In this document: one piece after another, positions 1-64,000 of the stretch | Layout: each line of letters opens with the position of its first letter | Numbering within the stretch: position 1 is the first letter of the stretch | NCBI GenBank assembly: GCA_965240325.2 | Contig: OZ251241.1 | Span: 248,001 to 312,000, forward strand | DNA length: 64,000 nucleotides | From: Rebecca billardiae RCC1528 | Taxonomy: Eukaryota > Protista > Haptophyta | Direction of reading: 5' to 3' | The notes under the pieces: model-generated | The model's database searches: none | Seen by the model: the letters and a program-made list of their open reading frames with translations, nothing else | What the model was told of the DNA's origin: nothing | Translations under genes and position numbers: made by a program

Positions 1-751
1 AGGGCGCGGGCTGTGCGCGCGCGTGACGCCGCGGCTGCCAGCTGCACGCGCGCGCACGGCCGCGCCTCCGCCCGCCTGCCTTGGCGTCGACTTGGCCGGG
101 TGCTGCTGCGCGCCTCGCCGGAAGCCTCTGTGCCCGGTCGTCGCCGCACGCCGCGCGCCCCGTTTGGGCCGCTGGTGGCGAGGCAGTGCCGGGCTGCTGC
201 ACGGATGACGCCTCGGCCTCCTCCCGCTCAGCCGCTGGGCCCGGGGCCTGGCCCCTGGGCCTGGCCCAAGATCATGACTGCCACTGAGACTACTGTGACG
301 ACGACGATGGATCTTGATACTATGGTGAGCAGATGCTCGGGTGTCGTCAGGACGGGGTGCCGTCCGTGACTAGAAGTGTGCCGTCATTGCTAGAAGACGC
401 CGTAGCCTCTGGCGGCCATTCCGTAAACTCCAAAGCCGTGCAGGCCGCGCTGCCGGCGGTGCTGTGAGTGCTGGCAGCTGCGGCAGGCTGGTGCGCCTGC
501 ACTGCAGTACGCAGCACACGCGCGCCGGCTGGCGCCTGATGGCGGTCCTCGCCGCACGTGCGCTCTTCGCTGATAGGGCCGCCTTGTGACAACCGCCTGC
601 CCGCGGACGGCTCCGCCATGCGCCCGGCTGGCCGCGGCGTCAGGCCGCGAGCGCGTGCGCGTCGCGGCGCCGTGCGCTGTGCGGGCTTGTGCCGGCTGGG
701 CGCGGGGCCGCCCACGGCCCCGCACGCGCCGGCCTCTGAGCCGCTGCGGGC

Positions 752-1996
752 TCACAAGAAGTAGGGCACCACGGAGCGCGGCGGCGTGGCGCCCGTGTTC
801 GCCTCGACCTCCTTGAAGATGGCGTACGACTTGTTGTGCGCCTCGTCGATGGTCTGCGCGCGCGGTGGCGCAGCGGCGGCGGCGCGTCTCAGCCGGGCGC
901 TTGTGTGCGAGCTGGCGCGCGCGGCGCGAGCGCGCGCGCACCAACAGTGCGGCGACGTTGCCGCAGCGGTAGCAGTAGTTCGGCGCGGACCAGACGGTGA
1001 CCAGCGTCTTGTTCGGGAAGGCGTACTTGTACCCCTCCTGCACCAGCTGGTGCGCGCGCGCGATCAGCTCGAGGCCGTTCAGCGCGTTGAACTCCTGCGT
1101 CACCTTGGCCCCAAACAGCCAGCCTGCGCCGCGTGGCGACACCGCCCACGCCTCGACGTCGTCTGGGTCGGACCACATCAGGTCTGCGCGCACCGCAGCG
1201 GCGGGGGCGGGCGCGGCGTGAGCGCGGCGTCGCACGCGCGCGGCGCCCCGCGGCGCGCCCCGCCCGCCCCCGCGCCCAGAGCCCCCGCCGCCCCGCGCGC
1301 GGCGCCGCACCGCAGAAGGCGCCCTCGTGCGGGATCTCCTGTGTGCGCTCGATGGTGCGCATCTGGTCGAGCGTCTTCACGTCGGGGGAGAGCCCGCCGT
1401 GCACGCACAGGATGCAGCCGTCGACGAGGGCGGCGAGGGGGCACCAGTCGAAGACGTCGGTGGTGTACTTCCACGGGTTCGCGTTGCCGTACTTGCGCTG
1501 GCACTCGTCGTAGAAGCCGTACACCTGCGTGATCTGGCGCGACTCGTGGTTGCCCCGCAGCAGCGTGATGCGCGACGGGTGGCGCGCCTTCAGCAGCAGC
1601 AGCAGGGTGATCGTCTCCACCGAGTTGTACCCGCGGTCGACAAAGTCGCCCTGCGCGCGCGCGCGCGCGCGCGGTAGCACGCCGGCACGCGTGAGCCTCG
1701 CCCCCGCCCGCGCACTCCGCCCCGCACGCACGCGCGCGCGCGCGCGCGCCGCCCACCATGAAGATGTAGGAAGTGTCCGGGCACTTTCCGCCCGTGCGGA
1801 AGAGCTCGAGCAGGTCGTGGAACTGGCCGTGGATGTCGCCGCAGATGGTGACGGGCGCGGCGACGGGCTGCACCGTCGACTCCTCGAGCATCAGCTCCTT
1901 CACGTACTCGCACAGCCGCTTGTACTCGAGCTCAGGCAGCAGCTCCATGCGCTCGATCTTCTCGATCCACTCGTCCAGACCGCGGCGCGCGGCCAT
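752..1996 (-). CDS. PPP6C: Serine/threonine protein phosphatase 6 (PP2A-family, PP6/Sit4/FyPP-like) catalytic subunit; 4 exons, introns 1651-1756, 1184-1310, 854-941
   Basis: Motifs [24 protein letters not shown] and [11 protein letters not shown] are reconstructed across three GT-AG introns. The C-terminus VPYFL* is typical of PP6/FyPP. Confidence 0.92.
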
Positions 1997-3321
1997 GGCG
2001 GTGGGCCGAGCGCGCGACAGCGGGCCGCGCGCGCGCTCGATTAGCGACTCGCACCACGCGCCGGCGCGCCGGTGGCGGCGCGGCTGGCGGCTGGGTGGCG
2101 GCGGCAGAAGCGGCGATGCACGCGCCGCGAGGTCCAGCGGCAGGCCCTGCTGGTCGTTCAGTGACTCAGGAACTGCGCGCGCCGATCGTCAGCGGCGTCA
2201 GGATACCTTCCACGATGGCGGCGGCGGCGTTCCGGTGGGCGGTGCTTTGTGCTCGGCCCAAGGGGGTAATGGACAAGACCATACCGAAGAGCGCGGCTGA
2301 CACTGCGAGACCCTTGCCGGGCCGGCTCGGCCATGCGTGCGTGGTTGCTCGCCGCCGACCCCGTGCCGGCTGCGCCGTTGAACAGCGCGGCAGGGCGACC
2401 CCGCTGTGCGGGGCGCGGCACTGCGCCTCATCTATCCGCGCGCCGTGGCAGCGAGGTAAGCTGGCACAGCCTGCACATGACCGGGCTCCGGTGTCGGAAA
2501 TAGCCAACAGCAGCAGTAGCAGCAAGGCTGACAACGGCGCGCGCACGCGGCTTGGGGCATTGCGAGCCCGCGCAGCGAGTGACGGCGATGCAGCCCGAGC
2601 GCAGGGCGAGCACTGCCAAGCTGCCATCACCCCCGATTCTTGTCGTAGACCGGACCCGGCGGCCATGGATTGACTGCTCACACCAAGGCGCAAGCTCAAC
2701 TATGGCTGTCCTCGGTACGCGAGTGCACCGATACATTCCTTGCCCCAGCGCGTGCTCCGTGCTCCGCGGGCCGATCCGTGCATGCCGGCAGGCAAACTTG
2801 GGTCGCCACGGTTGCCTGAGCCTCCGTTTCGGTCGTCGACTCGATGGTTTGGGGCGCTTGCACACAAGACCGCGCACGCGCTCCCCTCGGAGGCCCTCGG
2901 TCCGTTGATCCGACGGCGCTGAGCGGCCGTCGGCGGGCCTGGATGCCTCCTCCATCTTGGCAACAATGGAGGTCGTCCGCCGTCTGGAATAACTCCGGAT
3001 TCGCCGACGAAACCCGGTTGTCTCAACCGCCACGAAGCTTGCCAAAGGACCAACCACAACTCGTGCATGGGCGGAAGGCGTGCAACCGGTACCCGTGTTT
3101 CTGATGAGATTGGGTATGTGCACTATGTAGTGGGCGTTTGGGTCTGGAGTCTGGACCAACCTGTCCAGGCGCCCAGCCAAACCTGAAACCAGCCGGCCGG
3201 CTGGTGGAAGGAGCCGAGGGTGGGACCAGCCTTGCCCACCCGTGTGGACGCCAACCAACACTCCGTCCGCGCGCAGACGGCGGAGCAGGCGAAGGGCGTG
3301 AGCAGCTCCAGACCGGGCAGA

Positions 3322-5085
3322 ATGCCCGGCGTGATTGAAGGCGGCGCGCCACCACGCGTGGACGCGTGGGGCGGCGGGGCTGCGCAGGGCGCGGCGACGG
3401 CCGCGGGCGCGCCGTGCGCGCTGTGCGGCGCGCCGGGCGCGGCCAAGCGGCTCGAGCCGTGCGCACACCTGGCGTGCGGCGCGTGCGTGACGCAGCTGAG
3501 GCGGCAGGCCATCTTCACCGCGGAGAAGGGCACGCGCTGCCCCGCGTGCCAGCGCCCCGTGCACGCGTACGTGGACGCACACGGGCCACAGCACGCGCAG
3601 GAGGCGACCGCCAGAGGCGGCGGTGCGGCGCGTGGCGTGGGGAGCGGCGGGGGCGCGAGCGACGCGGGCGCCAACGGGCGGCAAGCGAGTGGGCGTGGCC
3701 CCAAGGCCTCCGGGCGTGGCGGCACGACGAACGCGGCGCGCTCTGGCGCGAGCGACGCCGCGGCCGCCTCTGAGCGGCGCGAGCGCGCTGCGGCTGCGGC
3801 GGCAGCGAACGGCGGACCGCCCAAGCTGGCGGATGCGGAGAAGAACGCTGAGCCGTGGATGTACAAGACGAAGATATGCAAGCGATGGTCCGCCACGGGC
3901 TCCTGCTCGTACGGCGACAACTGCTGGTTTGTACGCGCAGCGCGGCGCACGCGCGCGGCGAGCGTCGTGCGTGCGGCGCCGGGCGGCGCTACGCTGGCGC
4001 CGGGCCACCTCGCGGCGCCCCAGCCCAGCACCAACGCGCGCCCCCGCGCACGCACGCGCCTCGCGTGCGCCGTCTCGTCCGCCGACCACCCGCGCGCGCA
4101 GGCGCACGGGCAAGAGGAGATGCGCAGGCCAGGCTTGCGCCCCAACCCGGCGGGAGCGGGCGCGGGCGCCGCGCCCGCGACAGCTGGCGGCGGCGGCGGC
4201 GGCGGCGGCGGGCGCTCCTCCAACGCGTCGTCAACAGGGGTCTCGGCCGAGCGCGCGTCGGCCGAGTTGGCCGAGGCCGAGCAGGCGGGTCCGGGTGGCG
4301 GGCGCCGCTCGTCCGGCGGGAGCGACCGGAGCGGCCCCTCGCAGCAGCAGCCGCAGCAGCAGGGGGAGAATCGTCGGAGTCACGCGAGCGCTCGCGCGGC
4401 AGCCGGTAACGGAGGCGGCGGCGGCGGCGGCGGGGCGAGCGCGCGCACGGCGGGCTCGGGAGGCGCGCGCCCAGCGCAGCCAGCGCAGGCACAGCCAGCC
4501 GCGGCGCCGAGCGCGTCGCGCCGCGACGCCCGGCGTGGCGGGCAGCAGCCGGCCGCGGCCGCGCCAGGCGCCAGCCCCTGTGGCGAGGCAGCGGGCGGCG
4601 GGTATGGCGCGCAGCACCCGGCGGCGGCTCCGATGGCGCTGATGGGCGCGGTGGCGCAGGACGGGGCCGAGCTGATACGCGCGCAGGCGGGCGTGCTCAG
4701 CCTGGCTCCCCCCGCCTCGCACCCGTACCAGCAGCCGGCGCCGCAGCAGCCGGCGGCGCTGAGCGCGCCTCCGCCCACTGAGCTGCGCGAGCTCTGGACG
4801 CCGCGCGCACCGCCGCTCGGGCCAGCCGAGACGGCGGCGGCGGCGGAGGCGCAGGCGCGCGCGGACAGCGAGCTGGCCGCGTCTGACGCCTCGGGCGGCG
4901 AGCTGCTCAGCCTCGAGCTGCTCTCCGCGCAGACGCAGCGACTGAACGAGGCGCTGGGCGAGGGCGGTGGCGGCAGCCACCACCGCGGGCAGCGGCACGG
5001 CGTAGGGAGCGGCGCGGAGCAGTGGCCGCCTGGCTGGGCCGCGCCACTGTCTCACGGGCTGGCGCCCTCGTTGCAGCAGCAGCAG

Positions 5086-5143
<58 letters not shown>

Positions 5144-5166
5144 TTCAGCAGCAGCAGCAGCAGCAG

Positions 5167-5203
<37 letters not shown>

Positions 5204-5586
5204 GGCAGCAGCATCAGCAGCAGCAGGCCGAGGCGGCGCTGCAGCAGCTGCAGCTGCCGCACAGCCCGCGCGCGCCCTCGTGCGCTGGCTCATCCATGCA
5301 CGGCAGCAGCGCGTCAGCGGCCGCCTCGCCCGCGCTGCAGGCGGCGGGCTCGCCGCAGCCGGTCGGCGGGGGCTCGGCCGTGGGCGGCGCTGTGGGCGGC
5401 GTGGGCAGCTTCTCGCTCTGGGGCGCGCCCGGGCCCTCCGCCGAGGCGGGAGGCGGCAGCGGCGGCTCGTCCGACCGCCGCTCCCCCCTCTGCTCGCCGC
5501 TTACCTCGCCGCAGAGCTGCGCGGCGCCGGGCGGCGCGCTGGGCAGCCTGGCCTCCCTGCCTGTGCTGAGCCCGCTGCCGCCCGCT

Positions 5587-5617
<31 letters not shown>

Positions 5618-5895
5618 CGCCGTTGGGCCTGGGCGCGGCGCTCGGTCCCGGATGGCCCACGGGCGCGCCCACGTCCGTCGGCCACGAGCCTCCGCACGGC
5701 CTGCTCGGGCCGGGCGCGGGCGAAGGCCCCTCCTCCGCCTTTGGCTGCGCTCCGTGCGCGCCGCAGCACAGCAGTGCGGCCGTGTACGGCGCAGGCGCCA
5801 TGCTGCCGCTCTCCGCGCACGCGCACGCGCACGCGCACGCGCACAGCGCAGGCGCGGCCGGCGGCGCGCCCGCGCTGTGGGGCTGGCGCGGCTGA
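3322..5895 (+). CDS. RING finger + CCCH zinc-finger protein with polyQ and low-complexity tail; in-frame intron 3931-4101
   Basis: RING motif CALC...PCAHLACGAC...CPAC. YKTKICKRWSATGSCSYGDNCWF|AHG gives a CCCH finger once a GT-AG intron is removed. Start ATG is uncertain. Confidence 0.8.
5074..5226 (+). repeat. (CAG)n coding repeat, about 51 codons of polyQ interrupted by W/L/H
   Basis: Direct reading of the tandem CAG run. Confidence 0.97.
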
Positions 5896-6607
5896 CTGAC
5901 GCGTGTCGCGTGAGCAGCAGCCCGGACGGAGGGCGGCCGGACGGCGGATCGGCGATGGCGGCGCGCCCAGGGCCGGGCCGCCTAAGGACCGCCTGGCGCG
6001 CGCGCGCGCTCGGCACCCAGGAGGCCTTTGGCGCAGGGCCTGCGACCCCGGGGCCGCGCGCCACTCCGAGCAGCTACACTCGCCTACTGGTACAGCACCA
6101 TGCAAAGCTCGGCGTCGGAACCTGTCGTGCGTTTGGCCGCGTACGACTACGAGTAGAGAGGCGACCGTCCGCCCGGACTTCCTTGAAACGCGAAGCTCAA
6201 GCTCGGACTGGCACTGGCGGACCGTTCGGAGTTCGGACTCGCCAAGTCCCTGCCCGTGCCATGGCGCGGTCCGCGGCGGCGAGTGCGGCCCGTGCCATGT
6301 CATGACGGCTACTGTCTGGCCTGCCGGACTACGAGTGACCGAGTCGGCGTAGCTTACGACTACGCGCCTGGCGGAAGGACTACCGCACTACTGAGCCGTG
6401 AGCGGCACCGTCTGCACCTGTGTCCGTGACCGGGGCGGACTGGTGCCCACGGCGTAGTCACACGGTCAGTGGTCACTAGACGGGCCGCGTGTCCCCGCGC
6501 CACGGCCAGTATATATTAACTATATTATATTATATTAACTTAAGGCCGAGGCCGCCCGCCCAGCCGCCGCCGCAACTCGTGTAACTGTAAGTGAGATGAT
6601 CACTGTA

Positions 6608-8543
6608 TAGCCTGGTCCAAACGCACTGGAGCACTTTCGGGGATTTTATCGCCAAATGAACGCGGGCCCCTAGGCACGCGCTCACACCCGGAAACAGCGT
6701 AACAAATGGGCCCAGCCCGGGCGCAGCAAAAGTTTCGGCCTAAAAATCGCATCCGTGGCCCGTCGTGAGCGTGCGCGCGCGCGCCGCGGACAACTACGGA
6801 CACATAGAGAATCGTCAGTCCGAATGTGGGTAAGTACTTAGCCTAAATGAGCCCAAACGCACGAACTTACTTATTGGCGTACGTCGAGGCGAGCATGAAC
6901 CCTGGTACAGGCCATTAGGATGGGCTGTGGTCTGTGCGCAAGTGGCCGTACTCAACTACTGCAAGATCGACTATATTACCCATTTATACCCGCATATTAT
7001 GGGCAATGTACCCGCATACGTATGAGTTCTGGACCTGTATAATTAAAATACCACTATGTCGTTACATATTCGCCATAGGTGGGTAGCTGTCCCAGGCTGC
7101 ACGATTAGTGCGGCGCTCGGGGTGCAGTGGTCGGACGAGGCTCCGCCTGGCCTTCCGCGCACTCCTGCAGACAAGAAGAGGGCCGGACTCCCACCCGGCC
7201 AGGCGTGCGGCAGTCGGTCAGGTGCTGGACCTGGTCTGGAGACCATCTCCTGCGTGGCAACTGGCCGATCTGCGGCACAACGCGCGCCGCCGTGAGCCAC
7301 ACGGCAGGTTCGCAATGGATCCGGATCGCGTGTCCATGGCGGCGTGCATCGAGTATTTCAAGCTGCCAAGTCGCGTGCCACGCCCGCCCTTTCACTTGGG
7401 GCATCAGTACTGCCTACAACGACGACATGTGCGTCCTTAGATGAGGCATAATCGCGATTCTAGCTGCCCGTCCAAGGGTCAGATCGCACGTCTTTGCTCG
7501 CCCGACAGCCTCAACGGCGGACTGATGTGATCCGCGGGTGACGATGCGACCGCTTCGAGTGCGCCTACGGCAACCACCGGGGTGGGGATCGTTCATGGGC
7601 ACCCTCTGCGTGCCATGACATGCTCTGGCCTTGCGTGGTGACTTGGCCCACCGCGCGTAAACGGGAAAGACACCCGAGCACGTGCTTCCGAGCCACCCGA
7701 ATGGCACAATGTGCCACCCATGGACACCAAACACGTGCCAGAGCGCGAGCCTTGCGTGCTGGAGTAGCCGCACGACACCAAGGAAGACGTATGAGCGCTC
7801 TCAACCATCTTCAAGCGACGACTCCGTCGACTCTGCCTCGCAGACCGCGGTACGATCCTCGACCTTGTGCTCGCAGCAAAGGCCATGACGGTAAAGCAGC
7901 ACCCAGGCGATGGGAGTCAGCCGGCAGCCACTACACTGCGACTGTACACACCCAACCCCGCAAGACGAGCCATCCTGCTCGCCACCAGCCCGTCATACAG
8001 CTCCACGAGGAGCACAAATCGACAGCCGCCGCTCAGGACGACCCATGCGCAAACGTGACGGGACTGGCCGGATGAAGCGTTGGCGATGCGCAGCGCGCCC
8101 AACGCTGGTGGTGGCATCGAGTACATGCTAGGGGTAGGCGGTGGCCCACACGAGCCGTCGCGTGGCCCGCATATTACCCGAGGTGGCCCGTCTCGAAGGC
8201 GCCGCGCAACCCAGCAGGTGAGCGTTCGACGCGCGCCGTCAGGCGAGAAGTCGACCTGGCGACGGACCGCGGGCGGCGGAAGCAACGCAGACATGTCGCT
8301 CAAGGTGTGCACGCACACCACCGGGGCACCCGAACGATGTGTCCAGCACTACACCTGACATGAGGCGGCGCAGTCGTCCAGTCGAGGCTCTCGAGCCCCT
8401 TCCCGACCTTCGTCGCGGCGAGCCGTCGGACGGCCGGTGGCGATTTTTGACAGCGCGACGAGCGACTAGAAAATCGGGAGAAATCAGGCGCCCAAAATCC
8501 GAAAAGGCTTTTTCACTGGCGAAAATCGGGATGGACCAGGCTA
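6608..8543. mobile_element. Probable non-autonomous DNA transposon, 1,936 bp, 12-bp TIR TAGCCTGGTCCA, 7-bp TSD CACTGTA
   Basis: CACTGTA|TAGCCTGGTCCA at 6601-6619 and TGGACCAGGCTA|CACTGTA at 8532-8550. The interior is lower in GC and has no credible intact ORF. Confidence 0.8.
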
Positions 8544-9163
8544 CACTGTAACGGCCGGACGGGCCGCGGGCTGACGAACCGGCCGTGCCCGCATCACTTA
8601 ATCCCGGGCGCTCGGCGCCCGGGCGCCGGCTGGCGGGTCGTCAGTGTCACCGGTCTCGTCACCGGGACACCGGGTCCGGGACACGGCGGTCTGCCGGTCG
8701 CCCACTGTGCGGCCACTGGCCGACTGCGGGCCACCGGAGTGCAGCGGCGGCCCGGCCCCGCGCGGCCCGCCCGGCCCCGCGCGGGCCGGCCCCGCCCCCG
8801 TCACGACTCACGGCGTCACGCCGTGCCCGGCTAACTAGTATAACTCATTAACTGGGCACTGTCAGTTGATTAGTTACAGGCACTGTCAGTCCGTAGCTGT
8901 ACATATATAGTCTTATTTAGTCACTTGAGTTGTAGTCGCCGCCCGATGCCATAGCAGCTACACGTAGTGCCGTGCCACTATGATGATGCATAAGTACCGA
9001 TGCCATACTCATACCGAGCACTTACTGGGAGTGAGTCCAACCTCTAAGACGAGATTGACGACTGAGCACTGCAGTCTGCTGCTGCTGACCTCCGTCTCCT
9101 GGCGGCCGTCCTCTCGAAGTCTCGAACCGGAAGGTTGATGATGAATGATGATGGATGCTGATG

Positions 9164-10673
9164 ATGGGAGCAGAAACGACGGTTACGCGCGTCGCGGAAA
9201 GTTGGGCGCCTTTTGGCCGAAAACGTATTGGGAGCGTCATCGACTCGAAACAGGCAAACAGACTGCTTGCAGGGGCTGCCGCGCTGGACGTGCCGAGTGG
9301 CGCCGCGACGATGGGCAGCACGCTCGAGGAGAACGTGGCGTGGGACCTGCGCCAGCCGCCCACGGACCAGCACATCTCGTCGCGCTGGCCCCACAGCAGC
9401 AGCACCACGTGGCACTCCGCCTCGCGCAGCTCGCGCTGGGGCGACTCGTCTGCGCGCTCGCGCGCGCGTGCACGCACGCGCTCGCGCTCGCCGCCCGCAA
9501 GCGCGCGCACGCTGGAGCCGTGGGGATCGGCAAGTGGCAGCCCATCGGGCACGCGCTCGCCGTCGTGGATGCGGCGGACCGCGCCCGCCCGCTCGTCGCT
9601 CCGCGCGCCCGGCCCGGCCCCCGCTGTCGGCTACCGTCGGCCCGCGCCGGCCGTGTATGCTGCGGGCGTTCGGCAGTCGGGCTTGGCGCTGGCGCAGAGC
9701 TCGTCCGTCACGGCGGAGCTGGTTGACGAGCTGCAGGCCGAGCTCGCGACGCTCCGGCAGCAGTGGGAGCACGGCCGGCTGAGCGAGGCCGAGCTCCTCG
9801 CCAACGCGGAGCGGCTCGCCGCGTGGGTGCGCTCTGCGGGCACTGAGAATGAGCAGCTGCAGCACACGGTGGCGCAGCTGCGCACCGCGCTGCTGCACGC
9901 GCGCACGCAGCTCGCCGAGGCGGAGGACGACGCGCGCACGCGGGTGCGCGCGCGCGGCGGGACGCGCGCGCGCTCGCCCCGCCCCGCCCCGCCCCGCGCG
10001 CGCCTCAGCCGCGCCCCCCGCCCCCTGCCCTCCGCCTGCGCCGCGCGCCGCTGCTGCGGCGCCGCAGGCGGCTGACCTTGGGCCCCTGCTGCAAGCGCTG
10101 CGCGTGGCGGTGGACGAGGCCAACGCCCTGCGCGCGCTGAGCGAGGTGCAGCAGGCGCAGATCGACGAGGACCTGGCCGCCTCGCTGCACGCCGGCCGTG
10201 AGCCCTACGGGTACCGCGCGCACGCGGAGGGTCAGGGTGCGTACGGCGCGCCTCTGGAGGGCGCGTGGGCGGAGCAGGCGTACGGCCAGTCCTACGGCCA
10301 GGGCTACGGGCAGGGCTACGGGCAGGGCTACGGGCAGGGGTACGGGTATGAGCACCCGCGCGGGTACGGGGCGGAGGGCGCCGTGCTGCTGCCACGCGGC
10401 GGGTACACGCCCGTGTACGCCGAGCCCCCCGGCGAGGCCGCGTGGGGAGCCGAGCGCGCGCGTGCGCCGCACCTCCAGCACTGGCAGCACGAGAGCGGCC
10501 ACGGCGCGGGGCGCGGCCTCGAGCACGGCGCGGGGCTGTACTGGAACGAGCCCGCGGCCGACGAGGGGTACTGGGTGTACCACCAAGCCGCGCAGCCGCA
10601 GTACGCGCACCCCGGGTACGACGAGTACGCGTACTACTACGCCGAGGAGCAGCCGGCCGAGTTCTATTACTGA
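9164..10673 (+). CDS. Uncharacterised coiled-coil protein with Tyr/Gly-rich (GQGY repeat) C-terminus; intron 9944-10067
   Basis: A GT-AG intron joins the 9155 and 9849 frames (DDARTR|AADLG). Heptad-like central region. Start uncertain (9164 or 9311). Confidence 0.6.
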
Positions 10674-12599
10674 GTACTGACGTGAGATCTCCTACTGACC
10701 GGCGTCCTACGACTGACGAGCCGCGCGGTACTTGAGGTCTGGACGCGTTCGCATGCAGCCTTTCCCCTCGCGCGCCGCTGGCGCAGCTGGTGCGTGCGGC
10801 AGCGTCGCCGCACCGGCACAGCCGCGGCCGGTCCGACGCGCAGCGCTGACTGTGCCATGCGGGCATGCGGCCCCGGGTGACTCACGTGCTCCGGGCGCAA
10901 GCTTCAGCCCGGTCGGATGCCCACGGCGCTGACGGCCAGCCTCCAGGCTGCAGGCTCTCAGCAGACCGCCTGAACTGGGCCGCGGCTCGGCTCGGCCGCG
11001 ACGCGCCACTCGGACCGAGTCCCGCCCCGCTGGCTCATGATTGACTCGTCATGGAGCCTGCTGCTGCTTGCAGCGCGGCGCCGAGGCACGGCGGTCTGCA
11101 CTCGGTTGCGGCCGACCTCGCCCGCCCTCGGTCGGACGCCCGCGCGGCAGTCAATGGGCAGTGAGTGGGCTGTCTGCCTGCGCGACGTCCGGTCGTCCGG
11201 GCGGTCCGCGGCGCCTGGCCGCTGCCAGCCCTGCCGCCGGGCGGCCGCTGCGGCTGCAACCGTCACCGTGCCGGCGCCCGCGCCCGGGACGTAACGGCGA
11301 GCCAATAAGCCAGCCTGGCAGGTCACGGCCGACGGCGGCGCCCACCGCCGACGGCTACGGGCCCCGCGAGCGGCCGGCCAGCGGCGTCAGGACCGTTGCC
11401 AGGCGTTGACTCGCGTGAGTATTGCTGAATGCTGTATATATAGTGTAAATCGCGCGGCCGCGGGCGCCGCATTTTATCTCGCGCGGACCGTTATCATAAT
11501 CAGTCATGGCCCGCGGTGCAGGGCGGAGCGCGTAGCGTGGAGCCCCGCCGGGGGCCCTCACTACGTTGTCAAAAAGATCTTTTGATCAAAGAAAAGGGGA
11601 CGGGGGACGATTTTTACGGTTGTTGGCGGAGGGTGAGTTTTCGCTTTTTCGAGGGGTAGATAGCTCTCTATCGCAAGATGCGGTTGACGAAATAGGCGCG
11701 CCCGGACGTGAGTAATAAGAAAGATCGAAGGCCGCTGGCCGTCACTTTGTCAGTAAAGTTTAGTCATCGTGTCATCGACGCTATTGAAAACTTGGTCGCC
11801 GGTCCAAGGGCCGTATTGTTTTGACAAAGTGCATGTGCATGGGTCATATACTACGACTGTTTCAAACTGCATGTCGGCGTACCGAGCGCGCTGTTTGCCG
11901 GTTTGCATTATTTTGCGCACGCGGGGGTCTTATTGAAAAAAACCGTAGTAAACTGTAATCACGCCTTAACCAAGTGTGCACGTTAAAACATGGTAAATGG
12001 TAGAATATCGGGTTGAAGAATACTAACGACGAAGCTTTGCGCTCGCGTGGCTCGAGCGCGAGATGGATGAACCTCCTTTGCCATAATATGAAAGAAAAAC
12101 GGGTTACCCGCCCGCCAGCGTCTCGCGACGAGGACGGGTGCCCAAGCGGCAAGCGCGCACATCATGATCATCGCCGTCGGCGGGCCCATCTTCGGCCGGC
12201 TCGAGCTGATGCACATCACGACGCTCAAGCAGGCGCTGTCCGTACCGACGTTGGCGCGCCTCCAGCGGATGGTCGACAAAGCACCCGTGGGCGAAGGAGG
12301 ACCACAATCATGGCCGAGTCATGTCTGTCATCGGAGACGTCGCTGACCTCGCGGCTTCAAATAATAACAATCAAACATCAACCGCTCAGCCGGTTGCCAC
12401 CGCGGCCGAGCGGTGCGCGCTCGCCACCGCGGCCGGCGCTGTGCACGGGCGTGCTGAGCCCGGGCCGCGTGAGCTCGCCCACCTCGCCCGGCGCGCACGC
12501 CGACGCCGCCACCGCGGCTCGGCGGCCGGACTCATCTCAGCCCGCAGCGCTTGCGTCCCCCCGCGGCGGCGCGCGCCGCCGTCGCCGCCGCGCAGGCCG

Positions 12600-13300
12600 T
12601 GCACTCGGTGGATGAGGAGACGGCCCTGCTGCGCGCGGAGCGCTGCGCGCCGCGCGCTGCTCCTGCTGCGGCGCGCAGTAGTCCGCTCGTCCGCCCCGCG
12701 GGCTCGCCACGGAGCCGACGAGCGCGATGACGACAATCGAATGAGCACGAGTGCGCACGGAGGCGCTGGGCGCCGAGCTGGCGAAGCGCGGCGCCGAGCT
12801 CGACGCGCTGCGCGACGCGGCGACGGACGCGCTGGGCGCGCGCGGCGCCCTCGTCGCGACGCCCCGTGCAGCAGCTCGAGCAGCCAGCTGTGGAGTAGAC
12901 GGCCGTCGACTCGAGGGCGCCACCGCGCCGGGTGAGTGAGCACGCACGGGCTCCGCCTCGGTCGGAGGCTGGCTGGCCGCCGCCGTGGCTTCGAGGCCGA
13001 CGCGGCGGAGGAGGCGGCGGGCGAGCACGGTGGCGCGGTGGAGCAGGCGCGCACGCGCGGCGGCAGGCGCGACCCGCCGCTCGCCTCGTTCCACCCCGAG
13101 CTCCGCTCGGTCTCGCCTCTCGGTGCGCGGCTGCGCAGCGCCGTGAGCGCAGGCTGGGGCCGCTGGGGGTGGGGCCAGCAGAGTGGTGCGCGCTCTCGCT
13201 CTGCCGGCACGAGGCGCGCCGGCTGAGCGACCAGCGGCCCGTCGTCGAGCGCGTGGCGCAGCGCGAGCACCTCAAGGCAGGCTCGCCCTGCGCGCGCGCG
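12600..13300 (+). pseudogene. Degenerate coding-like fragment (coiled-coil-like)
   Basis: Coding-like stretches (DEETALLRAER; EALGAELAKRGAELDALRDAATDAL) sit in different frames with stops, and there are no clean splice sites. Confidence 0.35.
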
Positions 13301-13827
13301 CCGCTGCCCCGGCCGCCGTCCGTACTTCTTCGCGCGGGCCCGCGGCGACAGTCCTCATCGGCCCGCCATGTTGACCAGACTGAGACAGCAGCCGACGGAG
13401 GGTGCACCGCGGGCCCCTAACTACGTTGGTTCTACGGAAGGACCGCGGAACGCGGTCATATTAATTATTATGGCCGTGCTGACCCACTGGCATCAGGCTG
13501 CGCCCGGCCAGTGGCGGCTTCGACTCCGCCGGGCGGCGCGGCAGCGCGGCATTCTGACACTATGATCATGTAGTGATGCACCTCGTCGTCGCGAGGTGCC
13601 ATCGTGTCTCGTGAGTGAGGCGGGCGCATCAACACTGACGGCTGCTCCCGCTGCATTGACAGTCGTCTGAGTCATCTGCATACCAGTATGGTCATCCGAT
13701 CGATGACTGTCAACAGGTATTGACGGCAAGGGTGGTCGGTCTTGACGGGGGCTTGCTCCAACTCAAACAACTCAAGACGAGTCCCGGCTGGCGGGCCGAC
13801 CGACAACACCCCATCGAGACCGCGCCG

Positions 13828-15267
13828 ATGCTCGCGATCGCGCGACGTGCGCCGCTGCTCGCGGCGGCGGTGCTTCTGCTGGCGGGCGGCGCGAGCGCGT
13901 TCCACGCGCACCGTGCCACCGTGCTCCCGCACCACGGCCGTCGGCTGCGCGCGCTCGGCGCGCGGCCGTCGGTGGCGCCGCTCGCGCCGAGCGCGCTGGC
14001 CGGAGTGTCGCGCGTCACGCGCTCGGCCACGATGGTCGCGTCGACCTCGGAGGAGGCGCCGTCGCTCCCGCGGCGCGCGCTGGGCGCGGTGCTCGCGCTT
14101 GCGCGGCTCGTCTTCTCGTGCAGCTGGATCTGGCTCCCCGTCTCGCTGTACTGGGCGCTGCCGTGGCTGGAGCAGCGCTCGGTGTTTGGCTCGTGCGCGG
14201 AGCTCGAGGGGCTGGTGGACATGGCGTGCGGCACCGTGTTCATCCCGGTGGTGGGCATCCTGTACGCCATCCTCGTCGGCCTCTCGATCGACACGCTCTG
14301 GTCCTCGCAGAAGGCCGCGCACCACTCGCTCGCCGCCGAGTGCGCCGCGGCCGCGCTGCTGCTGCCGCAGCTGCGGCCGCTGTTTGTGCCGAGGGGCCCT
14401 CCGAAGCAGACGGCCTCGCAGGTGGGCGGCGCGTACGCGCAGGCGGTGGCGCTGCTGCGCGAGCACATGCACGAGCTGCGCGACACGCTCTACCCGCCGA
14501 AGGGGCGCGACGCGCTCGCCGAGGTCGAGCTGGCGCACCGCTCCGCCCCGAGCGCGCTGCTGTCTTTGAACCGCCTGGTGCGCGCGGCAGGCGCACGGCG
14601 TGGGCGGGGGCGTGGGCGTGGGCAGCGCCGGGCAGGGCTGGGCGCGGGGGTCGCGCGGCGCGGCGCACGCGCGCTCACGCGTGGCGGGCGCCGCGCGCCG
14701 CGCGCCGCGCAGGTGTGCGCGCAGCAGCTGCCCGCTGACGCCGCCGCCCCTCAGACCGACGCTCTCGTCTCCGTCTCGGACAGGCTCAAGGAACTCGTCG
14801 AGCTGCGGTGCGCGGCGCACGCGCACGCGCGCGCGCAGCACGGGGCACGGCCTGCGCGCGCGCCGCGCTCACGCCCCGCGCCGCGCCGCGCCGCGCGCGC
14901 GCCGTGGCGGCGCAGCATGACGCGCGCCTCGTCCGCGCTGCAGCGGCTGCCGACGGTCCACTGGCTGGTGCTGGGCGGGCTGGCGGGCTCGCTCGTGTAT
15001 GCGTTCTGGGTGATCGCCACCGGGCCGGTCGCGGGCGCGGCGGAGGTGACGGCCATCGCGGCGCGCGTGCACCTGAGCAACTGCGCCTCGCCGCGCATCC
15101 GGCTCATGTGCTCCGTGCTCGTCGGCTCGTGCACGTGCGTGTTCAAGATTCTGCGCGACCTCGAGCGGCCGCTGCACGGCGTGTACCGCGTGCGCGCGGA
15201 GGAGGTGGCGAGCGCGCCGATGCTCGAGCAGGCCATCAAGGACGCGGACGCGCAGCTGGGCGGCTGA
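13828..15267 (+). CDS. DUF4239/bestrophin-like membrane protein, probably plastid-targeted; introns 14578-14712, 14808-14915
   Basis: Signal peptide ending ASA-F followed by a transit-like region. TM helices FIPVVGILYAILVG and HWLVLGGL, and C-terminal ILRDLERPLHGVYRV. Confidence 0.7.
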   Translation: MLAIARRAPLLAAAVLLLAGGASAFHAHRATVLPHHGRRLRALGARPSVAPLAPSALAGVSRVTRSATMVASTSEEAPSLPRRALGAVLALARLVFSCSWIWLPVSLYWALPWLEQRSVFGSCAELEGLVDMACGTVFIPVVGILYAILVGLSIDTLWSSQKAAHHSLAAECAAAALLLPQLRPLFVPRGPPKQTASQVGGAYAQAVALLREHMHELRDTLYPPKGRDALAEVELAHRSAPSALLSLNRLVRAAGARRGRGRGRGQRRAGLGAGVARRGARALTRGGRRAPRAAQVCAQQLPADAAAPQTDALVSVSDRLKELVELRCAAHAHARAQHGARPARAPRSRPAPRRAARAPWRRSMTRASSALQRLPTVHWLVLGGLAGSLVYAFWVIATGPVAGAAEVTAIAARVHLSNCASPRIRLMCSVLVGSCTCVFKILRDLERPLHGVYRVRAEEVASAPMLEQAIKDADAQLGG

Positions 15268-15959
15268 GTGCGGAGCGGGCTCGGAGGGCGGATGCACGTG
15301 ATGATGATGACGCGCTCACGGTGCCCATGATGCCGGACCCGCCAGTGCCAGCCGCAGCGCTCGGACGACGGTGACCAACTCGGACCATCATGGCATGCCG
15401 AGTGCTGACTACGGGCTCACTGACGAGTAGTCACTGACTTGAGTGACTACCCGCCGGCGGACTATAGCTAGTAGCTAGCGCTACTTACTAGCTCGGACTT
15501 GGTCTCGGAGTCGGACTAGGCCGCCGCGCCATCATAGTATGATGCTGATAACTAGCGCAGCGTAGCGCAGCAGTATAGCAGTACTACTAGCTAAACTGAT
15601 GCAGCAGATGTACTGCTGCGGCTCGCATCTGTGCGCCGCGCTGAACTTAGTTGGAACACTACCCGCGATTAGGCCGCCGCAGAGCAATCCCGCCACGAAC
15701 TCGTATCGACCACGCCGGCAGCGCCCGTCAGATGCCGCCGGGGCCGCGCCGCCCATCTCGAGACTCGCGGCCGCTCGTCGGCCGCTCGGACCGCGGCCTG
15801 GTGGGAACTCACGACTCGCGCGCCCCGCGCGACATCACTCGCACGACCGTCTTCTCCGTAGCGCCAGCCGGGCGCACGCCAGCGCCTTCACGGCGGGGGC
15901 GGCGCCCAGAGGCCGCGCGGCGCTCCCGGAGAGGTCGTCGCCCGGCTGCGGCCGCGCCA

Positions 15960-18900
15960 TCACGCGCGCGCGCCGTCATCGTCCTCGCCCACGCGCGACG
16001 CCTTGGCGTGCGGCGCGAACGCGTTCAGGTTGAAGTTCTCACACGGCGGGTTGAACGGCCTGCGGCGCGCGCGCAGCACACCGCGCCGCCGGTCGCGGCG
16101 GTCAGGCCGCGCGCCGCGGCCGCCGCGCGCGCGCGCCCCTCGCGCGCGCGCGCGCGCCGCGCACCCGTTGAAGACGAAGTGGAGCGCGGTGTGCTTCGAG
16201 TAGTGCAGGTCGGGCAGCAGCTTGGGCGTGATCAGCAGGTACTGCGTCTTGGAGCGCTGGCACGCGGTCGCCTTGGTGATCACCTCGAAGATGCGCCGCT
16301 CGTTGTGCCGGTCCATCGCCTGGTTGATCTCGTCGACCACGCGGAAGGGGCACGGGTTCACGTCCTGCAGCGCGATCAGGTACACCATCGTCGCGACCGA
16401 GCACTCGCCGCCCGAGTCGCGCGAGGAGGAGAGCACGTGCAGCGGGTCAGCGGCGCGCCACTTGACCTGTGCGGAGGGCGCACGGACGCGCGCGCGAAAG
16501 GGAGGGCGCGCGCGTGAGTGCGGAGGCGCTTGGCCGCGCGGCGCGGCGCGCACCACCGCGCACCGCCGCGCCCCCGTGCCGCCCCCGCCCCCCCGCGCGC
16601 TTGCTCCGCACCTTGATGCGCAGCTCGTACTCGTCCAGCTCGGTCGGGTGCGGCGCGAGCTCGACCTCGCCCACGCAGTTGAACGCGGCGAAGAGCTCGC
16701 CCACGCGCGTGCTGACCGTGGATGCCATCTGCCGCACCTTCGGCTCCCACGCGTCTCTGCGCGCGCTCAGCTCCTCGCCCACCTTGCCCGCCTCCTCGCA
16801 GAACTCCGCGAGCTCCTGCTCGTCGTGCGCGATCTTGCGCTTGTTGGCGTGGTACTTTGAGACTGCGTCGAGGTCGACGGCCGAGCGCGCGATCTGCTCG
16901 TCCAGCTCGCGCACCTCGTCCGCGATCGCGTCGTCGTCGTCGGGCATCGCGTCCCACTCGGCGCGCACGCCCGCGTCCTCGGGCTTCTGCTCGTCGCCGA
17001 CGGGGTGCATCTCCGGGCACAGCTCATCCGCCGCCTTGAACAGCACGCTCACCTCCGACTTGATCTTGTCGCGCCGCGCGATCAGCTCGCGCATCGCGCG
17101 CTCGGCGGCGTCGCACGCGGCCTTCTTCTCCGCCAGCACCTCCTGCGCAGCCTCGACGTCGCCCGCGGCGCGCGCCACGCCGACGGCGGCGGCGGCGGCC
17201 TCGAGCGCCGCCCGCTCGCGCGCCGCCGCCGCCTTTGGCAGCTCGGCCGCCTTGCGCGCGCACACCTCGTGCGCCTTGGTCAGGTCGGCGCGCAGCTTGG
17301 CGCGCCGCTCCGCAAGCTTCTCGGGTTGCGCTTCCTTCTGCCGCTGCGCGAGCTCGCGCTCGAGCTTGGCGACGCGCTCGCGCGCGTGCTTGGCCGCGTG
17401 CGCCTGCGCGCTCAGCTGCTGCCGCTCCGTGCCCGCCTCCTTCTCCGCCGCCTTCGCCTTTCGCACCTCGGCGCCCAGAGCCTCGAGCTGCTGGCGCTTC
17501 TCGTCCACCTCGCGCGCGGCGCCCTGCTCCGCCTCGCGCGCCTCCGCGAGCGCGTCCGCGTCGGCGGCGCTGTGCGAGAGCAGCCACGGCCGCTGGCTGC
17601 GGTTGATCGCAGTGGTGGACGTCGTCATCTTCTTCGCGCCGTACCGGCTCTGCGAGCCGCTGAACGCCTTGTGCGGCGTGTACACGTTCCAGCGGCTGCG
17701 GCCGTGCCGCTGCAGCACGCGCTCGAGCGCGTCCATGTTCTTGTCGAGCGCCGCGCTGCCCACCAGCACCTGGTGGATGCCGCACAGCCTGCACAGCAGC
17801 GACTTGACGACCGCGTTGGCCTGCACGCCGCTGTGCAGCCACCCCGTCACGCCGAGCCGCGCGAGCTCGGGCGCGCCCGCGTCGAACGGCGGCTGCGGCA
17901 GGCCCTCCGCGTTGTCCAGAGCCGCGTACACGTTGGTCTGCCACTTCTCGCGCCGCACGGTCGCCTGCAGCAGGTCGCGGTCCTTCTGGGTGAAGACGAT
18001 GAAGCCACCGAAGACCGCGTCGTTCACCGCCTTCTCGAGGTAGTACGCGTGGTCCTCGTCCACCACGTCGATGTGCAGCCCGATGGGGCCGACCGGCATC
18101 CTCTCGAACTGCGCGCTGTTCTGCGCCACCCAGCGCTCGACCTTGGACGCGTGCTCGTGCTTCCGGTACAGCGCGGCCGCCTTGGCCTTGCCCGAGTCCT
18201 GCAGCTCGTCGAGCTGCCGCTTCGCGTGGTCGTGCTGCGCGGCGCGAAGCGGCGCGAAGCGGCGCGAAGCGGTGAGCCGCGCGGCGAGCCGAGGCCGGCG
18301 CGCGCCGAGGCGCGCGCGGTGCGCGTGCGCGCGTGCGCGCGCGCGCGCGTGCGCACACCCGCTGCTGCGCTGCGCGCGCCTCTGCGCGCACGGCGTCGTG
18401 GTCGGCCTCGAGGTCGCTGCGCGCGTTCTGCGCGGCTGCGATCTTGGCCTGCACCTCCTTGATCTTGGGCGCGATCTCGTCGTCGGTCGGCTGCCGCGCG
18501 AGCTCATCCTTCGCCCGGCGCAGCACGTCCTTCGCGCCCTGCACGCGGCCCTGCTGCTCGACCTCGTCGCGCGTCAGCCTCGTGCGCTCGGCGTCCAGCC
18601 TGTCGAGCTCGTCCTGGTGCTTGCCCTCGATGGCGTCCATCAGGCCGGCGATCTCCTTCGCCGCCTTCTTCTGCTCGGCGTCGGCGGCGGTGTGCAGCGC
18701 CGCCGCCTCCTTCTTCGCGCGCATCGCGGCGGCGACCGCCGGCTCCGCCGCCTTCTTCTCCGCCTCCCTGGCCACCGCCTCCTTCTTGGACTCCTTGTAC
18801 TGCGCGCTCACCGCCTTGTGCTCCGCGTTCTTGCGCAGCACCTTGAGCCACGCCGCCTTGCCCTGCAGGTGGTCCTTCTTCTTCACGTTCCGCTGCGCGC

Positions 18901-19853
18901 GCGGCGGGGCCACGGCGCGCGACGCGGAGGCGCACTCGCCCCGCAGCGTCAGCGCTCGGCCGGTCGGCTGTGGCGCCGCCGCCGCGGAGGGCCGGCTCGC
19001 CTCTCGCGCGCGAGCGCGCGCGCGCGCACCTCGTACTCCTCGACGCGCTCGACGTCGGTCGCGAGCTTCTCGGTCTTCGCCTTGAGGTCCTGCAGCGCCT
19101 TCTCCTTGCCCGCGCGCGTCGAGTCCACCTCGCGCACGCGCTTGGAGAGCGTGATGAGCTCGAGGTGCTCCGCATGCTCCTCCGGCATCGTCGCCTTCAT
19201 CGTCGAGGTCAGCAGCTCCTTCGGCGTCATCTTGGTGAACTCGATCACCTTGTCCTGCGGGAGGAACTGGAGCATGTTGTCGATCGAGATGCCCAGGGCC
19301 GAGACGCGGGTCTTCACCTCCGTCTTGGTGCACTTCTTGCCTGCGCGAGGCGAGCGCGCGCCGGCGCGCATGCGGCTCGGACCGGTGCGCCGCGCGCGCC
19401 CTGCGGCCGGGCCGGCGCGCGCGCGCGCGCGCGCGCACCGTCGATGGAGTAGTTGCACTTGTTCGACTCGCGCACCAGGTCGGCGCGGATGAGCAGGTTG
19501 CGCCCCGGCCCGTTGCCGTCGCGCAGCTCGATCTCAACCCAGCCCGAGTCGCACCCGTGCTTGATCGCGTCCGAAGCGCGGTCGCCGCGCTCGGTAATCT
19601 TGAGCGAGCCGCCGAGCACGATGGCGAGCGCGTTCACGATCGAGGACTTGCCCGTCCCGTTCGGCCCGACGATGCAGTTGAGCCGCGGGCCCGGCGGCGA
19701 GAGCTCTGCGTGCGAGTACGTCATGAAGTTGTGCATCGTCACGCGGTAGATGGCGCCCGGCGCGTAGTCGTCGGGCGCGAACGTGTCCGCCAGCTTGCGA
19801 CGCTTCGCGCATTCCTCGGTCTCCGCCGTCGGCTCCGACGCGCGGCCCCTCAT
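15960..19853 (-). CDS. SMC5: Structural maintenance of chromosomes protein 5; introns 19341-19438, 18893-19029, 18235-18358, 16467-16611, 16060-16164 (about 1,094 aa)
   Basis: HNFMTY, Walker A GPNGTGKS, QFLPQDKV, SGGE signature, PFRVVDEINQAMD and QYLLITPKLL. The spliced length is a multiple of 3. Confidence 0.93.
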
Positions 19854-20076
19854 CGCCACCGCCGCTCGCACGAGCTGTGCGCTGCCCGCTTGCCCCGCAG
19901 GATGGGAGCGCACCGCGCGCCGCTGGCCCTTGCCCGCGCTGTGAGCCAGCGCGGCTTGTCCACTGGTGGCTCCAGTCTCGTCAGCGCGACCTTGAAGGCA
20001 AACCGGGCCGGCCGCGCTTTGAGCTTTGGCCAACGGTCAAGCACTGGTCCGGCCGACAACGTGGCCGGAGTCGGCG

Positions 20077-21117
20077 ATGGCAGCGGCGCTGCACGTGCTG
20101 CAGCTTGCCCTGCTCGGCTCGGCGCCATCGCCGCACCGGCTGGGCGGGCCGAGGGCCATGGCGGCCGCGCGTGCGCGCGCGCGCAGCCTCGTCACGTGCT
20201 CCTCCGCCGGCGGCATGGGCGGGCCGACGCCGCCGGGCGCGGTGCGGTACCGCGCGCTCGTCGCGTACGACGGCGCGTGCTTTGCCGGCTTCCAGCTGCA
20301 GCCGGGCGGCGTGGACACGGTGCAGGCGCGGCTCGAGGCGGCGTTCGCCACGCGCTTCCGCGTACCCGTGCGCGTGATCGCCGCCTCGCGCACGGACGCG
20401 GGCGTGCACGCGCGCGGGCAGGTGGTGCACTTCGACGCGCCGCAGCTGGACGAGCCGGCCGCGCGCACGCAGTGGTCGGCCAACGCGATGCTGCCGCCCT
20501 CGGTGCGCGTGCGCGAGCTCGAGCTCGCGCCCGTCTCGGCGGACGGGACGCGCCGCTGGCACGCCATGGCGTGCGCCCTCGGCAAGCACTACGCGTACCG
20601 CTGGCACGTGGGCGACGTGCCCGACCCGCTCGAGCGGCACGCGCGCGCGCACTCGCGGCCGCCGCGCAGCAAGGCGGGCGCGCCGTTCGACCTGCGCGCG
20701 GTCGAGCGCGCGGCGCAGCACTTCGTGGGCGAGCACGACTTCTCCTCGTTCGTCAACGTCGGCGAGCCGCGCGGCGCCGCGGCCGCCGACGCCGCGCGCA
20801 GCCCCGTGCGCGTGGTGCACGGCGTGGGCGTGGAGGACGAGGGCCGCGGCCGCGTGCGGCTCGACTTCTTCATCCAGTCGGCGCTGTACAAGCAGGTGCG
20901 CAACATGGCCGGCACGCTCGCCGCGGTCGGCTGGGGCGAGCTCGGCCCGGACGACATCCCGCGGCTGCTCGCGCGGCGAGACCGCTCGGGGCTGCCGCCG
21001 CCCGCGCCCGCGCACGGGCTCACGCTCGAGCGCGTGTGGTGCACGGACGAGCCGTGCGCCGGGCCGTGGGACGGCGAGACGGCGCGCTGGGGCAGGGCGG
21101 GCGAGGCGGACGGGTAG
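20077..21117 (+). CDS. truA: tRNA pseudouridine synthase A (TruA/Pus1 family), bacterial-like, with N-terminal targeting extension
   Basis: VAYDGACFAGFQ, SRTDAGVHARGQ, GEHDFSSF, LYKQVRNMAG, APAHGLTL. Confidence 0.92.
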   Translation: MAAALHVLQLALLGSAPSPHRLGGPRAMAAARARARSLVTCSSAGGMGGPTPPGAVRYRALVAYDGACFAGFQLQPGGVDTVQARLEAAFATRFRVPVRVIAASRTDAGVHARGQVVHFDAPQLDEPAARTQWSANAMLPPSVRVRELELAPVSADGTRRWHAMACALGKHYAYRWHVGDVPDPLERHARAHSRPPRSKAGAPFDLRAVERAAQHFVGEHDFSSFVNVGEPRGAAAADAARSPVRVVHGVGVEDEGRGRVRLDFFIQSALYKQVRNMAGTLAAVGWGELGPDDIPRLLARRDRSGLPPPAPAHGLTLERVWCTDEPCAGPWDGETARWGRAGEADG

Positions 21118-21639
21118 GGACTCGGCAGCGCTGGCGCGCGGCGGGAGGGGGGAGGGTGAGGCCAGGCCGCCAAGGGCGGCGGTGCCGCCCAAACGCCGGT
21201 TCGGGTTCCGGGTTGCGGTGCGCTCGAACGCTGGTGTGCGTGGTGCGTGGTGAGCGGTGTCGTCGTGAGTCGGACGCCTGCTGACCGCCCTGACCAACCG
21301 CGGCAGCCGGGGTGGCCCCGCGCCCCCACTGCCTGCTGCGCTCCCGGCCTGCTGCTCCGAATAATCCGTCGCACAGTTCGTCTCCATCAGCTGCAGCAGT
21401 GGAGTCTATCCAGCGCGGCCACCGGGCAGCCGACCTGGTGATGGGCTGATAATGGCAGCATCTAGGCTCAGACACTCAGTATACTGTACTACTGTAGTTG
21501 GAAGTTGAACCGTGCCAGTCTTCAACGGTGCGTGCGCCTGCAGCTCTCGAGTGGGAGAGTGGTCGGGTGCTGGGTGCAGGCCACCGGCCAAGGGAAAAAA
21601 ACGCACACGCGGGTCGCGGTTCCGGTTCGTTCCTTCCGC

Positions 21640-22581
21640 ATGAGCACCAAGCTCTCCAGACTTGAGACTTCCCATCCGTGGGCCGGGATGCCGCCCGGCG
21701 CGGCGGTCGCCGATTGGACGGCGGACGAGGTAGCGGGGTGGCTGCAGCGGGTGTGTGGCGTGCCCGGCGAAGTGACCGCAGAGTTTCTTCGCAACCAGGT
21801 CGACGGTGAGCTCCTGCTCGCCCTCGACGAGCGCAGCTTTGCCGAGCTTGGGCTGACGAGCGCGCTCGCCGTCGCCAAGGTGCGAGTGCGCCTCGGCCGG
21901 CTCGTGCGCGAGTCGCCGGTGAAGGTGGGCCTGATCGCGCGCGTGCCCATCGTGAACATTATATACCGTCTACTCTTCGACGAGGAGCCGCCTCACCTCG
22001 ACAGCGTCAAGTCGACGCTGGACACGATCGCGCTGCTGGCCGCTCTCTTCCTCACGATCGCGATGGCGCTGCCGACCGGCGTGGCCTTCGACGAGCTCGA
22101 GGCCGCGCGCGCGCGCTTCTCGGCGCCGCCTTACGATAGCATGTTCTCGGGCGACCAGATCGTGCGCGACTTCGGCAACGCCATCGCCGTCGCCACCTTC
22201 ATGCTCGGCTCGGCGCTGATCGCGACCGTGTGTGCGATCGTGTCCATCCTCGTGACGCAGGCGGAGATCGAGGGGCGGCCCGAGGCGACGCGGCGCTTCT
22301 GGCGATTCGCGCGCTGGGGCGCGGTCTGGGCGATCGGCAGCCTGATCGCCGGCGTGATCGGCTGCTTCCTCGCCTTTAACCGGCTCGTCTTCATCAAGCT
22401 GCCCGACGTGATGCTCGAGCGCGGTGGCGGCTGGCCGCCGAGCATGATCTTTGCGTACGTGGTCGCGGCCAACGTCGTGCTGCTCGGCAGCTTGGTCGGG
22501 GTCTTCATGCTGATGGGGCTCGGCCACGCGAGCGCGGCCGCGAGCATCGTCGAGGATCTCGAACGCAAGGTTACCGCCTGA
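21640..22581 (+). CDS. SAM-domain protein with four C-terminal TM helices (PGG/Orai-like bundle), intronless
   Basis: WTADEVAGWL...FLRNQVDGELLLALDERSFAELGL is a SAM consensus, followed by four hydrophobic segments. Confidence 0.8.
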   Translation: MSTKLSRLETSHPWAGMPPGAAVADWTADEVAGWLQRVCGVPGEVTAEFLRNQVDGELLLALDERSFAELGLTSALAVAKVRVRLGRLVRESPVKVGLIARVPIVNIIYRLLFDEEPPHLDSVKSTLDTIALLAALFLTIAMALPTGVAFDELEAARARFSAPPYDSMFSGDQIVRDFGNAIAVATFMLGSALIATVCAIVSILVTQAEIEGRPEATRRFWRFARWGAVWAIGSLIAGVIGCFLAFNRLVFIKLPDVMLERGGGWPPSMIFAYVVAANVVLLGSLVGVFMLMGLGHASAAASIVEDLERKVTA

Positions 22582-24100
22582 CGACGACGGCTCTGCCGGC
22601 GCAGAGATCGTCCGTCCGGACTAGTGCAGCAGCAGAGGCCAGCTGAGACTGAGTAGCAGCAGACACGACACTGAATACTGATACTACGGGGCGGCCCCAC
22701 TGACGGACCGAGCAAACTTAGCTAAAACGCTGTAATCGCGCGTCAGGCGCAGCCTGACGCGTCGGACGTCACTGGCTACCTCGGGCGGGCTCGGACTCGT
22801 GGTCTGAGCCAGGTCCCTGCCCCCCAACCGTACGTCGGACCCTGATTTTGGGGCCCGCGGGCCTCCGTTCGGGGTCGGTGCGCAGCGCCGGGCACGACTG
22901 CCAAACCGGCCATCCGCAAATGGCTCCGTGACGCCGATCCAGACGTGCTGCAGGCGCCGCGTTTGTTGGGTTCGTTCGGCAGCACGCGTGCCGACGACCA
23001 GGGCGGACAACGCCACCAGGGTCTGCGCGCCAGCCGCCGCTCTGCGCAGCTCAGGCAGCCCTTTCGAGACAGCCGAAACAGTGCAGCGATGGCCCGAGCG
23101 CGCGCGCGCGTGCTGGTGTGAACAGGTTCGAGATGGTCGGTGTGCTGCTGCGCGCACTCGCCATGGCTGGGCGACATCGAGGAGGCAACAACGTGCGCGG
23201 CTGAGGGCCTTCTCGTCGCATGCGCGCAGAGAATGAGCTGAGCCGAGCAGCTGGATGCGAGCCTGCGCACGCGACGCGTTGCCGAGCGGAGCGTGCGGGA
23301 CGGTGAGGGTGATACGCGCGCGTGCGGAGGTGGCATATGCGGTATTGAATCGCGTGGCGCGCGCGCGAGGATGCGCACCCTCGCGTTCGGCCAGAGCGCG
23401 TGCTCAAAGAGCAGCACGTAGCGGCGCCCAGAGACGACGACACGTGCTCAGCAAACGGCCCCCGTGTTGGGACTGAAGGAAGGCGTTGGAGACCGACGCG
23501 CGCGGTGGGTGCGAAGACCAGGCACTGGCCACTCACCGCGCACGCCGCGCGCGCCGCCAGACGGCTTCGACTGTCGCCGACCACGCCCGCGAGGCACCCG
23601 GTTGCGGTCCAGGCGGCTGCCCGAGAGCCTTGCCAACACAATCCTGCTGCGCACGCGCGATCCGCGCGCGGGAAGAGGGAGCGGGCGGAGGAGCAGACAT
23701 AATGTGAGTCGTGGCGCAATCCCACCTGGCTGCTTTTCGCAAATCATCCCCGCACTCGGCGGTACGCGCGTGCGCATACCAGGCCCGTGCCGCCGACTCT
23801 GGATCAACGCCGGCGTCGGTCGGGTCGAGTGTGCAGGGTGGTGAGTCTCGATTGGAGAGCTCGACCGCGCTCAGGAGGCGAGCCAGTCCATGCCAGGGAT
23901 GACGCGCCCCCACCTGGCGGCTCGCGCCGGCAGCATCGTGACGCACGCGCTCGCGCGCGGCGAGTTCAGGCGGCGGACGGTGGGCAAAAGCGAAGTTCCA
24001 CTTCGTTGGAAGTTCCGCGAAACTTGCGAACGATGTTTGCTCGTTGGACCACTCAGAGCGCCCCGTAGTAGATGAGTGATGACACTGACATGCGCATCAG

Positions 24101-24103
<3 letters not shown>

Positions 24104-24198
<95 letters not shown>

Positions 24199-24365
24199 GC
24201 AGCCTGCTGTGGGCTGCAACATGTTCTACGACGACGAGAAAATCCCAACAAGGAGTGTCTGCATCATATAAGTATGCGCCTGCCGCATCCGCCATCCAGG
24301 CATTGGTCACGTACGCAAGGTCAAGGACACATATATATATATATATATATTATATAATATATATA

Positions 24366-24407
<42 letters not shown>

Positions 24408-24412
24408 ATATA
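24104..24412. repeat. Two (TA)n microsatellite tracts (24104-24196 pure; 24331-24412 imperfect)
   Basis: Direct reading. Confidence 0.97.
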
Positions 24413-24797
24413 TGCGCTGGCAGCTACTGAGTACTGGTGCATGCTGACGATCGATAGGCGCGCGTATAGCAGCTAAATAGCGCAGCGCCGCCAGTGGCAG
24501 TGCCGAGTGCGCGCGCTGCGCTGCACGCACGCATCAATTCGTCGCATCATCGTCGTCGTCGCGATGATGATCATCTGCATCATCATCGTCATCGCGCGTG
24601 ATCGTCAGCGCACGACCGAGTAGCACATGCACGCCGCGTCGAGTAAAACGGCACTGCTGCTGCGGCGGCGGCGGCGGCGCGCTGCCACGCCACTTTGTGG
24701 CCTGCGCCAGCGCGCGCGGCTCGGCATCGACGCCACGGGCGGGTTGCCCGGTTCGCGGTCGTCGGTCGGTTCAGCTTGCAGTCAGCGCCGCGCCTGG

Positions 24798-27700
24798 TCA
24801 TGGAAGGAAGCGCGCGGGCAGCTCCGAGCCGCCGCCGAGCGCCGAGGGGAAGCCCGCGCCCAGCGCACCCGCGGCGTCGTGCACGAGCTCGCACGCGCGC
24901 GCGACGCCGTCGCCGGGGCTCGGCTCGGAGTGCGCGAGCTCGGTGAGCGCGCGCGCCCACTCGGGCCGCGCGCGCGCCCAGCGCTCGTGCGCGTACGCGG
25001 GCTTGATGCAGCGCTCGAGCTGCAGCAAGGAGGCCGCGCAGAGGGCCAGCGCGCACCCGCCGCCGCCGCTCGAAGCCGCCTCGGCGCGCTCGTCGAGCGC
25101 GTCCTCGAGCGCGGTCACCCAGCGCTTCTGCGCCAGCTGCCACGACACCTTGGCCGCCTTCCAGGGCAGGGCCTCGTCCAGCGCGAGCACACAGCCCAGC
25201 GCGGCGCACACGGCGGAGGGGCGGCCGCGCGCGGCGGCGGCGGGCTTGGGCGCGGCCGCCGCGCGCGCGCCCGAGGCCGGCGGGGCGACGGCGGGCGAGA
25301 GCGAGCGCATCGCCCGGCCGGCGCTCGGCGGCGACTTTGGCGTCGAGGCGGGCGGCGCGGCGCGCTTGCTCGGCGGCGTGGGCGTCTTCTCCTCCGAGCG
25401 CGCGCGCTTCGCCTTGGGCGGCGACGCGGGCTTGGGCGCGCGCGCGCGTTTGCTCGCGCGCGCCGCGCGCGAGGCCGCGGGCGCGCTGCGCGGCTTGCGC
25501 GCGGGCTCGAAGTCGGAGGCGCTGCCTCCCTCGTCCTCGCTGCTCGCCTCCGCGCTCGACTCGGAGCCCGCCTCCTCCTCCTCCTCGGACGACTCGTCCT
25601 CCGACTCCGACTCCGACTCGGACTCATCGTCGTCGGAGGAGGAGGCGGCGGCGGCGCGTGCCTTGCGCCGCAGCGGCGGCTTGGCGCCGCCGCCGCCCTT
25701 GGGCGCCGCCACCGCCGGCGCCGCGCCGCCGTGCTCCGCGTTGGCGCCGAGCCGACGGATCTTGCTCGTGTCGCCGCGGCCGAGCGCGCCCCACTCCTCG
25801 ATCGAGCGCGGGTTGACGCGCTCCTTGACCGCGCGCGCCACCGCCCGCTCGCGCAGCTCGTACAGGGAGGTGCCGCCTTGCTCGGCACACCGCCACACCT
25901 CCATCTGGCCCTTGGGCGCGCGCACGCCGTGCGCGTTGCACAGCTGCTGCCCGAGCGTCTGGATCGAGCCGCACGACCTGCCGCGGCGCGCGGCCGACCA
26001 GCGCGCGCGCGCGCGCGAGGCGGGGAGACGGAGGGACGCGGCGCGGCGCGGTGAGCGGCAGCGCCGCACGGCGCGGCGCGCACGGCGCGCGCGGCGCGCG
26101 CGGGCGACACGCGGCGCGCGCGGGCGGCACGCGCGCGCGCGCGCACTCGGCTGGCGGCGCCACGCCCTTGGGCCGGGGTCCGCGCAGCGCGGCGCTGAAG
26201 GACGCGCTGTGCGTGTGGTCCCGAGCGTACACGCCCGGCTCCCACGCCACGCCCAGCTCGTACAGCGTCGTCTCCTTGGCCTGCTTGGGCGTGAGCGCGG
26301 ACGGGCGCGCCAGGCCGCGGGGTCCGACTGCGAGCGCGAGGCAGCCCTTGCCCAGGCGCAGCAGCGGGGGCGCGCTGGCCAGGCAGAAGGCGAAGAGCCC
26401 CTCGGGCTTGACCATGCCCGAGACGCCGCCCTTGGACCACGCCTGCTCCTTCTTCACCTCGCCGCTCTCCACGCGCGCCTTGAACTCCTTGGACTTCTGC
26501 CGCGCCTGCTCGCGCAGCGCGCCCAGGCTGCTCTGGGCCGCCTTGGCGCGCGCGCGCCCGCCCTCGTCCGCGTACTCGTCGATCGCCGCGCCGCGCTCGC
26601 GGCCCAGCGCGGCGCGGAACGCGGCGCGCTGCGCGCCCGTGCCCACGAAGCGGTGCGAGAAGGTGACGCGCAGCTTGTCCGGCACCGAGCGGCCACTCGC
26701 CTTGATGCGCGCGGACGTGCCGCCCACCGCCTCAAGTGTCTGGAACGTGAGGTTGCGCGCGGTCGGCGCCCAGAGGGCGGAGCCCTGGCGGTGCTCGCCC
26801 ACGCGCGGGTGCGCGGTGGTGCTCATGAAGAGCCAGCCGTGCGCGAGGTACTGCCCGGCCACCGCGTCCACCATGCGCACGCCCGCGCCCAGCCCCTGAT
26901 AGTCCGGGAGCAGCACAGTCCGGTGCTCGCGCCACGCCTTCACGCCGCACTTGTACGTGCCGGGGAAGGAGATGGCGCACACGCAGCCCACCGGCCGCGC
27001 GCCCCACGTGACCAGCCACAGGTGCGCGCCCTTCTGGCAGTCGTGGCTCAGGTAGTGGTGCTCGGCGAACAGCCCCCACAGCGCGCCCTTCTCGGCGCCG
27101 CGCGGCGACGCGACCAGCTCGACGGCCGGCGGCTCAAAGCTGAGCGCGGCGCGCGCGGCCGCGCCCTCGTCGGCGTGCAGCGCCGCGAGCGCGCCGTCCG
27201 CGAGGCGCTGCTCAGGCGCGAGCACCGCCAGCTGCCGCGTCAGCGTCGAGAACACCAGCTGCGGCTGCAGCGCCGCCACGAAGTCCTCGTGGCACGACGC
27301 GAGCACGAGGCCGCGCAGCCCGCGCGCGCGCGCGTACACGCCCACCGCGTGCGCGACACGCAGCGCGAGCGTGCGGTCGACGGCGGAGGTGAACTCGTCG
27401 ACCACGCCGCCGTCGCGCAGCTCGCGCGCCAGCGCCGCCTGGAACTGCTCGCCCGCCGAGAGCTGCGCGTACGCCAGCCCCCAGCAGCCCTCGGGCAGCA
27501 GCACGGCTGCGAGCGCGCGCGCGCCGCACGGAGCGCGCGCGCGACGCGCGGCGTGAGCCGGCATCCGCGGGGCGCGCGCGCGCGTGGCGCGCGCGCGCGG
27601 CGGCGGCGGCGGCGCGCACCTCGGAGCCGCTCGGCCGCCTGCTCCGCGCTCTCAAAGTGCTCGCGCACGGCCACGCCCTCGGCCCACGCGCCGGGCGCCG

Positions 27701-28997
27701 CGCCCGCGCCCGCCACTGGCGGCGCGCCCGCGACAGAGGCGGCCGCCGCGTCGGCCGCGCCTTCCCCGCGCCGCGCGAGCAGCGCGCGCAGCACGGTCGT
27801 CTTGCCCGAGCCGGACGGGCCGACAATCACCGCTGCGCGCACGAGCGCGCGAGAGCGCGCGCGCAGCCGGCAGAGAGGGCGGCAGAGAGGGCGGCGCGCG
27901 GGCGGGCGTGAGGGAGCAGCGCGCGCGGCGGCGCGCGCGGCGGCGCGCGCGGCGGCGGCGGCAGCCAGTCGAGCGCACGCGCGCGCACCGATGGGCGGGT
28001 TGGCGTCAAAGTGCTTGGCGGGCAGCGTCGGCGGCGTGAAGCTCGTCGCGCCGTCGAACTCGAAGTCGAAGGCCTCGGAGGCGCGCTCGGTCGCCTCGTC
28101 CATCGCCACGCGCGCCTTGAGCGCGCACCCCGCGCCGCCCGCCGCGGGCTCGGCATCGTGCACGGCCGAGACGCGCAGCGCGTTGGAGGAGAGGAGCGGC
28201 CAGCGCGCGCTCGCCGCGCTCGCCGCCGCCGCCGCGCCGGCCGCCGCCGCCTTCGCCTTGCCGTCCTTCCCCTTCGGCGCCGGCTGCGCGCCGCCCTGCA
28301 GCAGCCGGTGCTCGCCCTCCTCGCCCTCCGCGCGCGCCTCCCACGCGCTCTCGCACGCGACGCTGATCACGGGGCGGCGCGCAGCCGGGTCGGTGGGGTT
28401 GACGTGCAGCCGCAGCTCGGGGAGCACGAGCACGTGGTCCGGGCCGAGCCACGGCACGATGTCCGCGCACGGCGAGCACACGACCACGCGGCGCAGCCCC
28501 AGCTGGCGCACGAACCGACCGGTGGCGGCCGCCATCGCCTTGGCGGCCTCGCGGTTGACCCACGCGGTGAAGTCGTCGATCACGGCGTCTGTGCGCAGCT
28601 GCCGCGCCAGGAGCGCGCGCGCCTGCTCGCCGTTCGAGAGGCAGTGGAACGGGCGGTGCCACGCCGGGATCGAGCCGAGCCCGACCGCCGTCAGCCGGCG
28701 CTGCGCCTCCTCCGCATCGCCGAACTGCGAGACGATCGCCTTGCCCGCGTCCCACTCGACGCGCTCGGGCTCGCCAAAGTGCGCGCGCGCGAACCGCGTC
28801 TTGCCCGAGCCCGTGCCACCGAGCACGAGCAGCACGCCAAAGTCGGCGCCGCGCGCGAGCTCGGCCGGCAGCGGCGGCACGCCGCCCCCCGCGCCCGCGA
28901 GGGGCTTGCCGCCGCGCGAGGCGGGGGAGGGCGCGGTGCGCGGTGCGCGGGCGGTGGAGGCAGGCGTCGGCGCGCGCGGCGACGTCGAGCGCCCCAT
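24798..28997 (-). CDS. Tandem ABC-ATPase + GNAT acetyltransferase fusion with C-terminal RAMA-like and WHIM/WSD-like regions; introns 27833-27988, 27507-27619, 25978-26146 (about 1,253 aa)
   Basis: ABC1: GGTGSGKT/LSNGE/VIDDF. ABC2: GPSGSGKT/LSAGE/VVDEFTSAVDR/LASCHED. GNAT: FAEHHYL...RTVLLPDYQGLGAG...TTAHP. All three introns are GT-AG and the spliced length is a multiple of 3. Confidence 0.8.
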
Positions 28998-29615
28998 CGA
29001 GTTTCTCGGGCTGCGGGCGGGCGAGGCGAACTCGGCAGCGGGGCGGTCGGCCCGTCGTCGCGCGAGCAATCGTTGTTCGGTGTTGGCTTGTTGAGAGCGT
29101 GTTCCTTCCCGGCAGGGCCGCCCACCGGTCGACGCGCAGGCCGCACGCAGCGCTTCGGCTCCTTTGAATGAGCGAGTGGAGTGTCCGGTGACAAAGCACT
29201 CGTGTGTTGAGGTCGGTGAGGATGACCGTTTGGTTGTGAGAAACGTGGACACGTCGTGGTGGGCCGCGCTTTATAATTTGATGATGATGCTGGTCATGCT
29301 GGCCTTTTTCGAATTCGGATCACGCATGCGCCGATGCGCGGACGGTACACGGAATGATGATGGACGATTACACTGACTGTCAATCAATGCCGTTACTATG
29401 CCGATGACTCTGATGATGACTACGAGTGATGATGCTGCGACATTGATGATATGGATGCTGCCCCTACGAGCACTACTACACTCGTCCGGCGGCGCGCGCG
29501 GCAGTTACTGTCAGCGGGGACTTGGCACGCAGGAGGCCGGGCGCGGGCGCGCAGTGAGTGACTCGGCACAGCGCACGGCGGCCACCGTCCGGACGCCCGC
29601 GCGACGACGGCGCGC

Positions 29616-31694
29616 TCAGGTGATCACCGTGGGCCGGTCGCGCCCGGTGAAGTGCTCGATCTGCGCGAGCTCAGCCGCGGCGGCGAGCACGTCGGCGAGC
29701 GCGTCCTGCGCGTCGCGGTGCAGCGCGTCCGGCCCCGCCTCTGCGTGCTCGTACCGCTCGGCGTACAGCCGCACCGTGGCGCCGACCGAGCCGGTGCCCG
29801 AGAGGCGGAAGACAGCGCGCGCGCCGCCCTCGAACTTGCACACCAGCCCCTGGTTGGCCGAGGTGGTGCCGTCGACCGGGTCCGTGTACGCGAACGACTC
29901 GACCGCGCTCAGGGCCACGCGCCCACCCGCGAGGCTGGCGGGCGGCTGCTCGTCGCCCGCGGCCATCGCGCCGAGCCGCGCCATCATGCGCTTGGCCGCG
30001 TCCGCGTCCACCTCCTCGTAGTCGTGCCGCGAGTAGTAGTTCCGGCCGTACGTGGCCCAGTGCGCGCGCAGCACGTCGCCCACGCCCACGAGCTGCCCCT
30101 CCGGCGTGGCGCCGTTGTGGTGCGCGAGGATGGAGAGCCAGCACAGCACCGCCCACACGCCGTCCTTCTCGCGCACGTGCGACGAGCCGAGCCCGAACGA
30201 CTCCTCGCCGCAGATGAGCGGGTCGTACGCCGTGCCGCCGAGCTCGCGCGAGTCCATCAGGTTGCCGAAGAACTTCCAGCCCGACGGCGTCTCGAAGCAC
30301 GGGATGCCCAGCTGCGCCGCCACGCGGTCGACTGCGCCGCCGGTGGGCATCGAGCGCGCGACCGCGCGCAGCCCGCCCGCCGACGCAAACTGCGGGAGCA
30401 CGTGCGCGTGCGCCGCGACGATCGCGATCGAGTCGGACGGCGTGACGAACGTGCCGCGCCCGAGGATCATGTTGCGGTCGCCGTCGCCGTCGGTCGCCGC
30501 GCCAAAGTCGGGCGTGCGCAGCCCGTCGAGGCCGGGCAGCGGCGCCCCCGTCGTCGAGAGGCCGAGCAGCTTGACGAGCGCGGCCGCGTACGTCAGGTTG
30601 GGGTCCGGGTGTGCGCCGCCAAAGTCGGGGCGCGGGTCGCAGCGGAGCAGGCACTCGTCGGGCACGCCGAGCAGCTCGCCGAGCACGCGCTTCATGTACG
30701 GGCCAGCTGCGGCGGGCAGGAGAGGCGCGCGACGCGGGGCGGGCGCCGCGGGCAGCGCTCAGCAGCCGCGCGCTGCCGCCACAGCGCGCGCGCTCTGAGG
30801 GCGCGCGCGCGGCGGCGCGCGAAAAGACGCACCGGCGCCGTGCATCGCGTCGATGCGCAGGTCAAAGTCAGAGCGCGCGAGCAGCTTGCGCAGCGCGTCA
30901 AAGTCGAAGCACTTGCGCAGCACCTCGACGTACGTCTCCGCGCTGTCGACGACCTCGACCTCGAACGCGCCGCCCGACTGCAGCGCAAAGCGGTGCACGC
31001 CCGGCGCGGAGAGGTCGATGGGCGGGAGGTCGGCCTCGCGGTACGCGTCGATCGTCTTGGTGCGCGCGTACACCTCGTCCGTCACCGCCTCCGTCGCGGG
31101 CCCGCCGCTCGCCATGTTGAACTTGATGCCAAAGTCGTTGTCCGGGCCGCCCGGGTTGTGCGAGGCCGTGAGCACGATGCCGCAGTACGCGCACCCGCCC
31201 TCGCGCTCGCGCAGGAGGGCGGAGACGGCGGGCGTGGCGATCAGGCCGTTCACGCCCACCCATACGCGCGCAACGCCGTTCGCCGCGGCGAGGCGCATGA
31301 TCGCCTGCGCCGCCTCAGGCCCGTAGTAGCGGCCGTCGCCGCCGACCACGATCGTCGAGCCGCGCAGCTCGTCCGCAGGGAGCACGTCGAAGAAGGACTG
31401 GACGAGGTTGGCGACGTAGTGCGGCTGCATGAAGACCGACGTGCGCTTGCGCACGCCCGACGTGCCCGGCTTCTGCCCCTCGATCGGCGACGTCGGCACG
31501 GTGCGCTCGGCGACGGTGTCGGCCGCCGCCGCCGCCATCGACGCGCCGCCGCGCAGCGCGCGCGGGAGCGGGCCGAGCGGGCGGCGCGCGCCGAGCGCGA
31601 CGGAGACAACCGAGCTCGTGGGCAGCGCGCGCACGGCGGCGCTCGCCGCCGCCGCCGTCGTCGCCGCGAGCAGGAGGCGCACGGCCGCGCGCAT
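29616..31694 (-). CDS. PGM: Phosphoglucomutase with N-terminal signal/transit extension; intron 30707-30832
   Basis: GQKPGTSG, TASHNPGG (phospho-Ser), DGDGDRN (metal loop), CGEESFG, C-terminal PTVIT*. Confidence 0.95.
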
Positions 31695-31985
31695 CGCGCC
31701 GCGCTTGCTGCTTGCCGCCGCTGATGACGCGTGTGGACTGATGACGCGCGTCCGAGCAACAAGGGCACAAGGCTGCCGGGCAGAAATCAAATTGCCGATT
31801 TGGCGGGGACGAAATCCCTCCAATCCGACGAAGCACGGGCTGTGCATTTTTTTTCTGCTCGGACTTGGTCACTTGGACCAGCAAAAGGCGCCAAGTCCAC
31901 TTTCTCCCAGCAGCGCGGCCGCCGCGCTCTGCTCGGTGGACGGCGTCTCCGGCCGCGCGCTTGCGTGGCGCGGCGGCAGCGGCGG

Positions 31986-34138
31986 ATGAACCACCTGCCG
32001 CGCGTGCCCACCGGCGTGCGGCAGAGCTCGGCATCGCGCGACACCACCGAGCTGCTGCTGGCCACGGACAATGAGCCGGGCGCCGAGCGCGACGCGATGG
32101 GCGGCGGCGGCGGCGGCGCGTCCAACGGCGCGCCCCACGGCGGCGGCGGCGCCGACGGGCGCGAGCCGCCGGCGGAGCACTTTGCGCTCGAGGCGGAGGT
32201 GAATCGGGAGCAGTGGGAGGTGATGGCGGACCTCGACCTCTTCTTCACGCGCGTATACGGCTACTACCGCGAGCGCGGGCTGCGGTGCATCCTGCTGTCG
32301 CGCACGATGTCGCTGCTCATGCTGCTCTTCACGCTGCTCGCGTCGTACGCGGTGGCCGAGCTGGTGAACTGGCACGACCTGCTGTACGAGTGCAACGACG
32401 AGACGAGCTGCCTGCAGGCGCGCGCCGCGCCGCGCCGCGCCGCCGCGCGGCCGCGGCCGCGCGCGCGCGCGCGCGACTCGGCCGCGCGCCCAGCTGATCG
32501 CAGCGCGGCCGCCGCCTCGCCCCGCGCGCAGGTGACGCTGCTGCGGCCGGAGCGCTCGGGCCCGTCCTTCTTCATGAGCGTGTACGTCCTCCTCTTCTCG
32601 GTGTACCTCGTGTGGCAGCTCACGCACCTCGTCACCGAGGCGCGCTGCCTGCTCGAGATCCGCGCCTTCTACGAGCACAAGCTCGGCCTGGACGACGAGG
32701 CGCTGCAGGCGGTGGGCTGGGACGAGGTGGTGCGCAGGCTGGTGCGGCACCAGGCGAACTCGAAGTTCTGCATCGTCAAGGCGGCGCTCGACCCGCTCGA
32801 CGTCGCGATGCGCGTGATGCGCAAGGAGAACTGGCTGGTGGCTCTGCTCGACGCGCGGCTGCTGCCGCTGCAGCTGCAGCTGCCGCTGCTCGGCAGCCGC
32901 ACGCTGCTCACGAAGACGCTCGAGTGGAACCTGTACACCGTGCTCGTGCGCGCGCGCGCGCGCGCGCGCGCAGGGCGCGCGCCGCGAGGAGCACGCGCAG
33001 GCGCGCGCCGTCGCGCGCGCGCGCTCATCCCCGCCCGCGCCGCGCCGCGCGCCGCGCCCGCGCCGCGCCCGCGCCGCGCCCGCGCCGCGCCCGCGCGCAG
33101 CTGGACGGCATGTACGACCAGCGCTTCCGCGTGCGGCGCGCGTTCGTGACGGACGTGGGCGCGCTGCAGCGGCGGTTCGTGATCGCGGGCGCGCTCAACT
33201 TCGCGCTGCTCCCCTTCATCGCGCTCTTCATGGCCGTGTTCTTCTTCCTCAAGCACGCGGAGGAGTTCCACCGCCACCCGGGCTCGATCGGCGCGCGCTC
33301 CTACTCCCCGCACGCGCTCTGGCTGTTCCGCGAGTACAACGAGCTGCCGCACGTGTTCGAGGCGCGGATCGACGCGTCGTACGCCCACGCGCAGAAGTAC
33401 GTCGACGCGTTCCCCGCGCGCGAGACGGCGATCGTCGCGCGGCTGTTCACGTTTGTGTTTGGCGCGTTTGCGGCCGCGGCGCTGCTGCTCTCCGTGCTCA
33501 ACCAGGACGTGCTGATCCACTACCGCTGGCCGAGGCACGAGGGCGGGCCGAACCTGCTGTGGTACCTCGCGCTCTTCTCGACCGCGCTCGCCGTCTCGCG
33601 CTCGTACGGCGCCGAGCCCCCCGCCGGCTCCGCCGAGCACCTGCTGCGCCGCGCGGCGACGTGCACGCACTACCTGCCGCCCGCGTGGCACGGGCGCGCA
33701 CACCTGCGCTCGGTGTACGCCGCCTTCTGCGCGCTCTTCGAGTACAAGCTGCTGCTCTTCCTCGCGGAGGTGGCGTCGTGCGTGTTCACGCCGTACACGC
33801 TCGCGTTCGCGCTGCCGCGCGCCGCGCCCGCCATCGTCGACTTCGTCGCGCGGCACACGGTGCACGTCGAGGGCATTGGCGACGTGTGCGCGCACGCGAC
33901 GCTCACGCCGCAGCCCGCACCCGGCGCGGCGCACGCCGACGGCGGCGGCGGCGGCGCGCGCGCTGAGGGCGTGGGCAAGGTGGAGGCGTCGCTGCTCTCG
34001 TTCGCGGCGCACCACCCCACGTGGCACTCGCACTCGGCGGACGCGCTGCTCGCGCAGCTCGGCGCGCCCGCGCTGCAAGCGCAGCCGCCGGGCGCGGCGG
34101 CGCCGCCGCCGCTGCCGAGCGCCGCCGCCGCCGCGCAC

Positions 34139-34178
<40 letters not shown>

Positions 34179-35002
34179 GCGCCGCGCCCGTGTCCTCGGG
34201 CAGCTGCGCCATCTCCGCGTCCAACCTCGTGCTCGCGCAGCTCGAGGGGCACGCCGCGCACGCCGCGGCCGCGTGCGGCGGCTCGCGGCTGCTGCGCGGC
34301 TCCCTGAGCGCCGAGCCGTCACACAGCTCGTCTGTGCTCGCGCCCGGCTGCGCCGGAGGCTGGCTCGGCGGCGCGGCGGCGCCGCTCGCGTTCCCCACGC
34401 CGCCCGGCGCCGTGTGCGCCACGCGCGCGGGCTGTACGCCGTGCGCGCCGTGCGGCAGCGCCGGCCTGCGCACGTCGACGCAGCAGCTGCGCGCCGTGCG
34501 CGAGGCGGACGGCTGCGCGGACGAAGAGCCCGCCTCGCCCGCGCACCACCCGCAGCGTGACGCGCCGCCCGCCGCGCCGCACCCGGCCGAGGGCGTCGAG
34601 GGCGCGGCGCCGGCGCTGGCGGCGCCCGGCGCGAGCGTGCCCTCGCCGCTCGGCGCTGAGCTGGCGGCCTCGGCGGCCGCGGCCGCCGAGGGCACGCTGC
34701 CGCCCGCGCGCGCCGCGGCGGCCAGCGCGGCGGGCGCGCCGCCGCTGCCGCCCGCGCCGCTGCACTCGTCGATCGGTGATCTCGCCGCGCTTGCGGGCGC
34801 GGCTTCGGCTGTGGGTGGCGGCCTCGTCGCGCCGCTCCCCGGGCTGCCCGCCGAGGCGTCGGTCGAGCTCTCCGAGCTGGCCGCGCTCACGGGCGAGCTG
34901 GGCGAGGCCGGGCTGGCGGCCGGCGCCGCCTCGCGCCGCGGGCTGCTGATGACGCAGGTGTTGTTCGCGCACCTCGACCAGCAGCAGGCGGCGTCGCGCT
35001 AG
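31986..35002 (+). CDS. ATG9: Autophagy-related protein 9; introns 32418-32531 (GC-AG) and 32946-33100
   Basis: DLDLFFTRVYGYY.ERGL.CI, MRKENWLVAL, FREYNELPHVFEARI, TVHVEGIGDVC. Confidence 0.92.
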
Positions 35003-35257
35003 GCCTGTAACTGCCTGTAGGGGTATGCATGGGGCGGGGCACGGGGCGGCGCGGCGGGGCGGGCGCCCGGCGAGCAGAATAAGTCCGTATCCTATACGGC
35101 GACCACAGTAAAGAAATCGCGATTTTAGCCGTATACTACGTATGAACGAATCGTCTCGAGCGCGCAGTGTCAGTCACTTCAGACTTTTCTTCTCGTCAGG
35201 CCTGTCTCAGGCCCTCAGCAGTGGCCTCAGTCACTCACAGTCTCACTCTCACTAGTC

Positions 35258-36610
35258 TCAGGGGCGAGAGTGCCGGCCCGTTGCGGTGCCCGGTCGTGCG
35301 TGCGAGTCCGCGGACGCGCCGACGCCGCTCGCCCCCTGTGGGCTGTGCGCGGGCCCGGGGCGGCGCGAAATCCGGGCGCATTTGAGCTTGCACGCCGAGC
35401 ACGAGTCGAGCAGCCAGCGCTGCGCACACAGCACCTGCAGATAGAGCGCGCTGTCGCGCCGGTACAGGCAGGCCGCGCGCGCGCTCGTGACGAGGTCGGA
35501 CGCGTGGAAGCGCGACGCCGGCGGGATGCCGTGCACCGGGCGGCAGTGCGCGGCGCCGCTGCGGTCCTCGGCGAAGCCCCTCGGCCCGGCGCCGCACATC
35601 AGCGCGGCGGGCACGTCGACGATGCTGAACCCGTTGTGCCCCAGCCGGCCCAGCCGCTTGGATGCCGCGCGCGCCGCGCCCGCACCAGGCGGCGCGCCCG
35701 CCGCGAGCCGACGCTTGGCCCCGGCGCCGGGGCGCGGCAGGACGCGCTGCGAGGATCGGCGCACGGCCGAGCGCGCCGGCGCGACGAGCCCGATGCTCTT
35801 CGCCGCCGCGCCCGCCGCGCTCACCAGCGCCTCGACCGACTGCGTGTCGAGCTCGCCCGTGAGCGCCGCGCGCACGCTCTCCTGGTATGCGTGCAGGGGA
35901 ACGAACTTGAGCGTCGGGCTCGCGCTCTTGCGCGCCTTGAGGAGGCACTGCTCGATGGTGGGCGTGGTCTGCGGCAGCACGTAGTCGAGTAGGCCGCCCG
36001 CCTTCGCGCCCCGCGCCCGCTTCGCGCCGCCGCCGCCGCCGCCCTGGCGCGCGCGCGCAGTCGCCGCGAGCGCGCTCACAAACGTGCGATACGAGAAGAG
36101 GCCGCGCCGCAGGCTGGTCTCGTTGCCCACCGTGGCGGCGAGCTCGGGCCACTCGGCGGGCGAGGGGCCGACCCGCGCCGTGCGCAGGAACGCGTCGAGG
36201 ATGCGCGCGTCCGGCTCTCGCACGAGCATGAGGCACTGCCAGCCAGGCTGGTTGCACAGCTCGTCACACACGGGCAGGTCGCTCGCTGAGATCGAGTGGT
36301 CGTCCTCGCGCTCGAACACCTTGGTGCGGTACGCCTGCAGCCGATCGTCCGCGTTGAGCGCCACGCCGTGCGACGCGCCCCACACCATCGACGTGTTGTA
36401 CCGGCCCCCGAGGCGCAGCAACGTCGCGGTCGCAGCGGCGGCCGCCGCGCCGGGCGCGCCGATCAGCGCCACCTTGTTGAGCCGGTCGATCACGGCGACC
36501 TCGGCGTTCGCCGTGCCCTCGAGGAGCTCGTGTGCGGGGCACGTGCGCGCGGGCGTGCGCGGTGAGGCCCCGGCCAGCGCGACGGCCAGCGCACACGCGG
36601 TCGAGAGCAT
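35258..36610 (-). CDS. Secreted carbohydrate-sulfotransferase-like (Sulfotransfer_2) protein, divergent
   Basis: Signal peptide MLSTACALAVALAG. VREPDARILDAF resembles the 3'-PB motif; also DYVLPQ and LYRRDSALY. The 5'-PSB lysine is absent. Confidence 0.55.
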   Translation of the reverse strand: MLSTACALAVALAGASPRTPARTCPAHELLEGTANAEVAVIDRLNKVALIGAPGAAAAAATATLLRLGGRYNTSMVWGASHGVALNADDRLQAYRTKVFEREDDHSISASDLPVCDELCNQPGWQCLMLVREPDARILDAFLRTARVGPSPAEWPELAATVGNETSLRRGLFSYRTFVSALAATARARQGGGGGGAKRARGAKAGGLLDYVLPQTTPTIEQCLLKARKSASPTLKFVPLHAYQESVRAALTGELDTQSVEALVSAAGAAAKSIGLVAPARSAVRRSSQRVLPRPGAGAKRRLAAGAPPGAGAARAASKRLGRLGHNGFSIVDVPAALMCGAGPRGFAEDRSGAAHCRPVHGIPPASRFHASDLVTSARAACLYRRDSALYLQVLCAQRWLLDSCSACKLKCARISRRPGPAHSPQGASGVGASADSHARPGTATGRHSRP

Positions 36611-36810
36611 CTGGAAGCGCAGCGCACCAAGGTCCAAGGGCCGCCAAACGGGACCACGGTGCCCGCGCCCAGCTCGCATAGACGCATACAGCTTTTCTGC
36701 GCGGCGCGGCGCCGCCTCGTCGCCAATTATTCGGTTTTGTGCATGCGCTGGGAAATCTTGGTCGAGTGCGTGCGCAGGCCAGCCCACGCGACCGCGTCCG
36801 CGTCGTCAGC

Positions 36811-37351
36811 ATGGCACCCGACGACGACAGGGCCGAGCGCAAGCATCGCAAGGAGAAGAAGCGCGCGCGCGAGAAGGCGCACGAGCATCAGGGCGGCGCG
36901 GCGCCCCCCGCAGGCGTCGACGAGCGGCCATCCTCCGCGCGCGGCGCGCCCGAGCCGCAGGAGATGTGGCAGGTGCGGCTGCGCGGCCTGCCGTTCAGCG
37001 CAACGGCGGAGGACGTGCGCGCATTCCTTGAGCCCAAGCTGCACATGGCGGACGCGGCGATCCTCGTGGCGAAGAAGAACGTCAAGGTATCGCGCCTCAA
37101 GCCAGGCGAGCTGCGCCCGGGCGAGGCCACCGTGAGCCTGCGCACGACGCGCTCCGCGGCCATGCGCGCAGCTGAGCTGAACAAGGCGGAGCTGAGCGGC
37201 CGCTGGATCGAGGTCGAGGTGGCCGAGGCGGCGGAGGCGGCGTCCGTGATGCCACCGGCGCGCTCGGCTGGGCCACGGGCGCATGGCGTGGACGGCGCGG
37301 CCCCAGGCCGGCATGGCGGTGCGGCCAGCGGCGCGGCCAGTGGCGGCGGCA

Positions 37352-37386
<35 letters not shown>

Positions 37387-38796
37387 CAGGACGCAGACGA
37401 CGACGGCAGCAACGAGATCTTCATCAAGTACCTGCCGCCATGGACGACGGAGGAGCAGCTGGCCGAGCTCTTCGCCGAGTGCGGCGAGATGACCGGCCCG
37501 CCGACGCTCATGAAGGACAGCGCCACCGGCAAGTGCAAGGGCGTCGGCTGGATCACGTTTGCGAGCGCGGCCGGGCGGCGCGCCGCGCTCGCGTGGAATG
37601 GGAGCGAGTTTGGAGGCCGCCACCTGGACATCAGCAAGGCGAAGGTGCGCCCGGGCGCGCCGAAGGGGACGGTGCAGGCGCCGGGCACGCACACGCCCGC
37701 GCTGCTCGCCGACGTGCTGCGCGAGCTCATCGTCGACCCGGACGGCGTGTACGTGGACGCCACGTTTGGGCGCGGCGGGCACACGCGCGCGATGCTGGCG
37801 CGGCTCTCGGCGCGCGGCCGGCTGCACGCGTTCGACCTGGACCCCGACGCGATCGCGGCAGGGCGCGCGCTCGAGGCGGCGGACCCGCGCTTCCGCATCC
37901 ACCACGCGCCGTTCAGCACGATGGCCTCCGCGCTCGCGCACGAGCCGCGCCTCAGCGGCGTGCTGATGGACATCGGCATCTCGTCGCCGCAGCTCGACGA
38001 GGCGGCGCGCGGCTTCCGGCCCGAGCAGGACGGCCCGCTCGACCTGCGCTTCGACCTGCACAGCGGCGTGCCCGCGTGGCAGTTCCTGCGCACGGTGCCG
38101 CGCGACGAGCTCGTGCGCATCCTGCGCAGCTACGGCGAGGAGGACCGCATCGCCGCGCGGCGCATCGCCGACGCGATCGTGCTCGCGCGCGACGCGGGCA
38201 CGCTGCCCACGCGCACGCGCGACTTTGCAGAGCTGGTCCGCCGCACCAAGGGGCGCGAGTACCAGGCGATGCACCCGGCCAAGCCGACGTTCCAGGCGCT
38301 CCGCATCCACCTCAACGACGAGCTCGGCGAGCTGCGCCGCGGCCTCGGCGCCGCGCTCGAGGTGCTGCGCGAGGGCGCGCGCGTGGGCGTGATCTCGTGG
38401 AAGCACCTCGAGTGCCGCGCGCTCGTCGACTTTGTGCGCATGCACGAGCTCGCGCGCGAGGAGCTGCCGCTGCTGCAGTGGGCGCGCGGCGCGCACGCCG
38501 AGGCGGTGCGCGCGCTGCCCACGCGCGCGGCCGTGGTGATGGACGAGCCCGTGCGGCCGAGCGCCGAGGAGCTGCGCGTCAACTCGCGCGCGCGCTCGGC
38601 GGTGCTGCACCTGCTGCGCCGCCAGTCGGGCGTGCGCGTCGCCGAGCTCGAGCGCACGCTGTACCCGCTGTGCGGCTGGGGCGAGCTCCCGGCGCACGAC
38701 GAGGCGGAGGGCGGCGAAGGCCATGGCGTGGCACCGCGTCAGGCTGAGGACGGGAGGAAGAAGAAGAAGTCCAAGAAGGTGGCGGCTCCCGGCTGA
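36811..38796 (+). CDS. rsmH: Fusion of two RRM domains with an RsmH/MraW (METTL15-family) cytosine-N4 RNA methyltransferase, intronless
   Basis: RRM1 VRLRGLPFSAT; RRM2 IFIKYLP...KGVGWITF. RsmH: YVDATFGRGGH, DIGISSPQLD, DGPLDLRFD, HPAKPTFQALRI, NSRARSA. Confidence 0.9.
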
Positions 38797-39089
38797 CGAG
38801 CATGCTGCGAATCTGGACCGTGTGTGACAGACGGGCTCATCGGCTGGTCAGTGCACGACTGAGCAGTGAGCTGCTGTCTGCGACTCACCGCGACGACCGG
38901 ACGGCCGTGACTGACGTCCGGCACCGTGACTGGCAGGCGCCCCGCCCCGCCAACGATGAATGATGAGCGCGGAAAAAAGTCGTCGTCGTCTCCGGGCGGC
39001 GCGCGAAGATAGTGATCTGCTGCGGGCCAAAACGCAAAAATACGTGCGAGGAATCATAGCTGTTGTGCCAAAACGCAAAATGCAAAACA

Positions 39090-39162
39090 GGGGACAGCCG
39101 AGACTCGAACTCGGGACCTGCTGTACCCGAAACAGCAATCATACCACCTAGACCACTATCCC
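39090..39162 (-). tRNA. tRNA-Pro(CGG)
   Basis: GGGATAG/CTGTCCC acceptor stem, D arm TGGTCTAGGTGGTATGA, anticodon stem GCTGT/ACAGC with loop TTCGGGT, T arm CCGAG-TTCGAGT-CTCGG. T4 tracts lie downstream. Confidence 0.95.
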
Positions 39163-40081
39163 AAGTCTTTTTTACTCAGTGTTCGAAAACGCGTATAAGT
39201 ACATGTGGTAGTAAAAAGTGACCGGTGGGCGAGGGACATGCTGTACAGTAGCTGACTTGTAACCGAGCACGAGCATGAGCTCTACGAGGCGAGGCAGAAG
39301 CGGTGTGGGTGCTTTATGGTGGGCGTAAGAGCGTACGACCTACCCGTGCGCCGCCCATGGCGTGACTATCATAGCTACCCGACGGCGAGGACGGACTGGT
39401 CACTCACCGTGGGTGTGCGCCGGCCGCACCGGCAAGGCGGCGCTCCCGAACCGCAACTGAGAGGATTCCGCGACCTTTCCGACTGAAAGGAAGCCAGGGC
39501 GAAGCGGTTTGGGTAGGGGTATCCGCCGAAGCGCATCGATGCCTCGAGAAGGATGAGTCATCTATTCTTTGGTGGGCACAGTTACATGAGGAGGATTCTG
39601 GAACGATGCAATTGTCGGCAACGTCAAAGGCATATATTGGCAGGGTCTGATCTCTGATCCATCTTCAATCTGGCTTGTGCGAATTTAACCTGAGCACCGA
39701 GATTGTGTTCTCGAAACCTACTATATATTGGCAATACAAAGAATAGTTGATATATATATATATATCACGCGCATATGATTACTTTTGTGGGAGAAATCTA
39801 TATACGTTAATATATAGTTTTTAGGGTACTAATGTATTTGACGATCATTGATTATCGAGCATATTCAGTTCGAACCGGTGCGAAATGCTTCCCGATGTTT
39901 GTGAGAACATTGCCATCAAGTAAAAAGGTAAGTAAGTACCTGCCGGTAGGTAGTTGATGACCACAACTTCGCAAACATCACACGCGCAATCTGACCAACC
40001 TGGTCCCGCCGCTCGGGACGTCCCGCATTCCCACCCAGCAAGCCGGCCTGCGTTCGGGCCGTACACCCTCCCAGTGACACG

Positions 40082-42943
40082 ATGCTCGCGTCGCGAGCGT
40101 CGGAGCGCACGAACATTGATCTGCGCGCGCCCTCAGAGGACGCGACCGAAGACCTCGAGACCGCCTTCTCGTCCAGCAGCTTCACGCCCGACAGCGATGA
40201 CGGGCTGTGGGACATGCAGCTGCCGCACGACTTCGACCAGGACATCGAGACCCTGCCCGCGCTGAAGCGCACGTGGCGGGGCGCGTTCGTTGACATCGTC
40301 ATCGAGCGCGCCTACCGCTACGACGTGTTCCTGCCCAACCTCGGCTCGAGCATGAGCCGTGTCTTCTATGTGACCGCGATCTTCAACGCGCTCACGTTCA
40401 TCCCGCTCACGTTCGATACGAGCTTCGCCGACCCGACGTGGGCGACGGGGTGGGTTGCAAACCTCGTCATCATGAGCACGCTCATCGGCTTCGGCCAGTG
40501 CTTCCGCTCCAAGACCTTCTGCCACGTGCCCATGCGCCTGATGGAGCCGGTCGCGACCGCGCTGCTGATCGTGCTCGCGCTCTTCCTGCGCTGGCACCAG
40601 CTGCTCGTGCCCTCGGTCGCATGCGCGTCGAACTCGACGCTGATGCTCCGGCTCGGCGCGTTCATGGTGTTCGTCTCCGCCTTTGTCAACCTCACCGTCC
40701 CCGCCTTCCTCACCGTCGCCGTCGTCTCCGTCTCGCTCGCCGCCGCGCTCGACATGTCCTTCCCCGACGCGGCGGGCTGGTGCCCGCTCAACCTGGCCAA
40801 CCTGTGCCTGCTCGCGGTGGGCGCGACGGTGTGCCGGTACCACCTGGCCGACTCGTCGCGTGCGGCGTGGGCCTTCAAGCGCTCCGTCATCACCGCGCAG
40901 CACGCGCGCAAGACCACGCTCGTCGAGTTTGAGCGCGCGCGCGCCGAGCGGTACCGCGAGCAGCGCAGAGAGCGGGTGCGCGCGCGCCGCGGCGGCGCGC
41001 ACCCTACGCAAAGACTCCGCCACCGCGCCCTAGGTTGCGCGCGCGCGCACGGTCTGAGAGGCGGGCGAGCGAGGCCGGCGAGGCACGCGGAGTCTCGGCT
41101 TGGCCTTCGCCGCCGCACCGTCGTGGCTCCACGCGCGCACCACCGCTCGCTCACGCTCGGCGCGCGCACTGCGCGCCCCTGCGCCGCCGCACCGCTCGCC
41201 CGCGCGCCGCCTCGCGCGCCGCGCGGCTCCGCAGGAGATGGCCAAGAAGGTGGAGCTGGCGGAGGAGGGCAAGGCGGCGCGCTCGCGCCTGATCCGCACG
41301 GTGATGCACGACCTGCGCTCGCCGCTGCTCTCCATCCTCAACGTGACCAAGATGCTCATCGGCCTCGACAGCGCGACCACGCTCGCCGAGAAGAACGTGA
41401 GCGAGGGCATCGACGCGCTGTGCGCGTGCACCACGCTCATGGAGTGCATCGTCTCCGACATGCTCGACTTCGAGCGGATCGACTCGGGGCGGCTCGTGCT
41501 GATGCACCGGCCGTTCACGCTGGCCAAGCTGCTCGGCGACACGTACGCCACCTTCGACGGGCTCGCCCGCGAGAAGGGCATCCGGCTGATCCACGCCGAG
41601 CTGGACGAGCAGCTCGCGCACACCGAGTACATGGGCGACAAGTGGCGGCTGCAGCAGTGCCTCAACAACGGCGTGTCCAACGCGCTCAAGTTCACCGACC
41701 GCGGCGGGCACGTGCAGTTCCGCGTGTGGCTCGCCGAGGAGAACGTGCCCACGCACGTCGGGCTGAGCCGCATTCACATCGCCATCGCCGACAGCGGCAT
41801 CGGCCTGTCGGCGAGCGAGCTGAAGGCGATCAACTCTGGCAAGGTGTTCACGCAGGTGGGGCGCGGCCAGCTGCAGGGGAAGGGCGGCACCGGCCTGGGC
41901 ATCTCGATCACGCAGTCGATCCTCGCGATGCACAACGACTCGGAGCTGGTCGTCAAGTCCGACGGCGAGGGCCAGGGCACCTCCTTCGAGATCACGCTCT
42001 ACCTCGAGGTCGCCGAGCCCGACAAGGTGCCCACGCAGAACGCGGTCGTCGCCGAGAGCGCGGACAAGTCGCTGCTGCAGCACGAGATGCGGCGCGAGGT
42101 GTCGCGCGCGAGCCCGAGCACGATCCGCATGCACTTCAAGGCCGCCGCCTCCGAGCAGGCGGACGTGGGCCAGCTCCTCGCCCTGCCGGACGAGGAGACG
42201 GCCGAGCTCACGCCCGCGGCGCTCGGCTTGCATCCGTCGCCGTCGGCCGAGCTCGAGCTGCCGCCCAGCTTCTGCTGCCTGCACGTGGAGGTGTGTCGCG
42301 CGCGCGCGGCCGCACGCGCACATGCGCACGCAGCGCGCCTGGCCGCGCGCCGCTGCCCAGCTGCTCGCGGCGCCTCGCGTGTGCCCCTGGCTCACACGCG
42401 CGTGCGCGCGCCCTCCGCTCCGCGCGTGCCGGCGGCGCTGCGCCGAGCAGGACGACACCTTCCTGCAGATGACGATGCCGCACGCCACGTTCATCCGCGC
42501 CGACTGCCGCTGGGAGACGGCGGACAACGGCGTGGTCGCGCTCGAGATGGTGGCCAACCGGCAGAACGCCGGGCTGCCGCCGTACGAGATCATCGTGATG
42601 GACAATCAGGTACGCGCGCGCGCGCGCCGCGTGGCGCGCTGACGTGGCGGCGGCGCTCAGCCCTCGTGTGCCCTCTCTCTCCCTCGCGCGCGCGTGCGTG
42701 CAGATGCCGCGGATGAACGGCTGCGCGACCGTGCGCGAGCTGCGTGCGCGCGGGTACACCGGCATCATCATCGGCATGACGGGCGACCCGATCGGCTCGC
42801 CCGAGCGCGGCGAGTTCGAGGCGGCGGGGCTGAGCGCGTGCGTCGAGAAGGACACCTCCGGCACCGACTACATCGTGCAGGTGATCCGCTCGTTCCGGCG
42901 GCCACCGAAGAGTTGCATCAGCTTCGGCGGCGCGGCCGGTTGA
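40082..42943 (+). CDS. Membrane-bound hybrid histidine kinase (about 6 TM, HisKA, HATPase, receiver); introns 40976-41234, 42291-42450, 42610-42703
   Basis: H box VMHDLRSPL, N box NALKFT, G boxes DSGIG and GTGLG, receiver VE|DD...MDNQ|MPRMNG...K. Confidence 0.92.
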
Positions 42944-43176
42944 CCGCGGCCGCGTGGCCGCGTCGGACCGCGCGCGCGATAGAAGCCGATATTGTTGCGA
43001 TCAGTGTCATCGTCATCAGCGGAAATGATTCTGATCGGCCGCAGCAGTGCCGTGTCGGACGTGCCGACTAGCTCAAGCTGTGCGGATGCGCCAGCCCCCG
43101 CGCGCGTCACTTGTCGTCTAGATATCGTCGTCGTCTTTTTTTTTTTACTCACGCTCATACAGAGTATCGGCCAGCA

Positions 43177-44892
43177 ATGGCTGCATCAACGCCCGTCCGC
43201 GTGCGCCGGCATCTTTGCCATGCTGCCCAGGCGCTTGCGATGCTCGCGCTCCTGGGCACATTTGCTTTCTGGGGCGAGCGAAGAGCCCGCGCGCGAAGCC
43301 GCGACTCCCGCATGGCCGAGCTCGTCGCCGATCTCTTCGTTGTTGGACGGGCCGTGCCCGCAGCCTCGATGCCGTCGGGGCCGGCCGGCATCGAGCACGT
43401 CGAAGACCAAGCGACGGGAGCGGACGCTTGGATTGCGCGTGGGCATCGGCTGTGCACACTACGCGATCACCTGGACGCGTGGTTGGTCGTGGGTGAGCGG
43501 CCAGCGCACATGCCCGCGACGCTCGGCCTCAAGTCGCACCTGTGGCGCTGCGACGCGAGTGGCGCTGCGGACAGCTGGGCGGAGCTGCGGCTGCCCAACA
43601 CCGAGGCCGTGCGCACTGCCAGGCTTGACCCGACCCCTACACCGCCTCGGCTGCGCACGCGCGAGCTCTCGTGTGCTCTCGCCGAGCCCCCCCTCGCCCA
43701 GCGCACCGCACTGCTGGCAGGCACCGTGCATGTCTCGGGTCTGACGCCCGCCTTCTTCCACGAGTGGGACCAGGCCTTCGACTGGCTGGTTGTGCGCAAC
43801 GCCACGGCGCGCAGGGCCGGTGGCGCCGCGCCGGAGCAGGCGCTCCTCCTTGTCAACGACGCGCCGGCGCCCAGCATCGCTGCGCGCGGTCGGGCGTGCG
43901 TCGGCGCGCACCGCGGCAGGGGCTGCCTGCCCGCGCGCCTTGCTGCCGCCCTGGGAGAGCCCTTCCTCACGTCGCGGGACCTGTTCGCCGGGCTGGACGC
44001 GCTCGTGGCCCCGGGGAGCGCGCCAATCGACGCGGCGTGCTTCGAGACGGCGATCTTCTGGGAGGTGCGCCGCACCGCGCGCAGGCGCGAAGGCGCACTG
44101 CTCGCGCGAGAGGCCATGTACCGGGCCTTCCTGCACGGCCACATGGCCTCGGCCATGGCGGCGAGTGCGGCAGAGGTGGACGGGCGGAGTGCCGCGCAGC
44201 TCGATGTGGTTCTCTCGACGCGGCCGCTCGGGAGCGGGGGCGCGGCGAACGACCTGGAGGTGCTCGACGCGCTGCGCACCGCGACGGCCGGCGCGGGATT
44301 CCGGCGCGTGAGACGGCTCCAGCTGGGCGAGATGGAGCTGGAGGCGCAGGTGCGCGCCATGGCGTCGGCAGCGATCGTCGTCGGCGCGCACGGCGCTGGG
44401 CTCACGCACCTCAACTGGCAGCCGGCCGGCGCGTGCGTGATCGAGGTGTTCCCCGAGTGCGTGTACGACAGCTGCTATCGCTTGTGGTCCTCGCGCCGCG
44501 GAGACCTGCACTACTTCGGCCTGCTCAACGGCTCGCGCATGGCGTCGCCGGATCCAAGCGCGCACGCGGCAGTCGCACCATTCCGCGCGGACGTGTGCGC
44601 CAAGCTGCCGACGGACACGATGCAGACCATCTCCAAGCGCTTCGCACGCAAGTGCCGCTTCGCGAAGGGCTGCTGGGGTCCGTTCCGAAAGCCGCCACAG
44701 CGCATCCGCGTGCGCGCAGTCGTTGAGGCCGTGCGCGAGTGCCTGAGGATGCGCGGAGCCGGCTCGTCGGGGGATGCTCGCGCCGCTGCTTCGTCGTCAT
44801 CGTCTACTGCTGATGCGTCGTCGCAGACGATGATCCTTGCGTCGGACTTCGACGACGATGTCGATGGCAGCAGGGCCATCCACGTCAAGTGA
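43177..44892 (+). CDS. Glycosyltransferase family 61 protein (type II membrane), intronless
   Basis: N-terminal TM anchor and QVRAMASAAIVVGAHGAGLTH...VIEVFP. Confidence 0.85.
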   Translation: MAASTPVRVRRHLCHAAQALAMLALLGTFAFWGERRARARSRDSRMAELVADLFVVGRAVPAASMPSGPAGIEHVEDQATGADAWIARGHRLCTLRDHLDAWLVVGERPAHMPATLGLKSHLWRCDASGAADSWAELRLPNTEAVRTARLDPTPTPPRLRTRELSCALAEPPLAQRTALLAGTVHVSGLTPAFFHEWDQAFDWLVVRNATARRAGGAAPEQALLLVNDAPAPSIAARGRACVGAHRGRGCLPARLAAALGEPFLTSRDLFAGLDALVAPGSAPIDAACFETAIFWEVRRTARRREGALLAREAMYRAFLHGHMASAMAASAAEVDGRSAAQLDVVLSTRPLGSGGAANDLEVLDALRTATAGAGFRRVRRLQLGEMELEAQVRAMASAAIVVGAHGAGLTHLNWQPAGACVIEVFPECVYDSCYRLWSSRRGDLHYFGLLNGSRMASPDPSAHAAVAPFRADVCAKLPTDTMQTISKRFARKCRFAKGCWGPFRKPPQRIRVRAVVEAVRECLRMRGAGSSGDARAAASSSSSTADASSQTMILASDFDDDVDGSRAIHVK

Positions 44893-45411
44893 TGGCGAGT
44901 GACGAGCCCGACCTGCGCCCGGATATGTCCGACACGGACTCGCAGTGGATCGGTCGACTACGTGTCGTCGTCTGGTCAGTCTGGTCTGACAGTCGGACAG
45001 ACGACGACGTCATCGCCATCGCCATGCCCATCGTGGCCATCGCCATCGCTATCGCCATCGGCGTCGGACTGATCATCGTCACTACTATCGTCCGAGTGAC
45101 AGTGACGATGATCGTCGCGATAGATCGGACGATGATCAATATGCCGCCATATCATTTTGAGGCGGCGGCTGACAGAGCCGTCCCCGAGTCGAAAGCGCCG
45201 GCGCACTTTCAGACAGTTGACCCGGGCCGCACCCGCGCACCGGACCCGGTGTGCAGCCGTCTGCCACCGCAGTCGGTGGGACTCGTGACGAGAAGGCACG
45301 CCCGCCAGACGACGCCCTCGTCCCGCTGCAGCGCACGACAGCAGCACGTGGCCTTGCGCCGTCACAGCATGGACGTGCGCAGTCGCTGACGCGCGCTCGT
45401 CGTCTCAGTGA

Positions 45412-46320
45412 TCAGTGGGTGCGGGCGCGGGCGTCCGCCGGAAAGGGCATGCCGAGGAGGCAGGCAAAGCGCTGGAGGGAGGGCGAATCGCCCTCGCTGT
45501 CCGAGCCAGAGCTGCCGGCGGCGTCCGCAAAGGCGCCGGGCTGCGGCTTGAAGGCGGGCGTGGCGGCTGCGTGTCCAGCCACGCCGCCGAGCAGCGCGTC
45601 CAGCCGACCGCCGCTGTGCGCGCCAGGGGTGGGCGCTGCATAGGACAGGGCGCTCTCGGGCGAGCAGGTGGACATCGAGGCGGACGATGCACACGTGGTC
45701 GGCGACGCACCATTCACCGCCGGAGACAGCACCTGCGCCGCCGCGCCGTGCGCAACGGGCGAGCCCACAGGCAGCGCCACCGGAGGCCCAGCTGCAGCCC
45801 CGAGCTCGCGCAGCGCGTGCTGACGGCGCTCGATGAGGCGCTCGGCCTGGCGAGCCTCGCGCTCGAGGTGGGCGAGCTTCGAGTGCAACGCGGCGACCTC
45901 CATCTCCTTCTCCGCGATCGCGTGCTGCGCGTTGCGCGTATCCAGATCGAGCTCGCCAAAGCGCTGGTCAACATGCGTGCCATGCGTAGGAGGGATAGCG
46001 CGCGCGCCCGTGGGCGCCGGCTCGTGCAGCGGCGAGCAGCGCCGCGAGATGGCTCGCGCGACGAGGAGTGCCAGCGCAAACGTGCACAGCACGGCGGCAG
46101 CCAAGCCCGAGAGCGCGCAAACGAGCTCAGCGCCACGCAGGTGCGTGAGACGGCCGGAATAAGCGTCGACGCTCACCGCGATGGTGAGGTGGCCGCCGAA
46201 CGCCTCGAGGTTGAGCAGCTCCGTCTCGAGGACGGTGTCGATGACCGACATGCAGGAGCTGATGTACCACGACGCCGCAGCGCCGCCGACGGCTCCAGCC
46301 GGTGCTACCATCCTGCCCAT
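45412..46320 (-). CDS. Hypothetical protein with a TM helix and coiled coil
   Basis: Long ORF with LVCALSGLAAAVLCTFALALLV and heptads IAEKEMEVAALHSKLAHLEREA. Confidence 0.55.
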   Translation of the reverse strand: MGRMVAPAGAVGGAAASWYISSCMSVIDTVLETELLNLEAFGGHLTIAVSVDAYSGRLTHLRGAELVCALSGLAAAVLCTFALALLVARAISRRCSPLHEPAPTGARAIPPTHGTHVDQRFGELDLDTRNAQHAIAEKEMEVAALHSKLAHLEREARQAERLIERRQHALRELGAAAGPPVALPVGSPVAHGAAAQVLSPAVNGASPTTCASSASMSTCSPESALSYAAPTPGAHSGGRLDALLGGVAGHAAATPAFKPQPGAFADAAGSSGSDSEGDSPSLQRFACLLGMPFPADARARTH

Positions 46321-46563
46321 GCGCGGGAGCTGCGCCTCGCTGGCTAGCAGGCGACGCCCGCTGGGCTGGTCGAGGAAGTCAGGCTCCGGTTTGAGTCGGT
46401 TTGACCTGGTTTGACACGGCACGATTTTCATTTCGAATGATGGCCGCAAGGACTTCGACGAAACGCACTGGCTCCCTCTCCAGCGATCTCCTCCGCCGAC
46501 GGATGCACAGCTCACGAGCTGGCCGAGTCACGGCGCTGAGCGCTCGCACTCGCACGTGGAGTA

Positions 46564-47166
46564 ATGCGTCGTGCACGGCTCGGCGCCGTCCCACGTCCGA
46601 TCATCATGACGGGCGAGCCGATTCTCCGCGCCCGAGCGCGGCCCATCGGCGACGTGCGCGCCCCCGCCACGCGTCGCCTCATCGAGCAGCTCGTCGCCAC
46701 GATGGATGCGCACGATGGCCTTGGGCTTTGTGCGCCGCAGATCGGCGAGTCCAAGCGCGTTTTCGTGGCTCGTGACCTGCACAACCGGCTGGCAGATGCC
46801 GAGAAGCGTGCTCCGTTCCTCGGTGAGGTGCACCGCGCCCGCCTCGTCGGCGAGCGGCCCACCGTGGTGATCAACCCGACGGTGGTGAGCTCCTCGGATG
46901 AGGAGGAGGACGACTGGGAGGCGTGCCTGTCTATCGGCGCAAGCCTGCACGGCCTGGTCCGCCGCCCCGCACGAATCAATGTTCGCTATACCACTGAGAC
47001 CGGCGAGACGCGCGAAGACGCGCTCGAGGGCTACGGCGCGCGCACGTTTCTGCACGAGCTCGACCACCTGGACGGAGTGCTCTTCCTTGACCGGTTGCTC
47101 AGCGGTGCGGGCGGGCTCGTGCACGAGAGCGCGCTGGGGCACCACATGCGCGACGAGGAGGACTAG
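46564..47166 (+). CDS. def: Peptide deformylase
   Basis: All three PDF motifs are present: GLGLCAPQIG, EACLS, HELDHLDG. Confidence 0.92.
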   Translation: MRRARLGAVPRPIIMTGEPILRARARPIGDVRAPATRRLIEQLVATMDAHDGLGLCAPQIGESKRVFVARDLHNRLADAEKRAPFLGEVHRARLVGERPTVVINPTVVSSSDEEEDDWEACLSIGASLHGLVRRPARINVRYTTETGETREDALEGYGARTFLHELDHLDGVLFLDRLLSGAGGLVHESALGHHMRDEED

Positions 47167-47462
47167 CACAGTCTTGCCACGCAGATATCTGCGTGCAGTC
47201 TCGCCGAGCGGGCACTATTCAGTCACCGTGACAGCACGAGATCATGCTTCGAGCGTCACCACCATTCACACCGGCCGGGGCGGGCGCGGCCGGCCCGCCA
47301 TGCTGATCGCGCGAGCGCTGCCGGAAGAAATGTAACTATGAAAGTCCGCAAACAGAAAACATCATCAGAAAAACAGCCTGGCAAGGCAGCCTGCTTGCTA
47401 CTTGCTGCGCGCGCTGCGCAGGCGTGTGCCGAGGCGCAGGGTGTCGATCGGCATTCGAGCCG

Positions 47463-48782
47463 ATGCAGGCCGATGCTGGCGACATGGCAGCCAACCTGCT
47501 GCTCGCCGCGCAGGAGGGCGACGAGCGTGGCGTGCGCGCGATCCTGGAGGGCTTCGGTCCAGACGCTGCGCGCCTGATCGACCACGCCGTGACGGACGAG
47601 GGCTGGCGCGCGCTCGACCTCGCGTGCGAGCGAGGCCACGCGGACGTCGTCAGCGTGCTCCTGGATCGCGGCGCCAGCCCGCAGCTCGTGGGCCCGAACG
47701 GCTTTACGCCGCTGATGTGGGCATGCCGAGGTGGCCACTTTGACGTGCGCGCGCCCGCGCGCCGCCGCTTGCGCGCCCGCGCCACGCGTGCGTCGGCCTG
47801 GCGCAGCGACTCATCGCATGCCGCCGCCGCGCCTCGTGCTCTCCCTCCTGCCGGCGCGCGCGCGCGCCCGCTCCCGCGCGCGCAGATCGCCTCGCACCTC
47901 ATCTCCGATCGGCGCGTCGACGTCAACGCGGCCCACGCCAGCGGCGCGACCGCGCTCGCGATGGCGTGCGTGCAGGGCCATGCTGAGATTGTGCGCAGGC
48001 TGCACGCTGCGGGCGCGACGCTCAACTGCTCGACGCACCGGCACCGCTGGACGCCGCTGCACCTGGCGACGTTGTACGGGCAGGTGGAGGTCGTGCGCCT
48101 GCTGCTCTCGCTCGACGAGGCGCGCGAGCTCCTTGAGTGCCGCTCGGCGCACGGCACGACCGCGCTCCACATCGCGGCGGGGCGCTCGCTGCCCGGCGTG
48201 TTGCTGCTGCTGCTGCGGCATGGCGCGGACGTGCACGCGACGGACGGGAGCGGGCTCACGCCGTACGACGTGGCCGTGCACGCGGGCGCGACCAACACGG
48301 CGCAGCTTCTCGAGTCGTACGGCGGCGCGCAGGGCGGCCCGGCCGAGGGCGGCGCGGTGGATGGCACCGGCGCCGGGGTCGCCGCCTCCGCCATCGCCGG
48401 CGCGGGCGCGGGCGGCGGCCGAGGCGAGCACGAGGCGGAGGCGCGCGTCTCGTCGGCCATGGAGGAGCGCGGCACGGGCCCCGCCGCCGCGCTCGCCTCG
48501 CGCGGCCCGCCGCCGCCGCCTGCGCGGCCGGCGGCGTCGGCCGCTGCCTCGGGCGGCGCATGTGCAACAGGCTCGCACGCCGAGAGCGCGCCGCGCGCCG
48601 CGCCTGACCTGCTTGCGCAGGGCGGCACGCGCCGGGGTGGTGGCGAGGGCGCGCAGCCACTCGCGCCGTGGGCGGAGGCGGCGCGCGCTCGGGCCGTAGC
48701 CGCCGAGGCGGAGGCCGCCGCTGCCGCCGGCTCGGCGCAGCTCGGCGGGCGCCCGGCGAGCGCCGAGGCGCGCGAGCGCGCC

Positions 48783-48813
<31 letters not shown>

Positions 48814-51800
48814 GAGGTGCGGTCTTCGAGGGCGCGCAGAGCCTCGCTGCTGCCAGGCTGCCGCCCATCCGCGGCAGCACCACGCCGCACGCGCTGCCCG
48901 CGCCGCCGGCCGAGGTCCGGGACGGGCCTGGCAGCGCGGCGGCCGGCGCGCGCCCCGGCGCGCCAGCGGAGCCGGCCGCGCCGAGCGGCGGCGGCGAGGC
49001 GCAGGGCGCGCCGCAGCCTCGCAAGCCGGGCTCGGCGGCGTCGGCGCGACAGTTCCCGCCCCGCGCGCCGGCGGGGGCGCAGCCCACGCCGAACACGCAG
49101 CCACCGGCCGCGCCTTCCTCGTCACCGGCCGCACCGATGGCCCCGGGCGGCGGCGCACGCGACGGCGGCGGCGGCGGCGGCGGCGGCGCGGCGTTCACGC
49201 CCGCGGGGCCCGCGCTCGACGGCGCGGCGGCGAGCGCGGCCCGCGCCGCGGCCGAGCTCGAGGGCGGGGCCGCGGCGCCGAAGCCGTCGCGCCACTCGCT
49301 GCCGCCGGGCGCGTCGACCGGCCTCTCCGACGTCGGCGCGTCGAGCGGGCGCCGCGCGTCCTCTCCTGAGCTCGCCTCTCTCACGGCACACGTGATCAGC
49401 GCGCTCACGCTGATCGGGGGCGTGCAGCAGGAGTCGAAGGCGTCGCGCGCGGCGGCGGAGGCGCGGTGCGACGCGGTCGAGAAGGACCTCGCCTTCCTCA
49501 CCACGCAGATGGCCACGGTGCGCATGGCGCTCGGCGGGCCGCGCGACGTGCCCGCCATCACCCCGGCCGAGTGGGGCCGCGTGCAGCTCGTGAGCCGGCA
49601 GGCGGCCGCGCTGCACGAGGAGATGAGCAAGGCGCACGGCCGGATGGAGAGCCAGCTGGCGGAGGCGCTCGCGCGCGAGGTGGAGGCCAGCCGCCTCGCC
49701 TCCGACGCCACGGCGCGCGTGCACGCCCTCGAGAGCGCGCTCGCCGCGACCGACGCGCGCGCCGCGCAGCACGAGAGCGCCGCCGAGGCGCGCGTGAACG
49801 AGACGCTGAGCCGAGCGCTCGGCGTGCTCGAGCAGCGCGCGGCGGACGCGGAGTCGCAGGCGGCGCAGCGCGCGCGCGTGGCGGAGGACCAGCTCGAGGT
49901 GCTCGGCCGCCGCTGCGCCGCGCTCGAGCGCGCGCTCAACGAGCGCGAGGACGCCGTGTCCGCGCGCGCGGATGAGCGCGCGCTCGCGCACGCACGCTCG
50001 GACGCGCTCGTCGCGCGCGTCGACGCGCTGGAGAGCGGCGCGCGCGCGCTGGGCGAGCGGTTCGAGGCGGTGGAGGCGAGCTTCGGCGGCGTGCTCCCCT
50101 CGCTCGACGCGCTCACCGCGCGCGTCGAGCGCGTCGCCGACGACGAGGCGAGCCACGCGTCCGCGGCCGCGCGCTCGGTCGAAGAGCTGCGCTCCGAGCT
50201 CGGGCGCGCGTCCGGGACCACCTTCGAGCTGGTGGGCGCGCTGGAGGCGCGGCTGGGCGAGGAGGCGCGCAGCGCGGCGGGCGGGTCGGACGAGGTGCGC
50301 CGCGCGCTCGCCGAGCTCAGCGGCGCCTCCGAGCGCGCCACGACCACCCTCTCCGCCGAGCTCCAGGCGCTGCGCGACCACGCAGATGAGCTTGACGAGC
50401 GCGTCGCGCAGGTCGGCCGGGCGCTCGGCGCGCTCGACGGGACGCTCGAGGGCGTGTCCGGGCGGTTCGGCGCGCTGGAGACGGCGGTGGCGTCGCTCAG
50501 CGCGGTCTCGCAGATGCGCGCGGCGGGCGGGCCCGGCGGCTCCACCACCGACGCGGCGGACGCTGCCGAGCTGCTGTATGCGCGCAGGCAGCTGCATGCG
50601 CACGCACACGCGCAGCCGCAGCAGCAGCAGCAGCAGCAGCAGCACGCGCTGGGGCGCGGCGCGGCGGCGGCGGGAGGCGGCGCGGCGCTCGACGCGCTGA
50701 CGGCGGAGGCGCTCCCCGAGCGCGTCGCCGCGCTCGAGGCCACCGCCGAGCTGCTGCTCGCCGAGAAGCTCGAGCTGCAGCAGGCGCTGGAGCGCGCGCG
50801 GCTCGGCGTGCGGCAGGCGGCCGCGGACACGGCGGGAGGCGCGCGCGACGGCGGCGGCGGCGCGATCGCTCGGGCGGGCGCGAGGGGCTCGCCGGGCGGC
50901 GGCGCGCAGCCCACCTCGCTCGCCGCCGTCGCGGCGATCGACGGGCTGCGCGACGACCTCTCCCTCCTCGGCGCGCGCATCGGCGCGCGCATCGATGAGC
51001 TGGCGCGCGAGGCTGCGGTCGCGACAAGCCTGGCGCGCGCGGCAGACAAGCGCGCCGCCTCGGCGGAGGCGGCGCTGGTGCAGGCGGCGGGCGTGGGCGC
51101 GGGCGCGCGCGGCGGCGCGGAGGGCGCCGAGGTGGTGCAGCTCAGCTCGGAGGACGCGTGGGCCGCGGCGGAGCGCGGCCTGCTCCTCGCGCGCGCGACG
51201 CAGCGCTACACGCCGACGCGCGCGCGCGCCGGCGGGAGCGGGCGGCGCACGGGCGGCGCGGACGGCCGCGCGCCCGGCGGCGGCGGCGGCGGCGCGGAGG
51301 AGGAGGAGGGCGAGTCCGCCGCGGCGGGCGCGCTGCGCGCGATCGAGTCGGTCGCCTCGCGCGTGCGCCTCCTCGAGCGCCGCCTCGAGCTCAGCGACAC
51401 CGGCCTGCACTCGCTCGGCAACGGCCACGGCGCAGAGCACGCGGGGCGCGACGACGACGATGGCGCGTATCACTCGCCCGGCGCGCGGCGCGGGAGCGGG
51501 GGCAAGTCGCCGCCGCCGCTCACCGGCAGCCGGCCGATGCTCGCGATCGCGCACGCGCAGCTCGCCGAGGCGCACTCCAACCTCGCGCTCCGCGTCGAGC
51601 TGCTCGAGTCCGCGCACGACGAGGCGGTGCGCCAGTCGTCGATGCGCGCGACGCGCGCCGCGCTCTCGGATGCGCACGGCTCGCCGCCCGGCAGCGGCGG
51701 CGGCGCGCGCGGCGGCGGCGGCGTGCTCGTGGGCGCGGGCGCAGTGCCGCTCGACACGGCGCTCGCGGCGCGCGTGTCCGAGCTCGAGGGCGCCGTCGAC

Positions 51801-53663
51801 GCGGTGCAGCGCTACGTCAGCCGGCAGCAGGAGGCCCTGCTCGAGCACCTGGGCTCGCTCGAGGCCTCCTTCAGCCTCAAGCTCGGACGGATTGCTGAGC
51901 GCGGCGGCGGGCCGGCCGCGCGCTCGGCGCTCGGCGCGGGCGGCGAGGACGAGGGAGCCGACACGCCCGGCGCGCTCGAGCCCCGCGCGCCCGGCGCGGA
52001 CGGCGGCGTCTCGGCGGTGCACGCCTCGCGCCTCTCCCTCCTCGAGCACCGCGTCGAGCGCGCCGAGCTCTCGACCTCGCAGCGCATCTCCGCCCTGCGC
52101 GCCATGGTCGAGTCGCAGGGGGCCGTGCTGGGCGACGTGCGCGCTAAGGTGCTGCGGCAGGCGGCGCTGGGCGCGCGACCGAGCGGCGCGGGCCACGGGC
52201 TCTCGGTGAGCACCGGCGGCGCCGGCGTCGGCGCGTGCGGCCTGGGCTCGTGCAGCTCGGCCGTGCGCAGCGCGAGCGGCGGTGCGGGCGACACGCCCGC
52301 CTCCTCTCCGCGCTGCGCACCCTCGGCGCACGCGGCGGCAGCCGGCGGCACAGACTTGATGGCCGGTGCGCGCGCGCGGACGCGCGAGCGCGCGCGGCGA
52401 GGCGCGCGCGCACGCGCGCGCCGCCCGCGGCGCGCCGCTCACACGCCCTGCCGCCGGCCGCGCCCCGCAGCAGCCGCCGGCGCGCCCAGGCCCAGCCCTC
52501 CGCGCGCGCAGCTGCACGCGTCCCTCGTGCGGGCGGGCTCCACACTGACGCTCTTCGAGAGGGGCAGGGTGTGGGCGCCGCGCACCCGCGCGCGGAGGCC
52601 GCGCGCCGTGGCAGGGCGGCCTCGCGCGCGGCGCGCGGGCCGGCGTGCCTGCCGTGCGCGCGCCTCCGACGCGCCCCGCGCCGCCGCTCTGCCGCGCACG
52701 CGCCGCCGCGCGCGCGCCGCGCGCGCAGGGCGCGGGCGCGCACGAGCTCGGCCGCCCAGTGCTGCGCTGGGTCCAGCTGAGCGCGGACGGGCGCACGCTC
52801 ACAGTCACGGACACGCAGCACCGCGCAAAGAAGCTCGCCATCCCGACCAAGGTGCGCGCAGCGGCGCGCCCGCCGGCGGCGCACGCGGCGGGCAGCTCGC
52901 GCGCAGCCGCGCGCGCCCCGCGCGCGCCCCCGCGCCCGCCCCGCGCCCTGCCCGCGCGCGCACTCGCGCCCGCCTCGATCATCTCGGTTGGCGCCGGTTG
53001 GCGCGTGCGCGCGCGGCGCCGCAGGACATTGCGGCGCTGCGCATCGGCGCGCTGCGGCCGTGGGCGGCGGCGGCGCCGTGGCTGCACTTCTCCATCGAGC
53101 TGCGCCCGGGCACGACCGCGCTGCCCTCGCCGCCGCCCACGGCCTCGTCGTCGCCCACGCGCGCCGCGCCGCCACCCATCGAGATGGTCACCTCGGACGG
53201 CGCCGAGCTCCTCACCTGGCTGCTCGGCTTGCAGTCGGTGGTCGTGCCGACCAACCCGGAGAGGAGGCTCACGCTCGGGCTGATCGCGCGGCACCGGCTG
53301 CGCATGATCGCGCGGCACCTGGCGGTGCGGCAGGGGCTGAGCTACAAGGAGTTCTGGGCGACCGCCATCCTGAGCGCCGCCGCCACGTACGAGAGCGCCG
53401 GCGACGAGCACGTGCAGCAGTGGCAGCAGCAGCGCGCGGCCGCCTCGCCGGCCGGCCCGCACGCGACGAGGCTCGCGAGCACGCGCCGCGCACTGCAGGC
53501 GAGCTTCGACGAGCCCGCGCGCCTAGCCGACGGCGCAGGGGCCGAGCCGCCCTCCGGGAGGCAGCGCTCCGCGCCGGTGGGCTCGCAGGGCAGCCCCACT
53601 CGCAGCGCATACCTGACGAGCGCGACGCGCTCCGCCTACGAGGACGATGGACCGGCGGAATGA
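47463..53663 (+). CDS. Large ankyrin-repeat / coiled-coil / PH-domain protein; introns about 47745-47885, 52366-52470, 52569-52728, 52852-53024
   Basis: About 6 ankyrin repeats (TPLMWAC, TPLHLA, TALHIAA), a long heptad region, and a split PLC-type PH domain ending LLTWLLGLQ. The intron 2 acceptor is uncertain. Confidence 0.8.
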
Positions 53664-53891
53664 ATGACGACGACCGCCGGATGATCGATCGCGACATATA
53701 TGCTTAGTCCGCGACTCATCCGATCGGACGACGATGATACTATCAGGTGATACTAAAGGACGATCAGACGATGCTGATGATGATGATACGATTGATACGG
53801 TGACTGATACTGATAGTGACACCTTGGGCTTGGTAGCCACGATGTCGATGATCGATTATATTGTTTTCTCGTCGCCACCACAAAAAAAGAA

Positions 53892-54959
53892 ATGTTCGCG
53901 CGCGCAGCAAGATGGCGGCGCGACAATTCATCAATGACCTCGCCTCAGCGAGGCCCGCTCCAGCTCGCGTGCGCCTACGTAGTGATCTTTGCCGTCGTTC
54001 TCACCGTTCTCACGGGCGTCCTTGTCACATCCTCTTCATTCCAACCAATGCCAGAGAGAACGGATGCGTCAGCCGGGCACTCAGAGCGCCCGCTCCAACC
54101 CCCGTCCTCTCAACAAGCTCGAATGCTGCGGTGCCTGCATGGGAGGTGGATCGTTCTCTACGGTGACTCCATTGTGCGTGGTGTGTTCCATGATCTTCGA
54201 TCTTTGCTCGAGGGCGCAGCGCCGGGGGCACTGCCACGCGAGCCTCACGACTGGAGCTACTCTGACTTCTGCCTCGAACAGCGTCGACGTGCTGCGCGGA
54301 CGAAGAATTACACAGCGTGCTCCATGTTTGATTACGTCACCTGCTCGGACGCACCCACTGTGCCAATGGTTGCCGGCGACGATGTCGCCATATCGCGTGG
54401 TCGGGGTGATCCCCAACCCTGCGAGCACCAATTCCAGCCCAAACGCACGCCTTGCCAAGATCATGGTGGAGGCAGTCAGCTGACACGGCTCACGTACTAT
54501 GGGAAGGAATTCGCCTACGACGAGTGCTTGGATTCTTCGATACTAGGCATCCTTGCCAACTGTGAGCCACGGCCAACCGACATCGTCGTCGGCAGCGCGC
54601 TCTGGGACATGCTTCATACAAGATCACAGGCCGAGTACGCCAGGCGAGTGCAGAAGCTGCTATCCGCAGTGCGCAAAGAGCCGAGGCTGACTGGGGTGCG
54701 GTTGCACTGGCTTGGGGCCACTGCTGTCGTATCCGACCTCTTGCCCCCCGAGCGCGCTGCAGTCATGACGTCGTCCAACTCGCAGGTCTACAACGAGATT
54801 GTGATGAACGTCTCTGAGCAAGGGGGTGGTCTCCCTGGAAACGGCAGCTACATAGACCTGTTCACACCCACAGCTGCGCATCCCGAGTTCTGCATAGATG
54901 GAGTTCATTACCCTGGCCTGGGTGCTCTGCCCCTTGCCACGCTGGACGCGCTCTGCTGA
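53892..54959 (+). CDS. PC-esterase/SGNH (GDS...DxxH) family protein with TM anchor, intronless
   Basis: CLHGRWIVLYGDSIVR, GSALWDML, DGVHY. Confidence 0.8.
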   Translation: MFARAARWRRDNSSMTSPQRGPLQLACAYVVIFAVVLTVLTGVLVTSSSFQPMPERTDASAGHSERPLQPPSSQQARMLRCLHGRWIVLYGDSIVRGVFHDLRSLLEGAAPGALPREPHDWSYSDFCLEQRRRAARTKNYTACSMFDYVTCSDAPTVPMVAGDDVAISRGRGDPQPCEHQFQPKRTPCQDHGGGSQLTRLTYYGKEFAYDECLDSSILGILANCEPRPTDIVVGSALWDMLHTRSQAEYARRVQKLLSAVRKEPRLTGVRLHWLGATAVVSDLLPPERAAVMTSSNSQVYNEIVMNVSEQGGGLPGNGSYIDLFTPTAAHPEFCIDGVHYPGLGALPLATLDALC

Positions 54960-55194
54960 TCGAGTACGGCTCAACTACTTATGACGACTCAATATGAGAC
55001 CGGCAGTCGTCACAGCACTCTGCGGACCGTCGGACAGGCTGTGCGGCCGGTGGCCGCGCCGCCGGTGGCACGGGCAGTGGCACCTCAGCTCTACTCAGCC
55101 TCGGTCTGACAGACTGATGACTACAGTGGCGCTGTTATTAATCGGTGCTCAGTGCTGAATATATATATATATATATAACTGATCAAGTTCGAAT

Positions 55195-56603
55195 TGTCGA
55201 AGGGAATGAAGAGCCCGAAACGACTGAGCTAAATCGGTTCGCGCCAACCGATTTAGCTCAGTCGTTTCGGGCTCTTCATTCCCTTCGACATAACCGTAAG
55301 TCTCCTGTGGGACACCCCGCGAGGGGCTGTAGTCCCGTCCAGTGTTCTGACGGATTTGTTGTCGAGGTTTTTCTCTCCCCGCCTGGTCTTTCCCAGGTGT
55401 TCCACCCTGCGTGCTCGTCTGCTCTGTGGCTTCGTAGAGACTCCGTCTTTTGTGGGCGGTGAGCCCTTCTTTGCTGCTGTGGCTTTGTGAGGCTCTTTTT
55501 GTGTCTTTGTTGTTCACCCGGGCGACTGTACCCGGAGGTTGCGCGTCGCGGACCGTGCTCGTTTTTTCTGTCGTCGTCTTTCTTTGTCGGTCATCTTCTT
55601 CGTGCTCCCCTCTTTCGTTCGTCTTTTTGCCGACTCCTCGCTTTTCATTCCCCCCCGGAGCCGCGAGGCTCTCGCGAGGTCGAAAGCGCTTCGCGTGAAA
55701 GGCCAAGAGTTGCCCGCGTCGGTCGGTCGCTGGATTCGAACAGGTGACTTTACGGTTGTGTCGAAGGGAATGAAGAGCCCGAAACGACTGAGCTAAATCG
55801 GTTCGCGCCAACCGATTTAGCTCAGTCGTTTCGGGCTCTTCATTCCCTTCGACACAACCGTAAAGTCACCTGTTCGAATCCAGCGACCGACCGACGCGGG
55901 CAACTCTTGGCCTTTCACGCGAAGCGCTTTCGACCTCGCGAGAGCCTCGCGGCTCCGGGGGGAATGAAAAGCGAGGAGTCGGCAAAAAGACGAACGAAAG
56001 AGGGGAGCACGAAGAAGATGACCGACAAAGAAAGACGACGACAGAAAAAACGAGCACGGTCCATGCGAGCCGCGCAGCGCAGGTGGATCGCGCTCCAGCA
56101 GCTCAAGGCCGCGCTCAAGCTTTACGATCGCGGTGCAGGCTATGCTCTGCCACCAACGCCGACTTCGTGTCGACGATCGGGCACTGCCGCCGACGAATCA
56201 GGAGACCCGCGTCGTCCTACCTGTGTCGTTAAATCATAGAATGGGTCCGCGACGCGCAACCTCCGGGTACAGTCGCCCGGGTGAACAACAAAGACACAAA
56301 AAGAGCCTCACAAAGCCACAGCAGCAAAGAAGGGCTCACCGCCCACAAAAGACGGAGTCTCTACGAAGCCACAGAGCAGACGAGCACGCAGGGTGGAACA
56401 CCTGGGAAAGACCAGGCGGGGAGAGAAAAACCTCGACAACAAATCCGTCAGAACACTGGACGGGACTACAGCCCCTCGCGGGGTGTCCCACAGGAGACTT
56501 ACGGTTATGTCGAAGGGAATGAAGAGCCCGAAACGACTGAGCTAAATCGGTTGGCGCGAACCGATTTAGCTCAGTCGTTTCGGGCTCTTCATTCCCTTCG
56601 ACA
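55195..56603. mobile_element. 1,409-bp fold-back (giant palindrome) element with three 96-bp hairpin units, TGT...ACA termini and 5-bp TSD CGAAT
   Basis: Units at 55195-55290, 55759-55854 and 56508-56603. CGAAT at 55190-55194 and 56604-56608. The two internal segments are reverse complements apart from a 186-bp indel and a 1-nt homopolymer difference. Confidence 0.88.
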
Positions 56604-56604
56604 C

Positions 56605-56607
<3 letters not shown>

Positions 56608-56684
<77 letters not shown>
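56608..56684. repeat. (TA)n microsatellite (a shorter tract lies at 55159-55177 on the other flank)
   Basis: Direct reading. Confidence 0.95.
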
Positions 56685-56686
<2 letters not shown>

Positions 56687-58728
56687 GATATGATGAGTGA
56701 GTGCGTGACTATATGACGACCGGGCCGCATTTGACAATCTAGATTTGAGCTGCGGGCCGCCGGAAAGGCAGCTGCAGCCATCAGGACAGTGGGCGCTTCA
56801 CGAAGCGGGCTTTCGCTGCGAGTGAGCCGGAGCGAGAGGCACGCAGCAGCGTCGGTTGGCTCGGCACCTGATGAAAAACCCAGTTCACCAGCAATTGGCC
56901 GTCCTGACCGCCGTCTAGTGGCACCAACCTCGCCTATTAGTATTAGCCGCTAAGACCCAGGAGCAGCGCAGCGAGTAAGTCGTTCTAGGCCGTCGTGCGT
57001 GCGCACAGAGCAGGCTCGAACGTCCCTCGTGGCACGAGAAGAGGGTGGCCAAGATGGTAGCCGGACTTGAGCTCGGCCGCCTGGCTCAGGCCGAATGGCA
57101 GGCAGGTGTTGATACGGCGCATTGCGCTCCCACCACGGTCCTCTTAGACAATCAGTTATTGTGCCAATAGCCCGACGTATATATGTATGTATAGCCGGCG
57201 CACTTACGCGGGCGGTGATGTGACGCCCGAGTGTCTCAGAGCGCCGCAGCGCCTGATGAGCGCCGGTAGACGGGTAGTGCGGAGTCGGCGCGGCCGTGCG
57301 GGCAGCGAGCAGTTCACGAGCAGCTCGCGCGCGCGCGTGCCAGTCCGAATCATCATCAGTCACTCAGCTGTCTCAGTAGTCAGTGCTTCCAACTCATATA
57401 ATTAATCAGCAGTATATAGACATGCAGAGTCAGTCGGTACGGACACTGAGCTCGGAGCTACTGTACTACGTACGTTGCCACTGGCCACTCTGCACTCACG
57501 GTCTCTCGCCGATCGGATGGCCGGCACTTTCAGCACGGCAAGTGCTCGGCCGGGCGGCCGGCAGCTGAATGCTTGAAACTGATGATATTTCGGATCGCGC
57601 GGTGACGATCGATTAATAACGTATATATAATCGTCATGTATCTTGCTTGCTGGGCCTATGCTGCGCTGTTCGGCTGATGCATGAATACAAGCCGCGCGCG
57701 GGCTCTGAGCGCGCGGTTCGTAGGCTCCGCGACGTTCTGACTCCGTCGTAGACCGTACTCAGTATACGCAGCAATAAATATATAGTAGTATAGCGACTCT
57801 TATACGACTATATATACGTTATTAGCGTCTTTACTCATTACACTGTTAGTCCGCCTCATATATCGATCGCCGGATCGGCGTCAGGCCGAATCATTGAGAA
57901 CGCGGTCCACTACAGCCCCGGAGCTCGGGGCTCCGGCTTTGGTCCACCCCCCCAGTCCGGTCACTGGAGCGTTACATCTTGACACTACTGCAATCGGCGG
58001 GATCGCCGCCGCCTCTGATGATCTACGATAGCTCCTAGACCACCCCAGGCGGTCCCTTGGACGACAATGTTACGGCCAGATGGATCATCATCTGTCGGAT
58101 CATCAGCCACACCGTGTCACTCTGGCAGACTGCCACACCTCGTCCTCCAATGGCAATAGGTTCAGACTCTATTTTCTATAACTAAATAGTAAATACCCAG
58201 TCCGGGTACCATTTTCGCATATTTATACAGGTGTCCGGAACGCTCCCGGGTTGTGCTGAAATATGAGTAAGGGACGGGTAATTATACAGTAAAATAGAGT
58301 CTGACGAACCTATTGGGAGGTGGTCGGATGCGACGCGACATTATTTATCTCGTTGAAGTCATCTGAATCGCCCAATCGGGGGTCGGCACGGAAGGGACTC
58401 TGCTGCATGGTCCGCTTGGTTGACTTCGGCTCGGGGCCAAGACGTAACGAAGCTGGGGGGGGTGGACCGGAGCCGGAGCCTCGGTGATGACTCGGTGTGA
58501 TCGGATGACGTGGCCGGGCTGCCGCATCAGAATGTTCGCCTGTCGCCACTGGACCGGCTGCAGCTGTACGGCGCATCTGGATGATGAGTAGCGTGTGCGG
58601 TGGTGGCTGAGGCAGCCATCGGCACCCAGTCGCGCTGCCTTCTCGGCCAGTCACTACTGCTCGGGGCAAGCACGTGGGTATCGGTCAGGACTCCCCCTTG
58701 CGGCGTGCGCGCTGCGGGTCGCGGTCGA

Positions 58729-60383
58729 TCAGTGGCCGTCCTTGTGATTCCCGCTGGGTGGCACCTCCACCTCTCCCTCCGCGAGCTCGCACTGAGACAG
58801 CGGCGCGCCGGTGTGGCCGCACAGGCTCTTGCCGAACATCATGCAGTGCTTGTCGGTGTCCATCGCGAGGTTGAACATGTCGCGGGGCGACACGCTCGGC
58901 CTGCAGTGCGCCTGCTCCTCCCCCCACGCCTTCTCGTCCTTGGGGCACGCGATGAAGTGCACGCCACGCTCGAGCCGCTCCGGCCTTGTGTTGTACGTGT
59001 TTTCAGCCATCTTGACGTACATGCCAGGCGGCCCGCGGAAGCCAGCTACCTCGGGCGGCATGTTCACGATGCCGTCCTCCGCGTTGAAGAACGTGTAGTG
59101 CTCGGGCACCAGCTTGGCGTAGAGCACGCCGAGCTCCTCCGTCATCACACGCGGCGGAGCAAACGCGAGCACGGCTGGGCGGCGCAGCCGCCACGCCGGT
59201 CGGCGCTCGCCTCCCTGCTTGAGCGGCATCTGCGACTGGCACGGCTGGTGGTTGGCGCACGATGCGTCGCCGCTCGCCGAGAACTGCGTGTCGTACATGC
59301 TCGCGATGTCCAGCGCGGCGATCATCGCCACCGCGCCACCGAGCGAGTGCCCCGTGACCATGAACCGAGGTGCGCGCGCGGCGGGCAGCTTGTAGAGCAC
59401 GTCCGCGTGCAGCTCGTCAAGGATCTGGTACACGGAGCCCTGCAGCTCTGAGCGGGCACGGGCGCGCGGAGGGCGCGGGAGAGCGTGAGTGGGTGTGTGC
59501 CGGGGCGGGGGATGAAGCGTGCGCGATGCGTGGGCGTGCGCGTACCTTGGAACGTCCAGTACGTGCCGGCTGTGAGTGGCGGGGTGAGCGGCGCGCGCGG
59601 CGGGCAGGCGCGCTGCGCGTCAGTTGCAAGGGCCAGGCGCGTGCCATGGCGGTCGCGCGCGCCGCGAGCCGGCGCGGTCGGCGCACCATGCCAGCCCGCC
59701 TTCTGCCAAGCTGGCCCGAGCTGACGGTACGGGAACTCCTTGCGCATCTGCAGCGAGATCTGCAGGTGCGTCTGGTCGACCGTCCCTTGGAAGCTCATCA
59801 CAACCATGTTGCGGCGCCGGTCGTACACCGTCAGGATGGTCATGTCCGCGTACGGCGCGCAGAACTCGCGGTGCCAGGTCACGGACACGAGCTGCTTGCA
59901 CGCGACGCACTGCCACGACGTCGCGTACCGCACCCACGGCTCGCGCGGCACCGCGTGCCAGCTGTCGTGGCAGTCGCCATCCTCTCCGTGCAGGCAGTAC
60001 GGGATGGACGCGATGTTGATGTGGAACGGGAGGTCCTGCTGGAGGAGGATGAAGGGCGCCGGGTACGCCTGGTCGCCGAGGACGCCATGTGGCTCGTACG
60101 GCGCGACCTGCTTCACCTCGCACCGGTCGAACCAGCCCGACTCGCGGTCGCCCCGGCCCTCGTACCAATCGCCGCACGAGCCTTGGTCCTGCCGCCGCGC
60201 GTACCCGCCGTCTGGGCCCATGACCCAGCACCACGGGTCGGCCACCGTGTTCGCCGAGCAGTCAGAGATGCACACACAGCCCTGCCGCGTGAGCTGCAAC
60301 CCCGTCAGGGCGCACGATGCGGCGCGCGCGAGGGCGAGCAGCAGCACGGCCCGCCGACACATGTGTTCATGCATGGGCGCCAT
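58729..60383 (-). CDS. Secreted class-3 lipase with Cys-rich N-terminal domain; introns 59570-59686 and 59448-59545 flanking a 24-nt micro-exon
   Basis: Signal peptide, SFQGT, TGHSLGGA, NAEDGI. The splice model restores colinearity with the adjacent paralog. Confidence 0.85.
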
Positions 60384-60660
60384 GGGACAGGGCTCTTTGG
60401 TCCCTTTTCTGGTCCGGATCGCATGGGCGTGCGCGGGCGCGCGCGGTGGAGCCAAGGTGGAGCAGAATCTTTTGCTGCGCCGGTCACGAACGGCGCGCGC
60501 GCGGCCCCCCGCGCAGTGCTTGCGCATCCGCTGCTGCAAGATGTTGAGCGCACAGTGCGGGTAAATCCTTCGTATTCAGGTGAACCGGCATCTGCCGCGC
60601 GGCATGCTCTAAGCTCTGGCTCCGCGGCATGCTCTAAGCAAGGCACCCCGCGCGTGGCGG

Positions 60661-63276
60661 ATGCGCGTGCCCGCCAGCTGGCTGCTGCTGGTCGCGGGCG
60701 CGGCTGCCCATCTCGGGGACCTGCGGATCACACGGCAGGGCTGCGTGTGCCTCTCCGAATGCAGCCCCGCCGACGGCTACTGCTGGACGGAGGGCGTGGA
60801 AGGCGGTTACGGCCGGCCTGACGACGCCGGCTCGTGTGGCACGTACTACAACGCGCCTCACACCATCGACTCAGGCTGGCATGACGTGTGCATCTCGTCG
60901 CTCGAGCACCCGCCGTACACGCCGGTCGGCGTGCCTGAGTCGCAGGTCTTCCCGGACGCGCACACCGCCGTGCGCGAGGGCATCGACCACCTCAGGCTGC
61001 TCGCGCTCATCCCGTACTGCCTGCACGGCAACACGGGCGACTGCTACGATTCGTGGCACCACAGCCCGCCCGAGCCGTGGGTGGGCAACGCGCGTGCGTG
61101 GCACTGCACGGCGTGCCGCACGCTCAGCACCGTCACATGGCACACCGAGCGCTGCGTGCCCTGGACTGACGCGACGATCCTCGCGGTGTACGACGCGGCG
61201 CGCAACATGGTCGTCGTCTCCTTCCAGGGCACGGCCGACCCGACCACCGAGGCGTACGACCTGCGGCTGCGGCAGGAGCACCCGTACACCCGACTGGGCA
61301 GCGTGTGGCAGAGCGTGGGCATCCACACGGGCTTCTTCTCCGTCTTCCAGGAGCTGCACGGCTCGCTGTACGATGTGCTGGACGAGGCGCACGCGCAGCT
61401 ACTCGGCTCGCTGCCGGAGGCGCCCGCGCTCGTCCTCACCGGGCACTCGCTCGGCGGCGCGATCGCGATGATCGCGGCGATGGACCTCGCGAGCATGTGG
61501 GACACGACGCACTACGCGCATGACTCCACGTGCTCGCCGAGCAACCCGTGCCAGTCGCAGATGCCGAGGCAGAGCAACGGCCACTTCCGGCCCGCGTGGC
61601 GGTTGCGCAGGCCGGCTGTCGTGAGCTTCTCCACGCCCAAGCTCGGCAACGCGGGCTTCGCCGAGATGTACCAGGTGCTCGTCACGGAGAGCTACCACCT
61701 GTTCAACGCGGACGACGCCGTGCCCAGCACCCCGCCCTCGTACCTCGGCTACTCCCCGCTGCCGGGCGTGCAGGTGAAGTTTGCGACCGGCACGTTTGCG
61801 AGCGGCTGCGGCGGCGAGCTGCGCACCCACTACTCGCTGTGCACCGGCCCGTCCACCTCAGCCGCGTGCAGCGCCAACTCGGGCGGCTCGGTGTGGGACA
61901 TGATCTCGCTGATCTCCGACTCGACCGTGCACTGCAACATGTGCGCCCAGCCCATCTGCGCGGCCGACAGCGCCATGTGTGAGAGGTCGCCCGACCTCGT
62001 GCCATCGCCGCCGCCGCCGCCGCCGCCGCCGCCGTCGCCCAGCCCGCCACCGCCCAGCCCGCCGCCGCCGAGCGTGCCGCCGAGCGCGCCGCCGGGCTCG
62101 CCGCCGAGCGCGCCTCCCAGCCTGCCGCCGAGCCTGCCGCCGAGACCGCCGCCGAGCACGCCACCGAGCGCGCCGCCAAGCGCGCCGCCGAGCGCGCCGC
62201 CGAGCCCGCCGCCCAGCCCGCCGCCCAGCCCGCCGCCCAGCCCGCCGCCAGACCCGCCGCAACGCCCGCCGCCTCCGAGCCCACCGCCTATCCCGCCCAG
62301 CACGCCGCCCAGCACGCCGCCGAGCCCGCCACCCACTGCGCCGCCCGCCCTACCGCCTAGCCGACCGCCAGGCGCGCCGCCTGGCATGCCGCCCAGCGCG
62401 CCTCCCGCCCCGCCTCCGACCCCTCCGCCACCGGCCGGGCCGCCGAGCCGGCCTCCGCCGCAGCCACCGCCATCCTCACCGCCACGGCGGCCGCCCTCGA
62501 GGCCGCCACCACCCGCGCCGCCGCCGCCTTCGCCGCCGCCGCACCCGCCGCCGCCGTTGGCGCCGCCGCCGAGCGCGCCGCCGCGTCTCCCACCACGCCC
62601 GCCGCCCACGCCCCCTCCATCGCCGCCGCCGCCGTACGTCGCAACAGGGAGCTCGGCCGTCGGCGCGACCGGCGGCGACGATGACGGCGACGGCAGCAGT
62701 GGGCGCGGCGGCGCCTCCACCGGCACGTCGGGGCGCTCGCCGCTCGGCGGGGAGCCGTCGCAGGAGGCGTCTGCCGCTGGCGCGCAGGGCGCCACCCTGC
62801 AGGCCATCGAGGCGCTTCTGGTCGTCCTCGCCGTGTGCGGCGCGCTGGCCGCGTGCGCCGTCTGCGCGTACCGGCTGCGGCTGCCGTCCATCCGCCGCCG
62901 GCGCGCGCTCGAGGCGATGCGCGGCAGTGACGGCGAGCTGCCGACCGTCAGCGTTGACGGCGGCGCGGCCTCGCGCGAGCCGAGTGCGACCGACGGGAGC
63001 GGCGGCGGCTCCCAGTTGGCGCGCCGCCTGAGCGATGGCCTGGCGCACGCTGGCATCGGCGCGGCGGCCAACGCGCACGGCGGCGACGACGTGGGCACCT
63101 CGGCCGTGCGCTGCTCGCCGGTCGAGCCCGCCGCAGCGAGCCAGGCGGCGCACCGGCCCGACCCGGCGGGCGCGCCGCCGCCAGGCGAGGCGCACGCGAC
63201 GAGCGAGATCGAGCTCGCCGATCTGCACGGCGGGCGGCAGCGCGGGCTCGCGCAGGCTGGGTGGAGGCCGCCCTGA
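60661..63276 (+). CDS. Cell-surface class-3 lipase: signal peptide, Cys-rich domain, lipase domain, Pro/Ser-rich stalk, TM helix, cytoplasmic tail; intronless
   Basis: SFQGT, IHTGF, TGHSLGGA, NADDAVP; about 210-aa SPPP stalk; TM LLVVLAVCGALAACAVCAY. Confidence 0.88.
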   Translation: MRVPASWLLLVAGAAAHLGDLRITRQGCVCLSECSPADGYCWTEGVEGGYGRPDDAGSCGTYYNAPHTIDSGWHDVCISSLEHPPYTPVGVPESQVFPDAHTAVREGIDHLRLLALIPYCLHGNTGDCYDSWHHSPPEPWVGNARAWHCTACRTLSTVTWHTERCVPWTDATILAVYDAARNMVVVSFQGTADPTTEAYDLRLRQEHPYTRLGSVWQSVGIHTGFFSVFQELHGSLYDVLDEAHAQLLGSLPEAPALVLTGHSLGGAIAMIAAMDLASMWDTTHYAHDSTCSPSNPCQSQMPRQSNGHFRPAWRLRRPAVVSFSTPKLGNAGFAEMYQVLVTESYHLFNADDAVPSTPPSYLGYSPLPGVQVKFATGTFASGCGGELRTHYSLCTGPSTSAACSANSGGSVWDMISLISDSTVHCNMCAQPICAADSAMCERSPDLVPSPPPPPPPPPSPSPPPPSPPPPSVPPSAPPGSPPSAPPSLPPSLPPRPPPSTPPSAPPSAPPSAPPSPPPSPPPSPPPSPPPDPPQRPPPPSPPPIPPSTPPSTPPSPPPTAPPALPPSRPPGAPPGMPPSAPPAPPPTPPPPAGPPSRPPPQPPPSSPPRRPPSRPPPPAPPPPSPPPHPPPPLAPPPSAPPRLPPRPPPTPPPSPPPPYVATGSSAVGATGGDDDGDGSSGRGGASTGTSGRSPLGGEPSQEASAAGAQGATLQAIEALLVVLAVCGALAACAVCAYRLRLPSIRRRRALEAMRGSDGELPTVSVDGGAASREPSATDGSGGGSQLARRLSDGLAHAGIGAAANAHGGDDVGTSAVRCSPVEPAAASQAAHRPDPAGAPPPGEAHATSEIELADLHGGRQRGLAQAGWRPP
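62001..62634 (+). repeat. Extensin-like (S/T/A)PPP coding repeat
   Basis: Direct reading of CCG-rich 12-nt units. Confidence 0.9.
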
Positions 63277-64000
63277 CGGGGACGCTATCAGGCTGTCTCG
63301 GCCTCGGTCGAGCTTTGACCAACATCGACGACATGCGACTCTCGCACGGCGCACCGCGTGCTGCGAGCTGGGCGCAGGCGTGTGGCGCGTCGGCGCGATG
63401 TGCTACGCAACGAGCACGTCACGCAGGACGCGGCACGCGCCGGACGCCTGCTCGCACGGCAATGCGGTGCAGCCAGCGTCGGCACGAGGCCACTTATTTA
63501 TTTCTGTGCCGCACGGGTCACTCCCGCACACTCGGACGAGGACGCGAGGGTGCGGCCCGTGCACTCTGCCAGTCCGCGGTGGGGTCACGGATGACCGACA
63601 CCGATGGCGACCGGTGACCGGCGGTGCGGACGACCGCGCCGGCCCGCGCGCGCAGGGCCAGGCGCGGCGGCGCGCCATTCACGGCGCGTCTGACGACGCG
63701 ACTCGTCATCAGATCCGAATAAGTAAGCAGCAGGCAGCCTGATAGCCACCCGAGCCCTATCTACTGTACGTTATTCTATTATAATACTAGCAGTGCAGCG
63801 TGATACTGATTCAGTACGGCCTTAATAAATACGCGCTTATAATTAATACTACGACTACGACCGTGCTATATACATGATTCCGAATCCGAGGGCTCGGACT
63901 CTGAATTATTACGCCCGCGCGGTCGCGGCTGACAGTTCAACCGATGCAGAGACCGGACGACGGTTCCGCGAATGCCGGTTCACGCCGGGCAGTAGCTTAT

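Follow-up and report, generated by a model that had tools for sequence, protein, structure and literature searches.

Does a nuclear gene of a protist encode an enzyme of phage type, and, if so, what might such an enzyme do there? The question is raised by positions 24798-28997 on the minus strand of the window, the whole 64,000-nt stretch of DNA from the haptophyte Rebecca billardiae analyzed here. An earlier note on this sequence had proposed a laterally acquired phage ABC-ATPase–GNAT protein that had gained chromatin-targeting regions and constituted a new nucleic-acid modification system.

Gene structure and genomic setting

Removal of three GT-AG introns yields a 3,762-nt coding sequence with a sole terminal TGA, specifying a 1,253-aa protein. 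Two ABC modules (1 and 2) come first, then the GNAT domain and an acidic/basic tail, and the C-terminus is helical. Exon 1 (27989..28997, minus strand as are all features below; aa 1-336), matched by the family HMM at aa 50-213 and aa 293-355, contains the start codon, a low-complexity N-terminus, module 1, the remnant of a GNAT start, a linker, and the FDFEFDG motif that is N-terminal in the second ABC-bearing unit (unit 2). Intron 1 (27833..27988; 156 nt, GTGCGCGC...CAG, 86% GC, (GC)n-rich) separates it from exon 2 (27620..27832; 213 nt), which encodes the Walker A motif GPSGSGKT (aa 341-348) and the next part of module 2. Following intron 2 (27507..27619; 113 nt, GTGCGCGC...CAG, 90% GC), exon 3 (26147..27506) supplies the remainder of module 2, the GNAT, and a conserved post-GNAT extension. 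Beyond intron 3 (25978..26146; 169 nt, GTGCGCGC...GGCAG, 90% GC), exon 4 (24798..25977; aa 862-1253 and the TGA stop) encodes the end of a mid-region, an acidic run, a basic NLS-like run, and the C-terminal helical region. Introns as well as linkers consist of low-complexity (GC)n sequence.

For the first two predicted introns, confirmation comes from the family alignment, with which the spliced product is collinear: the junction 'PPI|AVIVGPSGSGKT' brings back the Walker A context, and the junction 'AERLR|AVLLPEGCWGLAYAQLSAGEQ' brings back the stretch ahead of the signature motif, rebuilding the family pattern 'RL.AV.L......W...Y..LS.GE'. Intron 3, the least certain of the three predicted junctions, lies in a poorly conserved stretch; it has GT-AG ends and the common donor motif, its removal regains the frame, and the relative P0051 is collinear over the junction (BLASTP, aa 724-937, E 2.6e-9). 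ORF length is uninformative here because the sequence is 72-78% GC and the antisense strand of the same span holds a spurious 1,498-aa ORF. It is on homology (the family HMM and phrog_11143) that we judge the predicted ORF to be a real gene. The spliced model given in the earlier note is upheld, every motif quoted there is present (LSNGEQ, VVDEFTSAVDR, SCHED, HHYL, PDYQGLGAG, TTAHP, and SALW), and the product is soluble as claimed, with no transmembrane segment in its 1,253 aa (maximum Kyte-Doolittle 19-residue mean 1.42).

The flanking genes, phosphoglucomutase (PGM) and ATG9, are host genes, and the GC3 of the gene is 0.965 against 0.975 and 0.981 in host genes. An independent Logan contig, 99.5% identical, spans the 5' end of the gene together with PGM. 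The flanks and the host-like GC3 show that the gene is nuclear, long resident, and not recently transferred. The host-type introns that had been proposed are thus accompanied by host-like codon usage and ordinary nuclear neighbors.

Membership of the phage ABC-ATPase–GNAT family

The family HMM matches the protein twice, at aa 50-213 (ABC alone, E 1.5e-47) and at aa 293-697 (ABC and GNAT, E 7e-81), the latter segment, unit 2, being collinear with the entire family profile of about 357 positions. PHROG phrog_11143 likewise gives two matches (E 1.5e-42 and 6.9e-47), tblastn matched 47 GenBank phage records, and 1,233 library proteins were recovered at E<=1e-3; the closest short members are 41-46% identical. 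We regard phage ancestry and membership of the ABC–GNAT family as nearly certain. On the same evidence (phrog_11143, family HMM, tblastn) an ABCF or NAT10-type identity is rejected: the core is the phage-type one that had been recognized earlier.

With phage and prophage members, such as those of Tenacibaculum phage pT24, Aeromonas phage PX29, Burkholderia phage phiE255 (gp29), and a Gordonia phage (gene 2), unit 2 has in common the N-terminal FD.xFDG motif, every ABC motif, and the family-specific GNAT invariants. Unlike them, the protein possesses an additional tandem degenerate ABC module and a 550-aa tail with an acidic run, NLS-like motifs, and helical regions, and its gene has three spliceosomal introns and lacks both a ParB partner and a phage context. 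According to section 3.4.7 of PMC7824862, the family was predicted by Iyer et al. 2013 (Aravind group) to make an uncharacterized acyl modification of DNA bases; we found no biochemical work on, or demonstrated activity for, any member in the literature searched. To speak of a new system was too strong, since publications of 2013 and 2021 cover the family and its predicted role. What is new here is the eukaryote-type clade, its internal duplication, and the absence of the usual phage partner ParB.

A eukaryote-type clade with a duplicated ABC module

In our trees, the gene falls in a single eukaryote-type clade of dinoflagellates, a foraminifer, and MMETSP protists, nested among viral contigs and prophage sequences. 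Members include Pelagodinium beii EP00441_P034839, Gymnodinium smaydae EP00928_P056679, Nonionella stella EP01083_P097642, MMETSP transcripts, and a 40-kb intron-rich gene in Symbiodinium assembly GCA_905221605.1; the nearest, P0041 and P0001, are 43-45% identical to the haptophyte protein and have the post-GNAT extension in common with it. The proposed lateral acquisition agrees with this nesting, but it is not private to this genome: a single eukaryote-wide clade displays the tandem architecture. It takes in every one of the 33 tandem proteins (FastTree support 0.976 and 0.957; IQ-TREE UFBoot 96 / SH-aLRT 77.7), and the architecture was found in none of 80 prokaryote-genome loci and none of 80 IMG/VR loci. 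The unit-1 and unit-2 ABC modules cluster in a 64-tip clade (support 0.934). As read from these sequences, what sets the clade apart is an internal duplication that placed a degenerate N-terminal ABC module before a catalytic ABC–GNAT unit.

Module 1 (28359..28850; aa 50-213) retains the Walker A motif GGTGSGKT and the signature LSNGEQ; its Walker B, VIDDF, has Asp142 in place of the catalytic Glu, and Cys177 occupies the H-loop position in place of His. After it comes 'RRPVISVACESAW', the counterpart of the first strand of the family GNAT. Across the clade, the catalytic Glu is present in 10 of 32 unit-1 modules and the H-loop His in 12 of 32, and the signature Ser and Gly in all 32. Module 2 retains every family invariant, with the signature LSAGEQ, Walker B VVDEF with Glu445, D-loop SAVD, and H-loop SCH with His480. 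Because a degenerate and a catalytic module lie in one chain, they are predicted, with good probability, to form a single-chain asymmetric ABC pair, i.e., a pseudo-heterodimer. CFTR and TAP1/2 offer an analogy: their ABC modules pair asymmetrically, one of the two nucleotide-binding sites being degenerate. The likeness would lie in a module 1 without catalytic Glu and H-loop His that keeps Walker A and signature, next to a canonical module 2; in contrast to CFTR and TAP1/2, the present protein is soluble, lacks a transmembrane domain, and is fused to an acyltransferase, and the pairing of its modules is predicted from sequence.

The marine-protist tandem ABC–ABC–GNAT proteins agree with it in architecture, clade, and degeneracy of module 1 but vary in their accessory regions, which include Tudor domains (two instances, of the PTM/DIR17 type), a PHD (one), an SBNO helicase (one), and SpoU methylase domains (two members; P0094). 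The protein studied here has none of these and ends in an unclassified helical C-terminus of its own.

Gene neighborhoods in phages

A ParB_N protein is encoded directly upstream in 71 of 87 prokaryote and phage loci, with the terminase large subunit and portal downstream, and seven proteins are ParB–ABC–GNAT fusions. The window itself yielded no ParB partner, and no ParB fusion turned up in any eukaryotic member. Where ParB is missing, in a separate subclass, the gene has dUTPase, dCMP deaminase, GMP reductase, and primase as neighbors; in the subclass nearest the eukaryotic clade, it adjoins dUTPase, dCMP deaminase, GMP reductase/IMPDH, and a PNKP-type phosphatase. The Mu-like Burkholderia phage phiE255 and a Porphyromonas phage have the ABC–GNAT gene after the tail genes, which is the position of mom in Mu; in both, and in the Gordonia phage, it adjoins a Formyl_trans_N gene. 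Experiments have shown that other phage enzymes which modify DNA bases are activated by ParB-like partners (PMC13229309).

The GNAT domain and the tail

The GNAT domain (26638..27126; aa 535-697), delimited from the family alignment, AF2, Foldseek, and Pfam, retains all the family invariants (H558, Y559, R603, V605, P608, Q611, G612, and W653), the near-invariants R600, G614, H640-P641, R647, and H692, and a CoA-pyrophosphate-type motif, YQGLGAG. Its AF2 model (pLDDT 89, pTM 0.82) finds the GNAT fold in Foldseek at TM 0.5-0.57, and Pfam assigns the domain to Acetyltransf_1 (E 1.2e-4). In structure it comes closest to GNATs of a generic kind (GCN5, RimI, Naa50; TmcA at rank 12), and the Foldseek comparison gave no specific affinity to any nucleic-acid-modifying GNAT. 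Phage Mu Mom, a GNAT-fold enzyme, moves glycine from Gly-tRNA(Gly) onto N6 of adenine in dsDNA (PMC13219725). Both Mom and the ABC–GNAT proteins are taken as DNA-protecting phage modifiers, and their gene order is alike in phiE255 and the Porphyromonas phage; however, Mom lacks an ATPase module, and the relationship in sequence and structure is not specific. The hhalign probability against Mu Mom is 0.2%, the Mom structure 8BV8, present in the PDB set searched, is not among the profile hits or the top 50 Foldseek hits, and a BFVD search places Mom at rank 49. The domain is thus generically GNAT-like, and its relation to Mom is one of GNAT-superfamily membership only; of the Mom-like nucleic-acid acylation suggested earlier, base acylation is indeed a prediction made for the family in the literature, and a specific link to Mom is not supported. 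By analogy with Mom, the donor could be an aminoacyl-tRNA instead of acyl-CoA.

Past the GNAT lies a conserved helical mid-region without a named family (25749..26559; aa 724-937, spanning intron 3; BLASTP E 2.6e-9), common to P0051, whose C-terminal end is the PTM/DIR17-type Tudor domain (Pfam); AF2 predicts helices at aa 862-940 (pLDDT 62-71). An acidic Ser/Asp/Glu run (25506..25643; aa 973-1018), read from the sequence, precedes a basic Lys/Arg/Pro/Ser-rich run (25335..25502; aa 1020-1075), in which a regex scan found two K-R-A-R monopartite NLS-type motifs (aa 1037 and 1051) and S/T-P-x-K-like motifs. In the C-terminal helical region (24840..25217; aa 1115-1240), AF2 places five helices at pLDDT <55, and no Pfam family matches even at E<=10. 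The claim of chromatin-targeting domains is not sustained: neither Pfam nor AF2 reveals a recognizable chromatin domain in the tail, which in the single-sequence AF2 model has a pLDDT of 47 and offers NLS-like motifs and an acidic run. The NLS-type motifs suggest nuclear import, and the two KRAR motifs, with the Tudor, PHD, and SBNO domains of relatives, are hints of a nuclear or chromatin setting.

Predicted activity and alternatives

We posit that the product is a soluble enzyme, probably nuclear, based on the phage ABC-ATPase–GNAT unit. That unit, of ~370 aa with one ABC module and the family-specific GNAT, presumably functions as a homodimer driven by ATP, in many cases alongside a ParB-type partner. 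Among the eukaryotes it underwent a tandem duplication; the first copy shed its GNAT, and its ABC module the catalytic Glu and H-loop His, with the signature motif retained. The competent ATP site would then combine the Walker A, Walker B, and H-loop of module 2 with the signature of module 1, alongside a degenerate second site and one GNAT. On ATP binding, the two modules would close on a nucleic-acid substrate, the GNAT would acylate an exocyclic amine of a base, drawing on a donor of the acyl-CoA type, ATP hydrolysis would reset the enzyme, and the tail, through its NLS-like motifs, acidic run, and helical modules, would direct it to the nucleus and to partners. Acylation of a nucleic-acid base in the nucleus is a tentative reading, a little short of an even chance, and the scheme as a whole is held with the same reserve. 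As for the substrate, we lean, with considerable doubt, to DNA over RNA because of the phage-type context (ParB, terminase, nucleotide-metabolism neighbors, and ParB fusions); the SpoU RNA methylase domains of two clade members point to RNA.

The SpoU domains also favor an ATP-dependent tRNA or rRNA acetyltransferase, a functional analog of TmcA/NAT10 whose two ABC modules would, like ABCF/ABCE, work on RNA or the ribosome. The RNA cytidine N4-acetyltransferases TmcA and NAT10 (Kre33) likewise join a P-loop ATPase, presenting the base, to a GNAT; TmcA (2zpa) ranks 12 and 16 and Kre33 (5jpq_i) 47 among the Foldseek matches, and the PDB profile matches of the ABC part include ABCF (ExpZ) and ABCE1/RLI besides transporters and UvrA. 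Against this, the ATPase is of the ABC class and not the helicase type of TmcA, DUF1726 and a tRNA-binding domain are lacking, and similarity to NAT10 is confined to GNAT motif A (E 0.39). The phage neighbors, moreover, are ParB (71/87 adjacent, 7 fused), terminase, primase, and dUTPase or dCMP deaminase, and the annotated 'tRNA-methyltransferase' beside the Gordonia phage gene is in fact the Formyl_trans_N protein. We consider this alternative unlikely.

A similarly low probability attaches to a protein acetyltransferase directed at histones or chromatin proteins in the protist and at host or packaging proteins in phages, with the ABC pair as an ATP-gated clamp or regulator. GCN5/PCAF, RimI, Naa50, and NatD are the best Foldseek matches, the Tudor and PHD readers and SBNO helicase of relatives are typical companions of histone modifiers, and a passage of PMC7824862 notes host-protein-acetylating phage GNATs such as Rac. 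Yet those matches are generic (TM about 0.5, 9-12% identity), the family invariants (HHY, REHR, TAHP, W653, H692) differ from those of GCN5 or NAT enzymes, and the ParB/terminase and nucleotide-metabolism context argues for DNA.

Acylation of a free nucleotide or small molecule, e.g., of an amino group on a (deoxy)nucleotide not yet incorporated, as in phage pathways that modify bases ahead of replication, is decidedly improbable. The dUTPase, dCMP deaminase, GMP reductase/IMPDH, and PNKP-type phosphatase adjoining the gene in the subclass nearest the eukaryotic clade would suit it, as would the PurN/Fmt-type formyltransferase associated in three unrelated phages, but an ABC ATPase module, like a fused or neighboring ParB, typifies proteins that work on macromolecules, and a long nuclear-type tail and reader-domain fusions in eukaryotes ill suit a metabolic enzyme. 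A decaying relic or assembly contaminant, to which the lost catalytic residues of module 1 and the (GC)n of introns and linkers might point, is highly improbable given the intact 1,253-aa ORF, the full set of family invariants in module 2 and GNAT, the clade-wide loss pattern of module 1 with its signature 100% kept, the host-equal GC3, the PGM and ATG9 flanks, and the independent contig joining the 5' end with PGM.

In sum, an intron-bearing nuclear gene in a GC-rich protist specifies an intact protein related to a phage enzyme that is predicted to acylate DNA bases, and marine protists have a whole group of such genes.

The ABC-ATPase–GNAT gene and its family

We found that the gene at 24798-28997 on the reverse strand, upon removal of three GT-AG introns, yields a 3,762-nt coding sequence with one terminal stop, specifying a single product of 1,253 amino acids, as the earlier note had read it. 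The introns, all on the reverse strand (intron 1, 27833-27988, 156 nt and a multiple of three; introns 2 and 3, placed by the spliced model at 27507-27619 and 25978-26146), share the donor GTGCGCGC, close with CAG, have a GC content of 86-90% and are largely (GC)n-like low-complexity sequence. If retained, introns 1 and 3 are stop-free, and retention of intron 1 alone keeps the downstream frame. Splicing at junctions 1 and 2 brings the protein into exact register with the family alignment at Walker A and ahead of the signature motif. Junction 3 lies in a variable region and is placed by its GT-AG ends, the shared donor motif, the restored frame and an alignment with the related library protein P0051 that spans it (aa 724-937, E 2.6e-9). 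A stop-free antisense ORF of 1,498 aa (24598-29094, forward strand) covers the whole gene and is a by-product of its 78% GC content and GC3 of 0.965; since such an ORF occurs over the same span in sequence of 72-78% GC, ORF length is no evidence for a gene here. The evidence for the gene is instead its homology at the sequence level, as detected by the family HMM.

This HMM, built from 29 homologues, matches the protein at aa 50-213 with its ABC part only (E 1.5e-47) and at aa 293-697 with both ABC and GNAT parts (profile positions 7-353, E 7e-81), collinearly and within one polypeptide. Both halves likewise match phrog_11143 (best E 7e-47), a PHROG family of phage and prophage ABC-ATPase–GNAT proteins with 357 profile positions and no assigned function. 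Translated searches (tblastn) recovered 47 GenBank phage records, including Aeromonas PX29-like, Vibrio, Arthrobacter, Gordonia, Burkholderia phiE255, Porphyromonas, Nonlabens, Tenacibaculum pT24 and Thomasclavelia phages, and 1,233 relatives were found at E<=1e-3 in a library of 1.84 billion proteins. A word-index protein search with exons 1-2, dominated by low-complexity words, gave one match (P0191). Pfam recognized only a P-loop/ABC_tran match and a weak Acetyltransf_1/7 match, and no NCBIfam or PADLOC family matched the protein or its pieces. The phage and bacterial ABC-ATPase–GNAT family that the earlier note named from motifs is thus the correct one, and the two ABC modules are soluble as stated, there being no transmembrane segment in the protein. 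An ABCF or ABCE identity, which would bring two full-size NBDs and a characteristic linker or Fe-S domain, can be rejected because no NCBIfam family passes and every one of the best relatives is an ABC–GNAT protein; nor is the protein of the ordinary NAT10 type, NAT10 itself being matched only in motif A at E 0.39.

The conserved motifs of the family comprise FD.xFDG ahead of Walker A, LSxGE, DEFTSxVDR and SCH.D in the ABC part, and HHYL, WREHRTVVLPDYQGLGxG, TAHPR, W.PT.KN and R.CYSHEY.G in the GNAT part. Alignment columns show that every family invariant is kept in the window protein: the second ABC module has intact GPSGSGKT, LSAGEQ, VVDEF (E445), SAVD and SCH (H480) motifs, and the GNAT domain has the invariants H558, Y559, R603, V605, P608, Q611, G612 and W653 together with the near-invariants R600, G614, H640, P641, R647 and H692.

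Genomic setting

The gene is flanked by a phosphoglucomutase (PGM) gene (29616-31847, reverse strand), present as two ORF pieces separated by a short intron of about 63 nt whose donor cannot be placed as a plain GT, and by an ATG9 homologue (32612-35002, forward strand; Pfam E 4e-81). Leaving self matches aside, the PGM is closest to a JGI sequence at 70% identity, and the named sequences matching it, at 56-57%, are from the ochrophyte stramenopiles Phaeothamnion and Discosporangium. The GC3 of the ABC–GNAT gene, 0.965, compares with 0.975 and 0.981 in these neighbors. Further, an independent Logan contig of the same species (L092, from ERR14847151), the sole match in exact look-ups of ten ORFs of the window and 99.5% identical to 28221-32446, covers PGM and the first 259 codons of the ABC–GNAT gene. 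It is a strain or haplotype variant, differing by a cluster of indels near 31853-31874 and, over the first 777 nt of the gene, by two substitutions, of which one or both alter the protein; two are too few for a selection test. The eukaryotic neighbors, the host-like GC3 and the independent contig together indicate a long-resident nuclear gene and lead us to reject contamination, insertion of a virus and recent transfer alike. Neither a second copy of the family nor any Rfam match was found in the window. Two microsatellites, a perfect (TA)46 at 24104-24196 and an (AT)43 at 24331-24413, are found 400-700 nt past the stop codon; apart from them, this intergenic region is very rich in GC.

A eukaryotic clade with tandem, asymmetric ABC modules

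While phage and prokaryotic members of the family have one ABC module per chain of about 350-420 aa, the window protein has two. This architecture, in which a complete ABC–GNAT unit comes after a module with the ABC part alone, was seen in 33 proteins among the best 150 library representatives plus the window protein, and in none of 80 prokaryote-genome and 80 IMG/VR viral loci, all 160 of which are single-unit. The tandem proteins come from the dinoflagellates Pelagodinium beii and Gymnodinium smaydae, the foraminifer Nonionella stella and MMETSP transcripts, and a further tandem gene spans 40 kb in the assembly GCA_905221605.1. They are monophyletic in the full-unit alignment (FastTree support 0.976; UFBoot 96 and SH-aLRT 77.7 with IQ-TREE under LG+G4 on 105 rows), and remain so upon addition of the 80 viral loci (FastTree support 0.957); the window protein both has the architecture and falls inside the clade.

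With a distant prokaryote assumed as root, the clade is nested beside 12-13 short metagenomic, viral or MAG sequences, within an enclosing group of 175 tips that includes 55 IMG/VR contigs and only three prokaryote-genome loci. The simplest reading of the tree, given this root, is that the tandem clade had a single origin from a phage or prophage source, in keeping with the lateral acquisition envisaged in the earlier note; transfers between eukaryotes may have followed within the clade. A route through giant viruses gains no support: the giant-virus matches in BFVD are generic GNATs only, the 80 IMG/VR loci lack the tandem form throughout, and nothing points to an intermediate. In a tree of ABC modules alone, all unit-2 modules and 19 of the 32 unit-1 modules form one clade (support 0.934). 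In the window protein, moreover, unit 1 is followed by RRPVISVACESAW, which corresponds to the start of the family's GNAT domain. Together, the ABC-only tree and this remnant indicate that the tandem form arose when the unit was duplicated internally and its first GNAT was lost.

The two units of the eukaryotic clade have diverged in their catalytic residues. In unit 1 the catalytic glutamate after Walker B is present in 10/32 and the H-loop histidine in 12/32 sequences, with the signature serine and glycine kept in all 32; in unit 2 the glutamate and the histidine are each present in 31/33 and the signature glycine in 26/33. The single units of phages and prokaryotes have the glutamate in 217 and the histidine in 205 of 218 cases. 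Correspondingly, the window protein has D142 and C177 at these positions in module 1, along with an LSNGEQ signature, and E445 and H480 in module 2. A degenerate unit 1 with a conserved signature beside a canonical unit 2 is the mark of an asymmetric ABC pair. By analogy with known ABC proteins, we infer that the modules pair, such that the competent site would be formed by the Walker A, Walker B and H-loop of module 2 and the signature of module 1, with the other site degenerate. The phage enzyme is presumed to be a homodimer, with ATP sites and GNATs in pairs; in the tandem form, one polypeptide would carry just one active ATP site and one GNAT.

The GNAT domain

An AF2 model of the GNAT domain based on a 45-sequence alignment (pLDDT 89, pTM 0.82) retrieved only generic GNAT matches from the PDB in Foldseek searches (TM 0.5-0.57, 9-13% identity), including a Desulfovibrio GNAT, GCN5/PCAF, RimI, Naa50, TmcA (rank 12) and Kre33 (rank 47). 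The family profile matched PDB sequences only at E>=0.009 and within motif A. The Mom-like link drawn in the earlier note did not survive four comparisons. The Mom structure 8BV8, which the PDB set contains, was absent from both the profile matches (E<=10) and the Foldseek top 50; hhalign against Mu Mom gave a probability of 0.2%; and in BFVD Mom ranked 49 (TM 0.52), behind members of the family itself (e.g. that of Leptospira phage LE4) and generic giant-virus GNATs. We therefore reject a specific relationship with Mom: what is shared is the GNAT fold, and the likeness is one of analogy. TmcA/NAT10 proteins also differ in architecture, combining DUF1726, a helicase-type ATPase, a GNAT and a tRNA-binding domain, whereas Pfam finds only the ABC/P-loop and Acetyltransf_1/7 regions in the window protein. 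The conserved Q-G-x-G-x-G loop is suggestive of a donor of the CoA type.

Gene neighborhoods in phages and prokaryotes

Across 80 prokaryote-genome and seven GenBank phage loci, a ParB_N protein of about 200 aa is encoded directly upstream on the same strand in 71/87 loci, and genes for the terminase large subunit (37/87) and the portal protein lie downstream. We also observed seven natural ParB_N–ABC–GNAT fusions (P0138, P0092, P0128, P0070, P0033, P0120 and P0166), all matched by the ParB HMM (E 1e-19 to 9e-57), which indicate that the ParB partner is functionally tied to the enzyme. A ParB-less subclass of phages, which contains the loci most similar to the window, instead encodes primase, DnaB-like helicase, DNA polymerase, dUTPase, dCMP deaminase and GMP reductase in the vicinity. 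In contrast to these packaging or replication contexts with an adjacent or fused ParB_N, the window gene has PGM and ATG9 as neighbors, and no ParB match was obtained from the 64-kb window translated in all six frames or from any member of the eukaryotic clade.

In three phages the ABC–GNAT gene is followed by a Formyl_trans_N gene, namely Gordonia phage BiggityBass (gene 3, L004:1823-2470, annotated as a 'tRNA-methyltransferase' and in fact a Formyl_trans_N protein), Burkholderia phage phiE255 (gp30, locus L003) and a Porphyromonas phage (last gene of locus L008). In phiE255 and the Porphyromonas phage the pair comes behind the tail genes, as mom does in Mu. The recurrence of this pair hints at a two-step modification. 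As Mom takes Gly-tRNA as its donor on dsDNA (PMC13219725), and as the formyltransferase neighbor recurs, the enzyme may use an aminoacyl donor as an alternative to a CoA-type donor.

ParB-like partners were recently shown to activate a different class of phage enzymes that modify DNA bases, and the genes of that class likewise co-occur with terminases (PMC13229309). Taken together, the gene contexts make DNA, or perhaps its precursors, the favored substrate of the phage enzymes.

The C-terminal tail

Beyond the GNAT, the window protein has a helical extension to about aa 790, shared with the related proteins P0041, P0046 and P0186; a mid-region (aa 724-937) shared with P0051; an acidic Ser/Asp/Glu run (aa 973-1018); a basic run with two K-R-A-R NLS-type motifs (aa 1037 and 1051); and a helical C-terminus (aa 1115-1240). 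The NLS-type motifs make nuclear targeting a reasonable prediction. The chromatin-targeting domain attributed to this protein was not found, no Pfam family matching the tail regions even at E<=10, and a single-sequence AF2 model of the tail is unusable (pLDDT 47). A supposed likeness of the C-terminal 'W...W...LxLxxxxLLQLERCI' pattern to WHIM/WSD motifs was dismissed, as it too lacks Pfam support even at E<=10. Chromatin-type domains are seen in relatives only. The extra domains recognized among 56 clade members are two PTM/DIR17 Tudor domains (P0043 and P0051), one PHD finger, one Strawberry-notch (SBNO) helicase (P0044 of Pelagodinium beii, 2,734 aa) and two SpoU RNA methylases (one in P0094, 1,262 aa); most of the 56 have none. 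Immediately downstream of P0043, the contig L002 carries an ORF with a PHD finger, which may represent an additional exon of the P0043 gene.

Conclusions

The central observation of the earlier note, a phage-type ABC–GNAT enzyme in a protist genome, is confirmed, though its Mom link and its chromatin domain are not. Within the family, the window protein is set apart by being tandem, asymmetric, ParB-less and intron-bearing, with a nuclear-type tail.

The ABC–GNAT family is predicted, in the passage of PMC7824862 that cites Iyer et al. 2013, to acyl-modify a DNA base. The idea of DNA acylation was thus published in 2013 and again in 2021, the prediction for the family dating from 2013, and we found no biochemical characterization in the literature searched. 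The candidate function with the best support is the ATP-gated acylation of a base in nucleic acid, and the phage context favors DNA as the target. Acetylation of RNA is a live rival, for which the two SpoU RNA methylase fusions among the 56 clade members speak, set against that phage context; acetylation of proteins is likewise a live rival.

Returning to base acylation, we put forward, tentatively and as a rather unlikely proposal, that the tandem ABC–ABC–GNAT enzymes of dinoflagellates, foraminifera, other marine protists and this organism are candidate writers of a hitherto undetected acyl or aminoacyl-derived mark on nuclear DNA bases. Under this proposal, a phage system inherited a single time would have been remodeled into an asymmetric ATPase made of one chain and no longer needing ParB, and the mark would be tied to chromatin by Tudor, PHD or SBNO-type modules or by lineage-specific tails.

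Independently of the target, an intact, long-resident, intron-bearing phage-type ABC–GNAT enzyme is present in protist nuclei, and such versions form one clade with a distinctive single-chain asymmetric ABC design. With E445, H480, H558/Y559, R603 and Q611 as concrete residues to mutate, the acylation target becomes directly testable in protists and also in phages, whether ParB is present or not. To our knowledge, acyl-type base modification has not been described from the nuclear DNA of eukaryotes, and such a mark, if real, would constitute a new class of epigenetic mark among them. The TET/JBP enzymes have a phage-to-eukaryote history of base modification, and a DNA target would make the present enzymes a parallel to that phage origin; if the target is RNA or protein, they would represent a new type of ATP-gated acetyltransferase.

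What the first reader, a model, noticed from the sequence alone, without database searches (positions are those of the whole stretch)
24870..26415. Putative RAMA-like reader and WHIM3/WSD-like domain in the C-terminal part of the ABC-GNAT protein
Seen: LLRLGKGCLALAV...SCGSIQTLGQQLC...VWR....GTSLYELRERA, and LDEALPWKAAKVSW...KRWVTAL...LLQLERCIKPAYAHERW. Known: RAMA domains (MPND-type LLEPG.GVLSI...G..L..) are proposed modified-DNA readers. The E.ALP...W...R.W...LE..IK..Y...W pattern is typical of WHIM3/WSD modules in ISWI partners such as BAZ/RLT/MBD9. Inference: these domains could couple the enzyme to nucleosomes. The RAMA call is tentative.
Basis: inference. Interest (0 to 1): 0.75.

Follow-up and report, generated by a model that had tools for sequence, protein, structure and literature searches.

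The report
RAMA-like DNA-binding tail on algal enzyme
The tail of this alga's phage-derived ATPase-acetyltransferase carries a divergent copy of a known DNA-binding fold (RAMA) and a new helical domain shared with several of its chromatin enzymes, so the enzyme probably works on chromatin; the proposed WHIM3/WSD identity is not supported.

Summary

RAMA call: supported.
- The post-GNAT module is conserved in two other eukaryotic proteins, P0012 and P0023.
- RAMA is the only Pfam hit of P0023's module, and it is below threshold (E 0.062).
- A profile-profile comparison with 13 bona fide RAMA domains gives P 2.4e-4, in register.
- In the window a 268-nt intron splits the domain. No RNA data were available.

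WHIM3/WSD call: not supported.
- There is no Pfam WSD, DDT or WHIM1 match here, although four canonical WSD loci elsewhere in the genome score 57-74 bits.
- Comparison with those proteins' WHIM3-like stretches gives 0.7% probability.
- No Ioc3 or WHIM structure appears in the fold searches.

The C-terminal stretch is instead a real, autonomous five-helix domain. It has at least six paralogs in this genome. They sit on a Strawberry-notch helicase, a pre-SET/SET methyltransferase and a probable bromodomain protein, and possibly on a WSD/CXXC zinc-finger protein. No relatives were found outside the genome.

The parts
27620..28997 (-). Exon 1 of the gene model: ATG at 28997, first ABC unit (P-loop GGTGSGKT, signature LSNGEQ) and the P-loop of the second unit (GPSGSGKT). 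Context for the tail.
   Evidence: Pfam ABC_tran E 1.7e-7.
27507..27619 (-). Intron 1 (GTGCGC...CGCAG), 113 nt.
   Evidence: the frame change and the alignment to P0012 across the junction.
26246..27506 (-). Exon 2: rest of the second ABC unit (LSAGEQ, VVDEFTS), the GNAT domain, a basic linker, the conserved motif and the first half of the RAMA-like domain.
   Evidence: Acetyltransf_1 E 1.2e-4; phrog_11143 E 2.1e-47.
26407..26442 (-). Conserved linear motif AWSKGGVSGMVK just before the RAMA-like domain. It is shared with P0012 and P0023 (AFSKGxVxGPNK) and is predicted disordered in the model.
26246..26406 (-). RAMA-like domain, N-terminal half: first helix and beta strands. Contains LLRLGKGCLALAV.
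25978..26245 (-). Intron 2 (donor GTGGGA at 26245, acceptor CAG ending at 25978), 268 nt, phase 2. An alternative donor lies 15 nt downstream at 26230.
   Evidence: The spliced length of the domain is within one residue of P0023 and P0012. No RNA evidence.
25821..25977 (-). RAMA-like domain, C-terminal half. SCGSIQTLGQQLC stands in the place of the RAMA SPS helix. MEVWR stands in the place of NGWxFW. TSLYELRERA stands in the place of LxxLR.
   Evidence: E 1.9e-7; E 8e-16.
25746..25817 (-). Conserved post-RAMA helix VNPRSIEEW...KIRRLG, shared with P0023 and with the second exon of P0012's gene.
25506..25643 (-). Acidic Ser/Asp/Glu tract of 46 aa directly after the RAMA-like module. P0023 has a similar tract. 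It is analogous to acidic region 2 of MPND.
   Evidence: PMC9963953.
25398..25451 (-). Basic patch KRARAPKPASPPKAKRAR, read as a bipartite-type nuclear localisation signal (inference from sequence only).
24801..25220 (-). C-terminal five-helix domain; helices span 25217-24840. Contains LDEALPWKAAKVSW, KRWVTAL and LLQLERCIKPAYAHERW. It belongs to a family within this genome and is not WSD or WHIM.
24798..24800 (-). Stop codon.

Best explanation
The last ~460 residues of a single-copy, three-exon gene model of ~1272 aa (ABC, ABC, GNAT) form a chromatin-targeting tail with three parts. (1) A divergent RAMA-fold domain, split by a 268-nt intron. By analogy with the solved RAMA domains of MPND and CcrM it should bind the backbone of double-stranded DNA. 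Whether it senses a modified base is open. (2) An acidic Ser/Asp/Glu tract followed by a basic KRAR...KAKRAR patch. I read these as a histone-contacting or autoinhibitory tract, as in MPND, and a nuclear localisation signal. (3) An autonomous five-helix domain that is not WHIM3/WSD. It belongs to a family that this genome also places on a Strawberry-notch helicase, a pre-SET/SET histone methyltransferase and a probable bromodomain protein, and probably on a WSD/CXXC zinc-finger protein. I infer that it docks these enzymes on a common chromatin partner or mark. Together the tail would bring the ATP-driven, phage-type (phrog_11143) acetyltransferase core to chromatin. Shown here: the sequence features, the homology to P0012 and P0023, the RAMA fold of the homologous module, the paralog family and its domain contexts. 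Inferred: DNA binding, nuclear localisation, the docking role and the substrate.
Against: No RNA run was listed, so the splice that makes the RAMA domain contiguous is a model. The fold evidence comes from the homolog P0023, not from the window's own joined sequence, which was not folded. Pfam RAMA is far below its cut-off (13.7 against 35.2 bits), and the window's exon pieces give no hit. The RAMA signatures SPS and NGWxFW are largely lost, and a small RAMA HMM does not find P0023. hhalign probability is only 43.6%. Only three sequences carry the module. The helical domain has no detected relative outside this genome and no informative structural match, so its role rests on guilt by association. 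The biochemical activity of phrog_11143 is unknown. The MPND structure paper found no preference for 6mA.
Confidence: 0.68

Rival explanations
1. One reading: a RAMA reader plus a WHIM3/WSD module that binds ISWI and couples the enzyme to nucleosome spacing machinery.
For: A roughly 35-residue stretch (RW...L...gap...LLxLExxIK...W) resembles the pattern seen downstream of WSD in the genome's own DDT/WHIM proteins. One WSD-bearing protein (C18) probably carries a diverged copy of the helical domain at its C-terminus: HMM 10.4 bits, E 0.004, against 7.1 bits for the best reversed-sequence control; hhalign P 0.01 and 0.0066 for two collinear exon pieces. The relative P0023 ends in a PTM/DIR17 Tudor, a domain that also sits on the genome's DDT-WHIM1-WSD protein.
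Against: Pfam WSD finds four other loci at 57-74 bits and nothing here. No DDT or WHIM1 is in the gene. hhalign against the own-genome WHIM3-like stretches gives 0.7%. The family HMM does not hit any of the four WSD loci in the genome-wide scan. No Ioc3/WHIM structure appears in Foldseek or among the top 50 of an exhaustive VIA search. WHIM3 is described as one part of a joint DDT-WHIM1-2-3 helical module (PMC8536118), whereas this is an autonomous domain on proteins that lack the other parts. In C18 it lies about 300 residues beyond WSD, past a zinc finger.
Confidence: 0.12
2. The RAMA resemblance is convergence or a modelling artefact. The region would be a lineage-specific alpha/beta linker domain with another role, for example substrate or ATPase regulation.
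For: Sequence-level support is weak: Pfam E 0.062, hhalign probability 43.6%, signature residues lost, a small RAMA HMM blind to it. The alignment behind the model has only five rows.
Confidence: 0.12
3. The C-terminal helical domain is a self-association or heterodimerisation module. For example, it could pair the enzyme with the Strawberry-notch helicase rather than read chromatin.
For: The same domain sits at the N-terminus of the genome's SBNO helicase. In another organism the ABC-GNAT unit is fused directly to a full SBNO helicase (P0015). Helical bundles often pair.
Against: The complex prediction gave no answer (score 0.00). That is not evidence either way. The domain also sits on SET, bromodomain and other proteins, which fits a shared docking site as well as pairing.
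Confidence: 0.2

Closest known systems
RAMA domain (Pfam PF18755) as solved in mouse MPND (7YDT, 7YDW) and Caulobacter CcrM (6PBD, residues 268-357)
   Different: It is far below the Pfam threshold. SPS and NGWxFW are replaced (GDILS or CGSIQT; ECWK or EVWR). It has a conserved upstream AFSKGGVxGPxK motif and a downstream VNPRSIxEW helix. It is fused to a phage-type ABC-GNAT enzyme rather than to a methylase, restriction enzyme or MPN deubiquitinase. No RAMA lies near the prokaryotic ABC-GNAT genes sampled.
WHIM3 motif / WSD (PF15613) of DDT-WHIM proteins (BAZ1A/B, Ioc3, RLT, MBD9)
   Same: All-helical. It shares a short pattern, basic-x-x-W...L...(gap)...LLxLExxI. It is found on chromatin proteins.
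   Different: No DDT, WHIM1 or WHIM2/WSD accompanies it. It is an autonomous ~125-aa five-helix bundle with a characteristic LExxLPWxAxKxxW start. There is no profile or structural match to WHIM. It occurs at the ends of SBNO, SET and bromodomain proteins.
phrog_11143 (phage ABC-ATPase + GNAT protein of unknown function)
   Same: The catalytic core of the window protein matches it at E 2.1e-47. The ~370-aa prokaryotic versions are found in at least 574 loci of sampled genomes.
   Different: The window protein has a duplicated ABC unit and the eukaryote-only tail described here.

Membership tests
RAMA (PF18755) | Match to the Pfam model above the gathering score (35.2 bits) | tested here: not met
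   P0023:255-405 scores 13.7 bits, E 0.062; it is the sole family listed and covers profile positions 21-101 of 107. The window's exon pieces give no hit. The own-genome scan gives no hit.
RAMA (PF18755) | RAMA fold as in MPND 7YDT/7YDW and CcrM 6PBD | tested here: met
RAMA (PF18755) | Profile-profile similarity to bona fide RAMA domains | tested here: inconclusive
   hhalign of A6 against 13 RAMA domains (A10): P 2.4e-4, probability 43.6%, 79 columns in the expected register.
RAMA (PF18755) | Sequence signatures SPS, NGWxFW and LxxLR | tested here: inconclusive
   The Trp and the LxxLR helix are kept (EVWR, LYELRERA). SPS and NG are lost.
RAMA (PF18755) | Binding of double-stranded (modified) DNA | not testable with these tools
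   Needs EMSA or a pull-down.
WHIM3 / WSD (DDT-WHIM module) | Match to Pfam WSD (PF15613) | tested here: not met
   The own-genome scan finds four loci at 57-74 bits on C8, C12, C7 and C18, and none at this locus at E<=10. hmmscan of the tail at E<=10 finds nothing. PF15614 (WHIM3) is not in the library.
WHIM3 / WSD (DDT-WHIM module) | Co-occurrence with DDT, WHIM1 and WHIM2 in one polypeptide | tested here: not met
   None of these is found in the three exon frames at E<=1. The genome's canonical protein on C8 does show DDT, WHIM1 and WSD.
WHIM3 / WSD (DDT-WHIM module) | Profile similarity to the WHIM3 stretches of bona fide WHIM proteins | tested here: not met
   hhalign of A7 against A8 gives probability 0.7%, but A8 is a shallow, poor alignment. 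The family HMM does not hit the four WSD loci genome-wide. A weak collinear hit lies at the far C-terminus of the C18 protein.
WHIM3 / WSD (DDT-WHIM module) | Structural similarity to the Ioc3 WHIM module | tested here: not met
   Foldseek finds no hit at E<=1e-3. The exhaustive VIA search lists only generic helical bundles in its top 50, with no Ioc3.
WHIM3 / WSD (DDT-WHIM module) | Binding to the ISWI SLIDE domain | not testable with these tools
   Needs a pull-down.

The most novel reading that the evidence does not exclude
The ABC-GNAT-RAMA protein is the writer of a eukaryotic DNA or chromatin modification system domesticated from phages. It would work with the Strawberry-notch helicase: the two are fused in another protist, and in this alga they are linked through a new helical docking domain. 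That domain would define a previously undescribed chromatin-targeting module shared by helicase, SET, bromodomain and WSD proteins.
Probability: 0.2. Interest if true: 0.85.

Novelty: new variant of a known kind. Interest (0 to 1): 0.6.

Why it matters
RAMA is one of the few candidate readers of adenine-modified DNA in eukaryotes, and only two members have solved structures. Here a strongly diverged RAMA fold is attached to a phage-type ATP-driven acetyltransferase whose activity is unknown. This points to DNA or chromatin as that enzyme's site of action and gives a concrete handle for assays. The tail also exposes a helical domain, absent from Pfam and the PDB, that links at least four classes of chromatin enzymes in this alga. 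Together with a natural ABC-GNAT-SBNO fusion in another organism, it suggests a functional tie between this enzyme family and Strawberry-notch helicases.

Tried and rejected
- RNA evidence: no RNA run was listed.
- Word search with P0023's module: found only P0023 itself. Word search with the SBNO N-terminal domain: nothing.
- ESM Atlas feature searches of the helical domain and of its SBNO paralog: uninformative. Atlas fold search: TM below 0.5.
- PDB sequence profile searches: no MPND hit for the RAMA-like profile and nothing meaningful for the helical domain.
- A small HMM built from 13 RAMA domains does not detect P0023 or the window pieces.
- No RAMA lies within 4 kb of prokaryotic ABC-GNAT genes in 80 loci.
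- A weak DUF7785 hit on the C14 paralog did not recur.
- NCBIfam has no model for any of the parts.
- Complex prediction, helical domain against the SBNO N-terminal paralog: no answer (score 0.00). This counts neither for nor against binding.
- The first genome-contig scan with P0001 found nothing.
- One reference in the wrong frame was corrected.
- Rejected idea: that the paralog similarity is only Ala/Arg-rich composition of a GC-rich genome. Shuffle z-scores are 6.0 to 14.0.

Full report
**1. What is at the coordinates**

The window is about 70% G+C. It belongs to a 72-Mb, 41-contig assembly that is searched exon by exon. Earlier notes of this scan call the organism a haptophyte; I did not verify that.

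LLRLGKGCLALAV lies in one reading frame (26364-26326). The other five lie in a second frame between 25976 and 24978.

The DNA between the two frames has a GT donor at 26245 and a CAG acceptor ending at 25978. A second intron, 27619-27507, joins the upstream frames.

Exons 28997-27620, 27506-26246 and 25977-24798 add up to 3819 nt with no internal stop, which gives 1272 aa. That script joined the exons only to count frame, stops and index positions. No joined sequence was printed, saved, searched or folded.

No RNA run was listed for the locus, so the gene structure is a model. Homology supports it: the spliced length of the domain agrees with P0023 and P0012 to within one residue.

**2. The enzyme that carries the tail**

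- Pfam finds ABC_tran P-loops and a GNAT domain, and nothing else at E<=1, in the three exon frames.
- The ABC-plus-GNAT unit matches phage family phrog_11143, of unknown function, at E 2.1e-47.
- An exhaustive search of 1.84 billion representatives found 1244 relatives but no close ortholog. The best hit is 43% identical.
- Single-unit versions of ~370 aa occur in at least 574 prokaryotic loci.
- Several longer relatives carry eukaryotic chromatin or nucleic-acid modules: a PTM/DIR17 Tudor (P0014, P0023), SAP (P0043), OB plus SpoU (P0042), and a complete Strawberry-notch helicase (P0015).
- The gene is single-copy in its genome, apart from a distant ABC-only relative on contig C13.

**3. The RAMA-like module**

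After the GNAT, the window protein shares a conserved module with two other eukaryotic sequences. P0012 comes from a genomic contig that has an intron of its own at a different position. P0023 comes from a JGI contig. The module has three parts:

- a linear motif, AFSKGGVxGPxK;
- about 100 residues beginning LLKxGxxAL and ending ECWK...G..L..L+;
- a helix, VNPRSIxEW...KIR.

Pairwise, the window's third-exon head matches P0023 at 37% identity, E 8e-16. The second-exon tail matches P0012 at 44% identity over 57 aa, E 1e-4. P0023's module finds only this locus in the window's genome, E 1.9e-7.

The window's domain is split by an intron, and joined models were not to be searched. I therefore tested the module on P0023.

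- *Pfam.* At E<=10 the only family is RAMA: E 0.062, 13.7 bits, covering profile positions 21-101 of 107.
- *Structure model.* AlphaFold2 without templates, on a five-row alignment, gave pLDDT 78.9 and pTM 0.72.
- *Foldseek against the PDB.* The three MPND RAMA chains rank first (best E 9.5e-4, all probability 1.00, best TM 0.73). CcrM follows at probability 0.60. Everything else is below 0.25.
- *Profile-profile.* I collected 13 bona fide RAMA domains from bacterial genomes. hhalign against the module gives P 2.4e-4, probability 43.6%, over 79 columns. The starting LxxGxL, the Ax(V) strand, the Trp turn and the final LxxLR helix are all in register.

Weak points:

- The Pfam score is far below the cut-off.
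- The SPS and NGWxFW signatures are mostly lost.
- A small RAMA HMM does not see the module.
- Only three sequences carry it.

No RAMA lies near the prokaryotic ABC-GNAT genes sampled, so the fusion looks eukaryotic.

**4. Between the two domains**

A 46-residue Ser/Asp/Glu tract (25643-25506) follows the module, and P0023 has a similar tract. In MPND, acidic regions flank RAMA, weaken DNA binding and strengthen histone binding. A basic patch, KRARAPKPASPPKAKRAR (25451-25398), looks like a bipartite nuclear localisation signal. This is inference from sequence only.

**5. The proposed WHIM3/WSD stretch**

The evidence against membership:

- Pfam's WSD model finds four canonical loci in this genome at 57-74 bits, and nothing here at E<=10.
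- The tail has no Pfam hit at E<=10. The gene has no DDT or WHIM1. PF15614 is not in the library.
- The literature describes WHIM1-3 plus DDT as one joint helical module that binds ISWI SLIDE and linker DNA (PMC8536118).
- hhalign of the tail family against the WHIM3-like stretches downstream of WSD in the genome's own proteins gives 0.7%. That reference alignment is shallow.

The stretch is nevertheless not noise.

- It has paralogs in the same genome. Local-alignment z-scores against shuffles are 14.0, 11.6, 11.3, 7.1 and 6.0.
- The shared pattern is LExxLPWxAxKxxWxxxQ+xW, a variable loop, LLxLExxIK, then W...RPxW and two more helices.
- AlphaFold gives a five-helix bundle with pLDDT 76.9 and pTM 0.71.
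- Foldseek, the Atlas and an exhaustive VIA search return only generic helical bundles. Ioc3 is not among them.
- No Pfam family recurs among the members. No relative was found outside the genome.

The carriers are informative:

- the N-terminus of a Strawberry-notch helicase (AAA_34 E 8.8e-95, Helicase_C_4 E 1.3e-56);
- the N-terminal region of a pre-SET/SET methyltransferase;
- a protein with a probable bromodomain (E 7.5e-4, just under the cut-off);
- three proteins without known domains, on C34, C3 and C5.

A targeted search also gives a weak, collinear two-exon match at the far C-terminus of the C18 protein, which has C2H2, CXXC and WSD domains. The HMM scores 10.4 bits, E 0.004, against 7.1 bits for the best reversed-sequence control. 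hhalign P is 0.01 and 0.0066 for the two pieces. That copy lies about 300 residues beyond WSD, past a zinc finger. I read it as one more chromatin protein carrying the domain, not as that protein's WHIM3. This cannot be settled here.

**6. How it most likely works**

*Shown:* a phage-type ABC-GNAT core; a RAMA-fold module (in the homolog); an acidic tract and a basic patch; a helical domain shared with chromatin enzymes.

*Inferred:* the RAMA-like domain binds the backbone of dsDNA, as MPND and CcrM do. The basic patch imports the protein into the nucleus. The acidic tract modulates DNA or histone contact. The helical domain docks the protein on a partner or mark that it shares with the SBNO, SET and bromodomain proteins.

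The natural fusion of ABC-GNAT to SBNO in P0015, and the shared domain in this alga, suggest that the enzyme and the helicase act together. A complex prediction for the two helical domains gave no answer.

**7. Verdict**

- Observation: confirmed.
- RAMA: supported.
- WHIM3/WSD and ISWI binding: not supported.
- Chromatin coupling in general: plausible, from domain associations only.

The finding is a new variant of a known kind, a diverged RAMA in a new architecture. It comes with a helical domain that looks undescribed.

Noticed in passing
P0015 (2734 aa): An ABC-GNAT unit is fused directly to a complete Strawberry-notch helicase (AAA_34, Helicase_C_4, SBNO alpha/beta domain). This natural fusion hints at a functional link between the two enzyme families.
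   Followed up: partly
G000:C1:2762550-2766060 (L013:2050-5562, minus): The genome's Strawberry-notch homolog carries the same five-helix domain at its N-terminus as the window protein carries at its C-terminus.
   Followed up: yes
G000:C23 (L023), G000:C14 (L026), G000:C34 (L014/L025), G000:C3 (L024), G000:C5 (L027): Further members of the helical-domain family sit on a pre-SET/SET methyltransferase, a probable bromodomain protein and three proteins without Pfam domains. In the C5 copy the domain is split between two reading frames, probably by an intron.
   Followed up: partly
G000:C13:200718-201263 (L123:527-7861, plus): A 2445-aa open frame has a region 40% identical to the ABC half of the window protein. 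Pfam finds only a P-loop. This may be a second, very different relative of the family.
   Followed up: partly
G000:C8:2428242-2428598 and G000:C12:425335-425691 (L001, L002): Two WSD loci on different contigs are nearly identical at the protein level. This is either a recent segmental duplication or uncollapsed haplotypes.
   Followed up: no
G000:C8 (L126:2810-6679, plus): The genome's DDT-WHIM1-WSD protein also carries a PTM/DIR17-type Tudor. The same Tudor ends the ABC-GNAT relatives P0014 and P0023.
   Followed up: partly
window 26407-26442 (minus): The motif AWSKGGVSGMVK is strongly conserved in all three module-bearing proteins, yet it is predicted disordered. It may be a functional linear motif.
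   Followed up: no
window 29619-31868 (minus): The neighbouring upstream gene reads as a phosphoglucomutase-type enzyme (TASHNPGGPDNDFGIK), with at least one short intron and a possible transit peptide.
   Followed up: no
window 24353-24533: An A+T-rich simple repeat (it translates as YIYIYIYI) lies just 3' of the gene's stop codon, in an otherwise ~70% G+C region.
   Followed up: no
L028-L107: Single-unit ABC-GNAT genes (phrog_11143 type) are common in Planctomycetota, Nonomuraea and many metagenome-assembled genomes: at least 574 loci. Their function is unknown.
   Followed up: no

Follow-up and report, generated by a model that had tools for sequence, protein, structure and literature searches.

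We identified a haptophyte gene that joins two RRMs to a complete bacterial-type RsmH domain, and sequence comparison indicates that the RRM-RsmH fusion is a conserved family of several algal lineages, not peculiar to one genome. The gene lies in the window, by which we mean the whole 64,000-nucleotide stretch of Rebecca billardiae RCC1528 DNA that was analyzed. Its product has an intact cofactor site, is closest to bacterial RsmH, and carries no presequence. From these features we infer its enzyme activity, compartment, and substrate.

The open reading frame (ORF) spans positions 36739 to 38796 on the plus strand, and its first ATG, at 36811, gives a protein of 661 amino acids (Table 1). GC3 is 0.94 in this frame versus 0.77 in an antisense ORF of 665 amino acids; hence, 36811 to 38796 is a real coding frame. 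Together with the HMM scores described below, the GC3 value rules out a chance ORF in GC-rich DNA and marks the antisense ORF as a shadow. In Diacronema lutheri and on one Logan contig, the orthologues are single exons of equal length with the same domain order, which also recurs in ORFs of transcriptome assemblies, some of them called complete; this shared order rules out an artefactual joining of two genes in one genome. The initial annotation had described a single intronless ORF, and both the uninterrupted frame and the single-exon orthologues agree with that description. All the sequence strings it quoted were found at their places in the translation. A divergent gene on the minus strand (GC3, ~0.93) starts ~0.1 to 0.4 kb upstream, depending on the ATG chosen, and hence leaves no space for a nearby upstream exon. 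Neighboring genes encode ATG9, an ankyrin protein, PGM, and a histidine kinase, which is a eukaryotic nuclear context. We found no synteny with Diacronema around the locus. An Rfam search of the window returned no RNA family; hence, there is no rDNA or snoRNA context at the locus.

Table 1. Features of the RRM-RRM-RsmH gene, in window coordinates
Feature	Residues	Position	Strand	Basis or remarks
Complete single-exon CDS, RRM-RRM-RsmH protein	661 codons + stop	36811..38796	+	GC3 0.94; single-exon orthologues
Basic cluster RKHRKEKKRAREK	10-22	36838..36876	+	Within acidic/basic N-terminal helix, residues 6-25 (AlphaFold); NLS-like, not a presequence
RRM1, quasi-RRM	51-139	36961..37227	+	Signature loops RGLPF and RWIEV; beta2 and beta3 separated by an inserted loop
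Disordered Gly/Ala-rich linker		37246..37389	+	AlphaFold pLDDT <50
RRM2, canonical RRM	202-276	37414..37638	+	Pfam RRM_1, residues 203-272, E 2.1e-13
RsmH (MraW) SAM-dependent methyltransferase domain, full length	293-604	37687..38622	+	Pfam, NCBIfam, and fold match
TFGRGGH, SAM-binding glycine loop	318-324	37762..37782	+	Alignment with RsmH/METTL15
DIGISSPQLD, active-site/SAM-binding loop (D387, Q394)	387-396	37969..37998	+	Alignment with RsmH/METTL15
ISWKHLEC, family signature in place of bacterial ISFHSLED	528-535	38392..38415	+	Alignment
Family-specific C-terminal helix RVAELERTLYPLCGW		38626..38679	+	Alignment and AlphaFold; bacterial RsmH lacks the helix
Lys-rich tail RKKKKSKK, second NLS-like cluster	649-656	38755..38778	+	String located in translation

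The Pfam Methyltransf_5 profile (PF01795) matched the RsmH domain with 227.8 bits (E value, 2.9e-67) over profile positions 3 to 308 of 309, and the NCBIfam equivalog for RsmH, TIGR00006, scored 222.9 bits against a cutoff of 154.3. AlphaFold modeled the two-domain RsmH fold with a pLDDT of >90 across the domain, and Foldseek matched it to Escherichia coli RsmH (3tka) with a TM score of 0.89 and a root mean square deviation of 2.7 Å. Over the whole domain, the two proteins are ~41% identical (full-length match; E value, 2e-60), and E. coli RsmH scored 205 bits against the window protein, versus 120 bits for METTL15. Thus, the RsmH domain is complete and closely similar to that of proteobacteria, as had been claimed from the sequence. 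Residues G35, G36, H37, D55, F79, D101, and Q108 of E. coli RsmH, its SAM-binding positions, are identical in the aligned window protein, as is the SSPQLD active-site loop. The SAM contacts of METTL15, listed as T96, H102, D119, D169, Q176, and E298 (PMC10828496), are matched by identical residues (T318, H324, D342, D387, Q394, and E507). R120 of METTL15 is one of two residues whose joint mutation abolished SAM binding (PMC10828496); the position is Leu or Met in the RRM-RsmH family. The canonical SFHSLED motif is absent from the window protein, although its Glu (E534) is retained. This replacement of ISFHSLED had been noticed earlier, and alignment of homologues identified it as a family signature and not a local oddity.

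Both of the RRMs counted in the initial annotation are real, but the first belongs to the hnRNP H/F type of quasi-RRM, as determined with phmmer, AlphaFold, and Foldseek. The Pfam RRM_1 profile did not detect the RRM1 region at an E value of ≤0.1. In a phmmer search of the PDB, RRM1 matched Glorund qRRM1 (E value, 1.3e-5), hnRNP H (3e-4), ESRP1 (4e-4), and, more weakly, hnRNP F and GRSF1. AlphaFold placed a beta-alpha-beta-beta-alpha-beta fold at residues 51 to 139 (pLDDT, >90), and the quasi-RRMs of Glorund, hnRNP H, ESRP1, and GRSF1 were among the best Foldseek matches of the isolated model. Orthologues have a precomputed match to PF28441 (RRM_11), and RRM1 is 45% identical in Diacronema. 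Loops of the RGLP[FWY] and R[YW]IEV types characterize quasi-RRMs, with a role known from work on hnRNP F. RRM1 is similar in both sequence and fold to the quasi-RRM class (hnRNP H/F, GRSF1, ESRP, and Glorund), with G-tract binding only predicted. RRM2 is a canonical PF00076 domain by HMM match, RNP motifs (RNP2, IFIKYL; RNP1, KGVGWITF), and the beta-alpha-beta-beta-alpha-beta fold of its AlphaFold model; F204, K243, G244, G246, and F250 are conserved in homologues.

We found 144 homologues, most of which matched both PF00076 and PF01795, and the closest named orthologue was that of Diacronema lutheri (68% identity). An RRM together with an RsmH domain carrying the [ST]WKHSEC signature was found in more than 100 protein clusters, with haptophytes, a rappemonad, dinoflagellates (including heterotrophs), a dictyochophyte, and green algae as hosts. 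The form [IL][ST]WKHSEC was present in 87 of 120 homologues; the altered motif is invariant within the family, and its Glu is retained. The SAM-contact residues were all kept across more than 100 diverged family sequences. Moreover, 52 columns were at least 90% identical across the family and bacteria, indicating purifying selection on catalysis. Another 15 positions were fixed differently in the family and in bacteria (for example, GFSF to GFRP, DMRMD to DLRFD, and SFHSLED to TWKHSEC), and several of them adjoin active-site loops; hence, the substrate context may have changed. Some members have extra RNA-binding modules (a RanBP2 zinc finger, KH, CCHC, or additional RRMs), and others are fused to RNA-modifying domains: those of Symbiodiniaceae to a SPOUT-type methyltransferase (PF04013) and P0008 to a pseudouridine synthase of the RluA type. 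Many members lack the quasi-RRM, which therefore cannot define the substrate of the family. Nearly all named members belong to lineages with plastids, a distribution that might point to a connection with organelles. In the literature searched, we found no description of an RRM-RsmH protein.

The N terminus had been read earlier as basic/acidic and not as an organellar presequence. Consistent with this, 9 of the first 40 residues of the window protein, counted on the translation, are acidic, and we saw no hydrophobic stretch at its N terminus on reading the sequence. The leaders of other family members gave the same picture. Among 110 complete members, 50 have no more than 35 residues before the RRM, including an annotated Prymnesium protein, a Symbiodinium model, and transcriptome ORFs called complete; in 38, a Lys/Arg/Glu-rich extension exceeds 100 residues. 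We found no credible signal or transit peptide among these 110 members. Hydrophobic N termini occurred only in metagenomic calls that had been extended too far upstream, past the annotated Met of Bathycoccus, and the Chlamydomonas eustigma member has an Ala/Lys/Arg-rich N terminus. The region encoding the Gly/Ala-rich linker of the window protein contains a (GGC)14 microsatellite (positions 37342 to 37384). At the other end, the KKKKSKK tail reported earlier is present within a slightly longer Lys-rich string, and the closest full-length homologue, P0001, has a similar tail.

In a tree that omitted CMAL and cyanobacterial sequences, the family formed one clade (SH-aLRT, 100), and its sister clade consisted of long dinoflagellate RsmH fusions (joint support, 100). 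The tree of RRM-RsmH genes disagrees with species relationships. Among the matches listed, the nearest labeled bacteria were Gamma- and Betaproteobacteria, the scan of genome contigs having been seeded with motifs typical of those groups and having covered up to 600 stretches. We name no bacterial donor: the motif-seeded scan gave Gamma- and Betaproteobacteria almost exclusively, and the tree places no single bacterial sister. A giant-virus vector was also rejected; viral contigs gave only four bacterial-type RsmH genes (33 to 41% identity) and no RRM fusion. The ancestor of the RRM-RsmH gene probably came from a bacterium. Early in algal evolution, a bacterial RsmH would have been fused to a canonical RRM, and the lineage of the window protein would also have gained the N-terminal quasi-RRM.

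We compared the window protein with known systems. In bacteria, RsmH stands alone as a protein of ~313 amino acids and is encoded in the mraZ-rsmH-ftsL (dcw) operon, whereas the window protein is a 661-amino-acid eukaryotic nuclear fusion with two RRMs, basic termini, an extra C-terminal helix, and the 15 fixed substitutions. METTL15, the human and mouse mitochondrial 12S rRNA m4C methyltransferase, belongs to the same family, shares the SAM-contact residues, and is likewise encoded in a eukaryotic nucleus. However, it has no RRM, and it is imported into mitochondria, where it works with RBFA on the mitochondrial small subunit. The window protein is farther from METTL15 than from bacterial RsmH and has no mitochondrial presequence, and we do not class it as a METTL15 orthologue. 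CMAL (Arabidopsis chloroplast MraW-like) is also a nuclear plant/algal RsmH orthologue (PMC7102989). By its published description, CMAL is chloroplast localized and makes m4C1352 of plastid 16S rRNA (PMC7102989); we found no transit peptide in the window protein. The long dinoflagellate proteins of the sister clade (Polarella glacialis, Gymnodinium smaydae, and “Dinoflagellata sp. MGD”) resemble the family in having a bacterial-type RsmH within a long eukaryotic protein. Unlike the family, they lack an RRM, have WW, SH3, or RanBP2-type domains or long unannotated regions, and mostly have Phe at the signature-motif position where the family has Trp. In bdelloid rotifers, N4CMT is reportedly a bacterial N4-cytosine DNA methyltransferase that was captured by the eukaryote and joined to a eukaryotic targeting domain, in this case a chromodomain. 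The parallel with RRM-RsmH is one of logic and not of homology, since N4CMT belongs to an unrelated DNA methyltransferase family.

The combination of a conserved RRM and RsmH family, an intact cofactor site, and the lack of a presequence makes an RNA m4C methyltransferase of the nucleus or cytosol the best reading of the gene. Tentatively, and with somewhat less than an even chance of being right, we propose an active SAM-dependent RNA cytosine-N4 methyltransferase that most likely acts in the nucleus, nucleolus, or cytosol and whose favored target is the C1402 equivalent of 18S rRNA. The initial annotation had proposed a bacterial gene retargeted by RRMs; the part of this proposal that has gained strength is the re-use of a bacterial enzyme outside organelles, through orthologues that start at the RRM, Lys/Glu-rich leaders, and nuclear-type RNA-binding additions across the family. 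The protein would be made in the cytosol, with the Lys/Arg clusters at its two ends as putative nuclear or nucleolar signals. The RRMs may hold single-stranded RNA beside the catalytic domain, which would flip out and methylate one cytidine. E. coli RsmH forms m4C at C1402 on the assembled small subunit, and in eukaryotic cytosolic rRNA the equivalent residue is 2′-O-methylated by a C/D snoRNA (PMC2831307). The candidate substrate is this universally conserved cytidine, at the top of helix 44 in the pre-40S particle, where addition of an N4-methyl group to the already 2′-O-methylated residue would yield the bacterial-type m4Cm at the P site. Several observations count against this reading: eukaryotic pre-40S particles differ from 30S subunits, the equivalent of METTL15 R120 is changed, and the gene tree departs from species relationships. 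In the literature searched, m4C was not reported from the cytosolic RNA of any alga, 18S rRNA included.

The same enzyme in the same nonorganellar location might instead be steered by its RRMs to mRNA, snRNA, snoRNA, tRNA, or a pre-rRNA spacer. RRMs and G-tract-type quasi-RRMs bind short single-stranded motifs, and METTL15 binds RNA without sequence specificity in vitro and thus takes its specificity from context (PMC10828496). The family-specific substitutions near the active site and the SPOUT- and RluA-type fusions also point toward a non-rRNA substrate. However, all characterized enzymes of the RsmH family (RsmH, METTL15, and CMAL) act on a single cytidine of small-subunit rRNA, the RsmH core is very conserved, and the quasi-RRM is missing from many members; we consider such a substrate possible but rather unlikely. 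A catalytically unimportant role, in which the RsmH fold is kept as the scaffold of an RNA-binding or ribosome-assembly factor, seems very improbable. It would fit the changed SFHSLED motif and a report that METTL15 catalytic activity is dispensable for mitoribosome biogenesis (PMC11197891), but the SAM contacts have been kept through extensive divergence, and the changed motif is itself invariant and retains its Glu.

Alternatively, the protein could be a counterpart of CMAL or METTL15 that makes m4C in plastid or mitochondrial small-subunit rRNA, imported through a cryptic or alternative N terminus and with the RRMs as accessories. The known substrates of the RsmH family are bacterial-type small-subunit rRNAs only, the ribosomes of chloroplasts and mitochondria often contain RRM proteins (cS22 and uS19m), and the plastid-bearing hosts and the C. 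eustigma N terminus would also fit. Plastid import in haptophytes, ochrophytes, and dinoflagellates requires a signal peptide, however, and none was seen in family N termini; in nearly half of the complete members a presequence would not fit before the RRM, and in the window protein the leader holds 9 acidic residues and an upstream exon has no space beside the divergent gene. The gamma- and betaproteobacterial RsmH proteins are also much nearer than METTL15. Furthermore, the heterotrophic dinoflagellates Abedinium and Gymnodinium smaydae carry a family member, which disfavors a plastid rRNA substrate. Hence, the organellar alternative is weakened, and we regard it as unlikely.

It is conceivable, although on balance doubtful, that the family is the first m4C writer on nuclear-encoded RNA, converting Cm to m4Cm at the C1402 equivalent of 18S rRNA or, through its RRMs, acting on mRNA or small nuclear RNAs. 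To our knowledge, the only RNA to which m4C has been traced so far is the small-subunit rRNA of bacteria, mitochondria, and plastids, where it is made by stand-alone RsmH-type enzymes. An RRM-fused, apparently nonorganellar RsmH conserved in algae would be a different case. If the proposal is correct, the cytosolic ribosomes of many marine algae bear a bacterial P-site modification gained by horizontal transfer, and a bacterial decoding-center modification, or a new mRNA or noncoding RNA mark, would have been recruited into eukaryotic nuclear gene expression. The hosts concerned, haptophytes, dinoflagellates, ochrophytes, and green algae, are ecologically dominant phytoplankton. In mammals, 18S rRNA reportedly contains m4Cm, for which the abstract of the study names no enzyme (PMC8208307); hence, a defined algal writer would serve as a reference enzyme for that field. 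The RRM-RsmH family may also illustrate how eukaryotes domesticate RNA-modifying enzymes gained by horizontal transfer, namely, by fusing them to targeting modules of their own.

The G+C content of the window is ~71-72%, and such DNA yields long chance ORFs in all frames. GC3 in the 661-codon frame is 0.94 over the parts encoding the N-terminus, RRM2, and RsmH, versus 0.77 in an overlapping 665-aa antisense ORF, and we conclude from this difference that the frame is coding despite its GC-rich setting. The initial annotation described the gene as intronless. Indeed, the ORF is uninterrupted, and its orthologues in Diacronema lutheri and, on a Logan contig, in the closest full-length relative are single exons of matching length. 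An in-frame stop lies immediately 5′ of the open frame, and the window protein can be aligned with P0001, its closest full-length homologue, starting at the first Met. A divergent ORF (GC3 of about 0.93 from approximately codon 100) is separated from the RRM-RsmH gene by roughly 0.1 to 0.4 kb, depending on its start ATG; this interval is probably a shared bidirectional promoter region. Given the upstream stop, the close divergent gene, and the first-Met alignment with P0001, an upstream exon encoding a targeting peptide and hidden from the ORF call is unlikely. The neighbors are typical nuclear genes of eukaryotes (ATG9, phosphoglucomutase, an ankyrin-repeat protein, a histidine kinase, GT61, and a lipase). 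Among the flanking features, the ORF pair, whose first member looks hydrophobic by eye, is probably a single histidine kinase gene broken by an intron or frame change; the ankyrin-repeat frame is, beyond its repeats, unannotated and probably low-complexity coding sequence; and the low-G+C stretch may represent a repeat island or intergenic DNA.

Features of the window and of the 661-aa protein
Feature	Position	Strand	Description
Divergent ORF	35258-36787	-	509 aa as listed; no Pfam match
RRM-RsmH open frame	36739-38796	+	First ATG at 36811; 661 residues from there
(GGC)14 microsatellite	37342-37384		Encodes poly-Gly run of inter-RRM linker
ORF pair	40082-42716	+	Two long ORFs overlapping in different frames; no Pfam match in first, HisKA and HATPase_c in second
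Ankyrin-repeat frame	47424-53663	+	~81% G+C; both + and - strand ORFs of 1200-2079 aa; ankyrin repeats near N-terminus of + frame
Low-G+C stretch	54000-58000		G+C 0.55-0.58 versus window mean of about 0.71; all ORFs short
First RRM	residues 51-139		Quasi-RRM
RRM2	residues 203-272		Pfam RRM, E = 2.1e-13
RsmH	residues 293-604		Pfam MraW/RsmH, full length, E = 2.9e-67

The RsmH domain is complete, as had been claimed, and scores 222.9 bits against the NCBI RsmH equivalog model (cutoff, 154.3). All the sequence strings originally quoted were found in the protein, and its likeness to the proteobacterial enzyme was borne out by comparison with E. coli RsmH (3tka; E = 2e-60; TM, 0.89). In contrast, mitochondrial METTL15 was a far weaker match (E of about 1e-33), and trypanosome mt-SAF14 was also far below E. 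coli RsmH. The window protein is identical to E. coli RsmH at G35, G36, H37, D55, F79, D101, and Q108, which we take to be the SAM-site positions. The nearly invariant R451 aligns with the RNA-binding K234 of METTL15, and S99 of METTL15 aligns with R321, the same as in E. coli. SAM binding by METTL15 T96, H102, D119, D169, Q176, and E298 has been shown by crystallography and ITC (PMC10828496); these residues correspond in our alignment to T318, H324, D342, D387, Q394, and E507. In an alignment of the family with bacteria, 52 columns show at least 90% identity and 15 are fixed differently, among them (bacteria to family) GFSF to GFRP, DMRMD to DLRFD, HPATRTFQ to HPAKxTFQ, and SFHSLED to [ST]WKHSEC. 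The ISWKHLEC change singled out initially is real, and we reinterpret it as a local form of the family signature, which is present in 87 of 120 homologues. We read this substitution pattern as that of a working enzyme with a shifted substrate-facing surface; it does not indicate decay.

Two RRMs had been proposed. Because Pfam RRM_1 gave no match to the first at E ≤ 0.1, it was examined separately. Its top PDB matches in a sequence search were quasi-RRMs (Glorund qRRM1, E = 1.3e-5; also hnRNP H, ESRP1, hnRNP F, and GRSF1). AlphaFold with a 104-sequence alignment gave a beta-alpha-beta-beta-alpha-beta fold with pLDDT above 90, and the isolated model (pLDDT, 80) had qRRMs among its best Foldseek matches. 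The domain is 45% identical to that of the Diacronema orthologue, and a precomputed PF28441 RRM_11 match is present in orthologues. Together, these data indicate that both RRMs are present, the first being refined to the hnRNP H/F quasi-RRM type, with RGLPF and RWIEV loops that we take to have a role in qRRMs. The Gly-rich inter-RRM linker is predicted to be disordered, and its microsatellite is likely to be polymorphic in length.

A word-indexed search of 5.8 billion proteins identified 144 homologues, most with PF00076 and PF01795 together; several come from metagenomes or transcriptomes, so that N-termini and taxon labels may be wrong. Named members occur in haptophytes (Diacronema lutheri, Prymnesium parvum, and Tisochrysis lutea), the rappemonad Artemidia motanka, dinoflagellates (Symbiodinium, Biecheleria, Yihiella, and the heterotrophs Abedinium folium and Gymnodinium smaydae), the dictyochophyte Pseudopedinella, and green algae (Bathycoccus, Cymbomonas, and two Chlamydomonas species). 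Of the named orthologues, D. lutheri KAG8466935.1 comes nearest (68% identity over residues 202 to 623). The window protein itself is absent from the collection searched, and its source is probably a pavlovophyte-like haptophyte. The RRM-RsmH core is constant and the surrounding architecture variable. Short forms start at the RRM, and long forms carry a Lys/Glu-rich leader together with an RRM-like domain, to which Mamiellales-like sequences add a RanBP2 zinc finger. Four RRMs are present in one form and a KH domain in another. Symbiodiniaceae forms also contain CCHC and a PF04013 SPOUT-type methyltransferase; fusions to PF04013 ("putative RNA methyltransferase") were seen in P0033, P0010 (which also has a CCHC knuckle), P0027, and P0040, from Symbiodiniaceae and other dinoflagellates. 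P0008 carries an RluA-type pseudouridine synthase (PF00849) as a second RNA-modifying domain.

With the RsmH domain as query, exhaustive HMMER searching gave 17,472 matches, ranking the RRM-RsmH family first, then long proteins, and then bacterial-size proteins of ~310 aa. FastTree and IQ-TREE analyses, with rooting either at the midpoint or on the bacterial side only, recovered the RRM-RsmH proteins as a single clade (support, 100) with a clade of the long proteins as its sister (100), and split the two together from all bacterial sequences (100). The long proteins (450 to 1057 aa) are a large dinoflagellate clade (Polarella glacialis, Gymnodinium smaydae, and "Dinoflagellata sp. MGD") that, unlike the family, lacks RRMs and has WW, SH3, or RanBP2-type domains instead. 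This clade, to which P0127, P0135, P0142, P0145, P0198, and relatives belong, looks like an uncharacterized expansion of a bacterial rRNA methyltransferase domain. Its P0190 cluster (~800-aa proteins) includes a 258-aa sequence, MCS5542516.1, that was submitted as the RsmH of a "SAR324 cluster bacterium" MAG; eukaryotic sequence may have contaminated that bacterial bin. Nearly all of the best 80 bacterial loci from 185,579 species genomes were from Gamma- or Betaproteobacteria (35 to 46% identity); because the scan was seeded with motifs typical of those classes, such a donor is suggested but not proven, and the tree singled out no bacterial group as immediate sister. No RRM-RsmH fusion was found in the viral contigs scanned. 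Within the family, the gene tree departs from species relationships, which may reflect paralogy, alga-to-alga transfer, or contamination, mutually indistinguishable here; placements pointing to these processes include P0107 (labeled as the prasinophyte Cymbomonas tetramitiformis), nested among dinoflagellate sequences, and Pseudopedinella, beside a Chlamydomonas.

Plastid import in haptophytes, ochrophytes, and dinoflagellates requires an ER signal peptide, and none was found in the leader sequences of the family. Of the 110 homologues with an initial Met and an intact glycine loop, 50 place no more than 35 residues before the canonical RRM; a conserved AAGxxEGYE motif, itself belonging to the domain, is common to these short leaders. 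In a further 38, the leader exceeds 100 residues and is rich in Lys, Arg, Glu, and Asp. Hydrophobic N-termini occurred only in metagenomic ORF calls reaching upstream of the annotated Bathycoccus Met. The hydrophobic 29-residue extension of P0053, P0057, P0061, and P0078 (Bathycoccus-like), which lies upstream of that Met, might be taken for a signal peptide but seems to be an over-extended ORF. The window protein, with nine acidic residues in its first 40, likewise lacks an organellar presequence, as first noted; it has a predicted helix at residues 6 to 25 and basic clusters at both ends, and P0001 has a similar Lys-rich tail. RanBP2, KH, and CCHC modules typify RNA-binding proteins of the nucleus or cytosol, and heterotrophic dinoflagellates have kept the gene. 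On these features together, we favor a nuclear, nucleolar, or cytosolic enzyme. The counterpoint is that the family is found almost only in plastid-bearing lineages. This distribution would fit an organellar role, which the short leaders, absent signal peptides, and retention in heterotrophs make unlikely.

E. coli RsmH methylates N4 of C1402 solely in the assembled 30S subunit, naked 16S rRNA and 70S ribosomes not being substrates, and the equivalent cytidine of eukaryotic cytosolic rRNA carries a snoRNA-guided 2′-O-methyl group (PMC2831307). In the simplest model, the RsmH core would still bind its conserved site at the top of helix 44, now within a pre-40S particle; affinity for single-stranded RNA nearby would come from the RRMs, and m4Cm would be made, as in bacteria. 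We give such a non-organellar enzyme acting on rRNA nearly an even chance. The main alternative in the same compartment, a doubtful one that ranks a little ahead of the organellar role, is that other RNAs are targeted through the RRMs; METTL15 lacks sequence specificity in vitro (PMC10828496), so that the target would be set by context. A non-catalytic role is very improbable, given the identical SAM-site residues and the columns conserved across family and bacteria.

Database names of family members are automatic ("rsmH," "RRM domain-containing protein," or "hypothetical protein"). Rotifer N4CMT offers a conceptual parallel. Neither an RRM-fused RsmH nor m4C in algal cytosolic RNA was described in the full-text literature searched; the paper on CMAL, the Arabidopsis chloroplast enzyme, merely mentions RsmH orthologues in "several algae" (PMC7102989). 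In mammalian 18S rRNA, m4Cm has been reported by mass spectrometry, in an abstract that does not name the enzyme (PMC8208307); no mammalian protein is among the named homologues in our set of 144. We conclude that this conserved eukaryotic architecture is new for an RsmH-family enzyme, and that its compartment is probably new for the family as well.

Follow-up and report, generated by a model that had tools for sequence, protein, structure and literature searches.

A non-coding P-A-P-A'-P element with palindromic repeats at one locus of Rebecca billardiae RCC1528, possibly inserted by an integrase-type enzyme

The element is located in contig OZ251241.1 of Rebecca billardiae RCC1528, within the window (the whole 64-kb stretch of DNA that was analyzed). 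It is non-coding, measures approximately 1.4 kb, and has the order P-A-P-A'(inverted)-P, where P is a palindromic repeat and A is the body; the internal order is taken from the assembly alone. The locus is an AT-rich spacer in a gene-rich nuclear region of a eukaryote with approximately 72% GC. A phosphoglucomutase fragment reached no more than 70% identity, to a metagenome protein, and had 53-57% identity to named proteins of stramenopiles, haptophytes, kinetoplastids, and green algae. The features, with coordinates of the window, were the following:

53934-54959, + strand: neighboring gene with a 341-aa product (P0001), no family assignment; its stop codon is 235 nt upstream of the element
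55159-55178, no strand: (TA)9 tract, target context outside the element, 12 nt to the left of it
55190-55194, no strand: left copy of the CGAAT duplication, abutting P1 and identical to 56604-56608
55195-55290, no strand: P1, left terminal repeat (arms 55195-55239 and 55246-55290, center CGCGCC, tip TGTCG)
55291-55758, + strand: A1, short-form body, 468 bp, non-coding
55759-55854, no strand: P2, central palindrome, same as P1 and in the same orientation (symmetry point 55806/55807)
55855-56507, - strand: A2, long-form inverted copy of A, 653 bp
56063-56248, no strand: segment of 186 nt present in A2 only, with no partner in A1
56508-56603, no strand: P3, right terminal repeat, exact reverse complement of P1 (center GGCGCG, tip ...CGACA)
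56604-56608, no strand: right copy of the CGAAT duplication
56607-56684, no strand: (AT)39 / (TA)39 tract, target context outside the element, 3 nt to the right of it and beginning inside the right duplication copy

A preliminary description of this DNA had given the same P-A-P-A'-P order, and the three P copies were confirmed at the positions listed above. It had also taken the entire 1,409 bp to be self-complementary about 55806/55807, which is wrong: the left half has 612 nt and the right half 797 nt, and 186 nt are left unpaired. Apart from this segment, one homopolymer base (a one-base discrepancy between the halves in a C7/G6 run), and the center of P2, the arms are complementary at 100%. 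When folded as a single strand, the element forms a 611-bp stem without a loop, and the 45-nt arm is present three times per half. Nested insertion of one monomer into another was considered and dismissed, because the inner units have no flanking 5-bp duplication.

Each P is 96 bp long and consists of a 45-nt arm, 6 nt, and the inverse 45-nt arm. The arm comparison agreed with the make-up proposed earlier (45-bp arms around CGCGCC, or GGCGCG in the third copy): all six P arms are identical, and not one match turned up in 100 shuffled controls. P folds into a perfect 45-bp hairpin (−58.2 kcal/mol, z = −18.5). P2 is identical to P1, with the same center, and P3 is the reverse complement of P1. 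Since P is palindromic, it is a direct and an inverted repeat at once, and its boundaries are fixed by the three copies standing in differing contexts.

Over approximately 18 nt, the two ends of A match in inverted orientation, with one mismatch and one indel, as had been noted before for the subterminal repeats; together with P, these ~18 nt give the monomer an inverted repeat of approximately 115 nt. On the + strand, A1 is pyrimidine-rich (38% purine, and 62% purine on the other strand). The 186-nt segment is bounded by the pentamer GGTCC at 56058-56062 and again at 56244-56248, and has no counterpart elsewhere within the 64-kb window. Between these 5-bp repeats, either A1 has suffered a deletion or A2 has received an insertion.

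The outer tips read TGTCG...CGACA (TG...CA), and the same tips are found at every P. CGAAT lies directly on both sides of the element, and the match between the flanks stops at exactly 5 bp in this one copy (n = 1); flank comparison thereby bore out the direct repeats and the neighboring (TA)n tracts of the preliminary description. The target is AT-rich at this single site (n = 1): the duplication abuts (AT)39 and is 12 nt from (TA)9. By chance, a 5-bp direct repeat would be expected in approximately 1 in 1000 cases and TGTNR tips in approximately 1 in 128. GC content is 52-59% in the element and approximately 72% in the window, and the flanking spacer is low in GC too.

Support for the locus was obtained from short reads. 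The junction of the left flank and P1 is crossed by contigs L001 and L002, which come from two independent short-read assemblies of different runs (ERR14847148 and ERR14847151, of which at least the latter is DNA). One of the assemblies represents a different allele, and the (TA)9 tract is shorter by one unit in L002. Each run gave a single unbranched contig across the flank, and both contigs stop at one and the same base, 27 nt into P1. Other P copies or poor coverage of the hairpin could be behind this shared stop. The presence of the left junction in independent assemblies argues against a simple long-read chimera.

Seven ORFs of the element were tested against Pfam and none matched. For the 220-aa ORF that runs through P1-A1-P2, no protein relatives were found, and exact look-ups for two element ORFs returned nothing. 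The 110-aa ORF over the 186-nt segment had a lone match among 1.8 billion representatives (32 residues, 34% identity, sevenfold repeated in a 6637-aa protein), which was rejected as repeat-inflated chance. Rfam matches were confined to miRNA-precursor models, generic for hairpins and all well under the gathering scores; as family assignments they were rejected as well. The idea that P or the end of A resembles a tRNA was likewise discarded (none by ARAGORN; a T-arm-like TTCGAAT motif had no matching stem). No further copies of P or A are present in the 64-kb window, which has the element at a single locus. Exact and gapped patterns of P and A had no match in viral (2.9 million contigs), metagenome, and prokaryotic collections, and the whole element had none by blastn in phage and plasmid records; because the host genome is absent from all of these collections, this is weak evidence. 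Over the window and the same outside collections, which lack the host genome, neither a second copy, an empty site, nor an autonomous partner was found. Among the 35 long ORFs of the window there was no integrase or transposase, including the integrase-like DDE type with an H2C2 zinc finger, and no replication, nicking, or telomere-resolvase gene was found in the element or the window.

In the reading judged best, and held with about even confidence, the element is non-autonomous, was inserted by a DDE enzyme of the retroviral-integrase type, closest to Ginger2/Tdd, and would have become a dimer by snap-back or template switching at P. Mobility, enzyme class, and snap-back origin are what we infer from the structure. 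An integrase-type footprint had been claimed before; the TGTNR tips and the 5-bp duplication uphold it as far as one copy shows, and the accompanying word 'family' is unproven. Tip patterns and duplication lengths of Ginger2/Tdd and LTR elements have been described (PMC2836005, PMC10045372). The TGTNR pattern is that of Ginger and Gypsy, with termini 5'-TGTNR...YNACA-3' (PMC2836005), and the tips of the element conform to it. Ginger2 has inverted repeats of 50-180 bp and a duplication of 4 or 5 bp (5 bp in TDD-4/5) (PMC2836005, PMC10045372); the monomer inverted repeat of ~115 nt is within that range, the arm itself being 45 nt, and the 5-bp duplication of this one copy resembles that of TDD-4 and TDD-5 of Dictyostelium. 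This one insertion site (n = 1) is AT-rich as well, which may suit the Ginger2/Tdd target preference, AT-rich, RTATAY (PMC2836005, PMC10045372). The element differs in that its outer 96 bp form a perfect hairpin palindrome and in its inverted dimeric form, which has a third repeat in the middle, neither of which is described in PMC2836005 or PMC10045372, and no transposase was found among the 35 long ORFs here.

The element also resembles fold-back or long-repeat hairpin MITEs (FB of Drosophila, Galileo, and Tm1), as its long inverted arms make up nearly the whole element, the terminal motif occurs in several copies, and it is non-coding. MITEs are found at high copy number, as near-identical copies at many sites; the window has one locus. 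However, FB, Galileo, and Tm1 belong to P, MULE, and other superfamilies and have 7-9-bp duplications and different tips, whereas a 5-bp duplication and TG...CA tips are present here.

Under the Ginger2/Tdd-like reading, the basic unit would be the monomer P-A-P, whose terminal repeat is P plus ~18 nt. P would fold back on a single strand, and synthesis would then run back through A and the first P to give P-A-P-A'-P, either by self-primed snap-back synthesis before integration or by two template switches in place. A DDE enzyme encoded elsewhere would join the outer tips to target ends staggered by 5 bp. Later, the loss from one arm, or the gain in the other, of 186 nt between 5-bp repeats would have broken the perfect palindrome. 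With either snap-back route, P3 should be the reverse complement of P1 and P2 should keep its own asymmetric center; P3 as the reverse complement of P1 together with P2 identical to P1 is predicted by snap-back copying of the monomer and not by fold-back of half a P. In yeast, hairpin-driven fold-back and template switching that give inverted copies have been documented (PMC10766183, PMC7467729).

The same anatomy could be that of a small hairpin-ended linear replicon (rolling-hairpin ssDNA or hairpin-telomere dsDNA), integrated in its turnaround or dimer replicative form and, as a non-coding satellite, served by an unseen helper; this was considered unlikely. Here P would correspond to the terminal hairpin after conversion to duplex, the ~18 nt to the non-palindromic inner terminal repeat, and P-A-P-A'-P to a strand synthesized with the 3' hairpin as primer and the genome as template; homotelomeric rolling-hairpin genomes may offer a parallel in architecture. 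The terminal palindromes fit, as the molecular ends fall on their outer edges, a single P joins the head-to-head bodies as at concatemer junctions of hairpin-telomere replicons, P2 has an asymmetric center of its own, and the terminal repeat extends past the palindrome. The two center orientations, with P3 the reverse complement of P1, look like flip and flop, but given the overall symmetry P3 can have no other orientation, so this gives no independent evidence of flip/flop. Moreover, any palindromic terminal repeat would yield the P-A-P-A'-P anatomy equally well through snap-back synthesis or template switching. Neither the 5-bp target duplication nor the TG...CA tips would be expected of such replicons, the element body (468-653 nt) is geneless, no helper and no replication gene were found in the element or the window, and nothing similar was present among the 2.9 million viral contigs or the phage and plasmid records. 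Of the replicative dimer proposed in the preliminary description, the internal anatomy fits, whereas the target duplication is unpredicted and a replication or integration gene was not found. Little probability was also given to a combined form, in which P-A-P would be a miniature self-priming, hairpin-ended DNA satellite of a protist, copied by the rolling-hairpin mode and inserted by an integrase-type enzyme, with this locus as a fossil turnaround form. If true, it would couple hairpin-primed copying to DDE integration, a combination undescribed for eukaryotic mobile DNA. A further alternative is a TRIM-like miniature LTR retroelement, whose palindromic 96-bp LTR would prime itself to give a snap-back cDNA of double length that an LTR-element integrase inserts. 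Such elements are small and non-coding, with short identical direct repeats like P1 and P2 and TG...CA ends; 5 bp is the commonest duplication length of LTR elements, and the body is strand-asymmetric, with 62% purine on one strand. A length of 96 bp would be at the lower limit of known LTR sizes. Unlike in TRIMs, the repeat is palindromic and the body is duplicated in inverted form. A polypurine tract is absent beside any P (purines make up 55% of the neighboring 20 nt, without a purine run), and a primer-binding site was not found: the best match to the 3' end of tRNA Pro-CGG was 7/21, 16 nt from P, which is a weak test as this was the only tRNA in the window. The TRIM-like retroelement is disfavored and was considered very unlikely, and the TRIM half of the earlier 'TRIM/Ginger-like family' loses support with the missing polypurine tract and primer-binding site (one tRNA tested).

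Two further explanations do without a dimeric mobile element. If the assembly were at fault, the true locus would be simpler (a monomer P-A-P or a solo P), and the second A would come from a fold-back read or a mis-join at P. Perfect palindromes and inverted arms of near-100% identity are typical of fold-back chimeric long reads, a one-base difference in a homopolymer run is a typical long-read error, and the short-read contigs end 27 nt into P1 and leave the interior uncovered. On the other hand, unique sequence and a matching 5-bp duplication stand on both sides, and the left junction recurs in two short-read DNA assemblies that are independent of each other. Between the arms there is a clean difference of 186 nt, bounded by a 5-bp repeat, that a chimera of one template would not create, and P2 retains the asymmetric center of P1 in place of a symmetric fold-back center. 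Merging of haplotypes is spoken against by the one unbranched contig per short-read run over the flank. Overall, an artefact was considered quite unlikely. A non-mobile, local palindromic duplication, produced by a replication error at a pre-existing short palindrome, was judged highly unlikely. Short inverted repeats do seed inverted duplications via hairpin intermediates, and ODIRA and yeast fold-back inversions have an inverted copy centered on a short palindrome or inverted repeat, as here (PMC10766183, PMC7467729); a single copy is known, which also suits this explanation. Those events, however, are triplications or duplications into the flank, and fold-back at a break would duplicate the flank in inverted form, whereas here the flanks are kept and, on either side, the duplication goes precisely as far as the outer edge of a full P. 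Chance would also have to yield both the 5-bp repeat and the TGTNR tips. The GC difference between the element and the window speaks against a local origin too, weakly, since GC is low in the flanking spacer as well.

Seen at one site so far, the element would be an unusual form of a transposon type already known. A gene ends 235 nt upstream of its perfect 611-bp hairpin, which is likely a source of double-stranded RNA. The element would bear on the origin of fold-back elements, on the tolerance of long palindromes and their subsequent breakage by asymmetric deletion, and on the links of transposon ends to hairpin-ended replicons. As a single copy only, it would be a local curiosity. If more copies exist, integrase-type DNA transposons would be extended to a poorly sampled, very GC-rich eukaryote, and one terminal repeat would be seen to combine direct, inverted, and hairpin-forming properties, a design that predicts self-priming and inverted dimers.

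The non-coding element consists of three copies of a 96-bp hairpin palindrome, P, separated by two bodies, A, in the order P-A-P-A'(inverted)-P. Its parts are as follows:

55190-55194 and 56604-56608, CGAAT, putative 5-bp target-site duplication
55195-55290, P1, 45-nt arm, 6 nt and the inverse arm; centre CGCGCC
between P1 and P2, A1, 468 bp
55759-55854, P2, identical to P1; centre CGCGCC
between P2 and P3, A2, 653 bp, inverted relative to A1
56063-56248, segment found in the right half only, 186 nt; pentamer GGTCC at both edges
56508-56603, P3, exact reverse complement of P1; centre GGCGCG

The arms of P were identical in six of six cases (none expected by chance), and a single strand of P forms a hairpin of 45 perfectly matched pairs (−58.2 kcal/mol, z = −18.5). 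A begins and ends with inverted repeats of ~18 nt (one mismatch and one indel), which gives the P-A-P unit an inverted repeat of ~115 nt, the palindrome making up its outer 96. No further P was present in the window, including in a search with the terminal 17 nt at three mismatches, and nothing similar to P or A was found elsewhere in it.

The left half was globally aligned with the reverse complement of the right half. The preliminary description was largely correct in what it observed, except that it took the whole 1,409 bp to be self-complementary: the halves differ by the 186-nt segment on the right, by one base within a C7/G6 run, and by the asymmetric centre of P2. The remainder is 100% complementary, so that the single-stranded element forms a stem of 611 bp interrupted by one side bulge. 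The tips read TGTCG...CGACA and are abutted on the outer side by CGAAT, where the direct-repeat match stops at 5 bp. A (TA)9 tract lies 12 nt left of the left CGAAT, and an (AT)39 tract starts within the right one.

The element is located in a spacer of lower GC (55-58%, 55.0-58.6 kb) within a window of ~72% mean GC; the stop codon of the preceding gene, whose 341-aa product belongs to no assigned family, lies 235 nt upstream of the element. The window genes are ordinary eukaryotic nuclear ones: RING/CCCH zinc-finger, bestrophin-like and SAM-domain proteins, phosphoglucomutase, ATG9, an RRM-MraW methylase, a histidine kinase, a GT61 glycosyltransferase, an ankyrin protein and a class-3 lipase. 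One tRNA-Pro was found, and no family reached its gathering score in the Rfam scan of the window. A phosphoglucomutase fragment was 70% identical to a metagenome protein and 53-57% identical to named stramenopile, haptophyte, kinetoplastid and green-algal proteins. The host was accordingly treated as a GC-rich, poorly sampled protist or alga. The phosphoglucomutase gene (29616-31847, minus strand; 755-2833 in L003, a public short-read locus) is divided into two ORFs with 63 nt between them, most likely by a short intron, since an independent short-read contig shows the same split as the window.

Several other repeats were noted. Long pure (TA)n tracts occur in the intergenic spacers (24104-24196, 24331-24413, 55159-55178 and 56607-56684), and three of the four are adjoined by the pentamer CTGAT (55179-55183, 56685-56689 and, as the reverse complement, just left of 24104), which may represent what is left of a repeat, or a motif that recurs in spacers. 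Within an inverted-repeat structure 1.3 kb right of the element (57926-58483; 28-nt arms, 89% complementary, 502 nt apart) lies a short AT-rich unit whose own 14-nt inverted repeats are perfect (58162-58175 and 58291-58304); the structure may represent a further small transposon of this spacer. Inverted stretches at 59287-60013 and 61001-61506, matching over 71 nt (87%) and ~245 nt (70-74%), lie beside and partly within the lipase ORF (60661-63276) and look like diverged head-to-head paralogous pieces.

The gene adjoining the element was present on two public short-read contigs, L001 (run ERR14847148) and L002 (run ERR14847151). Both cover the left flank, CGAAT and then 27 nt of P1, where they end (window 55221), which shows the left junction to be genuine and shared by two isolates. 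L001 was identical to the window across 3,064 bp. L002 differed over 52856-55221 by two small indels in the left flank (a 3-nt indel and one TA unit) and is thus another allele or strain; as it has the same flank/P1 junction, the insertion is older than the split between the two. A third contig, from run ERR14847151, retained the 63-nt gap within the phosphoglucomutase gene, which identifies that run as genomic DNA, not RNA. The shared contig end falls three bases earlier than 31-mers predict from the repeats of this locus alone; possible causes are additional copies of P that follow AAT, or a hairpin poorly covered by reads. The internal order of the element is that of the assembly alone. A fold-back read artefact is unlikely: the flanks are unique and carry a matching duplication on both sides, the 186-nt difference is clean and bounded by a 5-bp repeat, the central P retains the asymmetric centre of P1, and the flank contig is unbranched in each short-read run.

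Pfam assigned no family to seven ORFs of the element, and the 220-aa ORF spanning P1-A1-P2 had no relatives. The single match of a 110-aa ORF over the extra segment was rejected as repeat-inflated chance, and Rfam matches to miRNA precursors were sub-threshold and reflected a generic hairpin only. Viral, metagenome and prokaryotic collections and phage and plasmid records, none of which holds the host genome, yielded no relative of the element. No integrase, transposase, reverse transcriptase or replication protein was found among the 35 long window ORFs scanned.

The boundaries of P are set by its three copies in three different contexts, and the 5-bp direct repeat at the outermost two is the footprint of a staggered-cut insertion. 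The TGTCG tip matches TGTNR, a pattern common to Gypsy LTR elements and Ginger transposons (PMC2836005). In Ginger2/Tdd elements the inverted repeats measure 50-180 bp, the duplication is 4 bp long (5 bp in TDD-4 and TDD-5) and the targets are AT-rich (PMC2836005); another source lists a duplication of 4 or 5 bp for Ginger2, as against 6 bp for Polinton and 3-6 bp for LTR elements (PMC10045372). The fit is poorer for GingerRoot/IS3EU, with 6-bp duplications and tips that are mostly TA...TA, and for IS481EU, with duplications of about 4, 15 or 25 bp. Since the duplication and tips fit the Ginger2/Tdd values, the insertion was probably made by an integrase-type DDE enzyme encoded elsewhere, as judged from one copy.

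The interpretation offered in the preliminary description is supported in part. Its dimer of a hairpin-ended replicon fits the internal anatomy strikingly. In homotelomeric rolling-hairpin genomes the terminal repeat continues beyond the palindrome, and the ~18-nt extension here may be analogous. Such a replicon, however, does not account for the target duplication or for the TG...CA tips, and with no supporting gene or viral relative it is an unlikely source. A TRIM-like retroelement, which has direct repeats, tips and duplication in common with the element, is very improbable, as it should have a polypurine tract and a primer-binding site, and neither was found (the latter with the window's single tRNA as query). 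Least credible is a purely local, non-mobile duplication, in which both duplication and tips would have to come from chance and the flank would be expected to be copied too.

For the inserted element, a head-to-head dimer would form if the 3' P of a single-stranded P-A-P folded back and were extended, giving P-A-P-A'-rc(P). This snap-back predicts that the last repeat is the reverse complement of the first and that the middle one retains its asymmetric centre; P3 and P2 agree with both predictions. Had the fold-back simply occurred at half a P, the centre would be symmetric. Dimerization might have preceded integration, on a free single-stranded intermediate; occurred in situ, with a resident monomer undergoing two template switches, of which the later one would be enabled by pairing of the newly made rc(P) with template P; or followed from homologous recombination between a dimer circle and a resident solo P. 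All three routes can give the same product. The simplest source of the 186-nt difference, which lies between 5-bp repeats, would be that one arm was later shortened by deletion; long palindromes are known to gain stability through asymmetric deletions. In yeast, short inverted repeats are documented sites of template switching driven by hairpins and of fold-back copying (PMC10766183; PMC7467729).

Known here from one copy, the element has a Ginger2/Tdd-like footprint but does not count as a proven member of that group, which is defined by its transposase. It is best classed as a non-autonomous fold-back element with an integrase-type footprint, in which the terminal repeat is a palindrome.
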